In this document: positions 1 through 64,000 of the stretch, piece after piece
How positions within the stretch are numbered: the stretch's first letter is position 1
Layout: each line of letters starts with the position of its first letter
Source: Promethearchaeota archaeon
Lineage (GTDB): Archaea > Asgardarchaeota > Lokiarchaeia > Sigyniarchaeales > SOKP01
DNA: 64,000 nt
Direction of reading: 5' to 3'
Assembly: GCA_011364925.1 (NCBI GenBank)
Contig: RDOA01000009.1
Location: 1-64,000 of the forward strand
The notes under the pieces: generated by a model
What the model was told of the DNA's origin: nothing
The model's input: the letters and a program-made list of their open reading frames with translations, nothing else
Database searches by the model: none
Position numbers and translations under genes: made by a program

Positions 1-237
1 TGGATCTTGATTAGCACTAAGCCTAATCAAATTTTTATCCTTTAAATCCTTAAGGATTGTATACATGGTTGAGTCCGTTGGCGTCCAAAATCCTAATGTT
101 CGTTCTTCTATTAGTTTTTTGATTTGATAACCATGTGTAGGTTCTCTCTTTAATACCATTAAAACAAAAATGTTCACGAAACCCTTTTTCATGGTTCTTT
201 CAAACTTATTTGCGATATTTTCAACCATAATTTTCAT
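1..237 (-). CDS. PadR-family transcriptional regulator (partial, runs off window start; alternative ATG at 228)
   Basis: Manual translation MKIMVENIANKFERTMKKGFVNIFVLMVLKREPTHGYQIKKLIEERTLGFWTPTDSTMYTILKDLKDKNLI has the PadR HGYxI...YxxLxxL pattern; not in the ORF track. Confidence 0.85.
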   Translation of the reverse strand, partial: MKIMVENIANKFERTMKKGFVNIFVLMVLKREPTHGYQIKKLIEERTLGFWTPTDSTMYTILKDLKDKNLIRLSANQDP

Positions 238-252
238 TTAAAATTTTCAAAC

Positions 253-303
253 ATACATCGAAATCTGATACATCAGTTTTTGATACATCGGTATTCGAAG
301 TAT
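253..303. promoter_or_regulatory. Putative operator array upstream of padR
   Basis: ATACATC at 253, 268 and 283 (exact 15-bp period); the last unit forms the imperfect palindrome ATACATCG-N5-CGAAGTAT. Confidence 0.55.
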
Positions 304-496
304 ATAAATCTTATTATTATAGAATAATTGGTCCAATGAAAAATTACTTCAATTCAAAAAATTAGGTGTAGAGATCTTGTTCGTGAAATCTATGACAGTT
401 TCGAGTGTATTATTCTAGTATTATATTGATATATTATTTAGTTTTCTCGTCTAAATATTAAAAAAAAATGTTTTAACAGTTCATAAGGTGGTTTTA

Positions 497-658
497 ATAA
501 AGCTCATAACATGTCATATTCCTGAACAATATTTAGCAGGGATAGAAAATCTTGTAAATATGAATGTTTATCCTAATCGATCTGAAGTTATCAGGGTTGC
601 TATTCGAGATCTATTAAAAGCGGAGTTAGGCACAATACTTCAAAAATCACAAGAATAA
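497..658 (+). CDS. Ribbon-helix-helix (CopG/Arc/MetJ, CdrS-like) regulator; start ATA 497 or GTG 488
   Basis: Manual translation (I/M)KLITCHIPEQYLAGIENLVNMNVYPNRSEVIRVAIRDLLKAELGTILQKSQE; YPNRSEVIR RHH motif; SD AGGTGG at 486-491. Confidence 0.85.
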   Translation: MKLITCHIPEQYLAGIENLVNMNVYPNRSEVIRVAIRDLLKAELGTILQKSQE

Positions 659-678
659 ACTTCATTTTTTTTAAATTT

Positions 679-1968
679 CTATAATAATTTAAACAGTTCC
701 CTTAGTGATGTTGTCATAATGTGAGATTGGACTTGCCTAGTTCCACCTCCAATTTCTTGTATACGAGAGATTCCTAGCAGATCTTGCATTAAAGTATTGT
801 CACATACTCCTGCGCCTCCCATGAGATTTGCACATTCATACACCACTCGTTCACTTAATTTAGCACTAAGAAATTTTAGCTGAGAAGCAGTAGTTCCCAA
901 AGCTAAGTTAAAGTCCTTAGGAAGAGTGCCTAGCTGTTCCAATTTATCGTCAACCATTTTACTTACATTAAGAGTTGCTAAAGTTAGACTCGTAGTTTGT
1001 GCCCAGAGATCCGCTAAAGGAAACCCTACTCCTTGATACTTTAAAATTTCTTTATCGAATTGCTTTCTCATGTTCGCATAAATTACGGCATGGGTAATAG
1101 CGTTCCAAGCTTCCGCAATATTTAAACATACAATAGTTAATCTCTCTAAATTTAGACCTTCAAATAAGTGCGACCTTCCTTCACCAGGTTTACCTAATAC
1201 GCAATTAGAAGAAATCCTTAAATTGTTAAAGTATTCCTTGGCTATGTGCATCCTTGGAGTCCAAGGAATGTTAATGCGCTCAGCAGTCCACCCGTTCAAA
1301 GAAGTGTCAACGAGGAATTGAGCCATAGTATTTCCGTTATTTTTTTCACTAACAGCATAGACTACGGCCCATCCTGCCTTACTTCCATTAGTTTGATATA
1401 TCTTTTCTCCGTTAAGCAAAAAACTCCCATCTTCTAGTTCTTCGCAAGTGGTTTGCATCCGTACTGCATCGGATCCTCTTTCTGGTTCGGTAATAACAAT
1501 TGCTCCTACTTTTTCCCCTGTAACTAGCTCTTTTACTGCTCTCAATCGAACTTCAACATCGTCGTTATGAAGCAAAATTGGATTTACTGCTATCGCTGTA
1601 GCTCCAGTAGACATTGTTAGTTGAGGATCAAAAAATTCCATCGCTAAAATTCTCATAAATTCAGCAGTCATCCCGTATGGTTCGTAATTTAAATTTACTT
1701 TCTCAAATTTGTGCAATCGAGAGATATAACCGTGCTTGCCTATTTCTGGTACCCATTCGTAGAAATCTTCGTTATGGGTTATACAGTTATCTTTTTCAAA
1801 GTTCTCAAAAAAAGCTTGAGCTTGCTTGAGAAATTGTAGATGTTCAGATTTTAAGAAGTTCGCTAGATTGTAAGATAAGAACTTATTTCGGGTGGGTAAA
1901 GAGAGTTTTTTGAGGATCTCATCGTCAATACATTGAACTTTGCCTTTTTTACCATTCACAATCGTCAC
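679..1968 (-). CDS. Acyl-CoA dehydrogenase family protein
   Basis: ITEPERGSDA, LNGEKIYQTNG, RKQFDKEI..YQGV, MGGAG and EIGGGT motifs. Confidence 0.92.
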   Translation of the reverse strand: MTIVNGKKGKVQCIDDEILKKLSLPTRNKFLSYNLANFLKSEHLQFLKQAQAFFENFEKDNCITHNEDFYEWVPEIGKHGYISRLHKFEKVNLNYEPYGMTAEFMRILAMEFFDPQLTMSTGATAIAVNPILLHNDDVEVRLRAVKELVTGEKVGAIVITEPERGSDAVRMQTTCEELEDGSFLLNGEKIYQTNGSKAGWAVVYAVSEKNNGNTMAQFLVDTSLNGWTAERINIPWTPRMHIAKEYFNNLRISSNCVLGKPGEGRSHLFEGLNLERLTIVCLNIAEAWNAITHAVIYANMRKQFDKEILKYQGVGFPLADLWAQTTSLTLATLNVSKMVDDKLEQLGTLPKDFNLALGTTASQLKFLSAKLSERVVYECANLMGGAGVCDNTLMQDLLGISRIQEIGGGTRQVQSHIMTTSLRELFKLL

Positions 1969-1988
1969 TTTTTTACAAAAAAATTATA

Positions 1989-2798
1989 CTATATTCCTCT
2001 ATCCTTCCAATCTGGTTTTCTTTTTTGCAGAAATGCTTTCGCACCTTCGGTATGTTTATCTCGTCTAACAAACATGGACATAACTCCTTCAGTTTCAATA
2101 AAAGTTCTTTCTTCGACAGTTCGCCCTACACATCGGACAACAGTTTCTTTATCCGTGCGAATAGCTCCTTGAGGGAGTTTACATATGGACAACGCTAATT
2201 CTTTAGCTCTTTTCATAAGTTGATCGTGAGGGACCACTTCGTTGACCAAGCCTATTCGATAAGCTTCCTGAGCGTCAATTACGCGCCCAGTGATAATGAG
2301 TTCCATAGCACGCGAGTATCCAATTACAAGTGGTAATCGAACGCAGAGTCCATCCCCTGCAACAATATTCCAACGGCGTTCAGTGGCTCCAAATTTAGCT
2401 CTTTCAGAAGCTATCCGAATATCTGCTAAAAGACAATTTTCAAGGCCTGCTGCGTAAGTATAACCATTTATGGCTGCAATAATTGGTTTGAAGATGTCGA
2501 ATTTTTTAGTATAGCCGCAAAATCCATCTACTCCATGCACAGCAACTCGAAATTGATCGTAATTGTCAATTCTCTCAAGCGCAGCAGCGTCGTTAAGGTC
2601 CCAACCCGCTGAAAACGCTTTATCCCCTGCTCCCGTAAAAATAGCTACTAACGCATCATCATCATCCCTAAAAGCTTTCCACGCTTCCTGTAATTCTAAA
2701 TTAGTTTCGTGATTGATGCAATTACGAACTTCTGGTCGATTTATAGTGATTGTGACAACCTGATCCTCTTTTTCATACAAAATATTCTTAAATTTCAT
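1989..2798 (-). CDS. Enoyl-CoA hydratase/isomerase family protein
   Basis: TITINRPEVRN, AFSAGWDL, KPIIAAINGY, DIRIASERAKFG, IDAQEAYRIGLVN. Confidence 0.93.
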   Translation of the reverse strand: MKFKNILYEKEDQVVTITINRPEVRNCINHETNLELQEAWKAFRDDDDALVAIFTGAGDKAFSAGWDLNDAAALERIDNYDQFRVAVHGVDGFCGYTKKFDIFKPIIAAINGYTYAAGLENCLLADIRIASERAKFGATERRWNIVAGDGLCVRLPLVIGYSRAMELIITGRVIDAQEAYRIGLVNEVVPHDQLMKRAKELALSICKLPQGAIRTDKETVVRCVGRTVEERTFIETEGVMSMFVRRDKHTEGAKAFLQKRKPDWKDRGI

Positions 2799-2928
2799 TT
2801 TGAAGTCTTTTATCTGTAGATTTTAAATTAAATTTTTGAACATTTAATAAGCAATTTAGTTATTGCTTATTGTTTAAAACTTTTTAATTTTGAAGGTTTA
2901 TTAGTATTAAAAGAAACTACCATTTAAA

Positions 2929-4077
2929 TTGAAATTAATGTTAGATGAAAAATATAAAAAAGCGGGACATATTATAGTGAAATCGGGTGCAGTACCAACA
3001 CCAGTGAATCAAACCTTAATAGATATATTGAAAACTCAATTAACTGAAGAAGAATTGGATTTCATTAATGCTTTTAGAAGGAAAACATCCCAAACGATGG
3101 AGCAGTTAAAAAAGACTAGTAAATTATCCGAAACTCAGATTCTATCTTTTGTAAAAAGATTAGCAAAGAAAGGATTCATATTTAATCAACCTAATTCACA
3201 GGGAGTTATGGTTTATCGCTTGATGCCATTGTTAATGGTCGGTGCGTTCGAATACCTCTACATGAAAAAAATTGAGCGTAATAAGGTTGAGGAAAAACTT
3301 GCGAAAATGTTTTCAAAATATTTCGATGAAACCAGAGATTTTATTCAAGCGAATTATGAACAAATCCTTCCAATATTTGAGAATATGCTTCCAATTGATA
3401 GAACGATGCCAATTTTAGCTGAAACCATTCAAGGAGACCAAATAAATGTAACTATAGGCAAAGAACTTGAAGTTCCCGAGGAATTTATCTTACCAACACA
3501 GAAGATAGAAGAATTAATTGAAAAATTCGATGATATTGCTGTTGGACATTGCTTTTGTAGACACCACAGAGATTTATTAGGGAAACCCTGTAAAGTCACT
3601 AACTTGAGGGAAAATTGCTTTACATTCGGTAAATCCGCAAGGTTTGTAGAAGAACAAGGATTTGGGCGTTTGATCTCTAAGGAAGAGGCATTAAAGATTA
3701 TGAAAAAATCTGAAGATGACGGCTTAGTCCATAAAGCATTTCACCCCCATTCAGATATTACAAAAGCAGAAACAAGTATTTGCAATTGCTGTAAGGACTG
3801 TTGTGGTACTTTAGAATGGTGGAGAATGGGAATGGTTGCGTTAATCAACTCAACAAATCATTTGTCTCAAATAAACCCAGATCTATGCAGTGGTTGTGGA
3901 ATTTGCGTAGAAAAATGTCCCGTTGACGCAATAAAATTAAATGAAATTAATGTGGCTGAGGTAAACGGTGAAAATTGTGTTGGATGTGGGGTATGTGCGC
4001 ATTTTTGTCCTGAAAACGCGATCTCCTTGCTTGAAGGTATGCGAAAAGTATATGTAGCACCTCCAAAGCTAAGATAA
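2929..4077 (+). CDS. 4Fe-4S dicluster protein with N-terminal HTH-like domain
   Basis: CFCR, ICNCCKDCC and two C-terminal CxxCxxCxxxCP motifs. Confidence 0.85.
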   Translation: MKLMLDEKYKKAGHIIVKSGAVPTPVNQTLIDILKTQLTEEELDFINAFRRKTSQTMEQLKKTSKLSETQILSFVKRLAKKGFIFNQPNSQGVMVYRLMPLLMVGAFEYLYMKKIERNKVEEKLAKMFSKYFDETRDFIQANYEQILPIFENMLPIDRTMPILAETIQGDQINVTIGKELEVPEEFILPTQKIEELIEKFDDIAVGHCFCRHHRDLLGKPCKVTNLRENCFTFGKSARFVEEQGFGRLISKEEALKIMKKSEDDGLVHKAFHPHSDITKAETSICNCCKDCCGTLEWWRMGMVALINSTNHLSQINPDLCSGCGICVEKCPVDAIKLNEINVAEVNGENCVGCGVCAHFCPENAISLLEGMRKVYVAPPKLR

Positions 4078-4126
4078 TAAGATTATGTAATTCTATTATA
4101 TTTTATATTTTTTCTTTTAATCCATT

Positions 4127-5044
4127 TCATTTTAAGATTACTAAGCTGAGTGTCATGATAAACATTCCAACAATTATCCCAAGAATGGATAGGTGTTCGT
4201 ATCCTAGTGATCTTGAAGCAGGTAACAATTCGTCCAACGAAATGTATACCATTACACCAGCAACGATAGCAAGCATTGCACTTAATACAAATGGAGTAAT
4301 AAATGGAGCTAAAACGATCCAAGTAATAGCAGCACCTAATGGCTCGCTTATTCCGGAAAGAAACGACCACTTAAATGCCTTTTTCTTATTTCCTGTAACT
4401 GTATAAATAGGCACGGCGACAGCTATTCCTTCAGGAATGTTATGAAGGGCTATCGCTACTGCTAAAATGAGTCCTAATTGAACATTTGTGATTCCTCCTA
4501 TAAAAGTAGCCATTCCTTCAGGAAAATTATGAATGAAAACACCTAAAAATGTAAAAATCGATGTTTTTACGAAATTTACTTCTGAATTGCGTCCACGACC
4601 ATCGCGAGGTCGTTTTTTGGTCCCATCTCTTGGTCCTTGACGAAGTCCTCGACGATTTCGATGCTCTCTAATTTTTGGTTTTTTATGGTATAAAACATGA
4701 TGTGAATGAGGTATGCAGGATCCATTAGTGTTGGTTAACATTTCTATTGAATCTTCGAATTCATACTCGTGAGAGATAAATGCATCAATACCGAACATAA
4801 TTAACAGCCCCAGAAAGAAAAATAGTGAAGCATTTAATAATTTAAGGGATTTAATAGCTTCTTGCAATAGTTCTAAAAATGCTATCAATATCATTACTCC
4901 TGCTGAAAATCCCATTATAAAGGAAATAAATTTAGGATTAGGTTTTTTTACAATGAATGCAATAACACTTCCGATTGTGGTTGATAATCCAGCAAGTAAG
5001 CTTAAAAAGAACGCAAATAAAAAGTCTTCCAATGAAAAATTCAC
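4127..5044 (-). CDS. zupT: ZIP-family divalent metal transporter
   Basis: GFSAGVM, IHNFPEG, LHNIPEGIAVA, SGISEPLGA, ISLDELLP. Confidence 0.9.
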   Translation of the reverse strand: MNFSLEDFLFAFFLSLLAGLSTTIGSVIAFIVKKPNPKFISFIMGFSAGVMILIAFLELLQEAIKSLKLLNASLFFFLGLLIMFGIDAFISHEYEFEDSIEMLTNTNGSCIPHSHHVLYHKKPKIREHRNRRGLRQGPRDGTKKRPRDGRGRNSEVNFVKTSIFTFLGVFIHNFPEGMATFIGGITNVQLGLILAVAIALHNIPEGIAVAVPIYTVTGNKKKAFKWSFLSGISEPLGAAITWIVLAPFITPFVLSAMLAIVAGVMVYISLDELLPASRSLGYEHLSILGIIVGMFIMTLSLVILK

Positions 5045-5291
5045 TAATTTAGTTATATCTAAATTAATGTAATAATAAACAATATTTAAAAGTTTTGGAA
5101 TCTAAATCTTCTATATTATCTACTTATAATTAAAATCTTTTGAAGATTTTTTACGAAAATTATTATAGCATCAATAGATTACGAAAGAAAAAGCTATGAA
5201 ATGTTTTGCGGTCAATTGAGTCTATATTGATACCATTAATAATATTGATTCATTTCACTATTTAAAGATATAACATTTGAGTTAGGATTTT

Positions 5292-6323
5292 TTGATGAGA
5301 GAACTAAGTCAAGCTGATAAACTCTTCTTCTTTGAAAGAAGCTTTTTTACGTTAGATGGATTATGGATGATTGAAGTCGAAAATATTACTAATTGGGAGA
5401 CCGCTTTAAATATTGATTTGACTGTATGGAAAAAGGTGCTTAAAATTGTGATTCGTAGATTGAAGAAATACTTAAATTTGGTTGGAAACGATTTAAATGC
5501 CTTAGTAGACATTCTAACATTCCGATGGTCTATAGAAGGTTGGGGATACAAAGTATTGACGCGTGAACACGATAAAGTTAAAATTATAGTCAACCAATGT
5601 CCTTATAAAGGAACAATGGATCGTAATCCGGAACGTACTGAAAAGCTACCCTTAATTTGCAGAGATATGTGTATTCCTCTGTATAAATCCGTGAGTAAAG
5701 AATTTAATAAAAATATAACCTTGTATAGACCATTAAGTATGGGATTAGGAGACGATTATTGCGAGTTTTCATTTTCTTACGAAGAAACTGCTAAGGATGA
5801 TAATATACTGGGTGATCTTACTAAAAATGCGAGAAAAATTAGTAAAGAAGATAAACTTTTTTATTTTGAAAAAACTTTTCGAACTCTGGATGGAATATGG
5901 ATGATAGAATCAGAAAAAGAGCTTGGTTGGGATACGGCTCTCAAACTTGATATCATGGTGTGGCAGAAATTATATAAAATTACTTTCCGCCGAGTGAAAA
6001 AGTATTTAAAAATAAGTGGGAATACATTAGAGGATTTAGTTAATATCTTGTCTTTTATTTGGAATTGCGAAGGAAACATTCACGACATTTATGAAGTTGG
6101 AGAAAATAAGTTTACAATAAGTATTGTGGAATGTCCTTACATAGAAGCAATGAAAAGGAATCCTGAAAGGCACAACAGGATTGAGTCAATTTGTAAAGAA
6201 ATGTGTGTATCCTATTTACGCCCTGTTATTAACGAATTCAATCCTGAAATTGAAATCACTAGAGATAAATTTATAGGATTAGGGGACGTAAAGTGTAATA
6301 TTATATTAAGTTTGAAAGAATAG
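5292..6323 (+). CDS. Tandem two-domain DUF6125/ATC-hydrolase-like (V4R-related) protein
   Basis: Two homologous halves: DKLFxFE..F.TLDG.WMIE ... CPY...M.RNPER...IC..MC ... GLGD..C. Confidence 0.7.
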   Translation: MMRELSQADKLFFFERSFFTLDGLWMIEVENITNWETALNIDLTVWKKVLKIVIRRLKKYLNLVGNDLNALVDILTFRWSIEGWGYKVLTREHDKVKIIVNQCPYKGTMDRNPERTEKLPLICRDMCIPLYKSVSKEFNKNITLYRPLSMGLGDDYCEFSFSYEETAKDDNILGDLTKNARKISKEDKLFYFEKTFRTLDGIWMIESEKELGWDTALKLDIMVWQKLYKITFRRVKKYLKISGNTLEDLVNILSFIWNCEGNIHDIYEVGENKFTISIVECPYIEAMKRNPERHNRIESICKEMCVSYLRPVINEFNPEIEITRDKFIGLGDVKCNIILSLKE

Positions 6324-6348
6324 AAAGCTTATCAGTCTTATGTTCCTT

Positions 6349-8214
6349 CTAATTATAAACTTGTTTATAAAAATCCACTTGATTTTTGACTTTAGATTTA
6401 ATTAAATCTTGTTCTAGTGGTTCTAAATTGTAAAGCTCGAAGATAATAGCATCTACATCTCTTATTTCAGATATGATTTCTTTACTAAAAAATCCATTAT
6501 TATCTAAAAGTGAGTTTGTAATTCGTTGAACGCAATCGCTTAGTTTTAGTTTTATCTTTGTTGTCGCATCCATAACAGGTAAATGTCGTATCATATATTG
6601 ATTTAGATTTATTGTTGTATTTTGTTGATTGTTAATTCCATAAAAACAGTAGAATTGAATTAAAGAAGAATTTATAATTGCGTTGAGGTATCTCAGCTCT
6701 ATTTCATCCTCACATATTAGAGAGTAGATTGAAGAAGTAAAGCATACTCTTTCTTTACTGAACACAGATTGAGGAAAAATACTGTTATGTTTAATTAACA
6801 ATTTGGGATTAATATAAAATTCGTATTTTTTGCCTTTTAGAATTTTTGGATCGACTCTTTCGATATCAAATGATTTTTCTTTTTTAAAATAATAGTAATT
6901 AAAATCCCCTTTAGCTTTTATAAAGTAGCAGCTATTATTGGTGTTTTCCTCTATAATATCTAATACTCTCTTTAATCCTTTATCTTCTTCTCCTCTGATC
7001 ATGTTTGGGATTCGCTCGATATTAAGATAATTTAAATTCCCCAAGTGTTCGATCTTGTTGATAAGTTTTAAGATAATTTTATTTGGTTTAATTCTAATGC
7101 GATTCAGCGTAAAAGTTTTAGCACTACAATATGGACAATTAAATTCGTGTGTATATACATAAATCTTTTTGGTTTGAACGCTTAAATTGCAAACTTTATT
7201 TAAACATATCCTTAAAGAATCAAATTTTTGAGCCGGGTATCGGAGAATTTTTTCATTAGGATATTGATAAATTTCCAAATCCTTTTTCTCTTTTCCTTTT
7301 TTCTCATAGAATAGGATTTGGACTTCATTTGTAGCTTTAGCGAACAAATTAGGACCGAGATCATATATTTTGAGAATATTAGCACATGATAATAACTTAT
7401 TTCTAAATTCTACATACCCTTGTCTTAATAAGAAGCTTTTTGGTACTAAGTATCCTATTATGTTATCAGTCCAATCAATGGATTTTATGATAAAAGCACA
7501 GTAAATGTCGTTATAAAAAATATTTTCTAATTTTAGTCTTTCTTTTTGTTTTTTATCCAATATATTACCATAAGGAGGATTGCCGATAACGAAATCATAT
7601 TTCTTTTCAGCTTTTAGTCTTAAACTATCTTCCAATAATATGTTTGATGCTAGGGTCGAGATTAGAGAAGAATTGTTTGGATTATTTTTATTATACGCCC
7701 ATTTAAATAATTTTAAGATACATAATTTTCTAGCGTACTCATTAATTTCGAAACCAAAAATGTTTTTCAAGATATTACATTTATTTTCAACTACATCTAA
7801 TTCTGGTTCAAGAAGTCGAATAAGTTCATAAATTTTATCTAAAGCACTTACAAGAAATGCTCCCGAACCACAGGCAGGATCGAGAACAGTAAAATTTAGC
7901 ATATTTTGTTTAACGATTCCTTTTAGATCAGGATTTAGATAGGCAATATCATCTAAACTTTTAATTTCATTACCATCAAGGCATTTATTCAAGAAAAGGA
8001 CTATTCCTTCAGAAACTATGAAGTTTGTAACAGATTCTCGTGTGTAATAAGTCCCTTCCCTTTTTCTATTTCCATGTTCACTTAAGAAATCTGATTCAAT
8101 TCTCGATAATTCTTCAAAAATCTTTGATAGGTTGATTTGGTCACCAGTTTCAATATAATTTAGGGTTGATTCGAATGCAATGTCAACATTATGGAATATA
8201 TCTCTTTCCTTCAT
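6349..8214 (-). CDS. N6-adenine DNA methyltransferase (gamma class, Eco57I/TaqI-like)
   Basis: GTYYT, motif I VLDPACGSGAFL, motif IV GNPPY, TaqI-like C-terminal YLNAIINS. Confidence 0.88.
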   Translation of the reverse strand: MKERDIFHNVDIAFESTLNYIETGDQINLSKIFEELSRIESDFLSEHGNRKREGTYYTRESVTNFIVSEGIVLFLNKCLDGNEIKSLDDIAYLNPDLKGIVKQNMLNFTVLDPACGSGAFLVSALDKIYELIRLLEPELDVVENKCNILKNIFGFEINEYARKLCILKLFKWAYNKNNPNNSSLISTLASNILLEDSLRLKAEKKYDFVIGNPPYGNILDKKQKERLKLENIFYNDIYCAFIIKSIDWTDNIIGYLVPKSFLLRQGYVEFRNKLLSCANILKIYDLGPNLFAKATNEVQILFYEKKGKEKKDLEIYQYPNEKILRYPAQKFDSLRICLNKVCNLSVQTKKIYVYTHEFNCPYCSAKTFTLNRIRIKPNKIILKLINKIEHLGNLNYLNIERIPNMIRGEEDKGLKRVLDIIEENTNNSCYFIKAKGDFNYYYFKKEKSFDIERVDPKILKGKKYEFYINPKLLIKHNSIFPQSVFSKERVCFTSSIYSLICEDEIELRYLNAIINSSLIQFYCFYGINNQQNTTINLNQYMIRHLPVMDATTKIKLKLSDCVQRITNSLLDNNGFFSKEIISEIRDVDAIIFELYNLEPLEQDLIKSKVKNQVDFYKQVYN

Positions 8215-8350
8215 ACTTTTACATTATGGAGCTTATTGATAATCTATTGATAATATAGAAACCGAAAAATATAATCCTGTAGATAGTTAATTCTTATAAT
8301 GCATATTCTTTATCTTTTTATAGTTAAATTTATTTATTAATATCAGAAGC

Positions 8351-8842
8351 ATGACAAATAACGAAGATGAAAAAGACGGAGTAGCTCCGATCAAGCCTAT
8401 AATCAAAAAAATGAAAAAGGAATACGATAGAGATCCTACTGATTGGAGAGTAATTGGATCTAAAGACGATCACGGAAATACAGATACTTTTATAACTAAA
8501 AAACCAAATGCTTACTGGTTAAAATCCAAGATGCTAAATCCCTATTCATCTTTAAGTATGGGTACAGTGGTTCGTAACATCGACAATGATATCGACGAGA
8601 CGTCAGAGAAAGGGAAAGCTTTATCTCCAGACGAGATGCTTCGATTGTTTGGCATGATTGTGCCAATAAAAAAAGATCAAAGTATCGTTGCTTCAGGAAT
8701 TGAGAAATTTTCTCAACAACATGGAGACTATTTAAAAAAAATAATTGCTGAAAGAGATTCAAATCTAGGTTTCCAGATGGTAAAAAGAATTGATGAGGAG
8801 TTTACCAAAAAATATCCTCAAAGAAAGAATTTATATATTTAA
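8351..8842 (+). CDS. Hypothetical protein
   Basis: 163-aa ORF with normal composition filling the gap; no motif recognised. Confidence 0.7.
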   Translation: MTNNEDEKDGVAPIKPIIKKMKKEYDRDPTDWRVIGSKDDHGNTDTFITKKPNAYWLKSKMLNPYSSLSMGTVVRNIDNDIDETSEKGKALSPDEMLRLFGMIVPIKKDQSIVASGIEKFSQQHGDYLKKIIAERDSNLGFQMVKRIDEEFTKKYPQRKNLYI

Positions 8843-8901
8843 AAAATTTTGTGCTTTTCCTAGTTCCAATTTGTAATATTATAAAAAAAGATAAATATTA
8901 C

Positions 8902-9315
8902 CTATATCTTGCTTGTTAGAGTCCCGAGTTCGTCTTTACTTTTTATTATAGGTAATTTTGATGAATACTTGGAGGAATTATTTATTAATTCAGATATGAT
9001 GGCATTCATCTTTTCGGGACCAGATTTTTCTTCAAGAGTTTTTGCGAAATCTTTAACTAATGGAATTTTTAGATCGTCAACATAAAAAGATACTCCTTTT
9101 TCAACCTCTTCGAGAAGAAATTGAAAGGATAAATCCGCAGTTCTCTCAGTTACAAAAAGAGGTTCATCTTTTTCTTCAAATGTATATGAAATTTCTTTCC
9201 AACGCGTTCCACTAGCATCTACAGGAATCATTCCAAAAATATAATCGCTGGTGTAAATCCAGAAAGGAGTTCCGTTATCAAAAGATGAATCAACGATTGT
9301 TTTGAATTCACTCAT
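8902..9315 (-). CDS. Hypothetical protein
   Basis: 137-aa ORF; no motif recognised. Confidence 0.7.
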   Translation of the reverse strand: MSEFKTIVDSSFDNGTPFWIYTSDYIFGMIPVDASGTRWKEISYTFEEKDEPLFVTERTADLSFQFLLEEVEKGVSFYVDDLKIPLVKDFAKTLEEKSGPEKMNAIISELINNSSKYSSKLPIIKSKDELGTLTSKI

Positions 9316-9439
9316 ACTAGATCAATATTTAATAATTAAGAGTTTTTTTTAAATGTATAATCTTATCATGATTATTTGAATTTTAGCTTTTTAATACCCT
9401 TTTATATGAATTTTTAAAAAAAAAAAGATTACTGACATT

Positions 9440-10207
9440 ATGCGGGAGCTTGATTACGAAAAATTAGTTGATGATATTCAAGACTGGATTATTACGTATG
9501 TTAAATCTGCTAAAGCTGAATATGTTGTAGTTGGATTAAGCGGTGGAATAGATAGCGCAGTTTCCGCAACCTTATGCGCAAAAGCTCTTGGGAGCGAAAG
9601 TGTTCTTGGATTGGGGCTACCTTGTGGTTCAATATCACAAGACTTTGAAGATGCTAAATTAGTTGCAAATTTTTTAGACATAGATTTTGAAATTTTTGAC
9701 ATAACGCCTATCTATGAGAAAATCCTAGAAATATCAAAAGCTATACCCAGAGAAGAGATTTTGGCTTTAGCAAATCTCAAACCCCGTCTACGCATGGCGA
9801 TGTTATATTTTGTCGGTCAAACTAAGGGTAAATGTTTGATTGTTGGAACAAGTAATCGAACAGAACTAGCAATTGGATATTTCACTAAATTTGGGGATGG
9901 AGCGGCAGATTTTGAACCTTTAGCGTCTTTATATAAGCAAGAGGTAAGAAAGGTTGCTGAGATCTTAAAAATACCTCGAAGAGTAATAACAAAAGCACCT
10001 AGTGCTGGTCTTTGGGAGGGTCAAACAGATGAAGGCGAAATTGGATTATCATACGATATTATTGACGAGATTTTGTATAGAATTGATAATAACTTAGATT
10101 TTAAAGGTTTTAATGAGAGAGACATCTCTAAAGTGAGAAAAATGATGAGCGCAGCTGAACATAAGTTAAGTATGCCACCATTCTTTGATGTTAGAAGAAC
10201 TGAATAA
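9440..10207 (+). CDS. nadE: NH3-dependent NAD+ synthetase
   Basis: GLSGGIDS PP-loop, NLKPRLRM, GYFTKFGDG, KAPSAGLWEGQTDE. Confidence 0.95.
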   Translation: MRELDYEKLVDDIQDWIITYVKSAKAEYVVVGLSGGIDSAVSATLCAKALGSESVLGLGLPCGSISQDFEDAKLVANFLDIDFEIFDITPIYEKILEISKAIPREEILALANLKPRLRMAMLYFVGQTKGKCLIVGTSNRTELAIGYFTKFGDGAADFEPLASLYKQEVRKVAEILKIPRRVITKAPSAGLWEGQTDEGEIGLSYDIIDEILYRIDNNLDFKGFNERDISKVRKMMSAAEHKLSMPPFFDVRRTE

Positions 10208-10216
10208 CAATGTAAA

Positions 10217-11599
10217 CTACAAGCTGGATATTATTCCTCTGATGTTATTAATTCGCGAAGTGATTTCAACTAGTTGCTTTTTGAGAATATTATTTTGTCG
10301 CTTAAAATCAGCTTCAGAAATCGAACCTTTATTGTAATTCTTCTCAACATCTTTAAAATTTCTTTCTAAAGAGTACCGCCTTCCTTCAAGTGCTATAAGT
10401 TCTTGATAAAGTGCATCTTTATCGTTCGGAAGGTTGGTCAAATTTGGAGTTTCCAATTCTGGTTCAGAAGGTTGACTACTCTCATTAAAATTAATAAAAG
10501 GCATTGTTGCTGAATCTTTCGTATCTTTCTCCTTCTTTTTCTTCTTATCTTCTTTTTTCTTCTCTTCTGCTATGGAAGATTTTTCAGTTAATCCAATAAT
10601 TTCTTGCGGTCTTTCTTGAGGTTTTTCTTGTGGTTTTGTCCCTACAGACGAAAATACATTGAATAGGTCGGACCCACTTGATACTATTGATTCACTTTCG
10701 ATTTCTTCAATTTTTACGGCAGATATTTTAGGTATTTCTATTAAGAAAGGTTTTGACTCAGATGTTTCTGGTGTGGTTACTTCTTTTGGTTTCTCTGGCA
10801 CCACCGAAGTAATTTTCATCTTTCCTGTTGTGAGAGGTCTATCCTCTGATTCTTCAATGACTATAGTTTCGATACTTGGGCTCTTTTTAGTGATAGGAGT
10901 TAATTCTGATTCTTCAATGGGTAATGGCATTTCTTCTGTTTCAGTTGGAGTTGGAATTAACTGTTCTTTCATTGCTTCTTGTTCTTCGTCAACAATCTGA
11001 GTTGGCATAGTTGGGATCGACTCCAACTTTTCTCTAGGTGGTTTAGCAAGCTTTTTTATAGCTGGTATTTTTATAACAGGAGGGGGTAATTTTGCATTAG
11101 GATGAGGAGTTATTTTATGTACTTCTCGTTTACGAGTTGGATGGCTAAGGGATTCTTCTTTCTTCTCTAATTCTTTTTTCAAAGAGTCAATCGTTCCCTT
11201 TAATGTGTCAATTTCTCCTTTAAACTGTTCTGAAACTTTATTAAAAATATCTGTTAAATCTATTTCCGTGTCTCCGTTTATCTGTTCATCAGAAACCTCT
11301 TCTTCTTGAGGAATTTCGGGTTCAGGAGTTATGTTTAAAATCTTCATAATCTCAGACGGAAGCGTTGTTTCTGAAAACCAAAGATCTAATGTATCCCAAT
11401 CATTCAGCTGATGTAAGATCCCCTCAATGAATTTAACTTCTTCGGGATAATTACTGGAGTCTCTTAATTTATTGAATTGAGTAATTAACATATCTTTGGC
11501 TTCGATTTCGTCGTCTGGTGTAGGCTGTCCTTCTGTAAGAAATGTAAAAATCTCTTTGACCTCTTTTAACGCAGAATTATAGTCCTCTTGCTCTGTCAT
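10217..11599 (-). CDS. Coiled-coil/Pro-Glu-rich protein with C-terminal steadiness-box-like helical hairpin
   Basis: Long ORF; C-terminal LYQELIAL...LE...KGSISEADF pattern resembles the Vps23/TSG101 core. Confidence 0.6.
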   Translation of the reverse strand: MTEQEDYNSALKEVKEIFTFLTEGQPTPDDEIEAKDMLITQFNKLRDSSNYPEEVKFIEGILHQLNDWDTLDLWFSETTLPSEIMKILNITPEPEIPQEEEVSDEQINGDTEIDLTDIFNKVSEQFKGEIDTLKGTIDSLKKELEKKEESLSHPTRKREVHKITPHPNAKLPPPVIKIPAIKKLAKPPREKLESIPTMPTQIVDEEQEAMKEQLIPTPTETEEMPLPIEESELTPITKKSPSIETIVIEESEDRPLTTGKMKITSVVPEKPKEVTTPETSESKPFLIEIPKISAVKIEEIESESIVSSGSDLFNVFSSVGTKPQEKPQERPQEIIGLTEKSSIAEEKKKEDKKKKKEKDTKDSATMPFINFNESSQPSEPELETPNLTNLPNDKDALYQELIALEGRRYSLERNFKDVEKNYNKGSISEADFKRQNNILKKQLVEITSRINNIRGIISSL

Positions 11600-11922
11600 G
11601 AAATATAGTATTTTATTTTATTTTTTATTCCTAGGTATAGCTTTATATTTATGTATAAAAAAACTTTTCATTAATTTATTTTTTTGTATAGTACTCAAGA
11701 TTTTGATAAACTTGAAAATGATCCAACTTATTTTGAATCAATGAGAAAATCGCAAAGTAATTGCGATTGTGAATTTTTAATGAATGCTGCACTCTGGCTC
11801 CTAAACGAGGAGACTCCTTTGTAATTTTTTATTTAAAACTAGTTTATGTTACTATATAATAAGAGTATAATTATTTTGGGGCGATTAGATTCACAAGATT
11901 TGCTTAATCGTGAAGGAGATAA

Positions 11923-12321
11923 CTACACGCGTCTCCCGCGATGGCCTCCTTTACGTCTACAGTGGTCGTGAGATTTCGGGGTCACTTCTTCGATTCGCCC
12001 GACGCGCAAACCGGAACGCGCAAGCGCACGAATGCAAGCTTGAGCTCCTGGACCAGGGGTTTGGCTTTTGTTTCCGCCAGGTGCTCGAACTTTTATGTGG
12101 ATTCCATTTACTCCTTTATCTTTCAAGCCATTGGCTACTCGAAAACCGCATTGCATAGCTGCATAAGGATTAGATTCATCTCGGTCAGCTTTCACGACCA
12201 TTCCACCAGTGCATTTAGCGAATGTTTCGGCTCCGCTCAAATCTGTGGCTGTAACAATCGTATTGTTGTAGCTACTAAAGATATGAACGATTGCCCATTT
12301 ATCTTCTTGTTTTTTACTCAT
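11923..12321 (-). CDS. rps11: 30S ribosomal protein uS11
   Basis: [44 protein letters not shown]. Confidence 0.98.
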
Positions 12322-12333
12322 GGTTATTCCCTT

Positions 12334-12837
12334 TTACGCGTTTTCCTCCACAGCGGAGAGTGGACTTTTGGCGACAAACCCAACAAAATCCTCTTCATTC
12401 CTTTTTACAAGATAAGAAGGAGCGTTTACTTTTTTACCTCCAACTTGAATATGTCCATGAACGACAATCTGTCTTGCTTGATAAATCGTTTTAGCAAAAC
12501 CTTTCTCGAATACGATTGTTTGTAGTCTCCTTTTAAGGATATCTTCAACAGAGAGTAATAGTACGTCTTCGAATCCTGCTTCAGGACCCAAGACGCCAAG
12601 TTTAACTAGTTTCTTAATTAGTGTTTGCTGAACTTCTACGGCTTGTTCATGTGGTAACCTTCTTGATTGCCGAGCAATGTCTCGCCAATTTCCTAACATG
12701 GTTCGCATTTTCCAGAACTCGCGTTTGTTTCTAAGTCCATATTTACCTAAGAATTCGAGCTCTTCTCGCAACCTATCTTGTTGAAACGGATGTTTTGGTT
12801 TTTTAAACTTTTTCTTTAACCTTCTTGGATCTCCGAT
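12334..12837 (-). CDS. rps4: 30S ribosomal protein uS4 (start extended to ATC at 12837)
   Basis: YGLRNKRE, RRLQTIV, QARQIVVHGHI; conserved N-terminus (I)GDPRRLKKKFKKPKHPF lies in frame upstream of the ORF-track start; SD AGGTGA 6 nt before ATC. Confidence 0.95.
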   Translation of the reverse strand: MGDPRRLKKKFKKPKHPFQQDRLREELEFLGKYGLRNKREFWKMRTMLGNWRDIARQSRRLPHEQAVEVQQTLIKKLVKLGVLGPEAGFEDVLLLSVEDILKRRLQTIVFEKGFAKTIYQARQIVVHGHIQVGGKKVNAPSYLVKRNEEDFVGFVAKSPLSAVEENA

Positions 12838-12848
12838 TTTGCATCACC

Positions 12849-13334
12849 TTACTTTTGACCTAGGCTTCTCTTTTTTCGTACAACGCCAACGACTAATCCG
12901 TGGCGTCCGGTGCTCTTAGTTTTTTGGCCTCTTACTTTCAATCCTCGATGGTGTCGAACGCCTTTATAGCTTCGTATCCGTTTCATTCTATCTATATCGC
13001 GTTTCACGGATAATTCGAGTTTATTTCCAATGATGTGTAAATTCTCTCCAGAAACCAAGTCATTCTTTCGGTTTACCATCCAAGCGGGGACTCCATTACC
13101 TACGGGATCTAATATGATTTCTTCAAGCCTATTCAAATCTTTTTCGGGGATAGCCCCCATTCTCATGCTAGGATTGATTTCAGCAATCTTGATTATCGCC
13201 TGAGCGAATCTTCTTCCAATTCCACTTATTTCGGTTAATCCATGTTCTACTTTAGCGTTCCCATCCACTTGGGATCTGAGTTTTCTGAAAAAAACTTTTT
13301 CTCGAAAGTTGCTTGGTCTTGTTGTTAGGCTCAT
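12849..13334 (-). CDS. rps13: 30S ribosomal protein uS13
   Basis: ISGIGRRFA, VPAWMVNR, YKGVRHHRGLKVRGQKTKSTGR. Confidence 0.98.
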   Translation of the reverse strand: MSLTTRPSNFREKVFFRKLRSQVDGNAKVEHGLTEISGIGRRFAQAIIKIAEINPSMRMGAIPEKDLNRLEEIILDPVGNGVPAWMVNRKNDLVSGENLHIIGNKLELSVKRDIDRMKRIRSYKGVRHHRGLKVRGQKTKSTGRHGLVVGVVRKKRSLGQK

Positions 13335-13449
13335 TTTACTGAAAATTTATTACTAAAAGATATAATTCTTAATATAAAATTTAATATTAATTTTATGGTT
13401 TAGGATGAGAGAAGGAATAATTAAGAAAAAATCTGAGAAAGTCGATTAT

Positions 13450-14937
13450 CTAATAGTGAGGATACCTAAGATTTTCGGTTTTTTTCTCATCGATATGTTT
13501 AGTACATTTGGTTTTCTTTGATTTGGCGATCTTTTCAAGGAGTGGTAATCCCGGTTTAACATCAGCTAATGGTTTTGATTCGATTAAATCGTTCTCTATT
13601 AGACTTTGATATAGTTCTTTTCCAGTTTCAGTTCTAATAAGCACGGAATTCCATCCGGAGGGAGATCCTATAGACCCTATTGAAATGTCAGCAGATTCGG
13701 AAGTTAAGTCAAAGCAAACTTCACAGTCTCCTCGAGCTAAATGTCCAATCTCCTTAATTGGAACTGTTAATTCTTCACCAGAATTTGAATAGACAAAAAA
13801 CTTGCCTTTATTGATATTGGTTTTTTTTACATCCTTTACATCTACTTTTAGAGCTTCACAGATTTTTACGAAGGATTCATATGAAAAAGACTCCATGCAA
13901 AAGATCCCAATACGATATTTAATTTGATTTAGCGATGGTATTCCAATGTTGTAAATTGAAGATTTTAGGAGCGCTTGCATCATGCAAGGAACTCCTACAA
14001 CAGCGAGATTTGAAGGACTTTTATTAAGATCTTTTAAAATTTTTAAATTAGGGTTACTTACGTATTTAGTCCCTGTAGTTGAGAGTACATCTTCTTTTTT
14101 CTGAAGGATTATTGGTTCTGGTCTCCAAGGAGTTCTACTCATTTTCGCTCCTAAAGCCTTATCAATATTCTTAGAATCAAAAAGGTAATATAAACATGTG
14201 CTTGTAATTCCTCCATCCTGACAAGTTTCCGCTATTTCGGATAATTTAGTTCGAGCAGAATACGCTTCTAAGTAATGACCTACTTGCGAATAATTTTTTA
14301 TTTCTGAAGCTTGATCTTGGGTCATGTTTAAAACAGTCACCGGCAAATAGCTACGAGGACATACAAAATAACATAGACCACATCTGATACACTTGTCCTC
14401 ATCAATTTTTCCGAAACCATTATATATCTCTAAGCAATTAACGGGACAAATACCGGCGCATAATCCACATCCAGAGCAATTATGAGTTTCAAAAATAGTT
14501 TTAACTGGCTCATAAATTGATTTTACTCTTGACGGATCACCATCAAATTTCACAATATCTAAATCCTTAAAGGAACTTGATTCAGGTGTGTTTTCATCCC
14601 CTTCAATTATATCATAAATTTCATTCACTCCAATTAGCTTCTCGTTTTTCAATAATTCTAATAGGCTTAATGTCTTTCTAATTTCAATAGAATTTTCTTC
14701 GGAGAATTTTCTAATTGTTTTGAAATTATTAGAATTAGATAAATAATTGAAAAGTTTATATTTCAAGAGTTCTTCATCGAACATTTTAAACAACATTTCA
14801 TCATATTGTTCCTCGTTGTAAATCCCAGAACCCAAAATTTCCTTTTTTGCGTCAATTAATACGCGGATTCGATACGAATCTACAGTAATGGCTATTGCAT
14901 TTAAGCCTTCCTTTGTAATTTTAAGTTTAGAACTCAT
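13450..14937 (-). CDS. FrhB/FpoF-like F420-dependent oxidoreductase subunit with ferredoxin domain and extra N-terminal domain
   Basis: Two CxxCxxCxxxCP motifs, QDGGITS, GTKY, VGVPC, IGIFCMESF, CEVC.D...ADISIGSIG. Confidence 0.88.
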   Translation of the reverse strand: MSSKLKITKEGLNAIAITVDSYRIRVLIDAKKEILGSGIYNEEQYDEMLFKMFDEELLKYKLFNYLSNSNNFKTIRKFSEENSIEIRKTLSLLELLKNEKLIGVNEIYDIIEGDENTPESSSFKDLDIVKFDGDPSRVKSIYEPVKTIFETHNCSGCGLCAGICPVNCLEIYNGFGKIDEDKCIRCGLCYFVCPRSYLPVTVLNMTQDQASEIKNYSQVGHYLEAYSARTKLSEIAETCQDGGITSTCLYYLFDSKNIDKALGAKMSRTPWRPEPIILQKKEDVLSTTGTKYVSNPNLKILKDLNKSPSNLAVVGVPCMMQALLKSSIYNIGIPSLNQIKYRIGIFCMESFSYESFVKICEALKVDVKDVKKTNINKGKFFVYSNSGEELTVPIKEIGHLARGDCEVCFDLTSESADISIGSIGSPSGWNSVLIRTETGKELYQSLIENDLIESKPLADVKPGLPLLEKIAKSKKTKCTKHIDEKKTENLRYPHY

Positions 14938-14998
14938 TTTTATTTAACATTAGGTTGTTTTAATATTATAACTAACACTCCGAAAACTCAGGCTGTGA

Positions 14999-15043
14999 GT
15001 TAGTCGCCTTCTAACTACAGTTTTTTAGAAGGGTCATCCTAAT
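14999..15043 (-). promoter_or_regulatory. SECIS element (eukaryote-like AUGA/AA/GA)
   Basis: Minus strand UUAGG-AUGAC-CCUUCUAA-AAAACUGUAG-UUAGAAGG-CGAC-UAA: GA quartet, perfect 8-bp helix, A-rich loop; about 20 nt after the stop of a UGA-containing gene. Confidence 0.88.
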
Positions 15044-15056
15044 TCGGATTAATTTT

Positions 15057-15467
15057 TTATTTTGGTAGAGGAGGGAGTTGTTCTACTTTACGGGTAATAT
15101 CTTCCACTGATTTAATGAACTTTTCGACTTCAGCCGCCGAGCAGAAATATTGTTGAATTCGTTCTTCTTCTAGACCTAAGTGTTTGAAGAGTCTTTTTAA
15201 AAATTTTACATGCTCAAACGTGTTCGTATTTCCATTTCCAAATTCGCACTCACCTTCTTTTCAAGAAATAATGGCTACTCCGTCTGCCCCATTTAAAAAA
15301 CTCTCCATTATTAAATGTATTCCAACTCTTCCCGTACATCTTACTCTAATCAGGTGAAAATTAGTAGAATAAGATTTTCTCGTGGTACCCGTCAGATCAG
15401 CTGCTGAATAACCTCATTTTTCGCAGCCAAAGGCTATAATTTTACGATCTTTTATGTTTTCTGACAT
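15057..15467 (-). CDS. mvhD: Hydrogenase iron-sulfur subunit MvhD/VhuD, selenoprotein (Sec18, Sec69), 136 aa
   Basis: Manual translation MSENIKDRKIIAFGCEKUGYSAADLTG...IRVRCTGRV...GADGVAIISUKEGECEFGNGN...LGLEEERI...SAAE; TGA at 15414-15416 and 15261-15263 fall on conserved Cys positions; not in the ORF track. Confidence 0.93.
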
Positions 15468-15488
15468 AATTTATTTTCTCGTGTTTTT

Positions 15489-17489
15489 CTAATTTTCCAT
15501 TTTAGTAGATTTTTTTGGAATGTTTTCAATTTCAGCTTTACCGATTCCCTTGATTTCAGCTTCGAATTGATTGTCTCGATAGTATTTTAAATCAATTGCC
15601 CTCGCAGGGCATGAGGATACACAAACTCCACATCCTTTACATTTTAGCTCGTTTACTATTGCTATATTGTCTTCACCAACACTAATTGCTTCATACTCAC
15701 ATAGTTTTTCGCATCTATGACAGCCCAAACATAGATTCTCATCAACTTCTGCGATAATTAATTCTTGTGTAATAGTTTTATGGGAAAGTAAGGCTGCAGC
15801 CTTACTTGCAGCTGCTAACGCTGTAGAAACGGAATAAGGAATGTTTTTTGGACCGGCAGCGCTTCCACAGATATAAATACCCATGTTTTTTGTCTCTTGA
15901 GGTTTCAAGCACCCATGGATTTCGGTTAAGAAGCCGTTCGGACCCTTACTTAAACCTAAAACTTCGATTGCCTCCATGGTTCCTTTCGAAGGGTTCATTC
16001 CTGTTGACAATACTACTAGATCTGCTTTTATTTTAGTTAATTCTCCAGTAAGAGAAGAATATGCTCGTACCATTAAATTGTGATTTTCGTCCTCAATAAC
16101 TTCTCCTACTTTTCCCCTAATCATTCTAACATCCGCTTCTCTAATTTTTCTATAATATTCCTCGTTACCTTTATCTGTAGTTCTAATGTCGATATAAAAA
16201 ATTATAACATCCATTTCCGGGTATTCTTGTTTCAATAATTGAGCATTCTTAAGCGCTACATTACAACATACCATAGAGCAGTAGGGATTGGCTTTTAAAT
16301 CTCTAGAACCTACACACTGGATCATGACGACAGTTTTTGGCGTTTTTCCATCAGACATTCTATATATATGGCCCCCAGTTGGTCCTATAGGACTTAACAT
16401 GCTTTCTAGTTCAATTTGAGTGATGACATTTGGGTAGATCCCGTAATTATATTCGTTAGTCTCGATTATTGGATACTCATCATATCCCGTTGCAACAATT
16501 ACAGCACCCACTTTAACTTCGATTGTTTCGGGTTCTTGTTCAAATTTAATAGCTTCCGCAGGACACACGCGTTCTCAACTTTTACAATCAATACAGACAC
16601 TTTTATCCATTACTGCATATTTTGGAACTGCTTGGGGAAACGGAATATAAATCGCTCCTCTTTCGCCAATTCCGTTATAAAATTCATTTGGCACCTTTAT
16701 CGGACAGTTTTCAGTACATAATCCACATCCTGTGCATTTGCTTTCATCAACATACCTTGGATTTTTACGGATTTTAACTTTATAATCACCTGTAATACCA
16801 CTAAACCCGATTACATCACTATACGTCAGTAATGTTATGTTAGGATGCTTCGACGCGTTAACCATTATGGGAGCAAGAACTCATATACCACAATCATCAG
16901 TGGGATATATCCGATCTAATTGAGCCATTTTTCCTCCTACAGTAGCTGCTTTTTCCACCAAATACACTTGTATTCCGTGATCTGCCAAATCTAATGCTGC
17001 GTTCATCCCAGCAATTCCAGCCCCCACGATTAAAGCAGCTCTTTCAACAGGAATCTCTTTATAAGGGACGCTCTCCAATTCTCTTGCTCTGTTTATGCCG
17101 GCTCGAATTAAACGTTTTGCTTTTTCTGTAGCATGTTCCATGTCTCCTTGATGAACAAAAGAGCATTGTTCTCGTAAATTTACCATTTCAAAATAGTACG
17201 GACTTAAACCTGCTTCTTTTAACACGGCTCTATATGTGGGTTCGTGAATCTTAGGAGTGCAAGCTGCAACAACAATTCTGTTCAAACTTAATTCTAATAT
17301 ATCGTTTTTAATGATTTGTTGTCCAGGATCGCTACAAGTAAAATTATTTGTTCTTGCTATAACTACATTAGGTAATGGTTCAACAAAATCTCTAACAGCA
17401 TCGCAATCAAGGTGAGCTCCAATATTAACACCTCATCTACACACATAAACTCCTATTCTTATTTCGTCAATGGTCTGCTTTTCAGACAA
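15489..17489 (-). CDS. hdrA: Heterodisulfide reductase subunit A, selenoprotein (Sec19, Sec203, Sec305), 666 aa
   Basis: Three ORF-track fragments plus an N-terminal piece share one frame, separated only by TGA at 17433-17435 (VYVCRUG), 16881-16883 (DCGIUVLAP) and 16575-16577 (CIDCKSUERVCP); TTG start behind SD AGGTGA; GAGIAG FAD motif, QCVGSRD, CSMVCC. Confidence 0.95.
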
Positions 17490-17723
17490 TTAGTTCACCT
17501 TAAATTAAAACATCTCCATGAAAATTATTTCAGTTTGCTTCGGTTTAATAATTTAATTAAATTCAATTGTGTTTGGAAATTATTGAATTAATTTATTTTT
17601 TCTGGTTAATTTCAACCGTATAATATTTTGTCACCGATTTAGTCCAAAATCGATATAAAAAATCATTTCAATTCTTGAATTCTATCTCATTAACTTTTTT
17701 ATGGAGCTTTCATTACACTTAGT

Positions 17724-17909
17724 ATGGTGGAGCAAGAAGAAAACAAAAAAGAAGAGTTCGCCAGAGAATTTATGACCGAAGAAGGCTTGAAAGGGAAAGC
17801 AAAACGAATAAAAATCATGAAAATTATTGATAAAGTGGGATACGATAAAGATAAAGTTAGAGTGGCATATTTACGGGCAACTATTTCTGAAAGAATTCAC
17901 CATGAATAA
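17724..17909 (+). CDS. Small hypothetical protein
   Basis: 61-aa charged ORF on the same strand as and upstream of serS. Confidence 0.65.
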   Translation: MVEQEENKKEEFAREFMTEEGLKGKAKRIKIMKIIDKVGYDKDKVRVAYLRATISERIHHE

Positions 17910-17988
17910 TTCCACTGTCTTTTAACACATAATTATTATTTTCATAAATTTTTAATATTTTAATTTAATATTTTAAAGAGAGTAAATC

Positions 17989-19272
17989 TTGCGAGACATC
18001 GAAGAATTTAGAAATAATCTGAAAAAAATTATTGAAACGGAAAAACGAAGGTTTAAGGATCCAACTAACGCTGAAAAAGTTTTAGAATACGATAAATTAT
18101 GGAGAAATGTTTTACAAGAAATTCAAGATTTAAGGCAGAAAAGAAACGAGATTTCTAGTCAAATAAATGTATACAAGAAAGAAGGGGACATTGAAAAAAC
18201 TAATCAAGCAATAGCGGATTCAATCCAGATTAAAGAGAAACTAGAAGATTTAGAAAAAAAAAGTGTAGAATACCTAGAAAAAAGAGATACTTTGCGATAC
18301 ACCATCGGAAACGACTTGCACAAGTCCGTTCCAACTGGTGAGACTGAAGAAAGCAATAAAGTCGTGAGAGAATTCGGTAAAATCTCAGAATACGATTTTC
18401 AGCCTATGTCTCATGTAGATTTAATCCAAGAAATAAATGGAGCTGACATAAAGAAAGCCTCAGAAGTGGTAGGATCAAGATTTTATTATCTAAAAGGTGA
18501 TATCGTACTCCTTAATTTAGCACTTCTCAGATTCGCTTTGGACAAATTAATTAGTAAGGGGTATTACCCATTATGGACTCCATTCTTCATCAAGCACGAA
18601 GTTATGAAAGCAGCAGCTGAGTTAGCAGATTTTGAAGAACAATTGTACAAAATTAATGATGAAGATATTTTTATGATTGCTACTTCTGAACAAACTTTAG
18701 CAGCATATCACTATGATGAAATTTTAAATCCAGATTTACTTCCATTAAAGTACGCAGGTATTTCATCGTGTTTTAGAAGAGAAGCCGGCTCACATGGAAA
18801 GGACACATTAGGAATCTTTAGAGTACATCAATTTGAAAAAGTTGAACAGTTTGTTTTCTGTAAACCAGAAAATTCTTGGACGATATTCGAAGAGCTAATA
18901 TCAAATGCAGAAGAGATTTATCGCGAACTGAAAATTCCCTATCGAATTGTAAACATTGCTTCTGGAGAGTTAAACGATAACGCAGCGATGAAATACGATC
19001 TTGAAGCGTGGTTTCCTGCCTCGAATATGTATCGAGAGCTCGTTTCATGCAGCAATTGTTTGGATTACCAAGCTAGAAAATTAAAAGTACGAATAGGGAA
19101 AGTAGGATCAACACAAAAAAAAGAAATTGCTCATACGCTTAATTGCACAGCGATTGCTACAGAACGAACGATTTGCTGCATTTTGGAAAATTATCAAAAT
19201 AAGAATGGAACAGTTTCAGTTCCAGAAGTCCTTCAAAAATATATGAATGGAAAAAAATTTATAAATTTATAA
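17989..19272 (+). CDS. serS: Serine--tRNA ligase
   Basis: ATSEQ, CFRREAGSHGKDTLGIFRVHQFEKVEQF, KYDLEAWFP, ELVSCSNC. Confidence 0.97.
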   Translation: MRDIEEFRNNLKKIIETEKRRFKDPTNAEKVLEYDKLWRNVLQEIQDLRQKRNEISSQINVYKKEGDIEKTNQAIADSIQIKEKLEDLEKKSVEYLEKRDTLRYTIGNDLHKSVPTGETEESNKVVREFGKISEYDFQPMSHVDLIQEINGADIKKASEVVGSRFYYLKGDIVLLNLALLRFALDKLISKGYYPLWTPFFIKHEVMKAAAELADFEEQLYKINDEDIFMIATSEQTLAAYHYDEILNPDLLPLKYAGISSCFRREAGSHGKDTLGIFRVHQFEKVEQFVFCKPENSWTIFEELISNAEEIYRELKIPYRIVNIASGELNDNAAMKYDLEAWFPASNMYRELVSCSNCLDYQARKLKVRIGKVGSTQKKEIAHTLNCTAIATERTICCILENYQNKNGTVSVPEVLQKYMNGKKFINL

Positions 19273-19290
19273 CGCAACATTAACCTAAAA

Positions 19291-29563: not shown

Positions 29564-31447
29564 ATGGAAAATTATAGTAAAGCTAACATACCGAAACCAG
29601 AATATCCCAGACCTCAATTTGTCAGAGAGGGCAAATGGATTAATCTTAATGGAGAATGGAATTTTAGTTTTGATGATGCCAACATAGGTCTAAAAGAACG
29701 ATGGTACAAAAAGGAAAACTCGCAGTATTTCGAAAGAAAGATCATAGTTCCTTTTTGTTTCCAAAGTAAATTGAGTGGTATCGAAGATAATTCTTTTCAT
29801 GAAATTTTATGGTACAGCAGAGAATTTGTTATTCCTGAACAGCTTAGAAACAAGAAGGTATTACTCCATTTTGGAGCAATTGATTACAAAAGTATTATTT
29901 ATTTAAATGGTGAATATGTAGGCTCTCACGAAGGAGGGTATATCGGATTTTCGCTAGATATTACGAATTATCTTGAAGATATTAATACTTTGGTTGTTAG
30001 AGTGGAAGATCCAAGTCAGGATCTTGAGATTCCTAGAGGTAAGCAATTTTGGAAAAAAGATCCTGAGTTGATCTTTTATCCAAGAGTATCAGGTATATGG
30101 CAAACTGTTTGGTTAGAATTTATGGATCCCGAATTTCATATTGATTATCTAAAAATTATTCCAAATATCGATAAATCTGAAATCGTATTCGAGATTACTA
30201 TTCTTGGGATTGGAATTCCAAATTTAATGTTACAAGTTGAAATTATTTTTAAGAATCAGATCATTGCTCAAGAAGATATTAATCTAGATTTCATCGGGAA
30301 AATCGAACGGGGAAGAATTAAGAATGTATTAAAAGAGAGGATTGAAATTTTCCATAAGGATATGTTTTTTGAAAATCCTAATCGCTTTAAATTTAAAATA
30401 AAAATTCCAGAGGAAAATTTATTTCTTTGGGATATTGTTCATCCGAATTTATATGATTTAACGCTAAAGGTGCGAAATGAAGAAACCAACGATATTTATG
30501 ACGAAATTTCCAGTTATTTTGGCATAAGAACCATTTCAATATCGAATGACAGAAATAAGTCGCGACAGATTTTGCTAAATGGTAAACCGCTTTATCAAAA
30601 GTTGTTTTTAGTGCAAGGATACTGGCCTAATAGCTTATATACTCCCCCTTCTGATGAGGCTATTAAAAAAGATATTCAATATATTATCGATTTCGGATTC
30701 AATGGTCTAAGAACGCATCAGAAAGTCTTTGACTCTCGATTCTTATATTGGTGCGATAAAATGGGAGTTTTAGTGTGGGGAGAAATTGGTAATTCGTTTC
30801 GTTTCTCTGTGAAATCACAACTTAGACTTATTAACGAATTTGTAGCTGAAATTGAGCGAGATTTTAATCATCCATCGATAATTACTTGGGTTCCATTAAA
30901 CGAAGGATGGGGTATTTCTGGAGCAGAAAAAGACCCAAAAAGAGGTTATTTTACATCGTCATTGTACTTGCTAGTTAAATCAATCGATTCTACTCGATTA
31001 ATTATAGATGACGATGGATGGTGGCATACTGAAAATAATGATGTATGTACTCGACACTTATATCCCCCCAACGATATATTACCGGAAACATTAGAAGACG
31101 AATTAAAGAGTCATAGAAGGACTATTGAGAAAATTTATCTAAAATCATATCAATATAATGGAGAACCAGTTATTTATAGTGAAATAGGTGGAATTGGTTA
31201 TGATTTTAATGAGAATATAGAAAATAAGTGGGGTTATGGTAACTTAATCGAAGACGCTGAGACTTTTTTCGAAAAAGTGGTGGAATTGCTTAGAAAATTC
31301 GACGCGAGAAAAGATTGGATTCAAGGTTTTTGTTATACTGAGCTTTACGATCAATTTCAAGAAATCAATGGTTTATTAACTTTCGACCGAAAACCTAAAT
31401 TTCCCCCACATAAATTAAAAGAAAGATTAGATACTATGTTTTTTTAA
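29564..31447 (+). CDS. Glycoside hydrolase family 2
   Basis: PEYPRPQ, LNGEW, LHFGAIDY, SGIWQTVWLE, NHPSIITWVPLNEGWG, SEIGG, CYTELYD. Confidence 0.92.
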   Translation: MENYSKANIPKPEYPRPQFVREGKWINLNGEWNFSFDDANIGLKERWYKKENSQYFERKIIVPFCFQSKLSGIEDNSFHEILWYSREFVIPEQLRNKKVLLHFGAIDYKSIIYLNGEYVGSHEGGYIGFSLDITNYLEDINTLVVRVEDPSQDLEIPRGKQFWKKDPELIFYPRVSGIWQTVWLEFMDPEFHIDYLKIIPNIDKSEIVFEITILGIGIPNLMLQVEIIFKNQIIAQEDINLDFIGKIERGRIKNVLKERIEIFHKDMFFENPNRFKFKIKIPEENLFLWDIVHPNLYDLTLKVRNEETNDIYDEISSYFGIRTISISNDRNKSRQILLNGKPLYQKLFLVQGYWPNSLYTPPSDEAIKKDIQYIIDFGFNGLRTHQKVFDSRFLYWCDKMGVLVWGEIGNSFRFSVKSQLRLINEFVAEIERDFNHPSIITWVPLNEGWGISGAEKDPKRGYFTSSLYLLVKSIDSTRLIIDDDGWWHTENNDVCTRHLYPPNDILPETLEDELKSHRRTIEKIYLKSYQYNGEPVIYSEIGGIGYDFNENIENKWGYGNLIEDAETFFEKVVELLRKFDARKDWIQGFCYTELYDQFQEINGLLTFDRKPKFPPHKLKERLDTMFF

Positions 31448-31522
31448 ACTAATTTTATATTTATTACAGAATAATAGATATTAAGGTTAGATCAGTTAAG
31501 AATTAATGAGATTGAAAGTCGT

Positions 31523-32338
31523 ATGGCAAGACCTCTCTGGTTTGTTAAATTATTAGAAAAAACTTTTCCAAACATTAAACTAATTGCTAAATTAACAAGG
31601 ATTCCAATATTGAGAAAAATCCTTGATTTATTACTTTTTGAAGGAGACAACCTTATTTATTTGACAAAGGACAAGGTTATTTCAATAAATCAAGAAGTCG
31701 AAAAGCAAGCGGAAATGGTATTACCTTCAAAAGTTTTAGAACACTTTATAGAAAAAGCAAACTATCATTGGATAATGAATTTTTGTATATGTCGAGAATC
31801 AATGCGTTGTAAGGATTACCCAATCGAACTAGGATGTTTATTTCTCGGGGAAGCCGTTTTAGGTATTAATCCTCAATTAGGACGGCGTGTAACAAAGGAA
31901 GAAGCACTTGAACACTTACGAAAATGTAAAGAGGCGGGATTGGTACACATGATTGGAAGAAATCTTTTAGATAAGCAATGGTTGGGCGTAAATCCTGGGC
32001 ATAAACTTCTAAGCATATGCAACTGCGACCCATGTTGCTGCTTATGGAGAATCTCTTCCATCATTTCTCCTAAGATTGGTTCTAAGGTACAGAGAATGCC
32101 TGGTGTGAGCGTGAAAGTCACAGAAAATTGTATAGGGTGCGGGATCTGCATGCAAGATATATGTTTTGTAGATGCTATCCATATGGTCAATAATCATGCA
32201 AGAATTAGTAAAGAATGTAAAGGTTGCGGACGTTGCGTTGAATTATGTCCCCAAAATGCTATTGAACTCGTGATAGACGATAAAGAATTTGTTAAAAAAT
32301 CAATTGAACAAATTGAAAAACTCGTTGATGTCACCTAG
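31523..32338 (+). CDS. 4Fe-4S binding protein
   Basis: CICR, ICNCDPCCC and two C-terminal ferredoxin motifs; same architecture as the C-terminal part of 2929-4077. Confidence 0.85.
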   Translation: MARPLWFVKLLEKTFPNIKLIAKLTRIPILRKILDLLLFEGDNLIYLTKDKVISINQEVEKQAEMVLPSKVLEHFIEKANYHWIMNFCICRESMRCKDYPIELGCLFLGEAVLGINPQLGRRVTKEEALEHLRKCKEAGLVHMIGRNLLDKQWLGVNPGHKLLSICNCDPCCCLWRISSIISPKIGSKVQRMPGVSVKVTENCIGCGICMQDICFVDAIHMVNNHARISKECKGCGRCVELCPQNAIELVIDDKEFVKKSIEQIEKLVDVT

Positions 32339-32372
32339 TTTTATATCTTATCCTTCCTAATTCTTTAATGAA

Positions 32373-33500
32373 ATGAGGATTAAGAACTTTAAATTGGAGG
32401 AGTATTTCGCGAAATACGAGTTTAATGTTGAATATTCGCTATGTTCCTCAGATTGTGAATCATTTAGCGTAGATGAATTATTGACCTTAGAAAAAGAATC
32501 AATAGATGATCTTAAGAAAGTTTGGTTAGGATACACCGAATCTACTGGTAATCCGTTATTAAGGGAAAAAATTTCTCAGATATATAGTAATATTAACCCT
32601 GAGGAGGTAATTGTGTTTAGTGGGGCTGAAGAAGCGATTTTTGTTTTGATGAATGTTCTTTTAAACAAAGACGATCATCTAATCGTTCAATATCCTGCTT
32701 ATCAATCTCTCTACGAAATTGCTACGGCTATTGGATGCAAAGTGACTAAATGGTTAATGGATGAGGAGAAACATTGGGAACTCAATCTACAATTTTTAGA
32801 ATCGAGCATAACATCTTCTACAAAATGTATTGTAGTTAATTTCCCTCATAATCCCAGTGGTTTCTTGCCTACTAAAGATTTCTACAAAAAATTAATTAAT
32901 ATCGCTCAAGAGCATAATATTTATTTACTTTCTGACGAAGTCTATAAATTTTTAGAGTATGTTAAAGCTGATAGATTACCATCTGCTTGCGATCTCTACG
33001 ATAAAAGTTGCTCTATAGGAGTCATGTCAAAATCTTACGGTTTAGCCGGATTGAGAATTGGTTGGCTAGCGACGAGAGATAAAGCACTCTATAAGAAAAT
33101 TGCTTCATTCAAAAATTATACAACAATTTGTAATAGTGCCTTGAGTGAATTTTTTGCTATCTTAGCTCTACGCAACAGAAATAAGATTTTAAAGAGAAAT
33201 CTGGAAATTATTAATCGTAATTTAATCCTCTTAGATAGCTTTTTTAATAAGTATGATAAAATATTTGCTTGGATAAAACCTAGAGCAGGTTCTATAGCTT
33301 TCCCAAGGCTACTTATAGGAGATACTGTAGAAGATTTCTGCTTAGGTCTCCTGAAAGAAAAAAGTGTGTTGTTGATGCCAAGTACTAACTATGAATATGG
33401 TAATCGTCACTTTAGAATCGGATTTGGAAGGAAAAATATGCCAGAAGCATTACAGAAGTTAGAGGAATATCTAAAAGAACAATACAAAGAATATCTTTGA
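32373..33500 (+). CDS. PLP-dependent aminotransferase class I/II
   Basis: NFPHNPSG, SDEVY, SKSYGLAGLRIGW, FRIGFG. Confidence 0.9.
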   Translation: MRIKNFKLEEYFAKYEFNVEYSLCSSDCESFSVDELLTLEKESIDDLKKVWLGYTESTGNPLLREKISQIYSNINPEEVIVFSGAEEAIFVLMNVLLNKDDHLIVQYPAYQSLYEIATAIGCKVTKWLMDEEKHWELNLQFLESSITSSTKCIVVNFPHNPSGFLPTKDFYKKLINIAQEHNIYLLSDEVYKFLEYVKADRLPSACDLYDKSCSIGVMSKSYGLAGLRIGWLATRDKALYKKIASFKNYTTICNSALSEFFAILALRNRNKILKRNLEIINRNLILLDSFFNKYDKIFAWIKPRAGSIAFPRLLIGDTVEDFCLGLLKEKSVLLMPSTNYEYGNRHFRIGFGRKNMPEALQKLEEYLKEQYKEYL

Positions 33501-33509
33501 ATAATATTC

Positions 33510-34406
33510 TTATATTTCAATCCCATTCATTTTCGCGAGAACCTTATAGAGTCCATGACTGCCCATATTCTCTAAACCTAAAGCCATAGCGTACATATAA
33601 AATTGATAAGCGAGAGCGAGCCCTGGTAAAGACAAGTGCATATTACTTGCTTCCTTTAGTGCGATCCCCATATCTTTCACAAAATGTTTAATAAAAAATC
33701 CTGGTTCAAAATTACCATTGGCAATCCTAGGACCTAAATTGTTTATTGACCAACAACCTGCTGCTCCTTTTCCTATAACATTAATTACTTCCTCTAAGTC
33801 GTTTCCTGCTTTATGAGCGTATAAAAGGGATTCAACAGTTCCTATCATAGTGGAGGCTATGAGAATTTGATTACTCATTTTAGTATGTTGACCCGCTCCC
33901 GCTTTACCCATATAGGAAAGGTTTTCTCCCATCAATTCAAAAAAAGGCAAAACTTTTTCGTACGTCTCTTTATCACCACCAATCATTATAGCGAGTTTAC
34001 CACTTCTGGCTCCAACATCTCCTCCAGAAACTGGTGCATCTAAAGATGACACTCCTATTTTTTTTGCTTCTTTATATATTTTTTGGGCTAGTGAGGGCTC
34101 AGAAGTCGTCATATCGACTACTATTGAACCATTTTTTATCGATTTTAAAATTCCATTTTCTCCTAAATATACTTCTTCTACATCATTAGGGAATCCGACA
34201 ATTGTAAACACAATATCGCTTTTTTCTGCAATTTCTCTAGTATTCGAGCACCAATTTGCACCCATGTTAACTAATTCTTTAGCTTTTTCTTTGGTCCGAT
34301 TATACACATTAATCTGATACCCTGCGGTTAAAATGTGATTACACATAGATTTTCCCATAACTCCAGTTCCTATCCAACCTACTTTCTCATTCATATCTCT
34401 CATCAT
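33510..34406 (-). CDS. 3-hydroxyisobutyrate dehydrogenase/tartronate semialdehyde reductase family oxidoreductase
   Basis: GWIGTGVMG, LDAPVSGG, GQHTKMSNQ, KDMGIAL. Confidence 0.92.
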   Translation of the reverse strand: MMRDMNEKVGWIGTGVMGKSMCNHILTAGYQINVYNRTKEKAKELVNMGANWCSNTREIAEKSDIVFTIVGFPNDVEEVYLGENGILKSIKNGSIVVDMTTSEPSLAQKIYKEAKKIGVSSLDAPVSGGDVGARSGKLAIMIGGDKETYEKVLPFFELMGENLSYMGKAGAGQHTKMSNQILIASTMIGTVESLLYAHKAGNDLEEVINVIGKGAAGCWSINNLGPRIANGNFEPGFFIKHFVKDMGIALKEASNMHLSLPGLALAYQFYMYAMALGLENMGSHGLYKVLAKMNGIEI

Positions 34407-34494
34407 TATACTTAGATTATTTCACAGATAACACTATTATTATTAAGATAAGCAAATTTCTAAACTTTGCTTATTGAACCTACTTAATTTTAAC

Positions 34495-35943
34495 TTACTG
34501 CCAAAACAGATTTCCTTTTTTGACATTTTCAATCCTGGTTCTATGTTTAAGTGCAGATACTGCTTGAACAGCTTCTTTAATTGAGTGAAAAACGGGAATA
34601 TAAGCGAGTTCCAGAGACTCGATGATTAGAGTATATTTTTGAACATAAGGAACAAAACATACTACGGGTTTATTTTTTGCTGATACAACATTTGCTATCC
34701 TTCGACCGATTTGAAATGAGATATTCGGAGGATAGGGGAGAAGCAGTAGTATAATTCCTTCAATACGTTCAATATCTGATAAATATCTTATTACATTTTC
34801 AATATCTGTGTCAATTACAGAACCTGTTAAGTCAATTGGATTGTTAAAAGAAGCTATATCCCTTGATGAAGGATTTATTAACTCTTTTAGATCTTTTTTC
34901 TCTTGTCTTTCAATATGAACCGCATTCAAACCGTAACTTTTGAGCATATCAGACGCAATGACACCATGTCCCCCAGATACAGATACAATTACAACATTTC
35001 CGTATGTTATAACATTTTTTCCAAAAGGATTTTTTCGATGGGATAGAATATCATATACTTTTAAGCATGTTAATAGCTCTCGTTCTGAGTTAGGGTGAAT
35101 TATTTGATATTGCCTCAACGCAGCGCTTAAAATTTTATAGTCTCCTGCTAAACTGGCAGTGTGTGATTGAGTAGCAACTTTTCCTTCTCTAGTTTTCCCT
35201 CCAAAAAAAGTAACTACAGTATCTTCAGACTCTTTAGCTAATTGTAAAAATTGTCTCGCCTTACCTTCTTTGAATCCCTCCAAATAGAAAGCAATGTTTG
35301 AAGTCTCACGGTCAACCTTACTAAAATACTCTAATAACATTACTTCATCGACAACGGCGCGGTTTCCAATTGAAACTGCTGTTGATACTCCTATGTTTCT
35401 CTCACTAAATTTTACAAAAAATTGATCAACTAAAACCCCTCCCGATTGGCTAATTAAAGCTACAGATCCTTTTGGAGGTCGAGTGATTCGTTCTGTAGGT
35501 AAAAATATCGTATCAACAGTAGGACTCGCGTAAACTCCTAAGCAATTTGGACCAAGTACTGCAATATCATTATCAAACGCAAGCTTTTCAAGATATTGTT
35601 GTCTTTTTTTTCCCTTTCCGCCAATTTCAGCAAATCCGCCACCAATAATAACGCACGAAGGGATATTTAAATCAACACAGTCTTGAACATAGTCTAAGGT
35701 ATCATCAGGTCCAACAGCAATTACTAATAAGTCAGGAATCTCGGGTAACTTGTCTAATTTTTCATATAGTTTGATCCCTTCAATGTCTCCCCCAGTTGGA
35801 TAGATACCATACACTTCTACTTCCATTTCAAATTCATTCTTTAATAAAACAATTCTTCCAGGACTCAATGGATTCTTTTTCGAAATTCCGACAACAGCCA
35901 TCGATTTTGGTTTAAAGAGTTTTTCTAAATTCATTTCAAGCAC
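34495..35943 (-). CDS. ADP-forming acyl-CoA synthetase alpha subunit
   Basis: GGFAE, LGPNCLG, SQSGG, YLEG, SHTASLAG (phospho-His), NPIDLTG. Confidence 0.9.
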   Translation of the reverse strand: MLEMNLEKLFKPKSMAVVGISKKNPLSPGRIVLLKNEFEMEVEVYGIYPTGGDIEGIKLYEKLDKLPEIPDLLVIAVGPDDTLDYVQDCVDLNIPSCVIIGGGFAEIGGKGKKRQQYLEKLAFDNDIAVLGPNCLGVYASPTVDTIFLPTERITRPPKGSVALISQSGGVLVDQFFVKFSERNIGVSTAVSIGNRAVVDEVMLLEYFSKVDRETSNIAFYLEGFKEGKARQFLQLAKESEDTVVTFFGGKTREGKVATQSHTASLAGDYKILSAALRQYQIIHPNSERELLTCLKVYDILSHRKNPFGKNVITYGNVVIVSVSGGHGVIASDMLKSYGLNAVHIERQEKKDLKELINPSSRDIASFNNPIDLTGSVIDTDIENVIRYLSDIERIEGIILLLLPYPPNISFQIGRRIANVVSAKNKPVVCFVPYVQKYTLIIESLELAYIPVFHSIKEAVQAVSALKHRTRIENVKKGNLFWQ

Positions 35944-36065
35944 AAGGTGAAATCTAAAATATATTAGTGTACAGATTTCTATAATATTTAATTTTGTCTT
36001 TGAAATATGTGATAAATCAATTCTCCTCTTATATAAAGTGTTGATGGTTAAATGGGATTTCCCAG

Positions 36066-36187
36066 AGTTTAAAATTCAATACTTTTGACAATACTGTTAA
36101 AATCTCGCTGTTTAACTATTCATTATAGTTTAAAATTCAATAGTTTTGACACTACTGTTAAAATCTTACTGCTTAACTATTTATTAT
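36066..36187. repeat. Tandem 61-bp duplication with internal palindrome in a divergent promoter region
   Basis: Copies at 36066 and 36127; each contains TTTTGACA-N4-TGTTAAAA. Confidence 0.9.
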
Positions 36188-36243
36188 CTGTAAAATTGAA
36201 TAAATTTAATAAAAAATTTGTAACTTATTTCAAAGTGATAATT

Positions 36244-37632
36244 TTGAGCGAAAAAGGAAAGAAAACGGGAAGAATTGCAGCGGTTTTTAGCTTTGGGAAT
36301 ATCGCGGATATAACAGCTTATCAATCCTTCATACTTTTGATTTTCACATTCTATTATTCCGTTGTTGGAATTCAAATTGAACTTGTTACTATCGGATTTA
36401 TTATCTGGTCATTTTGGAACATGATAAATGACCCAATATTGGGTTATATTTCTGATAGAACTCATACAAAATATGGACGACGCAGACCATGGGTTATGAT
36501 TGCTTTCATTCCATTATCAATTATAATGATATTCTTGTTTACGCCTCTTTTACCCATTGGGATTGCAAACCAAATCGGAAATTTTGCTTACTTTCTCATT
36601 ATAATTATTGTTTTTGAGCTATTTTACACAATGTATAGTTTAAATGTAACATCAATGTTTCCAGAAGTTTTTTTATCCCAAAAAGAAAGAACTCAAGCGA
36701 ATAATATCCGAGCAGTATATACAATTATAGGATTGATTGTCGCTTTTCTTCTTCCAGGAATGATTATACAAGATTTCACAGATGCCACATATCTCAATCA
36801 ATACCAAGCTTTTGGTGCAATTGCTTGTACTGTTATTGCAATCACAGCGCTCATATTTTTAATGTTTGGTCCTAAAGAAAAGGAAGAATTTCAAAAGGAT
36901 TACGAGAATGCTTTCAGCTTTGGCAAATCTATCATATATTGTATTAAAAGTAAATCTTTTAGATGGTATATAATAGCAGAACTATGTAATTGGGCTGTTT
37001 ATGGAATGCTTCCGACAATAGTACCGTTATATGCAAAGTTTGTGCTTGGTGCCGAAGGATTTATGACTTCTTTACTATTAGGTTTAACTTTTATTTCAGC
37101 AGCGTTATTTATGACAGTATTATGGAAACCTGTAGTAAGGAGGTGGGGGAATAAAAGAGCATGGATCTTATCTATGTCAATATGGGCAGCTTCATTGCTA
37201 CCCTTAATGTTTATCTCTGATTATATCTCTGGTATGGTCGTGTTCTTTTTAATCGGTATAGGATTATCAGGTTCGCTATATATTATAGATTTAATTGTTG
37301 CGGATATTATCGATGAAGACGAAGTTTCAACAGGAATAAGGAGAGAGGCTGGTTATTATGGGGTAAACGCTTTAATATTGAGATTTTCAAATGTAATAGT
37401 AATTGTCGCAATAGGAACTGTCTTATCTACTGTCGGTTGGCAAGTTTTTGAACCGTCTATGGTGACTCCAAGTGTATTATTTGGATTAAGATCACTAATG
37501 TTCATCTTCCCTGCAATTGCATTACTTATTGCTATATTAGCTATGACTCAGTATCCCCTGCATGGAGAAAGACTCAAAGATGTCAAACTTAAGCGCGAGG
37601 AAATACATCAACAGAAGAAGGCAAGAATTTAA
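36244..37632 (+). CDS. MFS transporter, GPH (glycoside-pentoside-hexuronide) family
   Basis: NDPILGYISDRT.TKYGRRRPW, ADIIDEDE..TG.RREAGYYG; TTG 36244 preferred because the ORF-track extension runs through the 61-bp repeat. Confidence 0.9.
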   Translation: MSEKGKKTGRIAAVFSFGNIADITAYQSFILLIFTFYYSVVGIQIELVTIGFIIWSFWNMINDPILGYISDRTHTKYGRRRPWVMIAFIPLSIIMIFLFTPLLPIGIANQIGNFAYFLIIIIVFELFYTMYSLNVTSMFPEVFLSQKERTQANNIRAVYTIIGLIVAFLLPGMIIQDFTDATYLNQYQAFGAIACTVIAITALIFLMFGPKEKEEFQKDYENAFSFGKSIIYCIKSKSFRWYIIAELCNWAVYGMLPTIVPLYAKFVLGAEGFMTSLLLGLTFISAALFMTVLWKPVVRRWGNKRAWILSMSIWAASLLPLMFISDYISGMVVFFLIGIGLSGSLYIIDLIVADIIDEDEVSTGIRREAGYYGVNALILRFSNVIVIVAIGTVLSTVGWQVFEPSMVTPSVLFGLRSLMFIFPAIALLIAILAMTQYPLHGERLKDVKLKREEIHQQKKARI

Positions 37633-37746
37633 AAATTTTAAATTAACTTTTTTTATTTTTAATCGATAAGAATTATCTTTTAATTTATTGATTAAAAGTA
37701 TTTGAATAAAAAATAGAGAAGAAAATAAAAAGATTAAGAAAAAAAA

Positions 37747-38634
37747 TCAGAATTCGTATCCACATTTCTTACATACATGCTTTTTAGCGTACATGGGTAT
37801 GTGGCCTACGTACGATAAAACTTTAGTTTTATCTTCAATTTGCTTAATTGCGTTACCAGTAGATCCGCACATAGGGCAGGTTGTTCTTTCTTCACTAGCA
37901 AAACCACCTGAACCCAATTCTGGAGGTTTCAGTTCTGTTAGTTCACTTTCAACTTCTTCTAAGTGAGCAGTCTGAGCGCTGATTAGTTTTTCCTTATCGC
38001 CTACCAAATCGGTAAGTTCTTGAATTTTCGTGTCTTTTTGAAGTAAAATGTTATTTAAGTCCGTTAATTGATTGTTTAGGGATGTGTTTTCGTCTTGAGT
38101 AATGGTCAGTTTGTTATTTAATTCTTGAATTTCGGCAGTTAATTCATCGTGTTCTTCTTTACTCTCTGAAGCAGTTCCTTCTAAACCTTGTATTTGAGAT
38201 TTAGAATTTTCTAATTCAGAAGAGAGATCTGAGATTGTACCGCCAAGTTCCTCGATTTTTCCTTCAAGCTCGCTTATTTTAGAGTTTGCGCTATCGAGTT
38301 TAGGGATTAACGCTTCAAGTTCGCTTATTTTAGTGTTTGCGCTATTCAGATCAGCGGAAGTTTGAACCAATTTTGATTTAGTATCACTAAGTTCTGCTTT
38401 CGTGCTATCCAGAGTTGTTTTTGTGTTTTTTACTTCGTTTGTAGTACTTTCAAGGCTAGTGCCCGTAGATTTAAGAGTACTCTGTGTTTTATTTAAATCG
38501 TTTTTTGTGTCCGTCAGTTGCTTTTCTAAATCGTTAACTTTAGCGCGTAAATCTAACAGAAAACGGCCCTCAACTTTCTGACCTTTATCAGGATGTTCTT
38601 CAGCTTTTTGCCAATCTATCGAAATTTTTCTCAC
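37747..38634 (-). CDS. Long coiled-coil protein with C-terminal Zn ribbon
   Basis: About 200 aa of heptad repeats; CPMC...CKKC at the C-terminus. Confidence 0.8.
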   Translation of the reverse strand: MRKISIDWQKAEEHPDKGQKVEGRFLLDLRAKVNDLEKQLTDTKNDLNKTQSTLKSTGTSLESTTNEVKNTKTTLDSTKAELSDTKSKLVQTSADLNSANTKISELEALIPKLDSANSKISELEGKIEELGGTISDLSSELENSKSQIQGLEGTASESKEEHDELTAEIQELNNKLTITQDENTSLNNQLTDLNNILLQKDTKIQELTDLVGDKEKLISAQTAHLEEVESELTELKPPELGSGGFASEERTTCPMCGSTGNAIKQIEDKTKVLSYVGHIPMYAKKHVCKKCGYEF

Positions 38635-38822
38635 TCTCTTGTACGATTATTGATTTAATTTGTAGGTTGTATTATTTTTTATTATATTGTATATAATGGA
38701 TCTATTTTAAAAATCTATTTTAAAATAAATTAATAATGTATAATAACAATTGTGTAAAATTTATTTAACTTACGGTTGTTATAATATAATAATAGCGATT
38801 CATCTGTTTATTGTGAATTAAT

Positions 38823-39686
38823 GTGGAAAGAGAAGAAGATTTAAAAATTAACTTAGAATTTATATCAACCTCTGGAGTTTACAAAACTCCTTTCTCTTTA
38901 ATAATCATCGTTCAGTTATTTATCGGAGGATTAGTATTGTTGGTTATTAATTTGTGGTTTATAAATAGTCTTTATTATCTTTTAACAGGTACAGAATTTT
39001 ATTCATTTGGATTAAAAGCAGAATGGTATTATTGGCTACTGCTTCCTCTAAACATTTATGGCAATATTTTTCTATTTGTATTTACTGTTATTTTATTTTC
39101 GGCGAGCATTTTTAAGTTATTAAATTTAATTTCAAAACCTAAAGAAGGAGTGTTTGTAAGAGGGAGTAAAGAGTGGAAGTATATGCATAGACGATTTTGG
39201 ACCGTTTATTTTCCCATTTGGTTAGCTCGAGCCCTTCCTTTACCTTGGCTCGACATAATTGCTTATAGATTTTTTGGTACCCGCGTAGGAAAAAGCGTTG
39301 TTCTATACGAAGGATATATAGATCCAGAGTTTGTAGAAATCGGTGATTTTACTATGACATCACTCAATATTTGCATTTTTTCTCATCTAATCTATCATGA
39401 CAAGGTGATTATTAAGAAAGTAAAAATTGGTAAAGCGTGTGTTGTAGGACCTCACACTATTGTCTCTCCGGGCACTGTTATGGAAGATTTTGCGGTGTTG
39501 GGTGTAAATAGTTATACAAAGATTAACCAAAATCTAAAAGGGAATTTAATCCATGTGGGCACACCAGTAAGTATTACACTGCCTATTCAATCAGTAGAAG
39601 AATCTCAACAGAAAGCTGTAAAGGTAAAAGAAGATATTACTAATTCTGAAGGAGCTCCACTTGATTCAAATTTAAAGGAGGTTTGA
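38823..39686 (+). CDS. Membrane protein with hexapeptide-repeat (left-handed beta-helix) acyltransferase-like domain
   Basis: Two hydrophobic segments, PKEG, FFGTRVGK, VKIGKACVVG..TIVSPG. Confidence 0.75.
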   Translation: MEREEDLKINLEFISTSGVYKTPFSLIIIVQLFIGGLVLLVINLWFINSLYYLLTGTEFYSFGLKAEWYYWLLLPLNIYGNIFLFVFTVILFSASIFKLLNLISKPKEGVFVRGSKEWKYMHRRFWTVYFPIWLARALPLPWLDIIAYRFFGTRVGKSVVLYEGYIDPEFVEIGDFTMTSLNICIFSHLIYHDKVIIKKVKIGKACVVGPHTIVSPGTVMEDFAVLGVNSYTKINQNLKGNLIHVGTPVSITLPIQSVEESQQKAVKVKEDITNSEGAPLDSNLKEV

Positions 39687-39689
39687 AAG

Positions 39690-40427
39690 TTGTTCCAACC
39701 AGCTAGCTTGAAGGGTGAATCCCCAGTACCCATTGATGAACGAATCAGAAATAGGTATTTATTACTCTATATCTTAATTATTATCCTAAGTTTCATTCCA
39801 TGCTCTCTTTTTGAATATTGGTATGTAGTTTATTTATGGAATGAGACACTTATTTGGTTGTTTTTTTTGTTTCTCCTCCTTAACGCGCTAGGAGCAATCT
39901 ATATAGTGCAATTTAGTGCGTTATTAACTTCAGTTTTAATCTTGAAAGTTGTAAATCTTATTCATTCCCCAAAAGAGGGAATATTTAAGCGATCCTTAGA
40001 AGATCGCGATTATCTCTTTTGGAACATCAGAAACATAATCAAAAAGTGGCCATTATACATTATAGCTTCAAATCCATTTCCTTGGTTTAAAAATCGTTTT
40101 ACCCTAAGGTTTTTTGGAGTGAAAATTGGAAGAGGAACTATTTGCGATAACAGCTGGATATCGTCAGAATTCGTTTCAATTGGAAAAAATGTCATTATAG
40201 GAATGAACTCATCGATTCTAAGTTTTGGAATTGAACAAGAGAATTTTATTCTGAAGAAAGTAAGAGTCGAAAATAATGTGCTTATCGGGGCAAAGTGTGT
40301 TCTTTTACCTGGTACGATTGTAAGACAAAACGCACGCCTTTCAGCTCATTCTTATACAAATCATAATGCTGTTTTAGAAGAAAACTTAATTTATACAGGA
40401 CACCCTGCTAAAATACAAAACGATTAG
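39690..40427 (+). CDS. Membrane protein with hexapeptide-repeat acyltransferase-like domain (paralog of the preceding gene)
   Basis: Two hydrophobic segments, PKEG, FFGVKIGR, VENNVLIGAKCVLLPG, GHPAK. Confidence 0.75.
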   Translation: MFQPASLKGESPVPIDERIRNRYLLLYILIIILSFIPCSLFEYWYVVYLWNETLIWLFFLFLLLNALGAIYIVQFSALLTSVLILKVVNLIHSPKEGIFKRSLEDRDYLFWNIRNIIKKWPLYIIASNPFPWFKNRFTLRFFGVKIGRGTICDNSWISSEFVSIGKNVIIGMNSSILSFGIEQENFILKKVRVENNVLIGAKCVLLPGTIVRQNARLSAHSYTNHNAVLEENLIYTGHPAKIQND

Positions 40428-40431
40428 AAAT

Positions 40432-42027
40432 ATGATAACCGAAAAAAGCGTAAAAATCAATAGTCTTAATAATAAAAAGTCTAAAAAGAGACTAGTAATC
40501 ATATCTGATACACATATTACTCACGCTGCAGGAGCTTTTAATCTTCACGCTTTTAATGTGGGAATTGAGAAAATAAATAAAATTAAGAATACATCGATTT
40601 ACTTAAACTTAGGAGATGTTACCCATCTCGGTACTTTACTGGACTATGAATACGCTTTGGACCAGTTTAAGAAATTTAAACCGGTGTCTAAAAGTCCTAT
40701 AATGGTGTTAATTGGAAACCACGATGCGCTGAATGTAGGTTATTTATTATTCGAAGAAATGATTGGAAGACGACACTATGCTTATGAAGACGATGATATT
40801 TACATTCTTGGGATAGATAGCACAAAACCGGATTTACCAGGAGGTATAATTCATCACAATATAATAAATTCAGTTAGAGAAGAGTTAGAAAAACCCGAAA
40901 GAGAAAATAAGTTTAAAGTTGTGTGTTTTCACCATCAATTAATACCCATACCTTATACAGGAAAAGAACGCTCGGCGATAGATGATTCTGGAGACATGCT
41001 TAAAATGCTTTTAGAAGCTAAAGCAGATTTAGTTCTAAACGGTCATAGACACACATCTAATCTTTATACGGTTAGTAGTAGTGACAAGGATTTGTTCATT
41101 TTCAATGCGGGAACCTTTTCGTGCAATAAAACACGGTATCGAGAAATGTTTACCTATTCTATTATCGATATAGAGGGCAGCGATCTTAAGTTTAAAGTGA
41201 TTCCCGTTTTAGATTCAAATGCTACTCGTGAAATATTGCGGGAAGTAAACTATTACATTCCTCTGCAAATAGAAAAAAACCAGAAACCTATTGCAAGGTT
41301 TATCCAATTATGCAACTCATTAGTTTCAGAACCTTTGAAGAACGAAGTCAGCAATTTTGACGTAGCAATTAAGCGAATTAATCAAATTGATGGTGTTGAT
41401 TTAGTCGTACACACGGGAAATTTAACAAAGAACAGTTTTAAAGAAGAATTTAGATTAGCAAAAGATAAACTACATCAGCTTAATTATCCTTTTATAGTCG
41501 TTCCCGGATATACCGACTCTAAACCGCACGCTTGGGAATATTGGAAACAAAATTTCGGAGAATTTAACCCTTTATTTGAGAATGAAAAGATATATTTTCA
41601 GGGTATGAATTCTACTACTTTAGATTCAAAGGATGGATTTGTAGGTCGGAAAAAGTTAAGTAATTTCATTGATAAAGTATTATCACTAGGCCATCAGAAA
41701 TTATTTGGGGTGTGCTTTTTCCACAATTTAATTCCAACTCCTTTAAGCGTGTGGAGAACTGAATTAAATGATTCAGGGGATGTGTTATCTCAGTTTGCTA
41801 ACTCACATATAGATTTAGTGTTAAATTCATCTCCAAGCATATCTTTTAACATAAAAATTGAAAATACTATTTTTTCTAATGGTGGAAACTTAGAAAGCAT
41901 GTATTTTAACGAGGTTTTCATCGAAATTGAGATATTTAAGAAAGGTTTAGTAGTAGTAAAGGAACATAACTTAAAAACAGGAAAAGTAAATGTTATTGGT
42001 AATTATTACTTAACAATCCTAATCTAA
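40432..42027 (+). CDS. Tandem metallophosphoesterase (second domain degenerate)
   Basis: Domain 1 has DTH, GD, GNHD, HH and GHRH; domain 2 has GNL, PGYTD and NSSP at the equivalent sites. Confidence 0.85.
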   Translation: MITEKSVKINSLNNKKSKKRLVIISDTHITHAAGAFNLHAFNVGIEKINKIKNTSIYLNLGDVTHLGTLLDYEYALDQFKKFKPVSKSPIMVLIGNHDALNVGYLLFEEMIGRRHYAYEDDDIYILGIDSTKPDLPGGIIHHNIINSVREELEKPERENKFKVVCFHHQLIPIPYTGKERSAIDDSGDMLKMLLEAKADLVLNGHRHTSNLYTVSSSDKDLFIFNAGTFSCNKTRYREMFTYSIIDIEGSDLKFKVIPVLDSNATREILREVNYYIPLQIEKNQKPIARFIQLCNSLVSEPLKNEVSNFDVAIKRINQIDGVDLVVHTGNLTKNSFKEEFRLAKDKLHQLNYPFIVVPGYTDSKPHAWEYWKQNFGEFNPLFENEKIYFQGMNSTTLDSKDGFVGRKKLSNFIDKVLSLGHQKLFGVCFFHNLIPTPLSVWRTELNDSGDVLSQFANSHIDLVLNSSPSISFNIKIENTIFSNGGNLESMYFNEVFIEIEIFKKGLVVVKEHNLKTGKVNVIGNYYLTILI

Positions 42028-42043
42028 TTGTATTTGGCTTGTT

Positions 42044-43264
42044 ATGACAAATAATATTCTTCTGAAACAATACAATTTGGTTTTAATAAGATACGCAGAG
42101 ATTTGGCTTAAATCACAGAAAGTTAAAATCCGTATGCTGAATTATCTAATGAACAACATCAAGAATATACTAACGCGAAAAAGTATACCATTTAATAAGT
42201 ATCAGATAAGCAAAGATTCTTCAAGAGTTTTTTTCTTTTTTAATAATAAAGATATTCCAGACGCGATAAATGTAATAAAAAATACATTCGGAGTTCATTC
42301 TATTAGTCCAGCAATTAGAACATCAAACAACATCGAAAATATTACAGAAAGAACGATTGAGGTTGCACATGATGTGCTGGAAAAGAACGATTCTTTTGCA
42401 TTAAGGGTAAAGAGGTCTGGAAATCATACATATACTTCAATGGAAGTCGCTCAAATTGTTGGTAAAGCTATCTTAGATAAATTTTCTGATTTCAACCTAA
42501 AAGTTAATCTCACACAGCCCAAAAAACAAATCTTTATAGAAGTGAGAGGGGATTTTACATACATCTTTTCTCAAGTAATAAAGAGTAAATGGGGGGGGCT
42601 TCCAATAGAACCACAAAAAAAAATGTTTGTAATGGATGTCGGGAGACTTAACGATCTAATAGCAGGATTTTTGTTGTTAAGAAGGGGTGGAGAGATCTAT
42701 CCAATTTTAATTGATGTTAATGACAACAAAGCTCATGAGGAGATGTGGTTATCGAATTGGAAAGAAGTAAGTGAATATATCCCTTATAGTCGATTTCGTT
42801 TGATCAAAATCAATATTCACCATATTCTAAAGAAAATTGCTTCGGAATTGGAGTTTCTTCACTATATTTGTGGTATTTGTAGGTTAATTAGGTTTGAAAT
42901 TGTATCCAAAATTCTGAACAATCCGAGTTTTCATTTTCAGAATAAAATTAGAGCAAGTGTAGACGGGATTAGTTTGAATTGTTCGAGTCTTTGTCCTGAT
43001 TCAATTGACTTAGAATCTTTAGTACATAATAGTTTAATTTCGAATGTTCCAATATTTACACCGGCAATAGGCTTTAGTAATAGAACATTAGGTGAATTAG
43101 GAACGAAAATATCCCCCAAATTGAATGAATTTGACTATTGCCCTTTCACCCCAGAAAAACAAGAATTTAATGTGATTAAAATAAAGGAGATATACGATAG
43201 ATTGAAAATTGACAAAATAATTGAAGATAGCATAGCAGATAGGTTAGAATTAAAAATTTTATAA
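42044..43264 (+). CDS. ThiI-like THUMP-domain protein with degenerate PP-loop
   Basis: LIRYAEIWLKS, SFALRVKRSG, KVNLTQP...IEVR, GGLP; the expected SGGxDS is replaced by DVGRLND. Confidence 0.8.
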   Translation: MTNNILLKQYNLVLIRYAEIWLKSQKVKIRMLNYLMNNIKNILTRKSIPFNKYQISKDSSRVFFFFNNKDIPDAINVIKNTFGVHSISPAIRTSNNIENITERTIEVAHDVLEKNDSFALRVKRSGNHTYTSMEVAQIVGKAILDKFSDFNLKVNLTQPKKQIFIEVRGDFTYIFSQVIKSKWGGLPIEPQKKMFVMDVGRLNDLIAGFLLLRRGGEIYPILIDVNDNKAHEEMWLSNWKEVSEYIPYSRFRLIKINIHHILKKIASELEFLHYICGICRLIRFEIVSKILNNPSFHFQNKIRASVDGISLNCSSLCPDSIDLESLVHNSLISNVPIFTPAIGFSNRTLGELGTKISPKLNEFDYCPFTPEKQEFNVIKIKEIYDRLKIDKIIEDSIADRLELKIL

Positions 43265-43368
43265 GTGAATTATTTAGAAATTTATTATTTTTCATTATAA
43301 ATAAGCTTAAAAGTAAGTCTAATTTACTAAAATTGACTAAATTAGGAATAGAATTGGTGTAAAGTCTA

Positions 43369-43650
43369 ATGGTTAAAGTTGATTTGAATTTGTTAAACAT
43401 ATTCGTGCTACGAGTTAAGAAAAGTAAGATTCAATACGAGGGAGATACCGTAGGCGACATCATTTCCCAATTTCTTGCAGAATATAAAGATCTCTTAGAT
43501 GATAGTATTCTAACTAAAAATAAGAAGAAGTTAAATCCACAAATGGTAATTTTACTCAACGGTAGAAACATTACCTACATGAAAAATTATAAAACAAAAC
43601 TAAATGACGGAGATCAAATCTATTTATCTTTTCCTATATCGGGAGGTTAA
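43369..43650 (+). CDS. MoaD/ThiS/SAMP/Urm1-like ubiquitin-fold sulfur carrier
   Basis: ILLNGRNI...LNDGD...FPISGG with C-terminal GG. Confidence 0.9.
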   Translation: MVKVDLNLLNIFVLRVKKSKIQYEGDTVGDIISQFLAEYKDLLDDSILTKNKKKLNPQMVILLNGRNITYMKNYKTKLNDGDQIYLSFPISGG

Positions 43651-43813
43651 TCTATTTATAGAACACAATAATAAAATTCGATATCGCTTTCAAAAATTCC
43701 CTAAAAAGTAATAATTTATTAATTCCTTCTACTATAAATATGTTGTAGGATTTTTTCCGACAATTTCTAAAAGAAAATTTTAAGATTTATTGCGTGGATT
43801 CTGGTAATAAAAG

Positions 43814-44746
43814 ATGAAGAAAATTGCTTTTATGGGGCTTGACTATGCGGGCAAGACCAGCATCATTACTGCGATCACAAAAAGGTTTGGTTTTGAAGAA
43901 GAAATATTGAATTTACTCCCTACCAGAAAAATTGCTCGAGATGCATTTAAATTCTTAGGTATCGAATTTACTCGTCTTGATTTCGGTGGCCAATTGCAAT
44001 ACAGAGAGGAATATCTGAAACATCCAACTAAGTACATTAGCGGAACCGATTTATTGTTCTACGTTATCGATGCTCAAGATTACGATAGATACGTTGAGAC
44101 TATAGATTATCTTGACCAAATTTTGCTTTTTCTAAAGGAGGATCAAGAATACCCTCCGTTGTGCATATTACTTCATAAATTCGATCCCGAACTAACTCGT
44201 GAAAAAGTAATAAATCAAAGAGTTTTAACAATTAAGCAAGCTCTTCTACGTTATAGTCATGATTTCGACATATTTTTCTTTGAGACTTCAATTTACGATA
44301 TAAAATCGATAATGGATGCTTTCTCCTCAGGTCTATCATTATTGTTTGACAAAATAGAGATGGTTTCTCGTTTGTTTTCTCGAATTAGCAAGAATTACAA
44401 CTCGATTTTGATGGCCCTCTTTGATTCTAAGGGGATAACAATAGGAGAATATTATAGGCCTCATTTACACTTAACGGAAAAAATTCGGATTTATGATAAA
44501 TACTTGGAAGTCCAAAAAAGAATTTTAACTGAAAACAGAAAGCGTTTGGAGTTTTCAGATAAATTTGATGATGGAAATAGATATTCAGGATTGGTAGAAG
44601 CGTTGAAGTTTGGAAATCTAGACTTTTATTTGCTTTTCATAATAGAAGAAGACGAAGAACATCTGGAAAAAACTATTGAAGTCTTAGACAAATTAGAATC
44701 AGCAAAAGCTCAAATGGAATCCATAATAATAGAATTAATTCAGTGA
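43814..44746 (+). CDS. Rag/Gtr-like GTPase with C-terminal roadblock-like domain
   Basis: GLDYAGKTS, DFGGQ, G4 HKFD, G5 TSIYD; C-terminal MALFDSKGITIGE. Confidence 0.8.
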   Translation: MKKIAFMGLDYAGKTSIITAITKRFGFEEEILNLLPTRKIARDAFKFLGIEFTRLDFGGQLQYREEYLKHPTKYISGTDLLFYVIDAQDYDRYVETIDYLDQILLFLKEDQEYPPLCILLHKFDPELTREKVINQRVLTIKQALLRYSHDFDIFFFETSIYDIKSIMDAFSSGLSLLFDKIEMVSRLFSRISKNYNSILMALFDSKGITIGEYYRPHLHLTEKIRIYDKYLEVQKRILTENRKRLEFSDKFDDGNRYSGLVEALKFGNLDFYLLFIIEEDEEHLEKTIEVLDKLESAKAQMESIIIELIQ

Positions 44747-44782
44747 AATGAGCATATTAATTTTACCTGAATCCTTAATTCA

Positions 44783-45031
44783 CTAAAAGGTCAATTGAAT
44801 TGTTATTGCTTCTTCACCCTTTAAATGAACTGGTCCAATTGTTTTCTTTGGAATTTTGGTAATTCCTCTCGTTATTATCTTTTTTACTACTTCTTTATTT
44901 AAATCATCAGGATTATATCTTATGAAATTAATTAATTGAGAGGAAATTTCCTCAATTGCTTTATCGTAAAGATTAGACTCAGAATATAATTCTTTATTCA
45001 ATTCGCTTAAGACAATAATTTTACCGAGCAT
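44783..45031 (-). CDS. Small hypothetical protein
   Basis: 82-aa ORF downstream of the tRNA; AGGATG upstream. Confidence 0.55.
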   Translation of the reverse strand: MLGKIIVLSELNKELYSESNLYDKAIEEISSQLINFIRYNPDDLNKEVVKKIITRGITKIPKKTIGPVHLKGEEAITIQLTF

Positions 45032-45066
45032 TTCAACATCCTATATTTCATTTAATTGGGTAATAG

Positions 45067-45171
45067 CGCAGATGGAGGGATTCGAACCCCCGAGCGCTTA
45101 CGCGCACCGGCTTTAACGGATATAAGGTAATACTCTCGAAGCCGGCGTCTTACCAGCTAGGCTACATCTGC
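45067..45171 (-). tRNA. tRNA-Ser(CGA) with 22-nt intron at 37/38 (45113-45134)
   Basis: Acceptor GCAGATG/CATCTGC plus discriminator G, anticodon stem CCGGC/GCCGG, loop TT-CGA-G[intron]A, long variable arm, GGTTCGAATCC T-arm; no encoded CCA. Confidence 0.93.
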
Positions 45172-45259
45172 TTTAAATAATGTACGTAATTAGGATTAGT
45201 TAAAAGGAATATAAATTTTTTTCTAAAACCTTTATTTATCGATTATAATAGTATAAAAA

Positions 45260-45559
45260 CTAAGAGTTTGGAACATAAATCTTTAACTTTAATCCAGGAT
45301 CTAATAATTTTATTAAACCTTCTTCTTCGTATTGCTTCAATAACAATTTAACCGTTGAGATTCTTAAGTCATACCTCAATGCCATATCAGATGCCAGTAT
45401 GGACTTCCTTTTAGGAAGGGATTCTCGGATCTCTTTCTCTATAGCAATAGGAATAAACGCATCTCTTTCTACAATACTAATCTGTTTTGTTCTACCGTAC
45501 TTCCTTCTTAAATTAAGAGTAGCTTTTCGGACTAATAACTTCTCTTCTTTTTCAGACAT
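45260..45559 (-). CDS. rps25e: Ribosomal protein eS25-like
   Basis: Basic 99-aa wHTH: LPKRKSI...MALRYDLRISTVKLLLKQYEEEGLIKLL...KIY. Confidence 0.7.
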   Translation of the reverse strand: MSEKEEKLLVRKATLNLRRKYGRTKQISIVERDAFIPIAIEKEIRESLPKRKSILASDMALRYDLRISTVKLLLKQYEEEGLIKLLDPGLKLKIYVPNS

Positions 45560-45712
45560 AGTTCCACCATTAAAATAACGAAATGTTAAAAATTAAAGCT
45601 CTAATCAAATTATTAAATATTTAAATTTTAATAAAATTTGCGATTTACAAAACGAATTAAGAAAGCTATTTTCAGATTAATTCATTGATCATATCAATTA
45701 GGGATATCCAAT

Positions 45713-46345
45713 TTGAACAACGATTATTTTTTTGATGTCAAAAAAAAACGACCTGAAGAATTATTTGAGAGCGTGTTAGATTATTTTAAAGATGAAACCC
45801 TCTTTAATTATGCCACATCTAAATCAATTATGCGTACCCAAAGAAAGATAACATTAAGAACGCTAGAATTGTTAGAGCTTAAAAATAATCAACATTTAAT
45901 TCTTGATGCTGGTTGTGGTCCTGGATTTGTAGCGATGTACTTGGATGAATTAGGCTATAAAACAATTGCTTTAGACTTAATACTGAACTTCCTTAAATTT
46001 TATGAAATTCAAGATTTAAATCCTGTACTTGCTGACATGTGTTATCCTCCATTTCAGCCAGATGTCTTCGATGCCATTATTTCTATTTCAGCTTTACAAT
46101 GGATTTATATACATCTTAATCTAAAGAAAAAGAGAGAGGATTTAATTAATCTTTTTAAAATGTTTTATACGATTCTGAAGCCCAAAGGAAAAGCAGTCTT
46201 TCAATTTTATCCAAAAGATAAAATGGTAATGGATAATATTGGAGATTTGATATCTAAAAACACAAAATTTAACGGAAATTTTGTGATTGACAATCCTAAT
46301 AGCCCTAAAAAAAGAAAGATTTATTTACTCTTAAAAAAAGAGTAA
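45713..46345 (+). CDS. Class I SAM-dependent methyltransferase, Bud23/WBSCR22-like
   Basis: RPE, Q..ITLRTLELL, ILDAGCGPG, FDAIISISALQW, AVFQFYP, VIDNPNSPKKRKIYL. Confidence 0.8.
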   Translation: MNNDYFFDVKKKRPEELFESVLDYFKDETLFNYATSKSIMRTQRKITLRTLELLELKNNQHLILDAGCGPGFVAMYLDELGYKTIALDLILNFLKFYEIQDLNPVLADMCYPPFQPDVFDAIISISALQWIYIHLNLKKKREDLINLFKMFYTILKPKGKAVFQFYPKDKMVMDNIGDLISKNTKFNGNFVIDNPNSPKKRKIYLLLKKE

Positions 46346-46518
46346 TAATAAAATAGTTTATCATCATAATACATACAACTTTAGCATTTAGGATAGCATA
46401 AGATTTTAATTAAGTATTTTTATAAATTTGTTAAAAATCTCAATATTCTAAAAATTTGCTTTAAACAGGATTTTGATAACCTTTATTAAAGTAGCTTTAT
46501 AGGAGGTACGTTTTAAAT

Positions 46519-47631
46519 ATGCCTGTGGGTTTAGTGGTTATGAAATGGGATGATCGTGTTGGGACAGAGATTTTAACTAAGTATCCCGAAGAATTGGCGA
46601 TAACCGATAAAACATTGATGCAAGTATATAGTACGCACGAGTACAGCGGAGAATCAGGGATGATTAGCTTAATGGTTGGATCTCTAAATATCGCATCATA
46701 TTACACTGGACCAGATAAAGGCTACTACTTACTGCTATTATTGAATATAGATGATGATCCCGATACATATGAGGGAGGATTAATCACAGCTTCTAGGACT
46801 GTTTTAGAAAACCTTGAAAACGATGCATACAAACAAATGATTCCCTTTCTTTATAGGAGACTTTCCGTATTCCCGACTTTAACTAATGAACAACAACTTG
46901 CAGAATTTTATCAAGATGAAGTAAAACGTTTGATTTTAGACCGTTTGCGAGAAGAAGGCACAGTTTCTAAATCAGAATTAACAATTTGGCTTAAAGATAG
47001 ATACAAACATGGATTCGTAGATTTAGAAGGTGCTATTTTAGAACTCATTAAAAAAGATATCGTTAAGGAATCATCAGTGAAAGGAATACCTTCTGAGTTA
47101 CTCTTTCTGACGAATGATCTATTGGTGATGAGAATTCCTGCAACAGTTCTTTATAAATCACCTAGTGATAGAGGTTTACCTTCCCAATTTAGTAAAGATT
47201 ATTTAACGGAAACAAGGAATTATTTTCAGAAGTACCATCCTTCTGAGGAGGATAACCTTAGAATAGCGCAAATGTTCAGTGATCCTCAGGCATATGAAGT
47301 CTTGAGATTATTGAGAACTGCAATTGTAACAAAGAACGATCTTGAAAAATTGAAGAAGAAAGGAGTTGAAGACATTGATAATATTCTGAGATTACTTTGG
47401 GAAAATCAGATGATTCTGGTTTTTAGAGACGATAAAAATACTGAATATTATGCTCTTCTTACGGATTTTCTTATACAATTAATTTTCCCTAAATATTTAT
47501 TAAATGTAATTAAATCTGAATACGATACTAAATCAAAAGCAGAGCATGTTTTAATAGAATACCTTAATGTTCTTGAAGACACCTATTTAGGTTTAAAATC
47601 GATTGTTAAATCAAGAAAAAAAGCTAAATAG
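46519..47631 (+). CDS. Longin/uDENN plus winged-helix protein (NPRL2/3-like), paralog A
   Basis: N-terminal LVVMKWDDRVGTEILTKYP; two wHTH-like segments; SD AGGAGGT. Confidence 0.6.
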   Translation: MPVGLVVMKWDDRVGTEILTKYPEELAITDKTLMQVYSTHEYSGESGMISLMVGSLNIASYYTGPDKGYYLLLLLNIDDDPDTYEGGLITASRTVLENLENDAYKQMIPFLYRRLSVFPTLTNEQQLAEFYQDEVKRLILDRLREEGTVSKSELTIWLKDRYKHGFVDLEGAILELIKKDIVKESSVKGIPSELLFLTNDLLVMRIPATVLYKSPSDRGLPSQFSKDYLTETRNYFQKYHPSEEDNLRIAQMFSDPQAYEVLRLLRTAIVTKNDLEKLKKKGVEDIDNILRLLWENQMILVFRDDKNTEYYALLTDFLIQLIFPKYLLNVIKSEYDTKSKAEHVLIEYLNVLEDTYLGLKSIVKSRKKAK

Positions 47632-47835
47632 GAATGGCTATTCGTTCCTTATTATATTTCTTCTAATTTTGGAAATTTTCAAATTGATTTTTAGGTTTAA
47701 AAACGAATAATTGCTTATATTAGGTTTATTAAGATTCTTTTTACTAATAATTAAATATGCAAAAAGGTACTTATAAAGTTAAAAAGTTCTTATTTTAAAG
47801 CATATCTAAAAAAAAACATAAATAGGTAAATGTAA

Positions 47836-50800
47836 ATGAATGTTAGAAAAAAACAAAAATTCAAAATGACACTGGTTTTACTTACGATCTTAATTCCAAC
47901 TGCTACATTTTCTATGATTTTATTTAATCAAGGAAATTATGGCGACAAAAATAATATGATATCTGATGGAGCGGAAAATCCGTTTGATAGGGAAGGAGGA
48001 GATAACTATTATCCCAGAACTTCCGAAATCACTCATTTGAATGACAAATATGATTTATCTATCTGGTGGAATAAGACTTATAGGTTCAGAATTGGTTTTG
48101 TTTTAGAAGAAACTGAAGGAATTGATCGCTATCAACCTGTTGATGTGTTTTTTACATTCAGAGAGGATGAACATTATGAAAACACTGAAAGACTCGTTAG
48201 CTTTAACGCAACGGGAAACGATGAGTGGAGCGATCCATTACCGTTGCAAATGTGGAACATAACTAAATATCCCGCGACGAATTTTATAGAATCCTGTACA
48301 GTAACATTTCTCGCAAATGTTTCAGCTAATACAAACAAAACGTATTTTCTTTATTACAATGAAAATAATGCGGGAATTGAACAAATTGTATATAATACTG
48401 GTTTCACAAGCGAGAAATCGGGGTTGACTCTAACTGTAACAGTAGGAACTGACTATCAAGTGGTCCTAAAGCAAGGATTAGCGTCAACGCAGTTAATAAG
48501 AGAAGGATTAAATTATCACCAAGATGAGTCTTTAGCTCCAGAAAAGCAATTATCAGATCCAAGCTTGAAATTTTTGGCTCATTTTGAGAATTCAGTTTCT
48601 GATTCGTCAGGGAACGAACCAGATGGAACTATCAATGGTGATCCTCAATATATAACGGGAATAGTACAATATGGAATGGATTTTGACGGAAATGATTTTG
48701 TAAGTTATGCTAATGGCCTTGAAAGCATAGGAGATCCACTAAACGGCCTTAGCAACGAATTTACGGTATGTTTTTGGATTAACCCCGATGATTTATCAGG
48801 TGGAGCAACTAATCACCAAACTGAGAATGTAGTGGCAGCTAAAGCTAGTGATTCATACAATGATAACTTTGAATTGGGAGTGAACAACGAAGGAAACATC
48901 CATGTTTATCTTGATACCGAGACCAGAGATACCTTTGCTGATTTTGCCCCCGCTGGAACAATTACTACTACAGGTGGGTGGTATTTTGTCGCTTTTAGAT
49001 ATCAACAGGGGATTGCTGAAGTAAGGATTGTTCAAATAAACAATCCAAGCAATCCAAATAATGATATCTGGTGGTCAATGCCTAATTGGAATGGAGCAGA
49101 CGATCTTGATGAAGCTGATGGTAGTCCGTTCACTATTGGAGCTTCTGAGCACATAGATCAATTTTTCAAAGGCGCAATTGACGAGTTTGCCGTTTACAAT
49201 ATATATCTTTCTGATCAAGAAGTTGAAGATTTTAAATACGGTTCAATGCCCTCTTCGATTCAATCAATAACAGAATTAGAGAATGGTCCCGTATTTTCCA
49301 GCTATGACGTTAAATGGACAACTACGTTTGATATGCATATTGAAGATACTTGTACATTTTACTACGATTATGAACTATGGAATCTAGAACGAAGTATTTA
49401 CTTTGAAAACGAATTCAACTACACGATTGATAGAATGTTTGCTTTAAATACAAATTATAATTTTACGGTAGTTGATGATCACGAGGACTTGTTATACATC
49501 TACGATGGTATTATCCAAAAAGACATAACTTCCGCGGGATTTGTTGCTGAAAATTATACTATTGTTCATAACGCTCCAGATGCATCTAAAGATGCAATAG
49601 GAGTGTTCATTGAAGGATATGAATTATCTGATCCCGCCCATACATCGATATCGTACCTTAAAGGTGATGTAATTTACGATAATGGTGATGTTGAGTTTAT
49701 ACCCGGTTCATTAAACGATTTTGATAATAGCGTTGGGAACGAATCCTATCAACTAAAGATCAATTTCTGGGAATTGGCAGGAAGTGTTAATAAATCAGGA
49801 AATTTAGATAATACTGGCATGATCCAATATTTTGACGACACATTGTTATCCTTACGGGAAGAAGTAGACGTTTTTATTTATCAACAGGATAGCCTTTTCT
49901 ACAGCATCGACGTAAATGTGACTGATATTGATGGAAAATTAGTTCCAGACGCGACAGTAACCGTTTGGAATGCATCTGATTATACTACCTTCTGGACTCA
50001 AGACACAGATGCGTTTGGTCGTACTATTTTTAATCGATTTGAAAACGGACTTTATGTAGTAAATGTGTCTTACGTAAGATATGGCCAAACTCTTAGCATC
50101 ACAAATCCACAAGTTATTGAACTTAATGAAACTAATGTAGATACGTTTGGAGTATATTACCTTAGCTTTACTAATGTAAAGTTAACTTCTTTAGAGTTAA
50201 AGTTTCAGCGAGAAGATATGGGTACGATTCAAGAGGACGTAGTCGGTGCTAACATCACTTTTTCGATTGACGACGGTTCTGGATCAGTTATATTAGGATA
50301 TGAACTTACTAACTCCACTGGTGTTACTATATTTAGATGGGCTAATCTGACAGATGCTAATAGTGGAAATGTGAGTCTTACGGTTAATTGGCACGGCGAG
50401 AATTATGAAGATTTAGCTTGTGCTGATGATCTAAACCCTTCAGATATCGCTAGTATAACTTTACCCTTTTATCAATATCTCTATTCCGTTATAAATGTAT
50501 CTACTGGAAATACTTATCAATCTTTCCTAACAGTCAATGAAAGTGGAACAATAGATGTGATGTTAGGAGACCCATTGAGTCTTTGGGTAAATTACACTCA
50601 ACAAAAGAATTTGGATCCAATAACTCCAATTGAAGGTGGAACTGTAAGCTATAATATAAAAATCGGTACGCTACAAATTAATTCAGGAACACTCACATTT
50701 TCTGAAACGGGAAATGGTGTCTACAGTCTTTATATCGATACTTCAAATCCTGTAGAACCTGCTGGTGCGAATTGGTTATCCAGTGAGACATATACAATGG

Positions 50801-52143
50801 AAATAACTGCTTCTAAACCAGGATATACTACAATCCAAACATCGATCACTTTTACACTTTTGGATAAATTGACAGCTTTAAGTGCAAGTGATCCCACGCC
50901 TCAAGTTTATTACAACGATCCCATATCTTTCAATGTACATTATACAGATGTTTATGCTGAACCTGACCAAGATATCGATGGTGCTACAGTTCAATTTGTT
51001 GCAATTGGAGTTACGGGTGTTAATGGATATTTAACACCGTTAGGATCTGGTCTATACTCCTTTAATCTTGATAGTTCGGTTTTTCCGACTCACGGAGATT
51101 ATATATTGCAAATTACTGCTTTTAAGCAGAATTACGAAACTCAAACGATTTATCTTCCGCTCTCAATAGAAAAGATAAATACAAGACTTAACGATTCCGC
51201 TGCAATATATGATACTTACAATGTTTTTATAGGCGTTGAAAAGATTTTTTACTTTGAGTATACAGTTGAATCGTCAGGAATAGGATTATCAGGTGTTTCT
51301 CTAAGTGAATGCGCATGGGAAAAAGCAGTCAGCGGAGTCGTTGTAGATAGCGGTGTGGCTTCTTTAAATAGTATGGGTAATGGAATGTATTCGTTAGATT
51401 TAAACACTGAAAACTTAGAAATCGCGACCTATACTCTCATAATAAGATTAGGGGAAAATAACTATGTCGAAAGAGATGCAATCATATTCTTGAATATAAT
51501 TCCTAGAGATATTCATGTAGATGTGGATGATTTAATATCAGTAGTTTCTGGTAATAAACTGTCAATTGATATTTCGATATTTGATGCCATTGATAATTCA
51601 CCTTTACAAAATGCGGAAGTAATTTTAGAATTGAACAATGTAACTTATGGCTACTTTGATGATATTGGTGGTGGCACTTACTCAATAACTATTCCTGATT
51701 CCGATCTTATTGATGCTTTTATCGCTAATGTATTCATACAAGCTAATATAATCGTGAATAAAGTTAACTATAGTCAAACAACCAAATCATTTGCAATAGA
51801 AGTAAAAATGACAGAGATTTTCCCAGGCTTTCCAATGTTTTACTTTCTAATGTTGATTGGTGCCGTTGTTGCTGTGGTTGCTGCTCTTGTTATATCTCGT
51901 CAAGTGCGTAGAGCTAGGATACCCACATTTGTCAAGAAGGCAAGAGAGATGACTAAAAACATAAAAGGAAGGAAAGGCATATCAGATTCGCTTTTATATC
52001 CATCTAAAGAAGAATACATTGTTAAAAAACTAGGAGATAAGTGGGAATTGCTTGATTTGTCTTTGGTAGATATTCTAGGTGTCAGCACAAAGAAGAAAAA
52101 GAACTTGCCAGAACCAACTGAATTTGAGGGAGGTGGATTATAG
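47836..52143 (+). CDS. Large membrane-anchored cell-surface glycoprotein (LamG/ConA-like plus Ig-like repeats, C-terminal TM and cytoplasmic tail)
   Basis: N-terminal signal/anchor; LamG motifs FDGND, FWIN, FKGAIDEFAVYN; repeated GxGxYS beta domains; many NxS/T sequons; TM followed by RRARIP tail. Confidence 0.85.
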   Translation: MNVRKKQKFKMTLVLLTILIPTATFSMILFNQGNYGDKNNMISDGAENPFDREGGDNYYPRTSEITHLNDKYDLSIWWNKTYRFRIGFVLEETEGIDRYQPVDVFFTFREDEHYENTERLVSFNATGNDEWSDPLPLQMWNITKYPATNFIESCTVTFLANVSANTNKTYFLYYNENNAGIEQIVYNTGFTSEKSGLTLTVTVGTDYQVVLKQGLASTQLIREGLNYHQDESLAPEKQLSDPSLKFLAHFENSVSDSSGNEPDGTINGDPQYITGIVQYGMDFDGNDFVSYANGLESIGDPLNGLSNEFTVCFWINPDDLSGGATNHQTENVVAAKASDSYNDNFELGVNNEGNIHVYLDTETRDTFADFAPAGTITTTGGWYFVAFRYQQGIAEVRIVQINNPSNPNNDIWWSMPNWNGADDLDEADGSPFTIGASEHIDQFFKGAIDEFAVYNIYLSDQEVEDFKYGSMPSSIQSITELENGPVFSSYDVKWTTTFDMHIEDTCTFYYDYELWNLERSIYFENEFNYTIDRMFALNTNYNFTVVDDHEDLLYIYDGIIQKDITSAGFVAENYTIVHNAPDASKDAIGVFIEGYELSDPAHTSISYLKGDVIYDNGDVEFIPGSLNDFDNSVGNESYQLKINFWELAGSVNKSGNLDNTGMIQYFDDTLLSLREEVDVFIYQQDSLFYSIDVNVTDIDGKLVPDATVTVWNASDYTTFWTQDTDAFGRTIFNRFENGLYVVNVSYVRYGQTLSITNPQVIELNETNVDTFGVYYLSFTNVKLTSLELKFQREDMGTIQEDVVGANITFSIDDGSGSVILGYELTNSTGVTIFRWANLTDANSGNVSLTVNWHGENYEDLACADDLNPSDIASITLPFYQYLYSVINVSTGNTYQSFLTVNESGTIDVMLGDPLSLWVNYTQQKNLDPITPIEGGTVSYNIKIGTLQINSGTLTFSETGNGVYSLYIDTSNPVEPAGANWLSSETYTMEITASKPGYTTIQTSITFTLLDKLTALSASDPTPQVYYNDPISFNVHYTDVYAEPDQDIDGATVQFVAIGVTGVNGYLTPLGSGLYSFNLDSSVFPTHGDYILQITAFKQNYETQTIYLPLSIEKINTRLNDSAAIYDTYNVFIGVEKIFYFEYTVESSGIGLSGVSLSECAWEKAVSGVVVDSGVASLNSMGNGMYSLDLNTENLEIATYTLIIRLGENNYVERDAIIFLNIIPRDIHVDVDDLISVVSGNKLSIDISIFDAIDNSPLQNAEVILELNNVTYGYFDDIGGGTYSITIPDSDLIDAFIANVFIQANIIVNKVNYSQTTKSFAIEVKMTEIFPGFPMFYFLMLIGAVVAVVAALVISRQVRRARIPTFVKKAREMTKNIKGRKGISDSLLYPSKEEYIVKKLGDKWELLDLSLVDILGVSTKKKKNLPEPTEFEGGGL

Positions 52144-53246
52144 TGCCCGTTGGTTTAGTTGTTATGAAATGGGATGAGCGCATCGGTACTGAAATCTTAG
52201 CCAAATATCCCGAGGAAATAGTCATAACTGATAAAACACTGATGCAAGTGTATAGCACGCACGAGTATAGTGGAGAGTCAGGGATGATCAGTTTAATGGT
52301 TGGTTCTTTAAATATCGCTTCTTACTACACTGGACCAGAAAAGGGATACTACATTCTCATGCTTTTAAATCTCGACGATGATCCTGATGCTTATGAAGGG
52401 GGCCTAGCTGACACAGCCAGGATAATATTGCAAAATCTAGAAGATGAGGCATTTATAAAACTCGTTCCTTCATTATTCCGCAGACTTTCGGTTTACCCAA
52501 CATTAAATGATGAACAACGATTAGCGATGACATATCAAGATGAAATTAAACGCATGATTATCAATCGGTTAAGGGAAGAAGGGGTTGTCTCCAAATCCGA
52601 GCTAATGGTTTGGTTAAAAGACAGATATAAGCAAGGATTTGTTGACTTAGAAGGCGTATTAAGCGAATTGATTAAGAGGGAACTTATTAAAGAAACCTCT
52701 GTTAAAGGGATGCCTTCTGAGTTGATCTTTCTTACAAACGACATCTTAATGTTGAGAGTTCCTCCCGTAAAATTGCTCAAAGATCCAGGAGATAAAGGTC
52801 TACCTGCAAAGCTTGTTTCTGATTATAAAATGGAGATCAAAAAATATTTTCTTAACTATCGACCATCTGAACAGGACAATCTCAGGTTAATTGATAACAT
52901 TATTAATCCCCAAGTTTACGAAACACTGCGTTTGTTAAGAACGGCAATTGTAACTAAAAATGATCTCGAGAAATTGAAAAAGAAAGGTGTTGATGATATT
53001 GACGAAGTTTTGAAAATGCTTTGGGAAACTCAAATGATTCAAGTGTTTCAAGACGATAGAAACAATGAGTATTACGCCTTACTTTCAGATTTTTATGTGG
53101 ATAAAATCTTTCCGAAATATTTAATGAATGTCATTAAATCTGAATATGAGAAAAAATCAAAAGCAGATCAAGTCTTAGTTGAATACCTAAATATTCTCGA
53201 GAATACATATATCAATTTAAAATCAGCTGTTAAATCAAAAGATTAA
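52143..53246 (+). CDS. Longin/uDENN plus winged-helix protein (NPRL2/3-like), paralog B
   Basis: Full-length paralog of 46519-47631; GTG start overlaps the upstream TAG; SD GGAGGTGG. Confidence 0.6.
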   Translation: MPVGLVVMKWDERIGTEILAKYPEEIVITDKTLMQVYSTHEYSGESGMISLMVGSLNIASYYTGPEKGYYILMLLNLDDDPDAYEGGLADTARIILQNLEDEAFIKLVPSLFRRLSVYPTLNDEQRLAMTYQDEIKRMIINRLREEGVVSKSELMVWLKDRYKQGFVDLEGVLSELIKRELIKETSVKGMPSELIFLTNDILMLRVPPVKLLKDPGDKGLPAKLVSDYKMEIKKYFLNYRPSEQDNLRLIDNIINPQVYETLRLLRTAIVTKNDLEKLKKKGVDDIDEVLKMLWETQMIQVFQDDRNNEYYALLSDFYVDKIFPKYLMNVIKSEYEKKSKADQVLVEYLNILENTYINLKSAVKSKD

Positions 53247-53347
53247 TTTTTTTTTATTTTCATTTTTTTTATTTCGTTACGTTTTTCAATTTTTCATAAC
53301 TATAGTTCTTAAAAAACCTAATACAATTTCAATAAAAAATTAAATTT

Positions 53348-54703
53348 GTGATAATATTGGCTGAATATGATAATTTTGATTTAGAAAATCTAGCAAAACC
53401 AAATGCACTCCCTGAAGATATCGATTATGAGACTCATATAATTGCTACTTATAGCGCAATGCTTCATCGAAAAATGGATGCTTTTTATATGATGCAAGCG
53501 GTATGTGTTGAGCAATCAACTGGTACATTTGTCCCTGTTCCCGCGGAAACCCCTGAACAACGAAGAAAGCATGTAGCGAAAGTTATTGGGTGGTGGAGAG
53601 TCCCTGATTTTGAGTATGAGGGTGCTGAAGATTTTTTTGGTAGTCCTAAAATGTATCAATATGTAGTTCAAATTGCATATCCGTTAAACTTTAAACCCCA
53701 ATTCCCAATGTTATTTACGACAATTTATGGAAATATATCAATGGGTGGACCACTTAAGATGCTTGATGTCCGATTCCCAAAAGCGTTTCTAAAAGAGTTC
53801 AAGGGTCCAAAATTCGGAGATGTTGGGGTTCGAAAGATACTAGGAGTTAAAGAAAGACCACTTTTGAATAACATGATTAAACCTTGCGTCTACTCTGATC
53901 CAAAAATAGGAGCAGATTTAGCGTATCAAGCAGCTGTTGGAGGATGTGATGTCATAAAAGATGACGAATTAATAGCTGATGTGGATTTTAATCCAATCAC
54001 TGAAAGAGTTACTGCTTTTATGGAAGCTTTGGATAGAGCTGATTCTGAGAAAGGAGAAAAAACTCTTTATACCGTTAATATCACCGACAGAGTAGAACGG
54101 ATGTTTGAATTAGCAGATATTGTGCAAGAACATGGCGCCAATGCGTTAATGGTAAATCACATATCGGTAGGTTATTCTGCGTTGAGAAAATTAGCAGAAG
54201 ATCCTTCCGTAAAGGTTCCAATACTAGGACATATGGATTTTGCTGGTTCCTTATTCCAAGATCCCTTAAGCGGAGTTTCAAGTCCACTGGTACTTGGTAA
54301 ATTTGGGAGATTAGCTGGTTGTGATTTCATAGTGCACCCTGCCCCTTATGGCAAAGCCCCTACTTTAGTTGATAGATTCAAAGAGACTGCACGTCAAATG
54401 GTAATGCCGATGCGAAACGCTCCGCATATTAAAAGAACGATGCCGATGCCAAGTGGAGGAATAACTCAAAGTCTTGTCGAGAAATGTGTGAATGATTTAG
54501 GCACTAATATTATGATTGGTAGTGGCGGAGGAATTCACGCGCATCCAGATGGTCCAATAGCAGGAGCTAAAGCTTTTAGACAAGCCATCGATGCTGTAAT
54601 GAAAGGAATTCCAGCAAGAGATTATGCGAAAGATCATAAAGAGTTAGCTGTAGCATTAGGTTTGTTTGGTATTGGAAAAAAGACAGAATTTACGTCAGTC
54701 TAA
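53348..54703 (+). CDS. RuBisCO-like protein (form IV RLP); start may be TTG 53357
   Basis: EQSTGT, GPKFG, MIKP, DVIKDDE, PSGG, GGGIHAHPDG; KPCV and HMDFAG instead of KPKxG and HRAMH. Confidence 0.88.
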   Translation: MIILAEYDNFDLENLAKPNALPEDIDYETHIIATYSAMLHRKMDAFYMMQAVCVEQSTGTFVPVPAETPEQRRKHVAKVIGWWRVPDFEYEGAEDFFGSPKMYQYVVQIAYPLNFKPQFPMLFTTIYGNISMGGPLKMLDVRFPKAFLKEFKGPKFGDVGVRKILGVKERPLLNNMIKPCVYSDPKIGADLAYQAAVGGCDVIKDDELIADVDFNPITERVTAFMEALDRADSEKGEKTLYTVNITDRVERMFELADIVQEHGANALMVNHISVGYSALRKLAEDPSVKVPILGHMDFAGSLFQDPLSGVSSPLVLGKFGRLAGCDFIVHPAPYGKAPTLVDRFKETARQMVMPMRNAPHIKRTMPMPSGGITQSLVEKCVNDLGTNIMIGSGGGIHAHPDGPIAGAKAFRQAIDAVMKGIPARDYAKDHKELAVALGLFGIGKKTEFTSV

Positions 54704-54737
54704 AGATAAAACTTTTTTTTAATTATTTTTATTATTA

Positions 54738-55736
54738 TTATCCGTTTGTACCAAATCTCTTATCCAATCTTTCTTCCAAATCTATTAAGGAGTTTTCTTT
54801 AAGAATTCTAGTATTCGGGCTAAAATCTGTACTTTGTATATAGTTAGCAAGGTCATTTCCTCTTAAATCAATTAGTTCTAAAAGTGGGATTTGTTTCAAG
54901 TATTCAATGTTTTGTGGGTCACTTAACTTATTGTTTGATAAGTCAAGATGCGTTAAACTTTTCATTTCAACCAGAGCTTTAAGGTCGTGAATTTGGTTAT
55001 TTGCAAGATTCAAATTTTGCAGATTTTGTAGATTTTTCAAACCTATTATCTTAGATACAGAATCAATGTTGTTTTTCCAGCCCCAGGGTGTCCCCTTGAC
55101 TTCAAATTCGAGATAGTCGGATAAATCTAATCCATTAATCAATACATCTTCAGAATTTAGTTCAAAATATACATTTGGGAACTCTTTGATTAATTGCCTA
55201 ATTGTAAAGAAGTTGATAAGAATGTCGCCAAGTTGTTTATTTGAATAAGCATTGATTTTATTCCTCTTAATTAAAGGCTTTAGAGCTTCTTTATATTTTC
55301 TATTTTCATAACCTTTCTCAGCATTTATATATTGAAGCTTCCTAATCTTCTTTAATTGGTCTATTAATTCTGCTCTGGACTCTTTAGAGTCGATTTTCAC
55401 TAAAGCTTTAACAACTGTCAATAAACACTGAAAGGATTTTTCGTGTCGAATCGTCCATTTAAATATAGCTAAACTTTTATTGATATGGTGTTCACATAAA
55501 TAAATAGCAGCAGCGTTCCGAATAATTTCACTTGAATCAGAAGTTAATAAGCTCTCAAATAGATCATATAAATTCTCATTTACAAATTCCTTATTACCTA
55601 GAACTTTAATTGATTCTTCTCTTATCTTATCATTATCATAATTCTCAAGGATAGAAGCTAATAGATTAATAGCTGTGTCTTTACTTAGTTTGTTATTTAT
55701 ATATTCTTTATAAATAGTATTAGGACTTAATTCCAT
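54738..55736 (-). CDS. HEAT-like plus leucine-rich repeat protein
   Basis: LLTSDSSEIIRNAAA; LNLANNQI, LDLSNNKL, IDLRGN. Confidence 0.85.
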   Translation of the reverse strand: MELSPNTIYKEYINNKLSKDTAINLLASILENYDNDKIREESIKVLGNKEFVNENLYDLFESLLTSDSSEIIRNAAAIYLCEHHINKSLAIFKWTIRHEKSFQCLLTVVKALVKIDSKESRAELIDQLKKIRKLQYINAEKGYENRKYKEALKPLIKRNKINAYSNKQLGDILINFFTIRQLIKEFPNVYFELNSEDVLINGLDLSDYLEFEVKGTPWGWKNNIDSVSKIIGLKNLQNLQNLNLANNQIHDLKALVEMKSLTHLDLSNNKLSDPQNIEYLKQIPLLELIDLRGNDLANYIQSTDFSPNTRILKENSLIDLEERLDKRFGTNG

Positions 55737-55805
55737 GATGTATTAATGAATATAATGAGTAATATAGGAAATTTAATTAAATAAAGGTAATAAGTAATAA
55801 AAAAG

Positions 55806-57083
55806 TTAGGTAAATTTTCTTCCAGAGATTTGTCCAACTAATTCTCTAATAGTGGCTTTCATTTTATTAAAGGGTCTTAAGTTTCCAGAGAAGGGAGTAT
55901 CAATTCCATGGTGTAAAATAGGTTCCAGATGGGTTTCAATTTTCTGTACCTTCTTCAAATTTCCTTCAGTTAGGCAGGAAAGAAAATAATCGTTCTTATA
56001 TTTTTTAAAAGTTAAAAATCTATATCTTTGAAATCCTAATTTAACCGCGATCCAACGAGGATAAGCTCCGGTATTTCCTAATGTATTCGCAGCTATCGCT
56101 TCTATTTTTGCGGTAAGCAATGATTCCTTCATCTCTATTTCTTCGGCAGGATTTTCGTATTTTACGGGTAATTCAACGTTTAACTGTTCCTCGTTATCGA
56201 GTAAAAGTGAAATCACGCCTATTGACATGGAAGATAAGCCAACGTAATCTAATCTGATCCAATCGTCTACAGATGGAATCTCTTGATCTGTAAATATGTA
56301 ATCTTGTAGTTGTAAATATTCTTTAAAAATAGCATAAAGGCTACCAGTGAATTTTTTCTCAATGTCGAACTTGTCAATTATACTTAAGTTGTTGACATCT
56401 TTATCGCGAACTAATTCTGAGAAATACTTTTCCATCTGCTTGAGAAACCATTTTCCTTTTTTATCGGGAAACTTTCCGTAAAGAATGTAAATGATATCGT
56501 CTTTTTCAAAGAATTGACATTTTTCTACCTCACCACCTTCAGATTTGAGAAGCATCTTATCTAGATTCCCTCTTAAGATGCTTGTTGCGATAAAATCTAA
56601 ATTATTCGTTAATTCTAATAAATATAAAAGCCTCTTATTTGTCGCAAATAGAGGAGTTCTATCTACGGAAGTAACTCCGCATAATCTTACGTACTCCTTC
56701 TTATCTTCATCTAAAGAAATCTTATCGTCATCTAAAGAAATTTTTGCATCTCTCTCTTTTTTCCTTACACCCTGTATCCTTGAGGAAGCTGTTTCAGTCT
56801 TAGGTATAAATTCTTGCGGTTCAAGCTTTTTCGACTCATTTTCTGTGTTATTTGTGTAGCTAAAGATATTAGATAAAAATTTCTTGCAGATTGGACAGTA
56901 TTTATCTTTTGGATATGGTTTCACCATCTTATATCCACAATTTTCACATGTAATACTTTCACGATCGGATGAAAATAAAAGTTTTTTATCCTGCTTTTTT
57001 ATCTCTTTCTGCTTCTCTTCTTTCTTCTCTTCCTTCTTTTTCTTATCTTTTTTCTTCTTCTTTGAATTAGTGATTAAAATCAA
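55806..57083 (-). CDS. Zn-ribbon protein with probable longin/roadblock-like domains
   Basis: Lys-rich N-terminus, CENC...CPIC, then two alpha/beta modules with longin/roadblock-like strand-helix pattern. Confidence 0.55.
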   Translation of the reverse strand: MILITNSKKKKKDKKKKEEKKEEKQKEIKKQDKKLLFSSDRESITCENCGYKMVKPYPKDKYCPICKKFLSNIFSYTNNTENESKKLEPQEFIPKTETASSRIQGVRKKERDAKISLDDDKISLDEDKKEYVRLCGVTSVDRTPLFATNKRLLYLLELTNNLDFIATSILRGNLDKMLLKSEGGEVEKCQFFEKDDIIYILYGKFPDKKGKWFLKQMEKYFSELVRDKDVNNLSIIDKFDIEKKFTGSLYAIFKEYLQLQDYIFTDQEIPSVDDWIRLDYVGLSSMSIGVISLLLDNEEQLNVELPVKYENPAEEIEMKESLLTAKIEAIAANTLGNTGAYPRWIAVKLGFQRYRFLTFKKYKNDYFLSCLTEGNLKKVQKIETHLEPILHHGIDTPFSGNLRPFNKMKATIRELVGQISGRKFT

Positions 57084-57178
57084 ACTCCGCGACTAATTTA
57101 AATTTGCTTCAGATAAATAAATCTAATACTTAATTGATATGTAAAGGTAATAAAAAATTTTGTATTAATATATTGGGT

Positions 57179-58270
57179 TTATAGATATTTTTCAGCAATA
57201 GAATTAAAAGCATCTATAAATTGATCATTTTCATCTTTGGTCCCGATAGTGACTCTTAAATAATTATAAAGTCCTGGTTTACTGAAATGTCTCACCATAA
57301 TTTTGAGGTCTTTTAAGTCCCATAAAAACTTTAAGGTTGTTGATTTATCATCAAATTTAACGAATATAAAGTTCGCATCCGAAGGAAGAACGCTGATTCC
57401 ATTATAGCCATTCAATTTTTCTGAGAGTCTCTTTCTTTCTGCAATTATTTTATTATTTTGTTCGTAGACCTTATTCCTATGTCTGATACAAGAGATGGCT
57501 GCGAGTTGTGCTATATAATTAGTATTATATGGTAATTTAACACGATTCATTTCCTTAATGATCAGTGCATCCGCTAAAGCGTATCCAATTCTTAAAGAAG
57601 CCATTGAGAATGTTTTTGAGAAACTTCGACAAACTATTAAATTTTTTACATCTTTTAATAATGAAAGACAGGTAGTTTCAGAAAAATCTGCGTATGCTTC
57701 GTCTATTACAACAATTCCAGGAAACTGGGAGCAAATTTTAAGAATTGTATTATTATCAAAGGATTTTCCATTTGGATCGTTTGGAGAGTTTATAAACATT
57801 AACTTCCCTTTTTGGTTATAGGCACTATCTGGTATAGAAAAATCGTCATTTAGTTTTATTTCGTTAATTTTTGCATCGTAAAGATTAGCTAGAACTCTAT
57901 ACATGCTAAAAGAGGGATAGAATATAATTACCTCATCTCCCGGATTAACAAACACTTTAAATATAGTATCTAAAACTTCATCTGAACCATTTCCTATAAA
58001 CACCGTATTTCTATTAGTTAAGGTGTCTTTGTCTCTTAAAAGTTGGTTTAGAATTGCTTTACGAAGCTCAAGAGCAAATGGGTCGGGGTACTTTTTTAGC
58101 AAAGATTCATCTTTTAAAGCAGAATTTATATCTTCGAGAATTTCTTTGATTGGGGGGTACGCATTTTCGTTTATATTTAATTGTATCCAACCTTCAGTCT
58201 CTGCGTGCTCCTCCGTTTCATAAGAAGTAAACTTTTGAAGATGCTCTCTGAATAACTTTTCGATTTCCAT
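57179..58270 (-). CDS. hisC: Histidinol-phosphate aminotransferase
   Basis: LNINEN, YPDP, GNGSDE, DEAYADF, RSFSKTFSMASLRIGY, SDANF, LRVTIG. Confidence 0.92.
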   Translation of the reverse strand: MEIEKLFREHLQKFTSYETEEHAETEGWIQLNINENAYPPIKEILEDINSALKDESLLKKYPDPFALELRKAILNQLLRDKDTLTNRNTVFIGNGSDEVLDTIFKVFVNPGDEVIIFYPSFSMYRVLANLYDAKINEIKLNDDFSIPDSAYNQKGKLMFINSPNDPNGKSFDNNTILKICSQFPGIVVIDEAYADFSETTCLSLLKDVKNLIVCRSFSKTFSMASLRIGYALADALIIKEMNRVKLPYNTNYIAQLAAISCIRHRNKVYEQNNKIIAERKRLSEKLNGYNGISVLPSDANFIFVKFDDKSTTLKFLWDLKDLKIMVRHFSKPGLYNYLRVTIGTKDENDQFIDAFNSIAEKYL

Positions 58271-58493
58271 TTTGTTAACCTTGTATTTAGAAATAGATTA
58301 ATTGCCAGTTAATTCTTAATGGTTAATAGTTAAAGTTACAAATTACTACCATTTATTTTTTGTCTTTATGCTCATTCTTTTTCAGTTTGAAAAAAAAAAC
58401 ATGATTGAAAAACCAATTTTTAAATGTATCAAATCTATTAATTTTATATTATTATTCAATGATGATAAAGATTTATTGTTGAGGAGTCTATTC

Positions 58494-59387
58494 ATGGAAT
58501 TCGCAATGATGTTTCAAGTTTTAGAAGGCGGAGTAAGCGAGCCTATCAAATGGTCAAAGGATAATCTTACGCCTGATAGTAATATAATCATATTAGACGA
58601 AGGTTCTTCTTCGCTTTATTTGTGGTATGGGTCTAAACAAGGCTTAGTTTCGAGGAGAACTGCTCTTAGGCAAGCAGAATCGTTAAAAGGACATGGATTT
58701 TCAGTTGGCAAGAGTATTGTTGGACGAGATATTAAAAATTTAAAAGAAATCGATCAAAGAAAAATTGGTCGTGTGCCCGAAATTGATGAAATAAACGACG
58801 AACTCCAGACACTTTTATCCAGAAAATTTAAACCATTAGACGATTACACTGTTACCTTTGAATTGGAAGCAGAAATCCCTTCAGCTGTTAGATCTGCACC
58901 GAAGCTTGAACCTAAATTTGAGCCTAAACCTGAACCAAAATATACACCCGAACCCGTTCCCCAACCCGTTGGTATGGCGGAACCGATTAAAAAAGTAAAA
59001 CCCCCCGAACCAAAAATGCTACGTGCCTCTGAATATGACACTGAAATCGATATTCCAACATCTAGCACACCCATCGAAAAAAATATTGTAAAACCTCCCC
59101 CAGTTCCTTTGGAACAAAAACCTCTCTTTTCAGAAGCTAAAGAAGAGCTTGATGTTCAAGCAAAGATTGGATTTGTGTTAATTGGAGTACTGGACCACTA
59201 TGACGATATATGGGTTTCGAAGAAAGAAGATGGGGGGTATTCTGTTGAACATATGGATGGAAAAGTATGTGAATTCTCAATTTTCGAAGGAAAAATTAAG
59301 TTCACTTCAGATTCTTTTTCAGGAATTTCTACCAAAATTAAATCGGAAATCCAAAAGAAATTTGTAGAGCTTTCAAAATTAATCTAA
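58494..59387 (+). CDS. Gelsolin-domain protein with Pro-rich linker and C-terminal domain
   Basis: LTPDSNIIILDEGSSSLYLWYGSKQGLVSRRTALRQAESL matches the gelsolin repeat pattern; SD GAGGAG precedes ATG 58494. Confidence 0.72.
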   Translation: MEFAMMFQVLEGGVSEPIKWSKDNLTPDSNIIILDEGSSSLYLWYGSKQGLVSRRTALRQAESLKGHGFSVGKSIVGRDIKNLKEIDQRKIGRVPEIDEINDELQTLLSRKFKPLDDYTVTFELEAEIPSAVRSAPKLEPKFEPKPEPKYTPEPVPQPVGMAEPIKKVKPPEPKMLRASEYDTEIDIPTSSTPIEKNIVKPPPVPLEQKPLFSEAKEELDVQAKIGFVLIGVLDHYDDIWVSKKEDGGYSVEHMDGKVCEFSIFEGKIKFTSDSFSGISTKIKSEIQKKFVELSKLI

Positions 59388-59503
59388 AAATTTTTTTCCT
59401 AATTTTTTAACATTGATGTTTAAATCTTAAGCTTATTTCTTAAATAATAAGAATTTCAATTATGACTTAACATTAATCTTAGAAAAAAGTATAACATAAT
59501 ACA

Positions 59504-61261
59504 ATGAAATTTAAAAATTTAGCAGTGCTTTTTTCAGACCTAGAATCTACATCAAAGAGACTCGAAATGATAGATTTCTTGTCTAAATTCTTTGAAGAAG
59601 TAAAATCAAGTAATGAATTTCAGGATTTAGATAAAATTATATACTTACTGCAAGGTGAGTTAGTTTCAAACATTAAACAATTCCCTAAAATTGGGATTGC
59701 TGAGAAGATGATTATTGAAGCTTTGTCTCTCCACTCTGGTATAGATAAAAAGAAAATAAAAGAAATTCTGATAAAGAAGGGGGATATCGGAGCTACTGCA
59801 GAATTAATATTAGCCAAAAAGAAAAAGCAAAAATCTCTATTCGATTTCGAAGAGAAACCAGAGGAATCTCTCCCTTCTCTAGAAATTTCAGAATTGTATT
59901 CAGCTTTACAAAAAATCGCTTTGAGTGAAGGAGTAGGATCACAAGATATAAAATTAGGGATACTAAGGGGTTTAATGAGAAAGTGCTCGCCATTAGAAAA
60001 TAAGTATTTACTCCGAATAATTACCTCAACATTAAGAGTCGGAGTGTCAACTTTGACGATAATTGATGGTTTAGCTATAGGATTTACTGGTGTTAAAGAG
60101 AACAGGAACTTTATCGAAATGGCATATAATTTGCATCCTGATTTAGGGGATATTACAAAAATTCTAGCAAAAAAAGGGATTGGTGAAGTTCAAAAAATTG
60201 GAATAACTTATGGAATACCTATCAGAATGATGTTGGCTTCAAGAGTTCCTTATGGAGAAATAATCGAGAAACTTGGAAGTCCTTTTATTGCAGAGTATAA
60301 ATTAGATGGAGAAAGACTTCAAATTCACAAACAAGGCCAAGATATAAAATTATTTTCTCGAAGATTGCTTGAAATATCTGAACAATACCCTGATGTATGT
60401 CAGACGATAAATGAAAATATCCAAGTCGATAATGTCATTATCGAGGGAGAAGTTGTTGCCATGGATTCCGTTTACGAAAAAATGCTACCATTTCAAGTAC
60501 TCAGTAAAAGACGGCGAAAATATGATGTAGAAGGTGTCATGAAGGAAGTCCCCGTTTGCCTTTTCCTATTTGATTTGTTAAAGTATAAAGACGAATCTTT
60601 TATTGATAAACCATTCCTTGTACGAAGGAAAAAATTGGAGGAAATTGTATTAGAAAGAGATGAATTACGTATAGTTAAATCAGTCTTAATCAATAATACT
60701 GATGAACTCTTAGAGTTTTTTAACATTGCTAGAAATGAAGGAAATGAGGGTGTTATGGCTAAATCTATCAAAGATAATTCTGTTTATCAAGCAGGAAATA
60801 GAGGTTTTCTGTGGATAAAATTAAAAGGATTAGAGGGAGGAAAGCTAAAAGATACGGTTGATGTTGTATTAATTGGAGCTTTTTACGGAAAAGGTCGTAG
60901 AACTGGTGTGTATGGAACTTACATCGGAGCGGTATATGACCCCATAAATGGAATCTTTATTGCTTTTACTAGATTTTTTTCAGGATTGACAGATGAACTT
61001 TCAGAGTCCCTAACCAAACAAATGGAGACATATAAAACAGAAAAAAAACCTAAAAATGTTATTTGTGAAGATATTCCAGATGTTTGGCTGGAACCAGAAA
61101 TCGTGGTGGAAATTTTTGGAGATGAGATAACAGTTAGTGAGAAATTTCCCGCTTTAGGTTATTCTATGAGATTCCCTGTCTTCCAAAGAGTTCGTCCTGA
61201 AAAAGGTCCCGTAGATATAACAACAGTCGATGAAATTAAAAGCCTGTATGAATCTCAATAA
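59504..61261 (+). CDS. lig: ATP-dependent DNA ligase
   Basis: EYKLDGER, IEGEVV, FDLL, EGVMAK, WIKLK, MRFPVF..VRPEK. Confidence 0.97.
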   Translation: MKFKNLAVLFSDLESTSKRLEMIDFLSKFFEEVKSSNEFQDLDKIIYLLQGELVSNIKQFPKIGIAEKMIIEALSLHSGIDKKKIKEILIKKGDIGATAELILAKKKKQKSLFDFEEKPEESLPSLEISELYSALQKIALSEGVGSQDIKLGILRGLMRKCSPLENKYLLRIITSTLRVGVSTLTIIDGLAIGFTGVKENRNFIEMAYNLHPDLGDITKILAKKGIGEVQKIGITYGIPIRMMLASRVPYGEIIEKLGSPFIAEYKLDGERLQIHKQGQDIKLFSRRLLEISEQYPDVCQTINENIQVDNVIIEGEVVAMDSVYEKMLPFQVLSKRRRKYDVEGVMKEVPVCLFLFDLLKYKDESFIDKPFLVRRKKLEEIVLERDELRIVKSVLINNTDELLEFFNIARNEGNEGVMAKSIKDNSVYQAGNRGFLWIKLKGLEGGKLKDTVDVVLIGAFYGKGRRTGVYGTYIGAVYDPINGIFIAFTRFFSGLTDELSESLTKQMETYKTEKKPKNVICEDIPDVWLEPEIVVEIFGDEITVSEKFPALGYSMRFPVFQRVRPEKGPVDITTVDEIKSLYESQ

Positions 61262-61285
61262 TAACTAGTCAAATTAATTTGAGTG

Positions 61286-62278
61286 TTAAATTAGTTCATT
61301 ATATGTCTCATAAATAGCTTTAGCAGTTTCTTTTATGTCTAACTTATTCGCGGTATTGAAACCGTTTAGGGCAATCCTTTTTCTCTCTTCAGGATTGTTT
61401 ATCAAATAATAGATTTTTTCAACAAATTCTTTGTTATTTCTCGCTTTGAGACAGTTTTCACCATTAAAAAACCTACCCATATAAGTCGGTAAATCACGAA
61501 TTACAACGGGTAAACCACAACTCATTGCTTCTAAGATTGCGATACCTTCTCCCTCATAATATGACGGAAAACAGAAGATATCACCTCCAGAGTAAGCTGC
61601 AGTTATATCCTTAACATAACCAGGCATAAATAAGTTACTCGTGTTAACCATAAAATCTGGTTGAATCAACGGAAATGCACGTTTCCCCACCCATAAGAAT
61701 GAATGTTCGGTAATTTCTCTTGAGAATTCGATAAAGTCATAAAAACCCTTTCTTTCTATGGGCATTCCCACGCACATTACGGTTGTATTATTGAGGTTAT
61801 ACTCTCTTCTAAATTGTTTTCTTTTCTCAAGAGAGGCCTTAAATCGTTCTGTGTCAACTCCATTTGAAATAATCTTTATTGGCTTATCGACTCTGAGCTC
61901 TCTCCTCACAATATTTCGAGAGTGTTGAGTTGGGCAGATTACGACATCACCAAATTTATAATATCTAGTAATATACAACTTAAAAAGCGCAGAGATTTGT
62001 TTTGAAAATAAAAATGCATTATCAGTATCATAGTGAGTTTGGTGAGCAGATATTATGATTGGTTTCTTCAATTTGATTGCTTTTTTCATTAGATGAAATG
62101 TTATAGGAAAACAGCCATGAGAGTGAACTAGATCATAATCTTTTCCGTAATAATTAAACATAACCTTCGCATATTTCTTAATTTCGTCTGCTTGGGTCAT
62201 AGTAGCAACTAAAGCTCCATTAATGCCAACAAATTTCCGAAAAAGATGGAATTCAGATAAGAAATTTACCTTTAGCAT
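61286..62278 (-). CDS. Glycosyltransferase family 4
   Basis: ISNGVD, RKG, FPSYYEGEGIAILEAMSCGLPVV. Confidence 0.92.
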   Translation of the reverse strand: MLKVNFLSEFHLFRKFVGINGALVATMTQADEIKKYAKVMFNYYGKDYDLVHSHGCFPITFHLMKKAIKLKKPIIISAHQTHYDTDNAFLFSKQISALFKLYITRYYKFGDVVICPTQHSRNIVRRELRVDKPIKIISNGVDTERFKASLEKRKQFRREYNLNNTTVMCVGMPIERKGFYDFIEFSREITEHSFLWVGKRAFPLIQPDFMVNTSNLFMPGYVKDITAAYSGGDIFCFPSYYEGEGIAILEAMSCGLPVVIRDLPTYMGRFFNGENCLKARNNKEFVEKIYYLINNPEERKRIALNGFNTANKLDIKETAKAIYETYNELI

Positions 62279-62371
62279 TTTAATAATAAAATTGTTAAAC
62301 TCATTTGTGTATAATAAACCGTATTTTTTAAACTCATTAGACCACGCTTAATAAATATATGAGATACATAT

Positions 62372-63760
62372 TCATAAAAATACATTAATTCCTAATGTTT
62401 CCAACTTCTTTATATTTTCGGTGTTTATGTCAAGATCATTGTCACCAAGATATAACTCTTCTAAGCTTTCAAGATTGTATATAGATCGTGGAAGTAACTT
62501 CAATTTATTCCTTGCTAAATTTAATATTTTTAACTTTTTTAAATTTCCAATTGTTTCTGGTATAGATTCTAAATTGTTGTCTCCTAAATTTAAAATTTCT
62601 AAAGAAGATAAGGAATCGATTAAAGAAGGAACTTGGACTAATTCGTTTCTCTCAAGATCTAAGGATTTAAGCGAGCGCAAAAGAGTAATTGATAGTGGAA
62701 GATTCGTTAGCAAGTTCCAACTCAAATTTAAAATCTCTAATGATTTAAGAGAAGAAATAGAATTAGGAATATCAACTAGTTTATTATCATGAAGATTTAA
62801 TTCTTTAAGATTTTTTAAATTCCCTATATTATAAGGTAACATTTTTAGTTGGTTCAATCTTAAGTTCAGATGTTCTAGAGCCTCTAATGAACAAATGGAA
62901 TCTGGTAGATTTTGGAGCTCATTCTTCCAAAGTAATAATTCTTTTAAATGCAAAAGAGAACCTATAGATGTTGGAAGTTTATTTATATAGTTTACATTTA
63001 GGTTAAGTGATTCCAAGGAAGTTAAAGAACAGATCCATTCAGGAATTTCGGTAATTTGATTATATCTTAAAGCCAATTTCTTAAGATTTGTAAGATGTTT
63101 TAAAACATTGGGTAGTTTTGTTAAGCCTTTAAAAATAAAATCTAACTCTATAATTTTGCATTTATTTACGGTGTATTTCAATCTCCAGTAAGATTTTTTT
63201 AAAAATACTAAAGAAAAGTAATTTCTTAAGATATCTGCTAACTCATCTATAGTAAAATCTCTGCCTAATGAAGTAGATTTTAAGTTTTCAAGATCTATCC
63301 GAAAATCTTTATCGATAATCGCTTTTATTTCGTGAATTAAAATTAATTTAGCTGTTGGTTCATTATTTTTCAATAGATTATTGATTATCTTAATTAAGGA
63401 ATGATAAATTGTTTCTAAACAAAGGGGAGATTCTTCATGATGTAAAGCCCACCTTATTGGTTCTAAGGCCTTTTGTTTGTATTCATGACATAAAATAAGA
63501 GCAGCTTCATTTCTTATTAACTCGTCTGTATCCGATATAAGTAAATTTTCAAAGAAGTTCATCATAGTCTCACTATTGTCTTCAAGACTGCCAAATTCAA
63601 TACTAATTTCTCGTAATACTTGAAGGCTTTCTAATCTATGTTTGACATTTGTACTGTTTTCAATTAATGCTATTAAGTGCTGAGTAGCTGATTGCTTGTC
63701 TAAGATGTTCTTTTTTAATTTATCAAGAATTATTGATGGTGTACGGCTCTTAATGCTCAT
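62372..63760 (-). CDS. HEAT-like plus leucine-rich repeat protein
   Basis: LLISDTDELIRNEAA; about 10 tandem 23-aa LxxLxLxxNxLxxLPxxI repeats. Confidence 0.92.
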   Translation of the reverse strand: MSIKSRTPSIILDKLKKNILDKQSATQHLIALIENSTNVKHRLESLQVLREISIEFGSLEDNSETMMNFFENLLISDTDELIRNEAALILCHEYKQKALEPIRWALHHEESPLCLETIYHSLIKIINNLLKNNEPTAKLILIHEIKAIIDKDFRIDLENLKSTSLGRDFTIDELADILRNYFSLVFLKKSYWRLKYTVNKCKIIELDFIFKGLTKLPNVLKHLTNLKKLALRYNQITEIPEWICSLTSLESLNLNVNYINKLPTSIGSLLHLKELLLWKNELQNLPDSICSLEALEHLNLRLNQLKMLPYNIGNLKNLKELNLHDNKLVDIPNSISSLKSLEILNLSWNLLTNLPLSITLLRSLKSLDLERNELVQVPSLIDSLSSLEILNLGDNNLESIPETIGNLKKLKILNLARNKLKLLPRSIYNLESLEELYLGDNDLDINTENIKKLETLGINVFL

Positions 63761-63767
63761 CCCTCAA

Positions 63768-64000
63768 TTATTTAAAGATATTTAAACCTTTCTTTTCTAA
63801 CTCGCTTAAGAAGTTTGGTATTTCTTCAATATCAGTGAAGTTTAAATCTAAGATTCTTAAAGATGTAAGATTTTCTAAGGTTTTTGGGAGACACTTTACT
63901 CTATTCCCCCATAAACATAACTCTTCTAGAGATTTTAGCGATCCAATCCAACTAGGTAAACTTTCAAAACGATTCCAGCTCAGATTTAATACTTTTAAAT
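63768..64000 (-). CDS. Leucine-rich repeat protein (C-terminal part; starts beyond the window)
   Basis: Manual translation LKVLNLSWNRFESLPSWIGSLKSLEELCLWGNRVKCLP...LEKKGLNIFK*. Confidence 0.88.
   Translation of the reverse strand, partial: LKVLNLSWNRFESLPSWIGSLKSLEELCLWGNRVKCLPKTLENLTSLRILDLNFTDIEEIPNFLSELEKKGLNIFK

Follow-up and report, generated by a model that had tools for sequence, protein, structure and literature searches.

A type I lokiSECIS within a three-way junction as the probable sole selenocysteine signal of an hdrA–mvhD operon in a Promethearchaeota genome

A single SECIS downstream of five in-frame UGAs

On the minus strand of a 64-kb stretch of DNA from a Promethearchaeota archaeon (the whole stretch analysed, hereafter the window), we identified an RNA element just downstream of an hdrA–mvhD gene pair. 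With a probability of roughly 0.85, it is a type I lokiSECIS and the sole selenocysteine (Sec) signal of the hdrA–mvhD operon. Our analysis supports the reading that one SECIS would serve two cistrons, which Mariotti et al. (2016, PMC4989117) had already put forward from sequence analysis; a second study repeated it in 2024 and found the shared SECIS in hundreds of further Asgard genomes (Huang, Xiao and Zhang, PMC11227280). Beyond the text of these papers, our comparisons add two things, namely, a conserved three-way junction that includes the SECIS core and a conserved short spacer before the gene that follows, which encodes a ferredoxin-FrhB-like protein (frhB-like gene).

The model we infer comprises co-transcription, action across the cistron boundary, a binding partner and a role for the junction. 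The SECIS RNA would be carried on one transcript with hdrA and mvhD, and its core would presumably be bound by the archaeal elongation factor that carries Sec-tRNA, either directly or via an adaptor. At each of the five UGAs, which are located between 226 and 2398 nt upstream, arriving ribosomes would then insert selenocysteine and not terminate, while the UAG at the end of hdrA would keep the gene's own stop from being recoded. The three-way junction, formed with the lower stem and a side hairpin with a GC-containing loop, would hold the core hairpin.

The coordinates of the genes and of the parts of the element are listed in Table 1. A ribosome-binding site, AAGGTGA, ends five bases before the TTG start of hdrA, and the product has Fer4 and Pyr_redox_2 domains (Pfam) and scores 734 bits against the HdrA of a solved structure (9sfi_A). 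In the alignment, U203 coincides with a non-standard residue (X) of 9sfi_A, and U19 and U305 with Cys. The mvhD product matches FlpD (Pfam, 134.5 bits), and both its U18 and U69 align with X in the VhuD chain 9sfi_K. Three of the five UGAs are thus found at a non-standard residue of the solved HdrA/VhuD and two at a Cys; we take X in the 9sfi structures to be Sec.

An earlier note, made from the letters of the window, had put the hdrA–mvhD gap at 21 nt and the farthest UGA at about 2.4 kb from the element. Both figures hold: 21 nt separate the hdrA stop from the mvhD ATG, and the distances from UGA to AUGA are 2398, 1846 and 1540 nt for hdrA and 379 and 226 nt for mvhD. The three genes also have the non-UGA stops that the note had read (TAG, TAA and TAG in the order of transcription). 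The frhB-like ATG lies 119 nt beyond mvhD and 41 nt 3′ of the junction. Its product has FrhB_FdhB_N, FrhB_FdhB_C and Fer4 domains (Pfam), and an N-terminal extension of some 140 residues is without a Pfam match.

The junction begins 9 nt 3′ of the mvhD stop. Read from the sequence, its 5′ half consists of UCCGAA, UUAG, G, AUGA, C, CCUUCUAA and AAAACUGUAG, and its 3′ half of UUAGAAGG, C, GA, CUAA, CUCA-CAGCC-UGAG, UU and UUCGGA. A C·C pair (15033/15006) sits just outside the eight-pair upper stem. All the parts that the earlier note had listed 3′ of mvhD, the outer helix and the side hairpin among them, are present, on the minus strand.

Table 1. Genes of the hdrA–mvhD locus and parts of the SECIS three-way junction (window positions)
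Feature	Position	Strand	Details
hdrA	15489..17489	-	666 codons, TTG start, TAG stop
hdrA in-frame UGAs, codons 19, 203, 305	17435-17433, 16883-16881, 16577-16575	-	from the translation
mvhD/vhuD	15057..15467	-	136 codons, ATG start, TAA stop
mvhD in-frame UGAs, codons 18, 69	15416-15414, 15263-15261	-	from the translation
ferredoxin-FrhB-like gene	13450..14937	-	495 codons, no UGA, TAG stop
Whole SECIS three-way junction (P1 5′ strand to P1 3′ strand)	14979..15048	-	
P1 lower stem, 5′ strand UCCGAA	15043..15048	-	pairs with UUCGGA
P1, 3′ strand UUCGGA	14979..14984	-	
Short canonical kink-turn stem, 5′ strand UUAG	15039..15042	-	pairs with CUAA, 15003-15000
Kink-turn bulge G-A-U and 5′ G-A of the tandem sheared pairs	15034..15038	-	AUGA is 15037-15034
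P2, SECIS upper stem and loop	15007..15032	-	8 Watson-Crick pairs, 10-nt apical loop
P2 strands CCUUCUAA/UUAGAAGG	15032-15025 / 15014-15007	-	
Apical loop AAAACUGUAG	15024-15015	-	A-rich, UAG at its end
3′ G-A of the core	15004..15005	-	
CUAA, then P3 side hairpin CUCA-CAGCC-UGAG, then UU	14985..15003	-	
P3 loop CAGCC	14995-14991	-	

Conservation of the locus and extent of the transcript

Orthologues of mvhD with 75–91% identity occur in 24 of the 24 same-genus genomes searched, and most of them keep two TGA codons; the relatives carry the database label Promethearchaeota or Promethearchaeia. The orthologous hdrA gene stops with TAA or TAG, never with UGA, in all 24–25 loci. In the 24 loci, the hdrA–mvhD gap is about 8–30 nt, as inferred from alignment offsets, and mvhD ends in TAA, in TAG or in the UGA of the AUGA itself. 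An frhB-like gene is located 3′ of mvhD in 23 of the 24, and a covariance model of the SECIS core (R1, described below) matches once only in each 3.4-kb orthologous locus. In addition, we gathered 80 loci from public assemblies via the frhB-like protein, down to about 55% protein identity. Exactly one R1 match, on the same strand and ending 49–138 nt before the frhB-like start, was found in 74 of them.

The window and its closest relatives have a TAA stop at the place of a CAA in the other orthologues, which makes mvhD seven codons shorter. The sequence of the 5′ strand of the lower stem P1 is nevertheless kept there, though non-coding after the early TAA, so that its conservation acts on the RNA and not on the protein.

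The position of the element between two genes raises the question of where the transcript ends. It is a serious possibility, only somewhat short of an even chance, that we are dealing with a terminal, 3′-UTR SECIS; the hdrA–mvhD transcript would then end shortly past the junction, and a separate promoter would give rise to a leaderless mRNA for the frhB-like gene. The frhB-like ATG is not preceded by a Shine-Dalgarno sequence, while hdrA has its AAGGTGA. Such a promoter is conceivable since the middle of an A/T-rich block that resembles a TATA box, UUAUAAUAUUAAAA, lies about 27 nt upstream of the frhB-like ATG, where the TATA box for a leaderless archaeal mRNA would sit; part of this block, AUUAAAACAAC, is conserved in the closest relatives. 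Runs of at least five T occur in 10 of the 68 mvhD–frhB-like spacers, and four of 69 frhB-like genes stop with TGA, so UGA is not barred downstream of the element.

A transcript that ends at the junction is, however, at odds with the gene order mvhD–SECIS–frhB-like and the short spacer being kept in those 74 of 80 loci. Moreover, runs of at least five T are three times commoner after the frhB-like stop (29/68) than in the spacer, and the window itself has no run beyond T4 in the spacer but a T6 after the frhB-like stop (13431-13426). The T-run comparison points, though not decisively, towards co-transcription, and it is plausible that the element is intercistronic, with the frhB-like gene on the same transcript. 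Avoidance of UGA stops in the frhB-like gene was considered as a further test of co-transcription and discarded: four in 69 against 13.6% genome-wide is a weak under-representation among genomes that are related. TAG is the frhB-like stop in 42% of the 69 distinct orthologues and in 17.6% of the long frames genome-wide.

Search for a second SECIS

The covariance model R1 describes the core hairpin and was built from 30 elements of orthologues and paralogues, leaving out the window and its closest relatives (subclade). Run over both strands of the 64-kb window with filters off, it yielded one significant match, at 14999-15041 (minus strand; 45.1 bits, E 1.3e-7); the next best was a partial match of 15.1 bits at 45718. 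The earlier note, which had found no other convincing SECIS by eye, is borne out by this search. A second SECIS in or upstream of hdrA, which by the note's own account would have refuted its reading, did not turn up: neither in hdrA, nor in the 21-nt gap, nor upstream of hdrA did we find one of the Loki type or of the methanogen type, the known kinds that were searched for. The GAA/A pattern of the methanogen type occurs once in the region of the hdrA–mvhD transcript, at 17613, with an upper stem of A–U pairs only, where 0.9 matches are expected by chance; the element itself does not fit this pattern. The SECIS families of Rfam gave no match, either in the window at the gathering threshold or in 13000–18500 at E values up to 10. 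Standard SECIS tools are stated to miss lokiSECIS in the text of PMC4989117.

These searches bear on the reading that the hdrA UGAs use a separate, unrecognised signal in or near hdrA, by which the mvhD-proximal element would serve mvhD only. In its favour, a reach of 1.5–2.4 kb, past a stop and a restart, is without experimental precedent, and the searches for a second SECIS in hdrA cover known SECIS kinds. We nonetheless hold it to be improbable, given the poor runner-up of R1, the single GAA/A match at chance level and the lack of Rfam matches. Mariotti et al. likewise report in their text that RNAz found no other conserved structure (PMC4989117). Furthermore, hdrA has no UGA stop in the 24–25 loci, as expected if the downstream element reaches hdrA, and in Methanococcus maripaludis, SECIS action tolerated UGA-to-SECIS distances of 520–679 nt with similar efficiency (PMC9622424).

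Related elements and the selenocysteine machinery

In the whole assembly (3.9 Mb, 33% G+C), R1 has nine matches, and a pattern scan added one, making ten sites. Eight of these are located directly 3′ of ORFs with an in-frame UGA. Four follow hdrA–mvhD pairs (on contigs C5 and C38, in the window and at C112:75580), and each pair has one element, after mvhD. The others follow one AhpC/TSA-type Prx-like gene, two paralogues with adjacent UGA-UGA and one gene for a 61-codon membrane protein. Two sites are without an assigned ORF, one at a contig edge (C98) and one with no convincing ORF (C24).

Some of these sites can be described individually. The fourth hdrA–mvhD pair (three UGAs in hdrA and two to three in mvhD) lies in the same contig about 60 kb past the window, and its single SECIS three-way junction (C112:75580-75623, minus strand; locus L085) has P1 CCGAA/UUCGG and P3 CCAU-UAUGUG-AUGG. 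The paralogous UGA-UGA ORFs (L003 and L089; motifs HADUU and GCUU) are each followed by a lokiSECIS junction (C32:33565-33608, plus strand, and C39:19246-19289, minus strand), and neither has a Pfam match. The 61-codon ORF (L005), which has a GGGU motif and is predicted to contain a single membrane helix, also lacks a Pfam match and is followed by a lokiSECIS of 56.8 bits (C41:11705-11748, minus strand). At C24:22105-22148 (plus strand; L088), a lokiSECIS-like junction of 36 bits occurs without a convincing UGA ORF upstream; the nearest ORF, of 40 codons, is zinc-ribbon-like, and its UGA may be a plain stop.

The genome encodes SepSecS (377 bits), PSTK (169 bits) and an aSelB with the aSelB_III domain; as expected, the bacterial SelB winged-helix domain is absent from it. 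No L7Ae-like candidate for a binding protein occurs among the neighbours of the aSelB and SepSecS genes. A tRNA-Sec was not found in the assembly: the two best matches to Rfam RF01852 turned out to be tRNA-Gly and tRNA-Leu and were rejected. This absence weighs little because ARAGORN recovers only 12 tRNAs of any kind there; either the tRNA genes are badly assembled or they are too unusual for ARAGORN. Most of the 12 contain introns, and the assembly is rated 100% complete. The sole Rfam match in the window is a tRNA over 105 nt (45067-45171, minus strand), presumably intron-containing.

That the fold is not a SECIS at all, but terminates transcription, stabilises the RNA or binds a protein for purposes unrelated to recoding, with the UGAs being gene breaks or otherwise read, has in its favour the missing tRNA-Sec and is very improbable. 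Eight of the ten elements in the genome come just after ORFs whose in-frame UGA corresponds to Sec or Cys, and relatives retain the UGAs (two TGA in most mvhD orthologues). SepSecS, PSTK and aSelB are all present, and the hairpins are not followed by a T run. AUGA and the last A of the 3′ core (G/A-A) are invariant in three alignments (A3, A4 and A5), and the A-rich loop is invariant or nearly so.

The SECIS core lies within a three-way junction

The suggestion in the earlier note that an outer helix and a side hairpin make the element a multi-branch RNA is supported by covariation in orthologues and paralogues alike. RNAalifold on 24 orthologues returned three helices: P1 (the lower stem), P2 (the SECIS upper stem) and P3 (the side hairpin). 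RNAfold on the single sequence found the main stem but paired the flanks differently and missed the junction, which thus appears only with comparative data. With the structure fixed, 91% of the cells are paired in 72 orthologues, and shifting the 3′ partners by a single column lowers this to 58%; across our analyses, these values range over 89–91% and 55–59%, respectively. None of 500 shuffles of the 72 orthologues matched any of the observed pairing measures.

All three helices contribute, and structural conservation in relatives, the lack of which the note had held to count against the element, is accompanied by compensatory changes. P1 is paired to 93% in the 72 orthologues, with double changes of GC to AU and of UA to AU. 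P2 is also paired to 93%, with double changes at all nine pairs, including the position of the basal C·C. P3 is paired to 86%, and at its central pair (60-70), 40 sequences have CG and 23 have UA. The P1 sequences of the paralogous mvhD elements are stronger evidence than the orthologues, as judged by comparison of the sequences, because they are quite different yet complementary, e.g., CUCCC/GGGAG, UGUGUU/AACACA, CCCCA/UGGGG, CCUCU/AGAGG, GCUCCC/GGGAGC and CCGAC/GUCGG. An alignment of the mixed paralogue classes with MAFFT (A2) was structurally misaligned; in its place, we used a subset without gaps (A3) and an alignment guided by a model (A4).

Independent measures agree with the alignments. 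When the 5′ and 3′ flanks come from one and the same element, the median duplex energy is -8.9 kcal/mol, and when they come from unrelated elements, it is -5.5 (Mann-Whitney p 2e-16, a significance that is overstated as the samples are related). In 56 of 56 distinct elements (28 in shuffles), a hairpin with 4 bp or more starts no farther than 7 nt from the 3′ GA/AA, and 49 of the 56 have GC in the loop of the side hairpin (7 in shuffles). On this comparative evidence, the outer helix and the side hairpin are real and would form a three-way junction. We also considered whether the apical loop pairs with the loop of the side hairpin or with the linker and rejected this by eye: CUG/CAG can be drawn in the window, not in its nearest relative.

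The core reads as a textbook kink-turn sequence pattern, where the short stem opens onto P1 and P3. A kink-turn consists of a short stem closed by G–C, a three-nucleotide N-A-U bulge, tandem G·A/A·G pairs, a non-Watson-Crick pair and a regular helix. Kink-turns are binding sites of L7Ae-type proteins, and in k-junctions, a third helix is set upon the kink-turn. In the short canonical stem of our elements, all 56 distinct core alignments have the innermost G–C, which, being invariant, gives no covariation signal; the next pair forms in 41 of 56. Among orthologues, 91% of the cells of this stem are paired. As in a k-junction, the third helix leaves from the non-bulged strand, but it does so after one to four canonical pairs and not directly at the kink.

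Outside the genus, three loci from G+C-rich genomes that belong to other families of the same taxonomic order (L030, L031 and L034) carry after mvhD, by eye, a core of the GUGA type; a hairpin, GUCGC-CGCRA-GCGAC, comes next, and a helix closes the structure. From such sequences, the layout with three arms seems to reach beyond the genus of the window.

Comparison with known SECIS elements

The organisation of the locus corresponds to that described for Lokiarchaeota in the text of Mariotti et al. (PMC4989117), where VhuD and the preceding HdrA have one lokiSECIS in common, downstream of VhuD, a single element serves as many as six UGAs within about 2 kb, HdrA never ends in UGA, and the pair is most likely on one polycistronic mRNA. 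The window likewise has one element after vhuD/mvhD and none near hdrA, a very short hdrA–mvhD gap, and an HdrA that has several Sec positions, among them the canonical one near residue 200, and does not stop with UGA. The element itself shares with the lokiSECIS, a type I eSECIS-like structure, the AUGA 5′ of the stem, the GA 3′ of it and an A-rich loop ending in AG; its loop (AAAACUGUAG) starts with a run of adenines and ends in G.

The published models, as given in the texts, require a 9-bp stem and a fixed 11-nt apical loop (PMC4989117) or a stem of 7–15 bp with at most two mismatches and a loop of 8–20 nt (PMC11227280). The eight Watson-Crick pairs of the window element together with the basal C·C fit the 9-bp stem, whereas its loop of 10 nt, a length shared by the closest relatives, is one below the 11 nt of the former model and inside the range of the latter. 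The 3′ core is GA in the window and A-A in the seven closest relatives examined (L007–L013); an AUGA_AA variant of the core is on record (PMC11227280). The window further differs from the published arrangement in having a conserved frhB-like gene within 41 nt after the element. Neither side hairpin nor lower stem appears in the text of PMC4989117 and PMC11227280, figures and supplements aside, and in the literature on “SECIS” and “three-way junction”, no description of a side hairpin was found.

The earlier note had called the element eukaryote-type, which is a matter of resemblance in general build and does not extend to the family models. As in the eukaryotic SECIS (RF00031, SECIS_1), there is an AUGA...GA core of tandem sheared G·A pairs and there are unpaired adenines in the loop, and the element lies 3′ of coding sequence and would act at a distance. 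By contrast, the upper stem has nine pairs instead of about 12, the Rfam SECIS models are not matched even at E 10, the mRNA is a prokaryotic, polycistronic one, and a hairpin is inserted on the 3′ side of the would-be internal loop. The eukaryotic SECIS is bound by SBP2, of which no archaeal counterpart is known according to the texts of PMC4989117 and PMC11881835.

The vhuD elements of methanogens are described in the text of PMC4989117 with AUGA, GAC/AAC flanking motifs and an extra stem. The window element resembles the vhuD SECIS of Methanococcales and Methanopyrus in coming after vhuD and serving that gene's two UGAs, and the C of the methanogen GAC motif corresponds to the invariant G–C closing pair of the window-type elements. 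It differs in lacking the GAA/A bulge and the G+C-rich upper stem; moreover, hdrA has its own SECIS in methanogens. When a vhuU SECIS from Loki was tried in M. maripaludis, it showed no activity (21 mU/mg, compared with 22 without SECIS; Peiter et al. 2025, PMC11881835).

Implications for selenocysteine insertion in Asgard archaea

We tentatively propose that the functional Asgard SECIS could be the whole three-way junction, where the side hairpin would be a second recognition site, either for an adaptor or for the elongation factor; on the sequence comparisons, we think this rather less likely than the contrary. If the whole junction is functional, it could explain why the Loki SECIS, presumably a bare hairpin in that experiment, failed in the methanogen, and it might help one element to act on UGAs that lie in a different cistron at a distance of 2.4 kb. 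Should function require the junction, then reporter constructs would be incomplete with the bare hairpin, and so would search models.

The main argument for a eukaryote-like, distance-independent reading of UGA having existed already in Asgard archaea is the SECIS that hdrA and vhuD have in common. The locus described here would add another clean example, in which five UGAs are distributed over 2.4 kb in a fully conserved neighbourhood.

Follow-up and report, generated by a model that had tools for sequence, protein, structure and literature searches.

An hdrA-mvhD gene pair with five in-frame UGA codons as a probable bicistronic selenoprotein unit in a Promethearchaeota genome

We analysed a 64,000-nt stretch of DNA (the window) from a Promethearchaeota archaeon, an Asgard archaeon of the Lokiarchaeia type, and found that two adjacent genes on its minus strand, hdrA and mvhD, very probably form a bicistronic selenoprotein unit in which selenocysteine (Sec) is inserted at five in-frame UGA codons by means of one shared SECIS element. 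An earlier note, made from the sequence alone, had proposed a hidden HdrA/MvhD selenoprotein pair with three and two Sec residues, respectively, and this proposal is now backed by homology, by conservation of the TGA codons, by the SECIS element, and by the Sec machinery of the genome. The five-TGA pattern is far beyond chance, with every TGA in a Cys/Sec column and the TGAs kept across dozens of independent MAGs.

Reading frame and gene content of the locus

The hdrA gene (17489-15489, minus strand) encodes 666 aa, starts with TTG preceded by GGTGA 5 nt upstream, and ends at a TAG stop (15491-15489). A spacer of 21 nt separates this stop from the ATG of mvhD/vhuD (15467-15057, minus strand), which encodes a [2Fe-2S] delta subunit of 136 aa (FlpD family) and ends at a TAA stop (15059-15057). 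When 17489-15057 was translated on the minus strand with TGA read as U, we obtained one frame with five U and zero frameshifts; the frame, the motifs and both product lengths are those that the earlier note had described. Its expectation that hdrA would be fragmented and mvhD overlooked by standard annotation was also borne out, since with table 11 hdrA is split into three ORFs (134, 96, and 359 aa) and the corresponding ORF list contains no mvhD ORF of ≥40 aa.

The third gene, 119 nt downstream of mvhD, encodes an FrhB/FpoF-like subunit of 495 aa (13450-14937, minus strand) with 2x[4Fe-4S] and F420-binding beta-subunit domains. This protein was recognized by PF04432 and PF04422 in Pfam and by NF006807 in NCBIfam (282 bits vs a cut-off of 269). 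An frhB-like gene is found at this place in 40 of 56 related loci, and 2 more, weaker matches lie upstream of hdrA.

Identity of the predicted read-through products

Aligning the read-through products to the HdrA and MvhD families, as had been suggested, gave full-length alignments to solved HdrA and VhuD structures. The larger product is an HdrA-type flavoprotein with N-terminal Fe-S, thioredoxin-reductase/FAD, inserted 2x[4Fe-4S] ferredoxin, and C-terminal 2x[4Fe-4S] ferredoxin domains, and at all conserved Cys columns of these four domains it has either Cys or Sec. Its full-length matches were 9sfi_A (E 1.7e-219, residues 10-650) and 5odc_A (E 1.4e-213), and it could be aligned end to end with 9sfi_A, 5odc_A, 8rvu_a, and 7bkb_A at E-values of 1e-163 to 1e-219. 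The Pfam domains were Fer4 and Pyr_redox_2, and the best NCBIfam model was HdrA2. MvhD scored 134.4 bits against PF02662 (cut-off 22.3) over residues 11-132 of the 137-codon query, which places it in the FlpD family; it matched 9sfi_K, 8rvu_F, and 5odc_D with E-values of 1e-26 to 1e-27, and six solved MvhD/VhuD chains were included in its alignment.

Both proteins remained under the NCBIfam equivalog cut-offs (HdrA: NF040770, 821.7 vs 1100; NF041778, 622 vs 1400; NF041891, 609.5 vs 1300; MvhD: VhuD model NF045873, 129 bits vs 215). The assignment is therefore to the HdrA type, but does not imply CoM-S-S-CoB as a substrate, and the physiological substrate in a non-methanogen would not necessarily be this heterodisulfide. 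Comparison of the HdrA N-terminal domain with MvhD by hhalign, using two shallow profiles, detected no homology (probability 0.9%), and we therefore make no claim that the Sec sites of the two proteins are equivalent.

The five UGA codons

Conservation of the TGA codons was counted over related loci and MAGs, with 56-57 rows for the HdrA sites and 47 rows for the MvhD sites. The earlier note had placed the TGAs at conserved Cys positions, and each of the five indeed has Cys or Sec opposite it in solved HdrA or VhuD proteins. They are kept as TGA in orthologues from independent Promethearchaeota MAGs with 72-91% protein identity, and coding conservation extends on both sides of every TGA. Throughout the related loci, in-frame TGAs align to Cys columns only, and HdrA homologues with 2-5 in-frame TGAs are common across the phylum.

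The first HdrA codon, U19 (17435-17433, minus strand), lies in the motif VCRUG of the N-terminal Fe-S domain and aligns to Cys13 of 5odc_A and to a Cys of 9sfi_A; of 56 related loci, 50 have TGA here and the 6 non-Asgard outgroups have Cys. U203 (16883-16881, minus strand; DDCGIU) is the canonical HdrA Sec site, aligning to X (Sec197) of 9sfi_A and Cys197 of 5odc_A, and TGA was found there in 51/57 rows. The third codon, U305 (16577-16575, minus strand), occupies the third Cys position in CIDCKSUERVCP, which is the second CX2CX2CX3CP motif within the inserted ferredoxin domain, and aligns to Cys in both 9sfi_A and 5odc_A. At this site 9/56 relatives have TGA and 47/56 have Cys, and the state changed at least three times on the tree, among close relatives. 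In MvhD, U18 (15416-15414, minus strand; GCEKUG) aligns to X (Sec) of the Methanococcus maripaludis VhuD chain 9sfi_K and is TGA in 45 of 47 relatives, while U69 (15263-15261, minus strand; ISUKEGEC) aligns to the second X (Sec) of this chain, with TGA in 33 and Cys in 12 of the 47.

A single eukaryote-like SECIS element behind mvhD

A single lokiSECIS element of the eukaryote-like type was found 3' of mvhD (15048-14979, minus strand; fold z -3.2), and no other SECIS-like hairpin was found in 14938-17700. Its AUGA begins 19 nt past the mvhD TAA and about 2.4 kb from the first UGA. The spacing suggests that hdrA, mvhD, and the SECIS element are co-transcribed. Helix I is formed by UCCGAA/UUCGGA, the AUGA...GA core spans 15037-15004, and the element reads AUGA-C-CCUUCUAA-AAAACUGUAG-UUAGAAGG-C-GA. 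Its apical stem has 8 Watson-Crick bp plus a C.C at the ninth position and carries a 10-nt A-rich loop, where the published consensus has 9 pairs and an 11-nt loop; relatives of the locus show this 9-bp/11-nt form. The 3' internal loop contains a small side hairpin (ACUCA/UGAGU). Close relatives carry an AUGA_AA core.

The same element stands behind mvhD in 26 relatives, with compensatory changes on both sides in 9/9 stem pairs and 94% of cells paired. The relatives were chosen with a perfect-stem regex, which inflates the percentage paired and leaves the compensatory changes unaffected. The covariation score was 0.593 versus 0.251 for shuffles, with 0/500 shuffles reaching the observed value and slid controls at ≤0.23, and RNAalifold recovered helix I, the apical helix, and the side hairpin.

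Sec machinery and decoding of UGA

The genome was expected to contain Sec machinery if the proposal was right, and tRNA-Sec, PSTK, SepSecS, EFsec, and SelD are all represented in it, two of them as candidates below cut-off. SepSecS scored 473 bits vs a cut-off of 225, and the two selD genes, each with one in-frame TGA (Sec-containing SelD), were above cut-off. The EFsec candidate (best match selB) reached 230 bits, under the NCBIfam cut-off of 242, and the PSTK candidate reached 169 bits over its full length, under the NCBIfam cut-off of 290; these two curated cut-offs were built on other lineages. The present MAG is thereby confirmed as a full Sec user.

The tRNA-Sec gene (C64:6532-6679), located between EFsec and SepSecS, was first recognized by eye as a GC-rich island and then confirmed by folding. 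It has two introns, and after in silico splicing its MFE fold is a 9/4 cloverleaf with a 7-bp D stem, a UCA anticodon, a long variable arm, and G73. Automated searches did not retrieve it. With Rfam RF01852 only sub-threshold matches to ordinary tRNAs were obtained over the whole genome, and ARAGORN reported no tRNA-Sec with or without introns. An anticodon-stem regex and a strict acceptor/D-arm/anticodon structural scan missed the gene because it is interrupted by two introns and its D stem contains one A.A. A 132-nt candidate at C70:120126-120257 was rejected as tRNA-Sec, being a multi-intron tRNA-Arg(UCG). The window itself has a tRNA at 45067-45171; considered as a tRNA with a UC?-anticodon and a long variable arm, it was set aside, its sequence reading as tRNA-Ser(CGA) with a canonical intron.

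Among the other ways to explain the in-frame UGAs, read-through with a residue other than Sec survives best, although we consider it improbable. Here UGA would, for example, be read as Cys via the Sec pathway when selenium is scarce, or be decoded through a general reassignment or a suppressor tRNA. Sec and Cys are interchangeable among close relatives at HdrA 305 and MvhD 69, so that a Cys product would probably be functional. Against a general reassignment, TGA terminates 229 of 1684 long frames in the genome (14%) and is thus a frequent normal stop, which shows that the code is not reassigned. In addition, the restriction of in-frame TGAs to Cys columns speaks against non-Sec decoding, the only UCA tRNA found is the 9/4 tRNA-Sec between the EFsec and SepSecS genes, and a strict structural search returned no second tRNA with this anticodon.

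The same use of TGA as an ordinary stop elsewhere in the genome would suit the view that the five TGAs are genuine stops, with hdrA and mvhD being decayed pseudogenes or split genes and the frame a relic. It would also agree with the fragments that are all table 11 yields, and with the many Cys-only hdrA-mvhD paralogues in the genome, which could cover the function. However, up to 50 independent MAGs share these TGAs at identical Cys columns, and the frame shows zero frameshifts or other stops, with the 72-91% protein identity holding across all segments. Shared TGA sites and intact frames are incompatible with neutral decay, and the conserved SECIS and the full Sec machinery count further against this view, which we regard as very improbable. 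We give as little weight to an assembly or sequencing error turning TGC or TGT into TGA, for which site 305 is the likeliest candidate since most relatives have Cys there, one base from TGA: eight other independently assembled MAGs have TGA at 305 (seven of them full-length and in the same clade as the window), as does a paralogue on another contig of the same genome, C5, and at each of the remaining four sites TGA prevails among the relatives (33-51 loci each).

Proposed mechanism and a possible role of selenium at site 305

We propose that Sec is inserted at all five UGAs, as the conservation of the codons and the decoding apparatus would predict, with archaeal EFsec bringing Sec-tRNA(Sec) to each of them. 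The single kink-turn lokiSECIS after mvhD would direct decoding over distances of 0.2-2.4 kb and across the cistron boundary. The predicted products are a flavin-based electron-bifurcating HdrA and its [2Fe-2S] adaptor MvhD, and the FrhB-like subunit probably joins them as the electron-input module. Each Sec would replace a conserved Cys. In HdrA, U203 is the canonical Sec position, U19 belongs to the mobile Fe-S domain at the N-terminus, and U305 would contribute one of four ligands to a [4Fe-4S] cluster in the inserted ferredoxin domain, on the low-potential branch; in MvhD, U18 and U69 correspond to the two classical Sec sites of VhuD.

Whether these residues coordinate iron through selenium has to be judged site by site. 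For U305 an Fe-S ligand role is plausible given its place as the third Cys of the ferredoxin motif CX2CX2CX3CP. The corresponding role of U203 as a Se ligand is contested: Cys197 of the Methanothermobacter wolfeii HdrA, which occupies the U203 position, is reported to ligate the N-terminal [4Fe-4S] cluster of the partner (PMC9012536), and Sec197 in the 2026 M. maripaludis cryo-EM structure was read as part of a Cys-Sec selenylsulfide pair (PMC13518236). A joint reading, which we put forward tentatively and at somewhat less than even chances, is that Sec305 would be a true selenolate [4Fe-4S] ligand while Sec19 and Sec203 would sit at the mobile N-terminal cluster, so that all HdrA Sec residues would fall on the low-potential, ferredoxin-reducing branch. 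If this is true, the recurrent Cys-Sec switching at 305 would mark a natural use of selenium to tune the potential of the cluster or its robustness to oxygen. The switching is the only, and a modest, addition of the present work. For specialists its interest lies in natural Cys/Sec toggling inside a canonical ferredoxin motif, and the natural variants of site 305 would offer a matched test of the effect of a selenolate ligand on a [4Fe-4S] cluster.

With regard to annotation, the analysis restores two genes of a conserved Asgard operon: hdrA, otherwise broken into fragments, and mvhD, otherwise left uncalled. Moreover, the service of distant UGAs in two cistrons by one eukaryote-like SECIS bears on the archaeal origin of eukaryotic Sec decoding.

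Comparison with known systems

The arrangement is already known from a 2016 publication on Lokiarchaeota and from a 2024 catalogue that covers Asgard archaea. Mariotti et al. (Mol Biol Evol 2016, PMC4989117) described Lokiarchaeota tandems of a multi-Sec HdrA and a two-Sec VhuD with one SECIS, so the present case is real but ordinary. As in the tandems described there, gene order and strand are the same, the spacer is very short, VhuD has two Sec, and HdrA combines the canonical Sec near residue 200 with extra Sec at conserved Cys positions. Their Loki hdrA genes stop at UAA or UAG, and the present one stops at TAG. Also alike are the SECIS, an AUGA...GA kink-turn with an A-rich apical loop found only after vhuD and serving UGAs up to ~2 kb away, and the tRNA-Sec, with its T-loop intron and its position near EFsec; the present tRNA-Sec differs from the one they described in having a second intron, in the anticodon loop. 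In their account an extra Cys comes after the [4Fe-4S]-motif Sec, whereas Glu-Arg comes after U305, and HdrA has up to four Sec at five possible positions. Four HdrA-MvhD pairs of this kind are present in our genome. For the HdrA of the C5 pair five Sec are predicted (19, 52, 77, 203, and 305), which would exceed the maximum given by Mariotti et al. by one, and seven UGAs of that pair would be served by one SECIS.

According to the main text of the Asgard survey (ISME J 2024, PMC11227280), HdrA and FrhD/MvhD/VhuD outnumber all other selenoproteins of Asgard archaea and are always adjacent. As here, the pair was described with one eSECIS-like type I element, with AUGA_GA and AUGA_AA cores, and multiple selD copies were reported. 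The main text of that survey contains no per-site Cys-to-Sec analysis or structural roles.

In Methanococcales, HdrA (Sec197) and VhuD (two Sec) are selenoproteins in the Hdr-Vhu-Fwd complex of M. maripaludis (PDB 9SFI; Nature 2026, PMC13518236), with which U203, U18, and U69 align exactly. The earlier note had named HdrA and VhuD as known selenoproteins of Methanococcales and Lokiarchaeota, and PMC4989117 and PMC13518236 agree with this. The M. maripaludis HdrA has the same domain architecture, and its identity, judged by eye over the alignment, is about 50-60%. The methanogen HdrA differs in carrying a single Sec, with a SECIS of the classical archaeal type (GAA/A bulge), and the methanogen enzyme reduces CoM-S-S-CoB in methanogenesis, which the Asgard archaeon is not expected to perform. 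Also unlike the methanogen system, the gene 3' of mvhD is frhB-like.

The best NCBIfam model for the present HdrA is that of HdrA2 from Methanosarcina acetivorans, an HdrA-MvhD fusion (NF040770). HdrA covers 1-644 and MvhD 646-773 of this profile, and the pair therefore equals a split HdrA2, present here as two separate genes and with Sec. The HdrA2 enzyme of M. acetivorans is F420H2-dependent, which would fit the FrhB-like neighbour of the hdrA-mvhD pair.

An hdrA-mvhD pair interrupted by five TGA codons

On the minus strand, hdrA (17489 to 15489; 666 aa) opens with a TTG start after GGTGA and ends at a TAG stop (15491-15489) when TGA is read as selenocysteine (Sec, U). It is followed after 21 nt by mvhD/vhuD (15467 to 15057; 136 aa), which runs from an ATG at 15467 to a TAA stop (15059-15057). 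In the minus-strand read-through translation, the five TGA codons and motifs listed in the earlier note were matched exactly: U19 (17435-17433, CRUG), U203 (16883-16881, DCGIU) and U305 (16577-16575, CxxCxxUxxxCP) in HdrA, and U18 (15416-15414, CEKU) and U69 (15263-15261, SUxxGEC) in MvhD. Once TGA was read as U, both proteins were uninterrupted over their full length, which confirms the five-TGA observation. Under the standard code hdrA splits into ORFs of 134, 96 and 359 aa and no mvhD ORF of at least 40 aa is listed, so the earlier statement that standard annotation would fragment hdrA and miss mvhD is correct.

Over its whole length HdrA aligned with 9sfi_A from Methanococcus maripaludis (E 1.7e-219), 5odc_A from Methanothermococcus (E 1.4e-213) and further solved HdrA chains, while MvhD matched six MvhD/VhuD chains of known structure as well as Pfam FlpD (134 bits). 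All five TGA sites fell at conserved Cys or Sec positions, as had been proposed: U203 lies opposite Sec197 in 9sfi_A and Cys197 in 5odc_A, U18 and U69 lie opposite both Sec residues of VhuD (9sfi_K), and U19 and U305 lie opposite Cys in the solved HdrA chains. The top NCBIfam model was the HdrA-MvhD fusion HdrA2, in whose profile HdrA covers positions 1-644 and MvhD positions 646-773. Neither protein reached an NCBIfam equivalog cut-off; the matches mark an HdrA-type module but do not imply CoM-S-S-CoB as its substrate.

The TGA codons as probable selenocysteine codons

We compared the pair with 56 related loci, nearly all from MAGs titled Promethearchaeota (Asgard/Loki); these relatives, and the neighbouring S13-S4-S11 genes, place the window in an Asgard genome of Lokiarchaeia type. 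TGA was present at HdrA column 19 in 50/56 loci and at column 203 in 51/57, the exceptions being Thermoplasmatota and Bathyarchaeia outgroups with Cys; at column 305, nine loci had TGA and 47 had Cys. In MvhD, column 18 was TGA in 45 of 47 loci; at column 69, 33 of the 47 had TGA and 12 had Cys. Every segment retained 72-91% protein identity without other stops, which together with the shared TGA columns excludes gene decay and sequencing error. General UGA reassignment was likewise ruled out, since TGA terminates 229 of 1684 long open frames in this genome (3.9 Mb, 33% GC).

A SECIS core was located at 15037-15004, 19 nt past the mvhD stop (AUGA-C-CCUUCUAA-AAAACUGUAG-UUAGAAGG-C-GA), and 26 relatives carried the same element 3' of mvhD. 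Among these relatives, which were chosen with a perfect-stem regular expression that qualifies the covariation figures, compensatory changes occurred at 9/9 stem pairs and 94% of cells were paired; none of 500 shuffles attained the observed scores. An independent RNAalifold analysis with longer flanks showed helix I (UCCGAA/UUCGGA) to be conserved and also recovered the apical helix and a small side hairpin, which extends the full element to 15048-14979. The side hairpin (ACUCA-CAGCC-UGAGU; 14979-15003, minus strand) lies in the 3' internal loop and is conserved, with U-A to C-G covariation in relatives, and the SECIS is thus a three-way junction, not a simple stem-loop. Between 14938 and 17700, no other SECIS-like hairpin was found.

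The genome search for Sec machinery, as the earlier note had suggested, recovered SepSecS (473 bits against a cut-off of 225; contig C64, 6707-8083, plus), an EFsec candidate with selB as best match (230 bits; C64, 1956-3392, minus), a full-length PSTK candidate (169 bits) and two tandem selD genes with a single in-frame TGA apiece (contig C94, 2995-5290, minus). Between EFsec and SepSecS lies a tRNA-Sec gene with encoded CCA (C64, 6532-6682, plus), missed in the genome search by both Rfam RF01852 and ARAGORN. Of its two introns, one of 28 nt interrupts the anticodon loop at the canonical 37/38 site (6573-6600) and the other, of 30 nt, the T-loop (6634-6663). Without introns, its minimum free energy fold is an archaeal 9/4 cloverleaf in which the D stem has 7 bp and the D loop 4 nt, the anticodon is UCA, the variable arm is long and G occupies position 73. 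ARAGORN also missed tRNA-Ser(CGA) in the window (45067-45171, minus; Rfam 43.6 bits), which has a long variable arm and a 22-nt intron after position 37; its genome-wide total was only 11-12 tRNAs, suggesting that most are probably intron-bearing. Altogether, conservation, the SECIS, the machinery and the absence of reassignment strongly support the hdrA-mvhD TGAs as Sec codons.

Selenium and the Fe-S clusters

The earlier proposal of several Se-ligated Fe-S clusters in HdrA/MvhD is plausible from the positions of the Sec codons. U19 falls within the N-terminal Fe-S domain, and in the inserted ferredoxin domain of HdrA, U305 takes the place of the third Cys in the second CX2CX2CX3CP motif. Assuming the standard 2x[4Fe-4S] ferredoxin topology, U305 would ligate a cluster with C299, C302 and C262. 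This inserted domain is the route of low-potential electrons to ferredoxin (PMC6019823). In one description the N-terminal [4Fe-4S] cluster of the partner subunit takes its fourth ligand from Cys197, the equivalent of U203 (PMC9012536). By contrast, cryo-EM of the M. maripaludis enzyme, which contains Sec, led a 2026 study to read Sec197 as half of a Cys-Sec selenylsulfide relay between this cluster and FAD (PMC13518236).

In a quick IQ-TREE phylogeny of 51 HdrA orthologues, the states at site 305 require four changes, at least three of these forced by well-supported branches, and the 11-member clade of the window's HdrA held 7 Sec versus 4 Cys. These repeated changes point to free exchange of Cys and Sec at a canonical cluster-ligand position.

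Genomic neighbourhood

The layout hdrA, mvhD, SECIS, frhB-like and ribosomal S13, with a divergent upstream seryl-tRNA synthetase (17989-19272, plus), recurs among the Promethearchaeota loci compared; the frhB-like gene was downstream in 40/56 related loci, S13 in 31 and the synthetase in 37. The FrhB-like protein scored above its NCBIfam subfamily cut-off and is likely the electron-input partner of HdrA-MvhD. Seryl-tRNA synthetase also charges tRNA-Sec with serine; its adjacency to hdrA may be coincidence, and no functional link was seen. Beside it, a 410-aa ORF without Pfam or NCBIfam match (19291-20523, plus) keeps its place next to the synthetase in 32 related loci, with a 33rd, weaker match elsewhere. 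The ribosomal cluster S13-S4-S11 adjoins the hdrA-mvhD region and is followed, at the expected place of the RNA polymerase subunit D gene, by a 460-aa ORF that also lacks Pfam and NCBIfam matches (10217-11599, minus).

Comparison with known Asgard selenoprotein pairs

The five-Sec pair is a correct rediscovery of a known kind, since two studies describe the same arrangement, in line with the earlier statement that HdrA and VhuD are Lokiarchaeota selenoproteins. Mariotti et al. (2016; PMC4989117) reported that HdrA of Lokiarchaeota carries the canonical Sec close to residue 200 and more at conserved Cys (up to four per protein, five possible positions), that hdrA ends in UAA or UAG, and that vhuD, with two Sec, always follows directly downstream. 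A single lokiSECIS, present only 3' of vhuD and consisting of AUGA, a stem of 9 bp and an 11-nt loop that begins AAAAA, served up to six UGAs across ~2 kb. In a 2024 Asgard survey (PMC11227280), HdrA and FrhD/MvhD were the most abundant selenoproteins; they were neighbours in every case and had a single eSECIS-like element in common, with AUGA_GA and AUGA_AA cores both represented.

In our phylum-wide search, many genomes had HdrA homologues that carry 2, 3, 4 or 5 TGAs in frame, and the window's own genome has four Sec-containing pairs (in the window, further along the same contig, and on contigs C38 and C5). The C5 pair (about 3506-1177, minus) has HdrA TGAs at Cys columns 19, 52, 77, 203 and 305, one above the published maximum, and two further TGAs in MvhD, with one lokiSECIS (C5, 1120-1086) for seven UGAs. 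The two selD genes agree with reports of at least two copies in some Loki and Thor genomes. The published Lokiarchaeum tRNA-Sec, near EFsec, has only a T-loop intron (PMC4989117), whereas the gene found here also has one in the anticodon loop.
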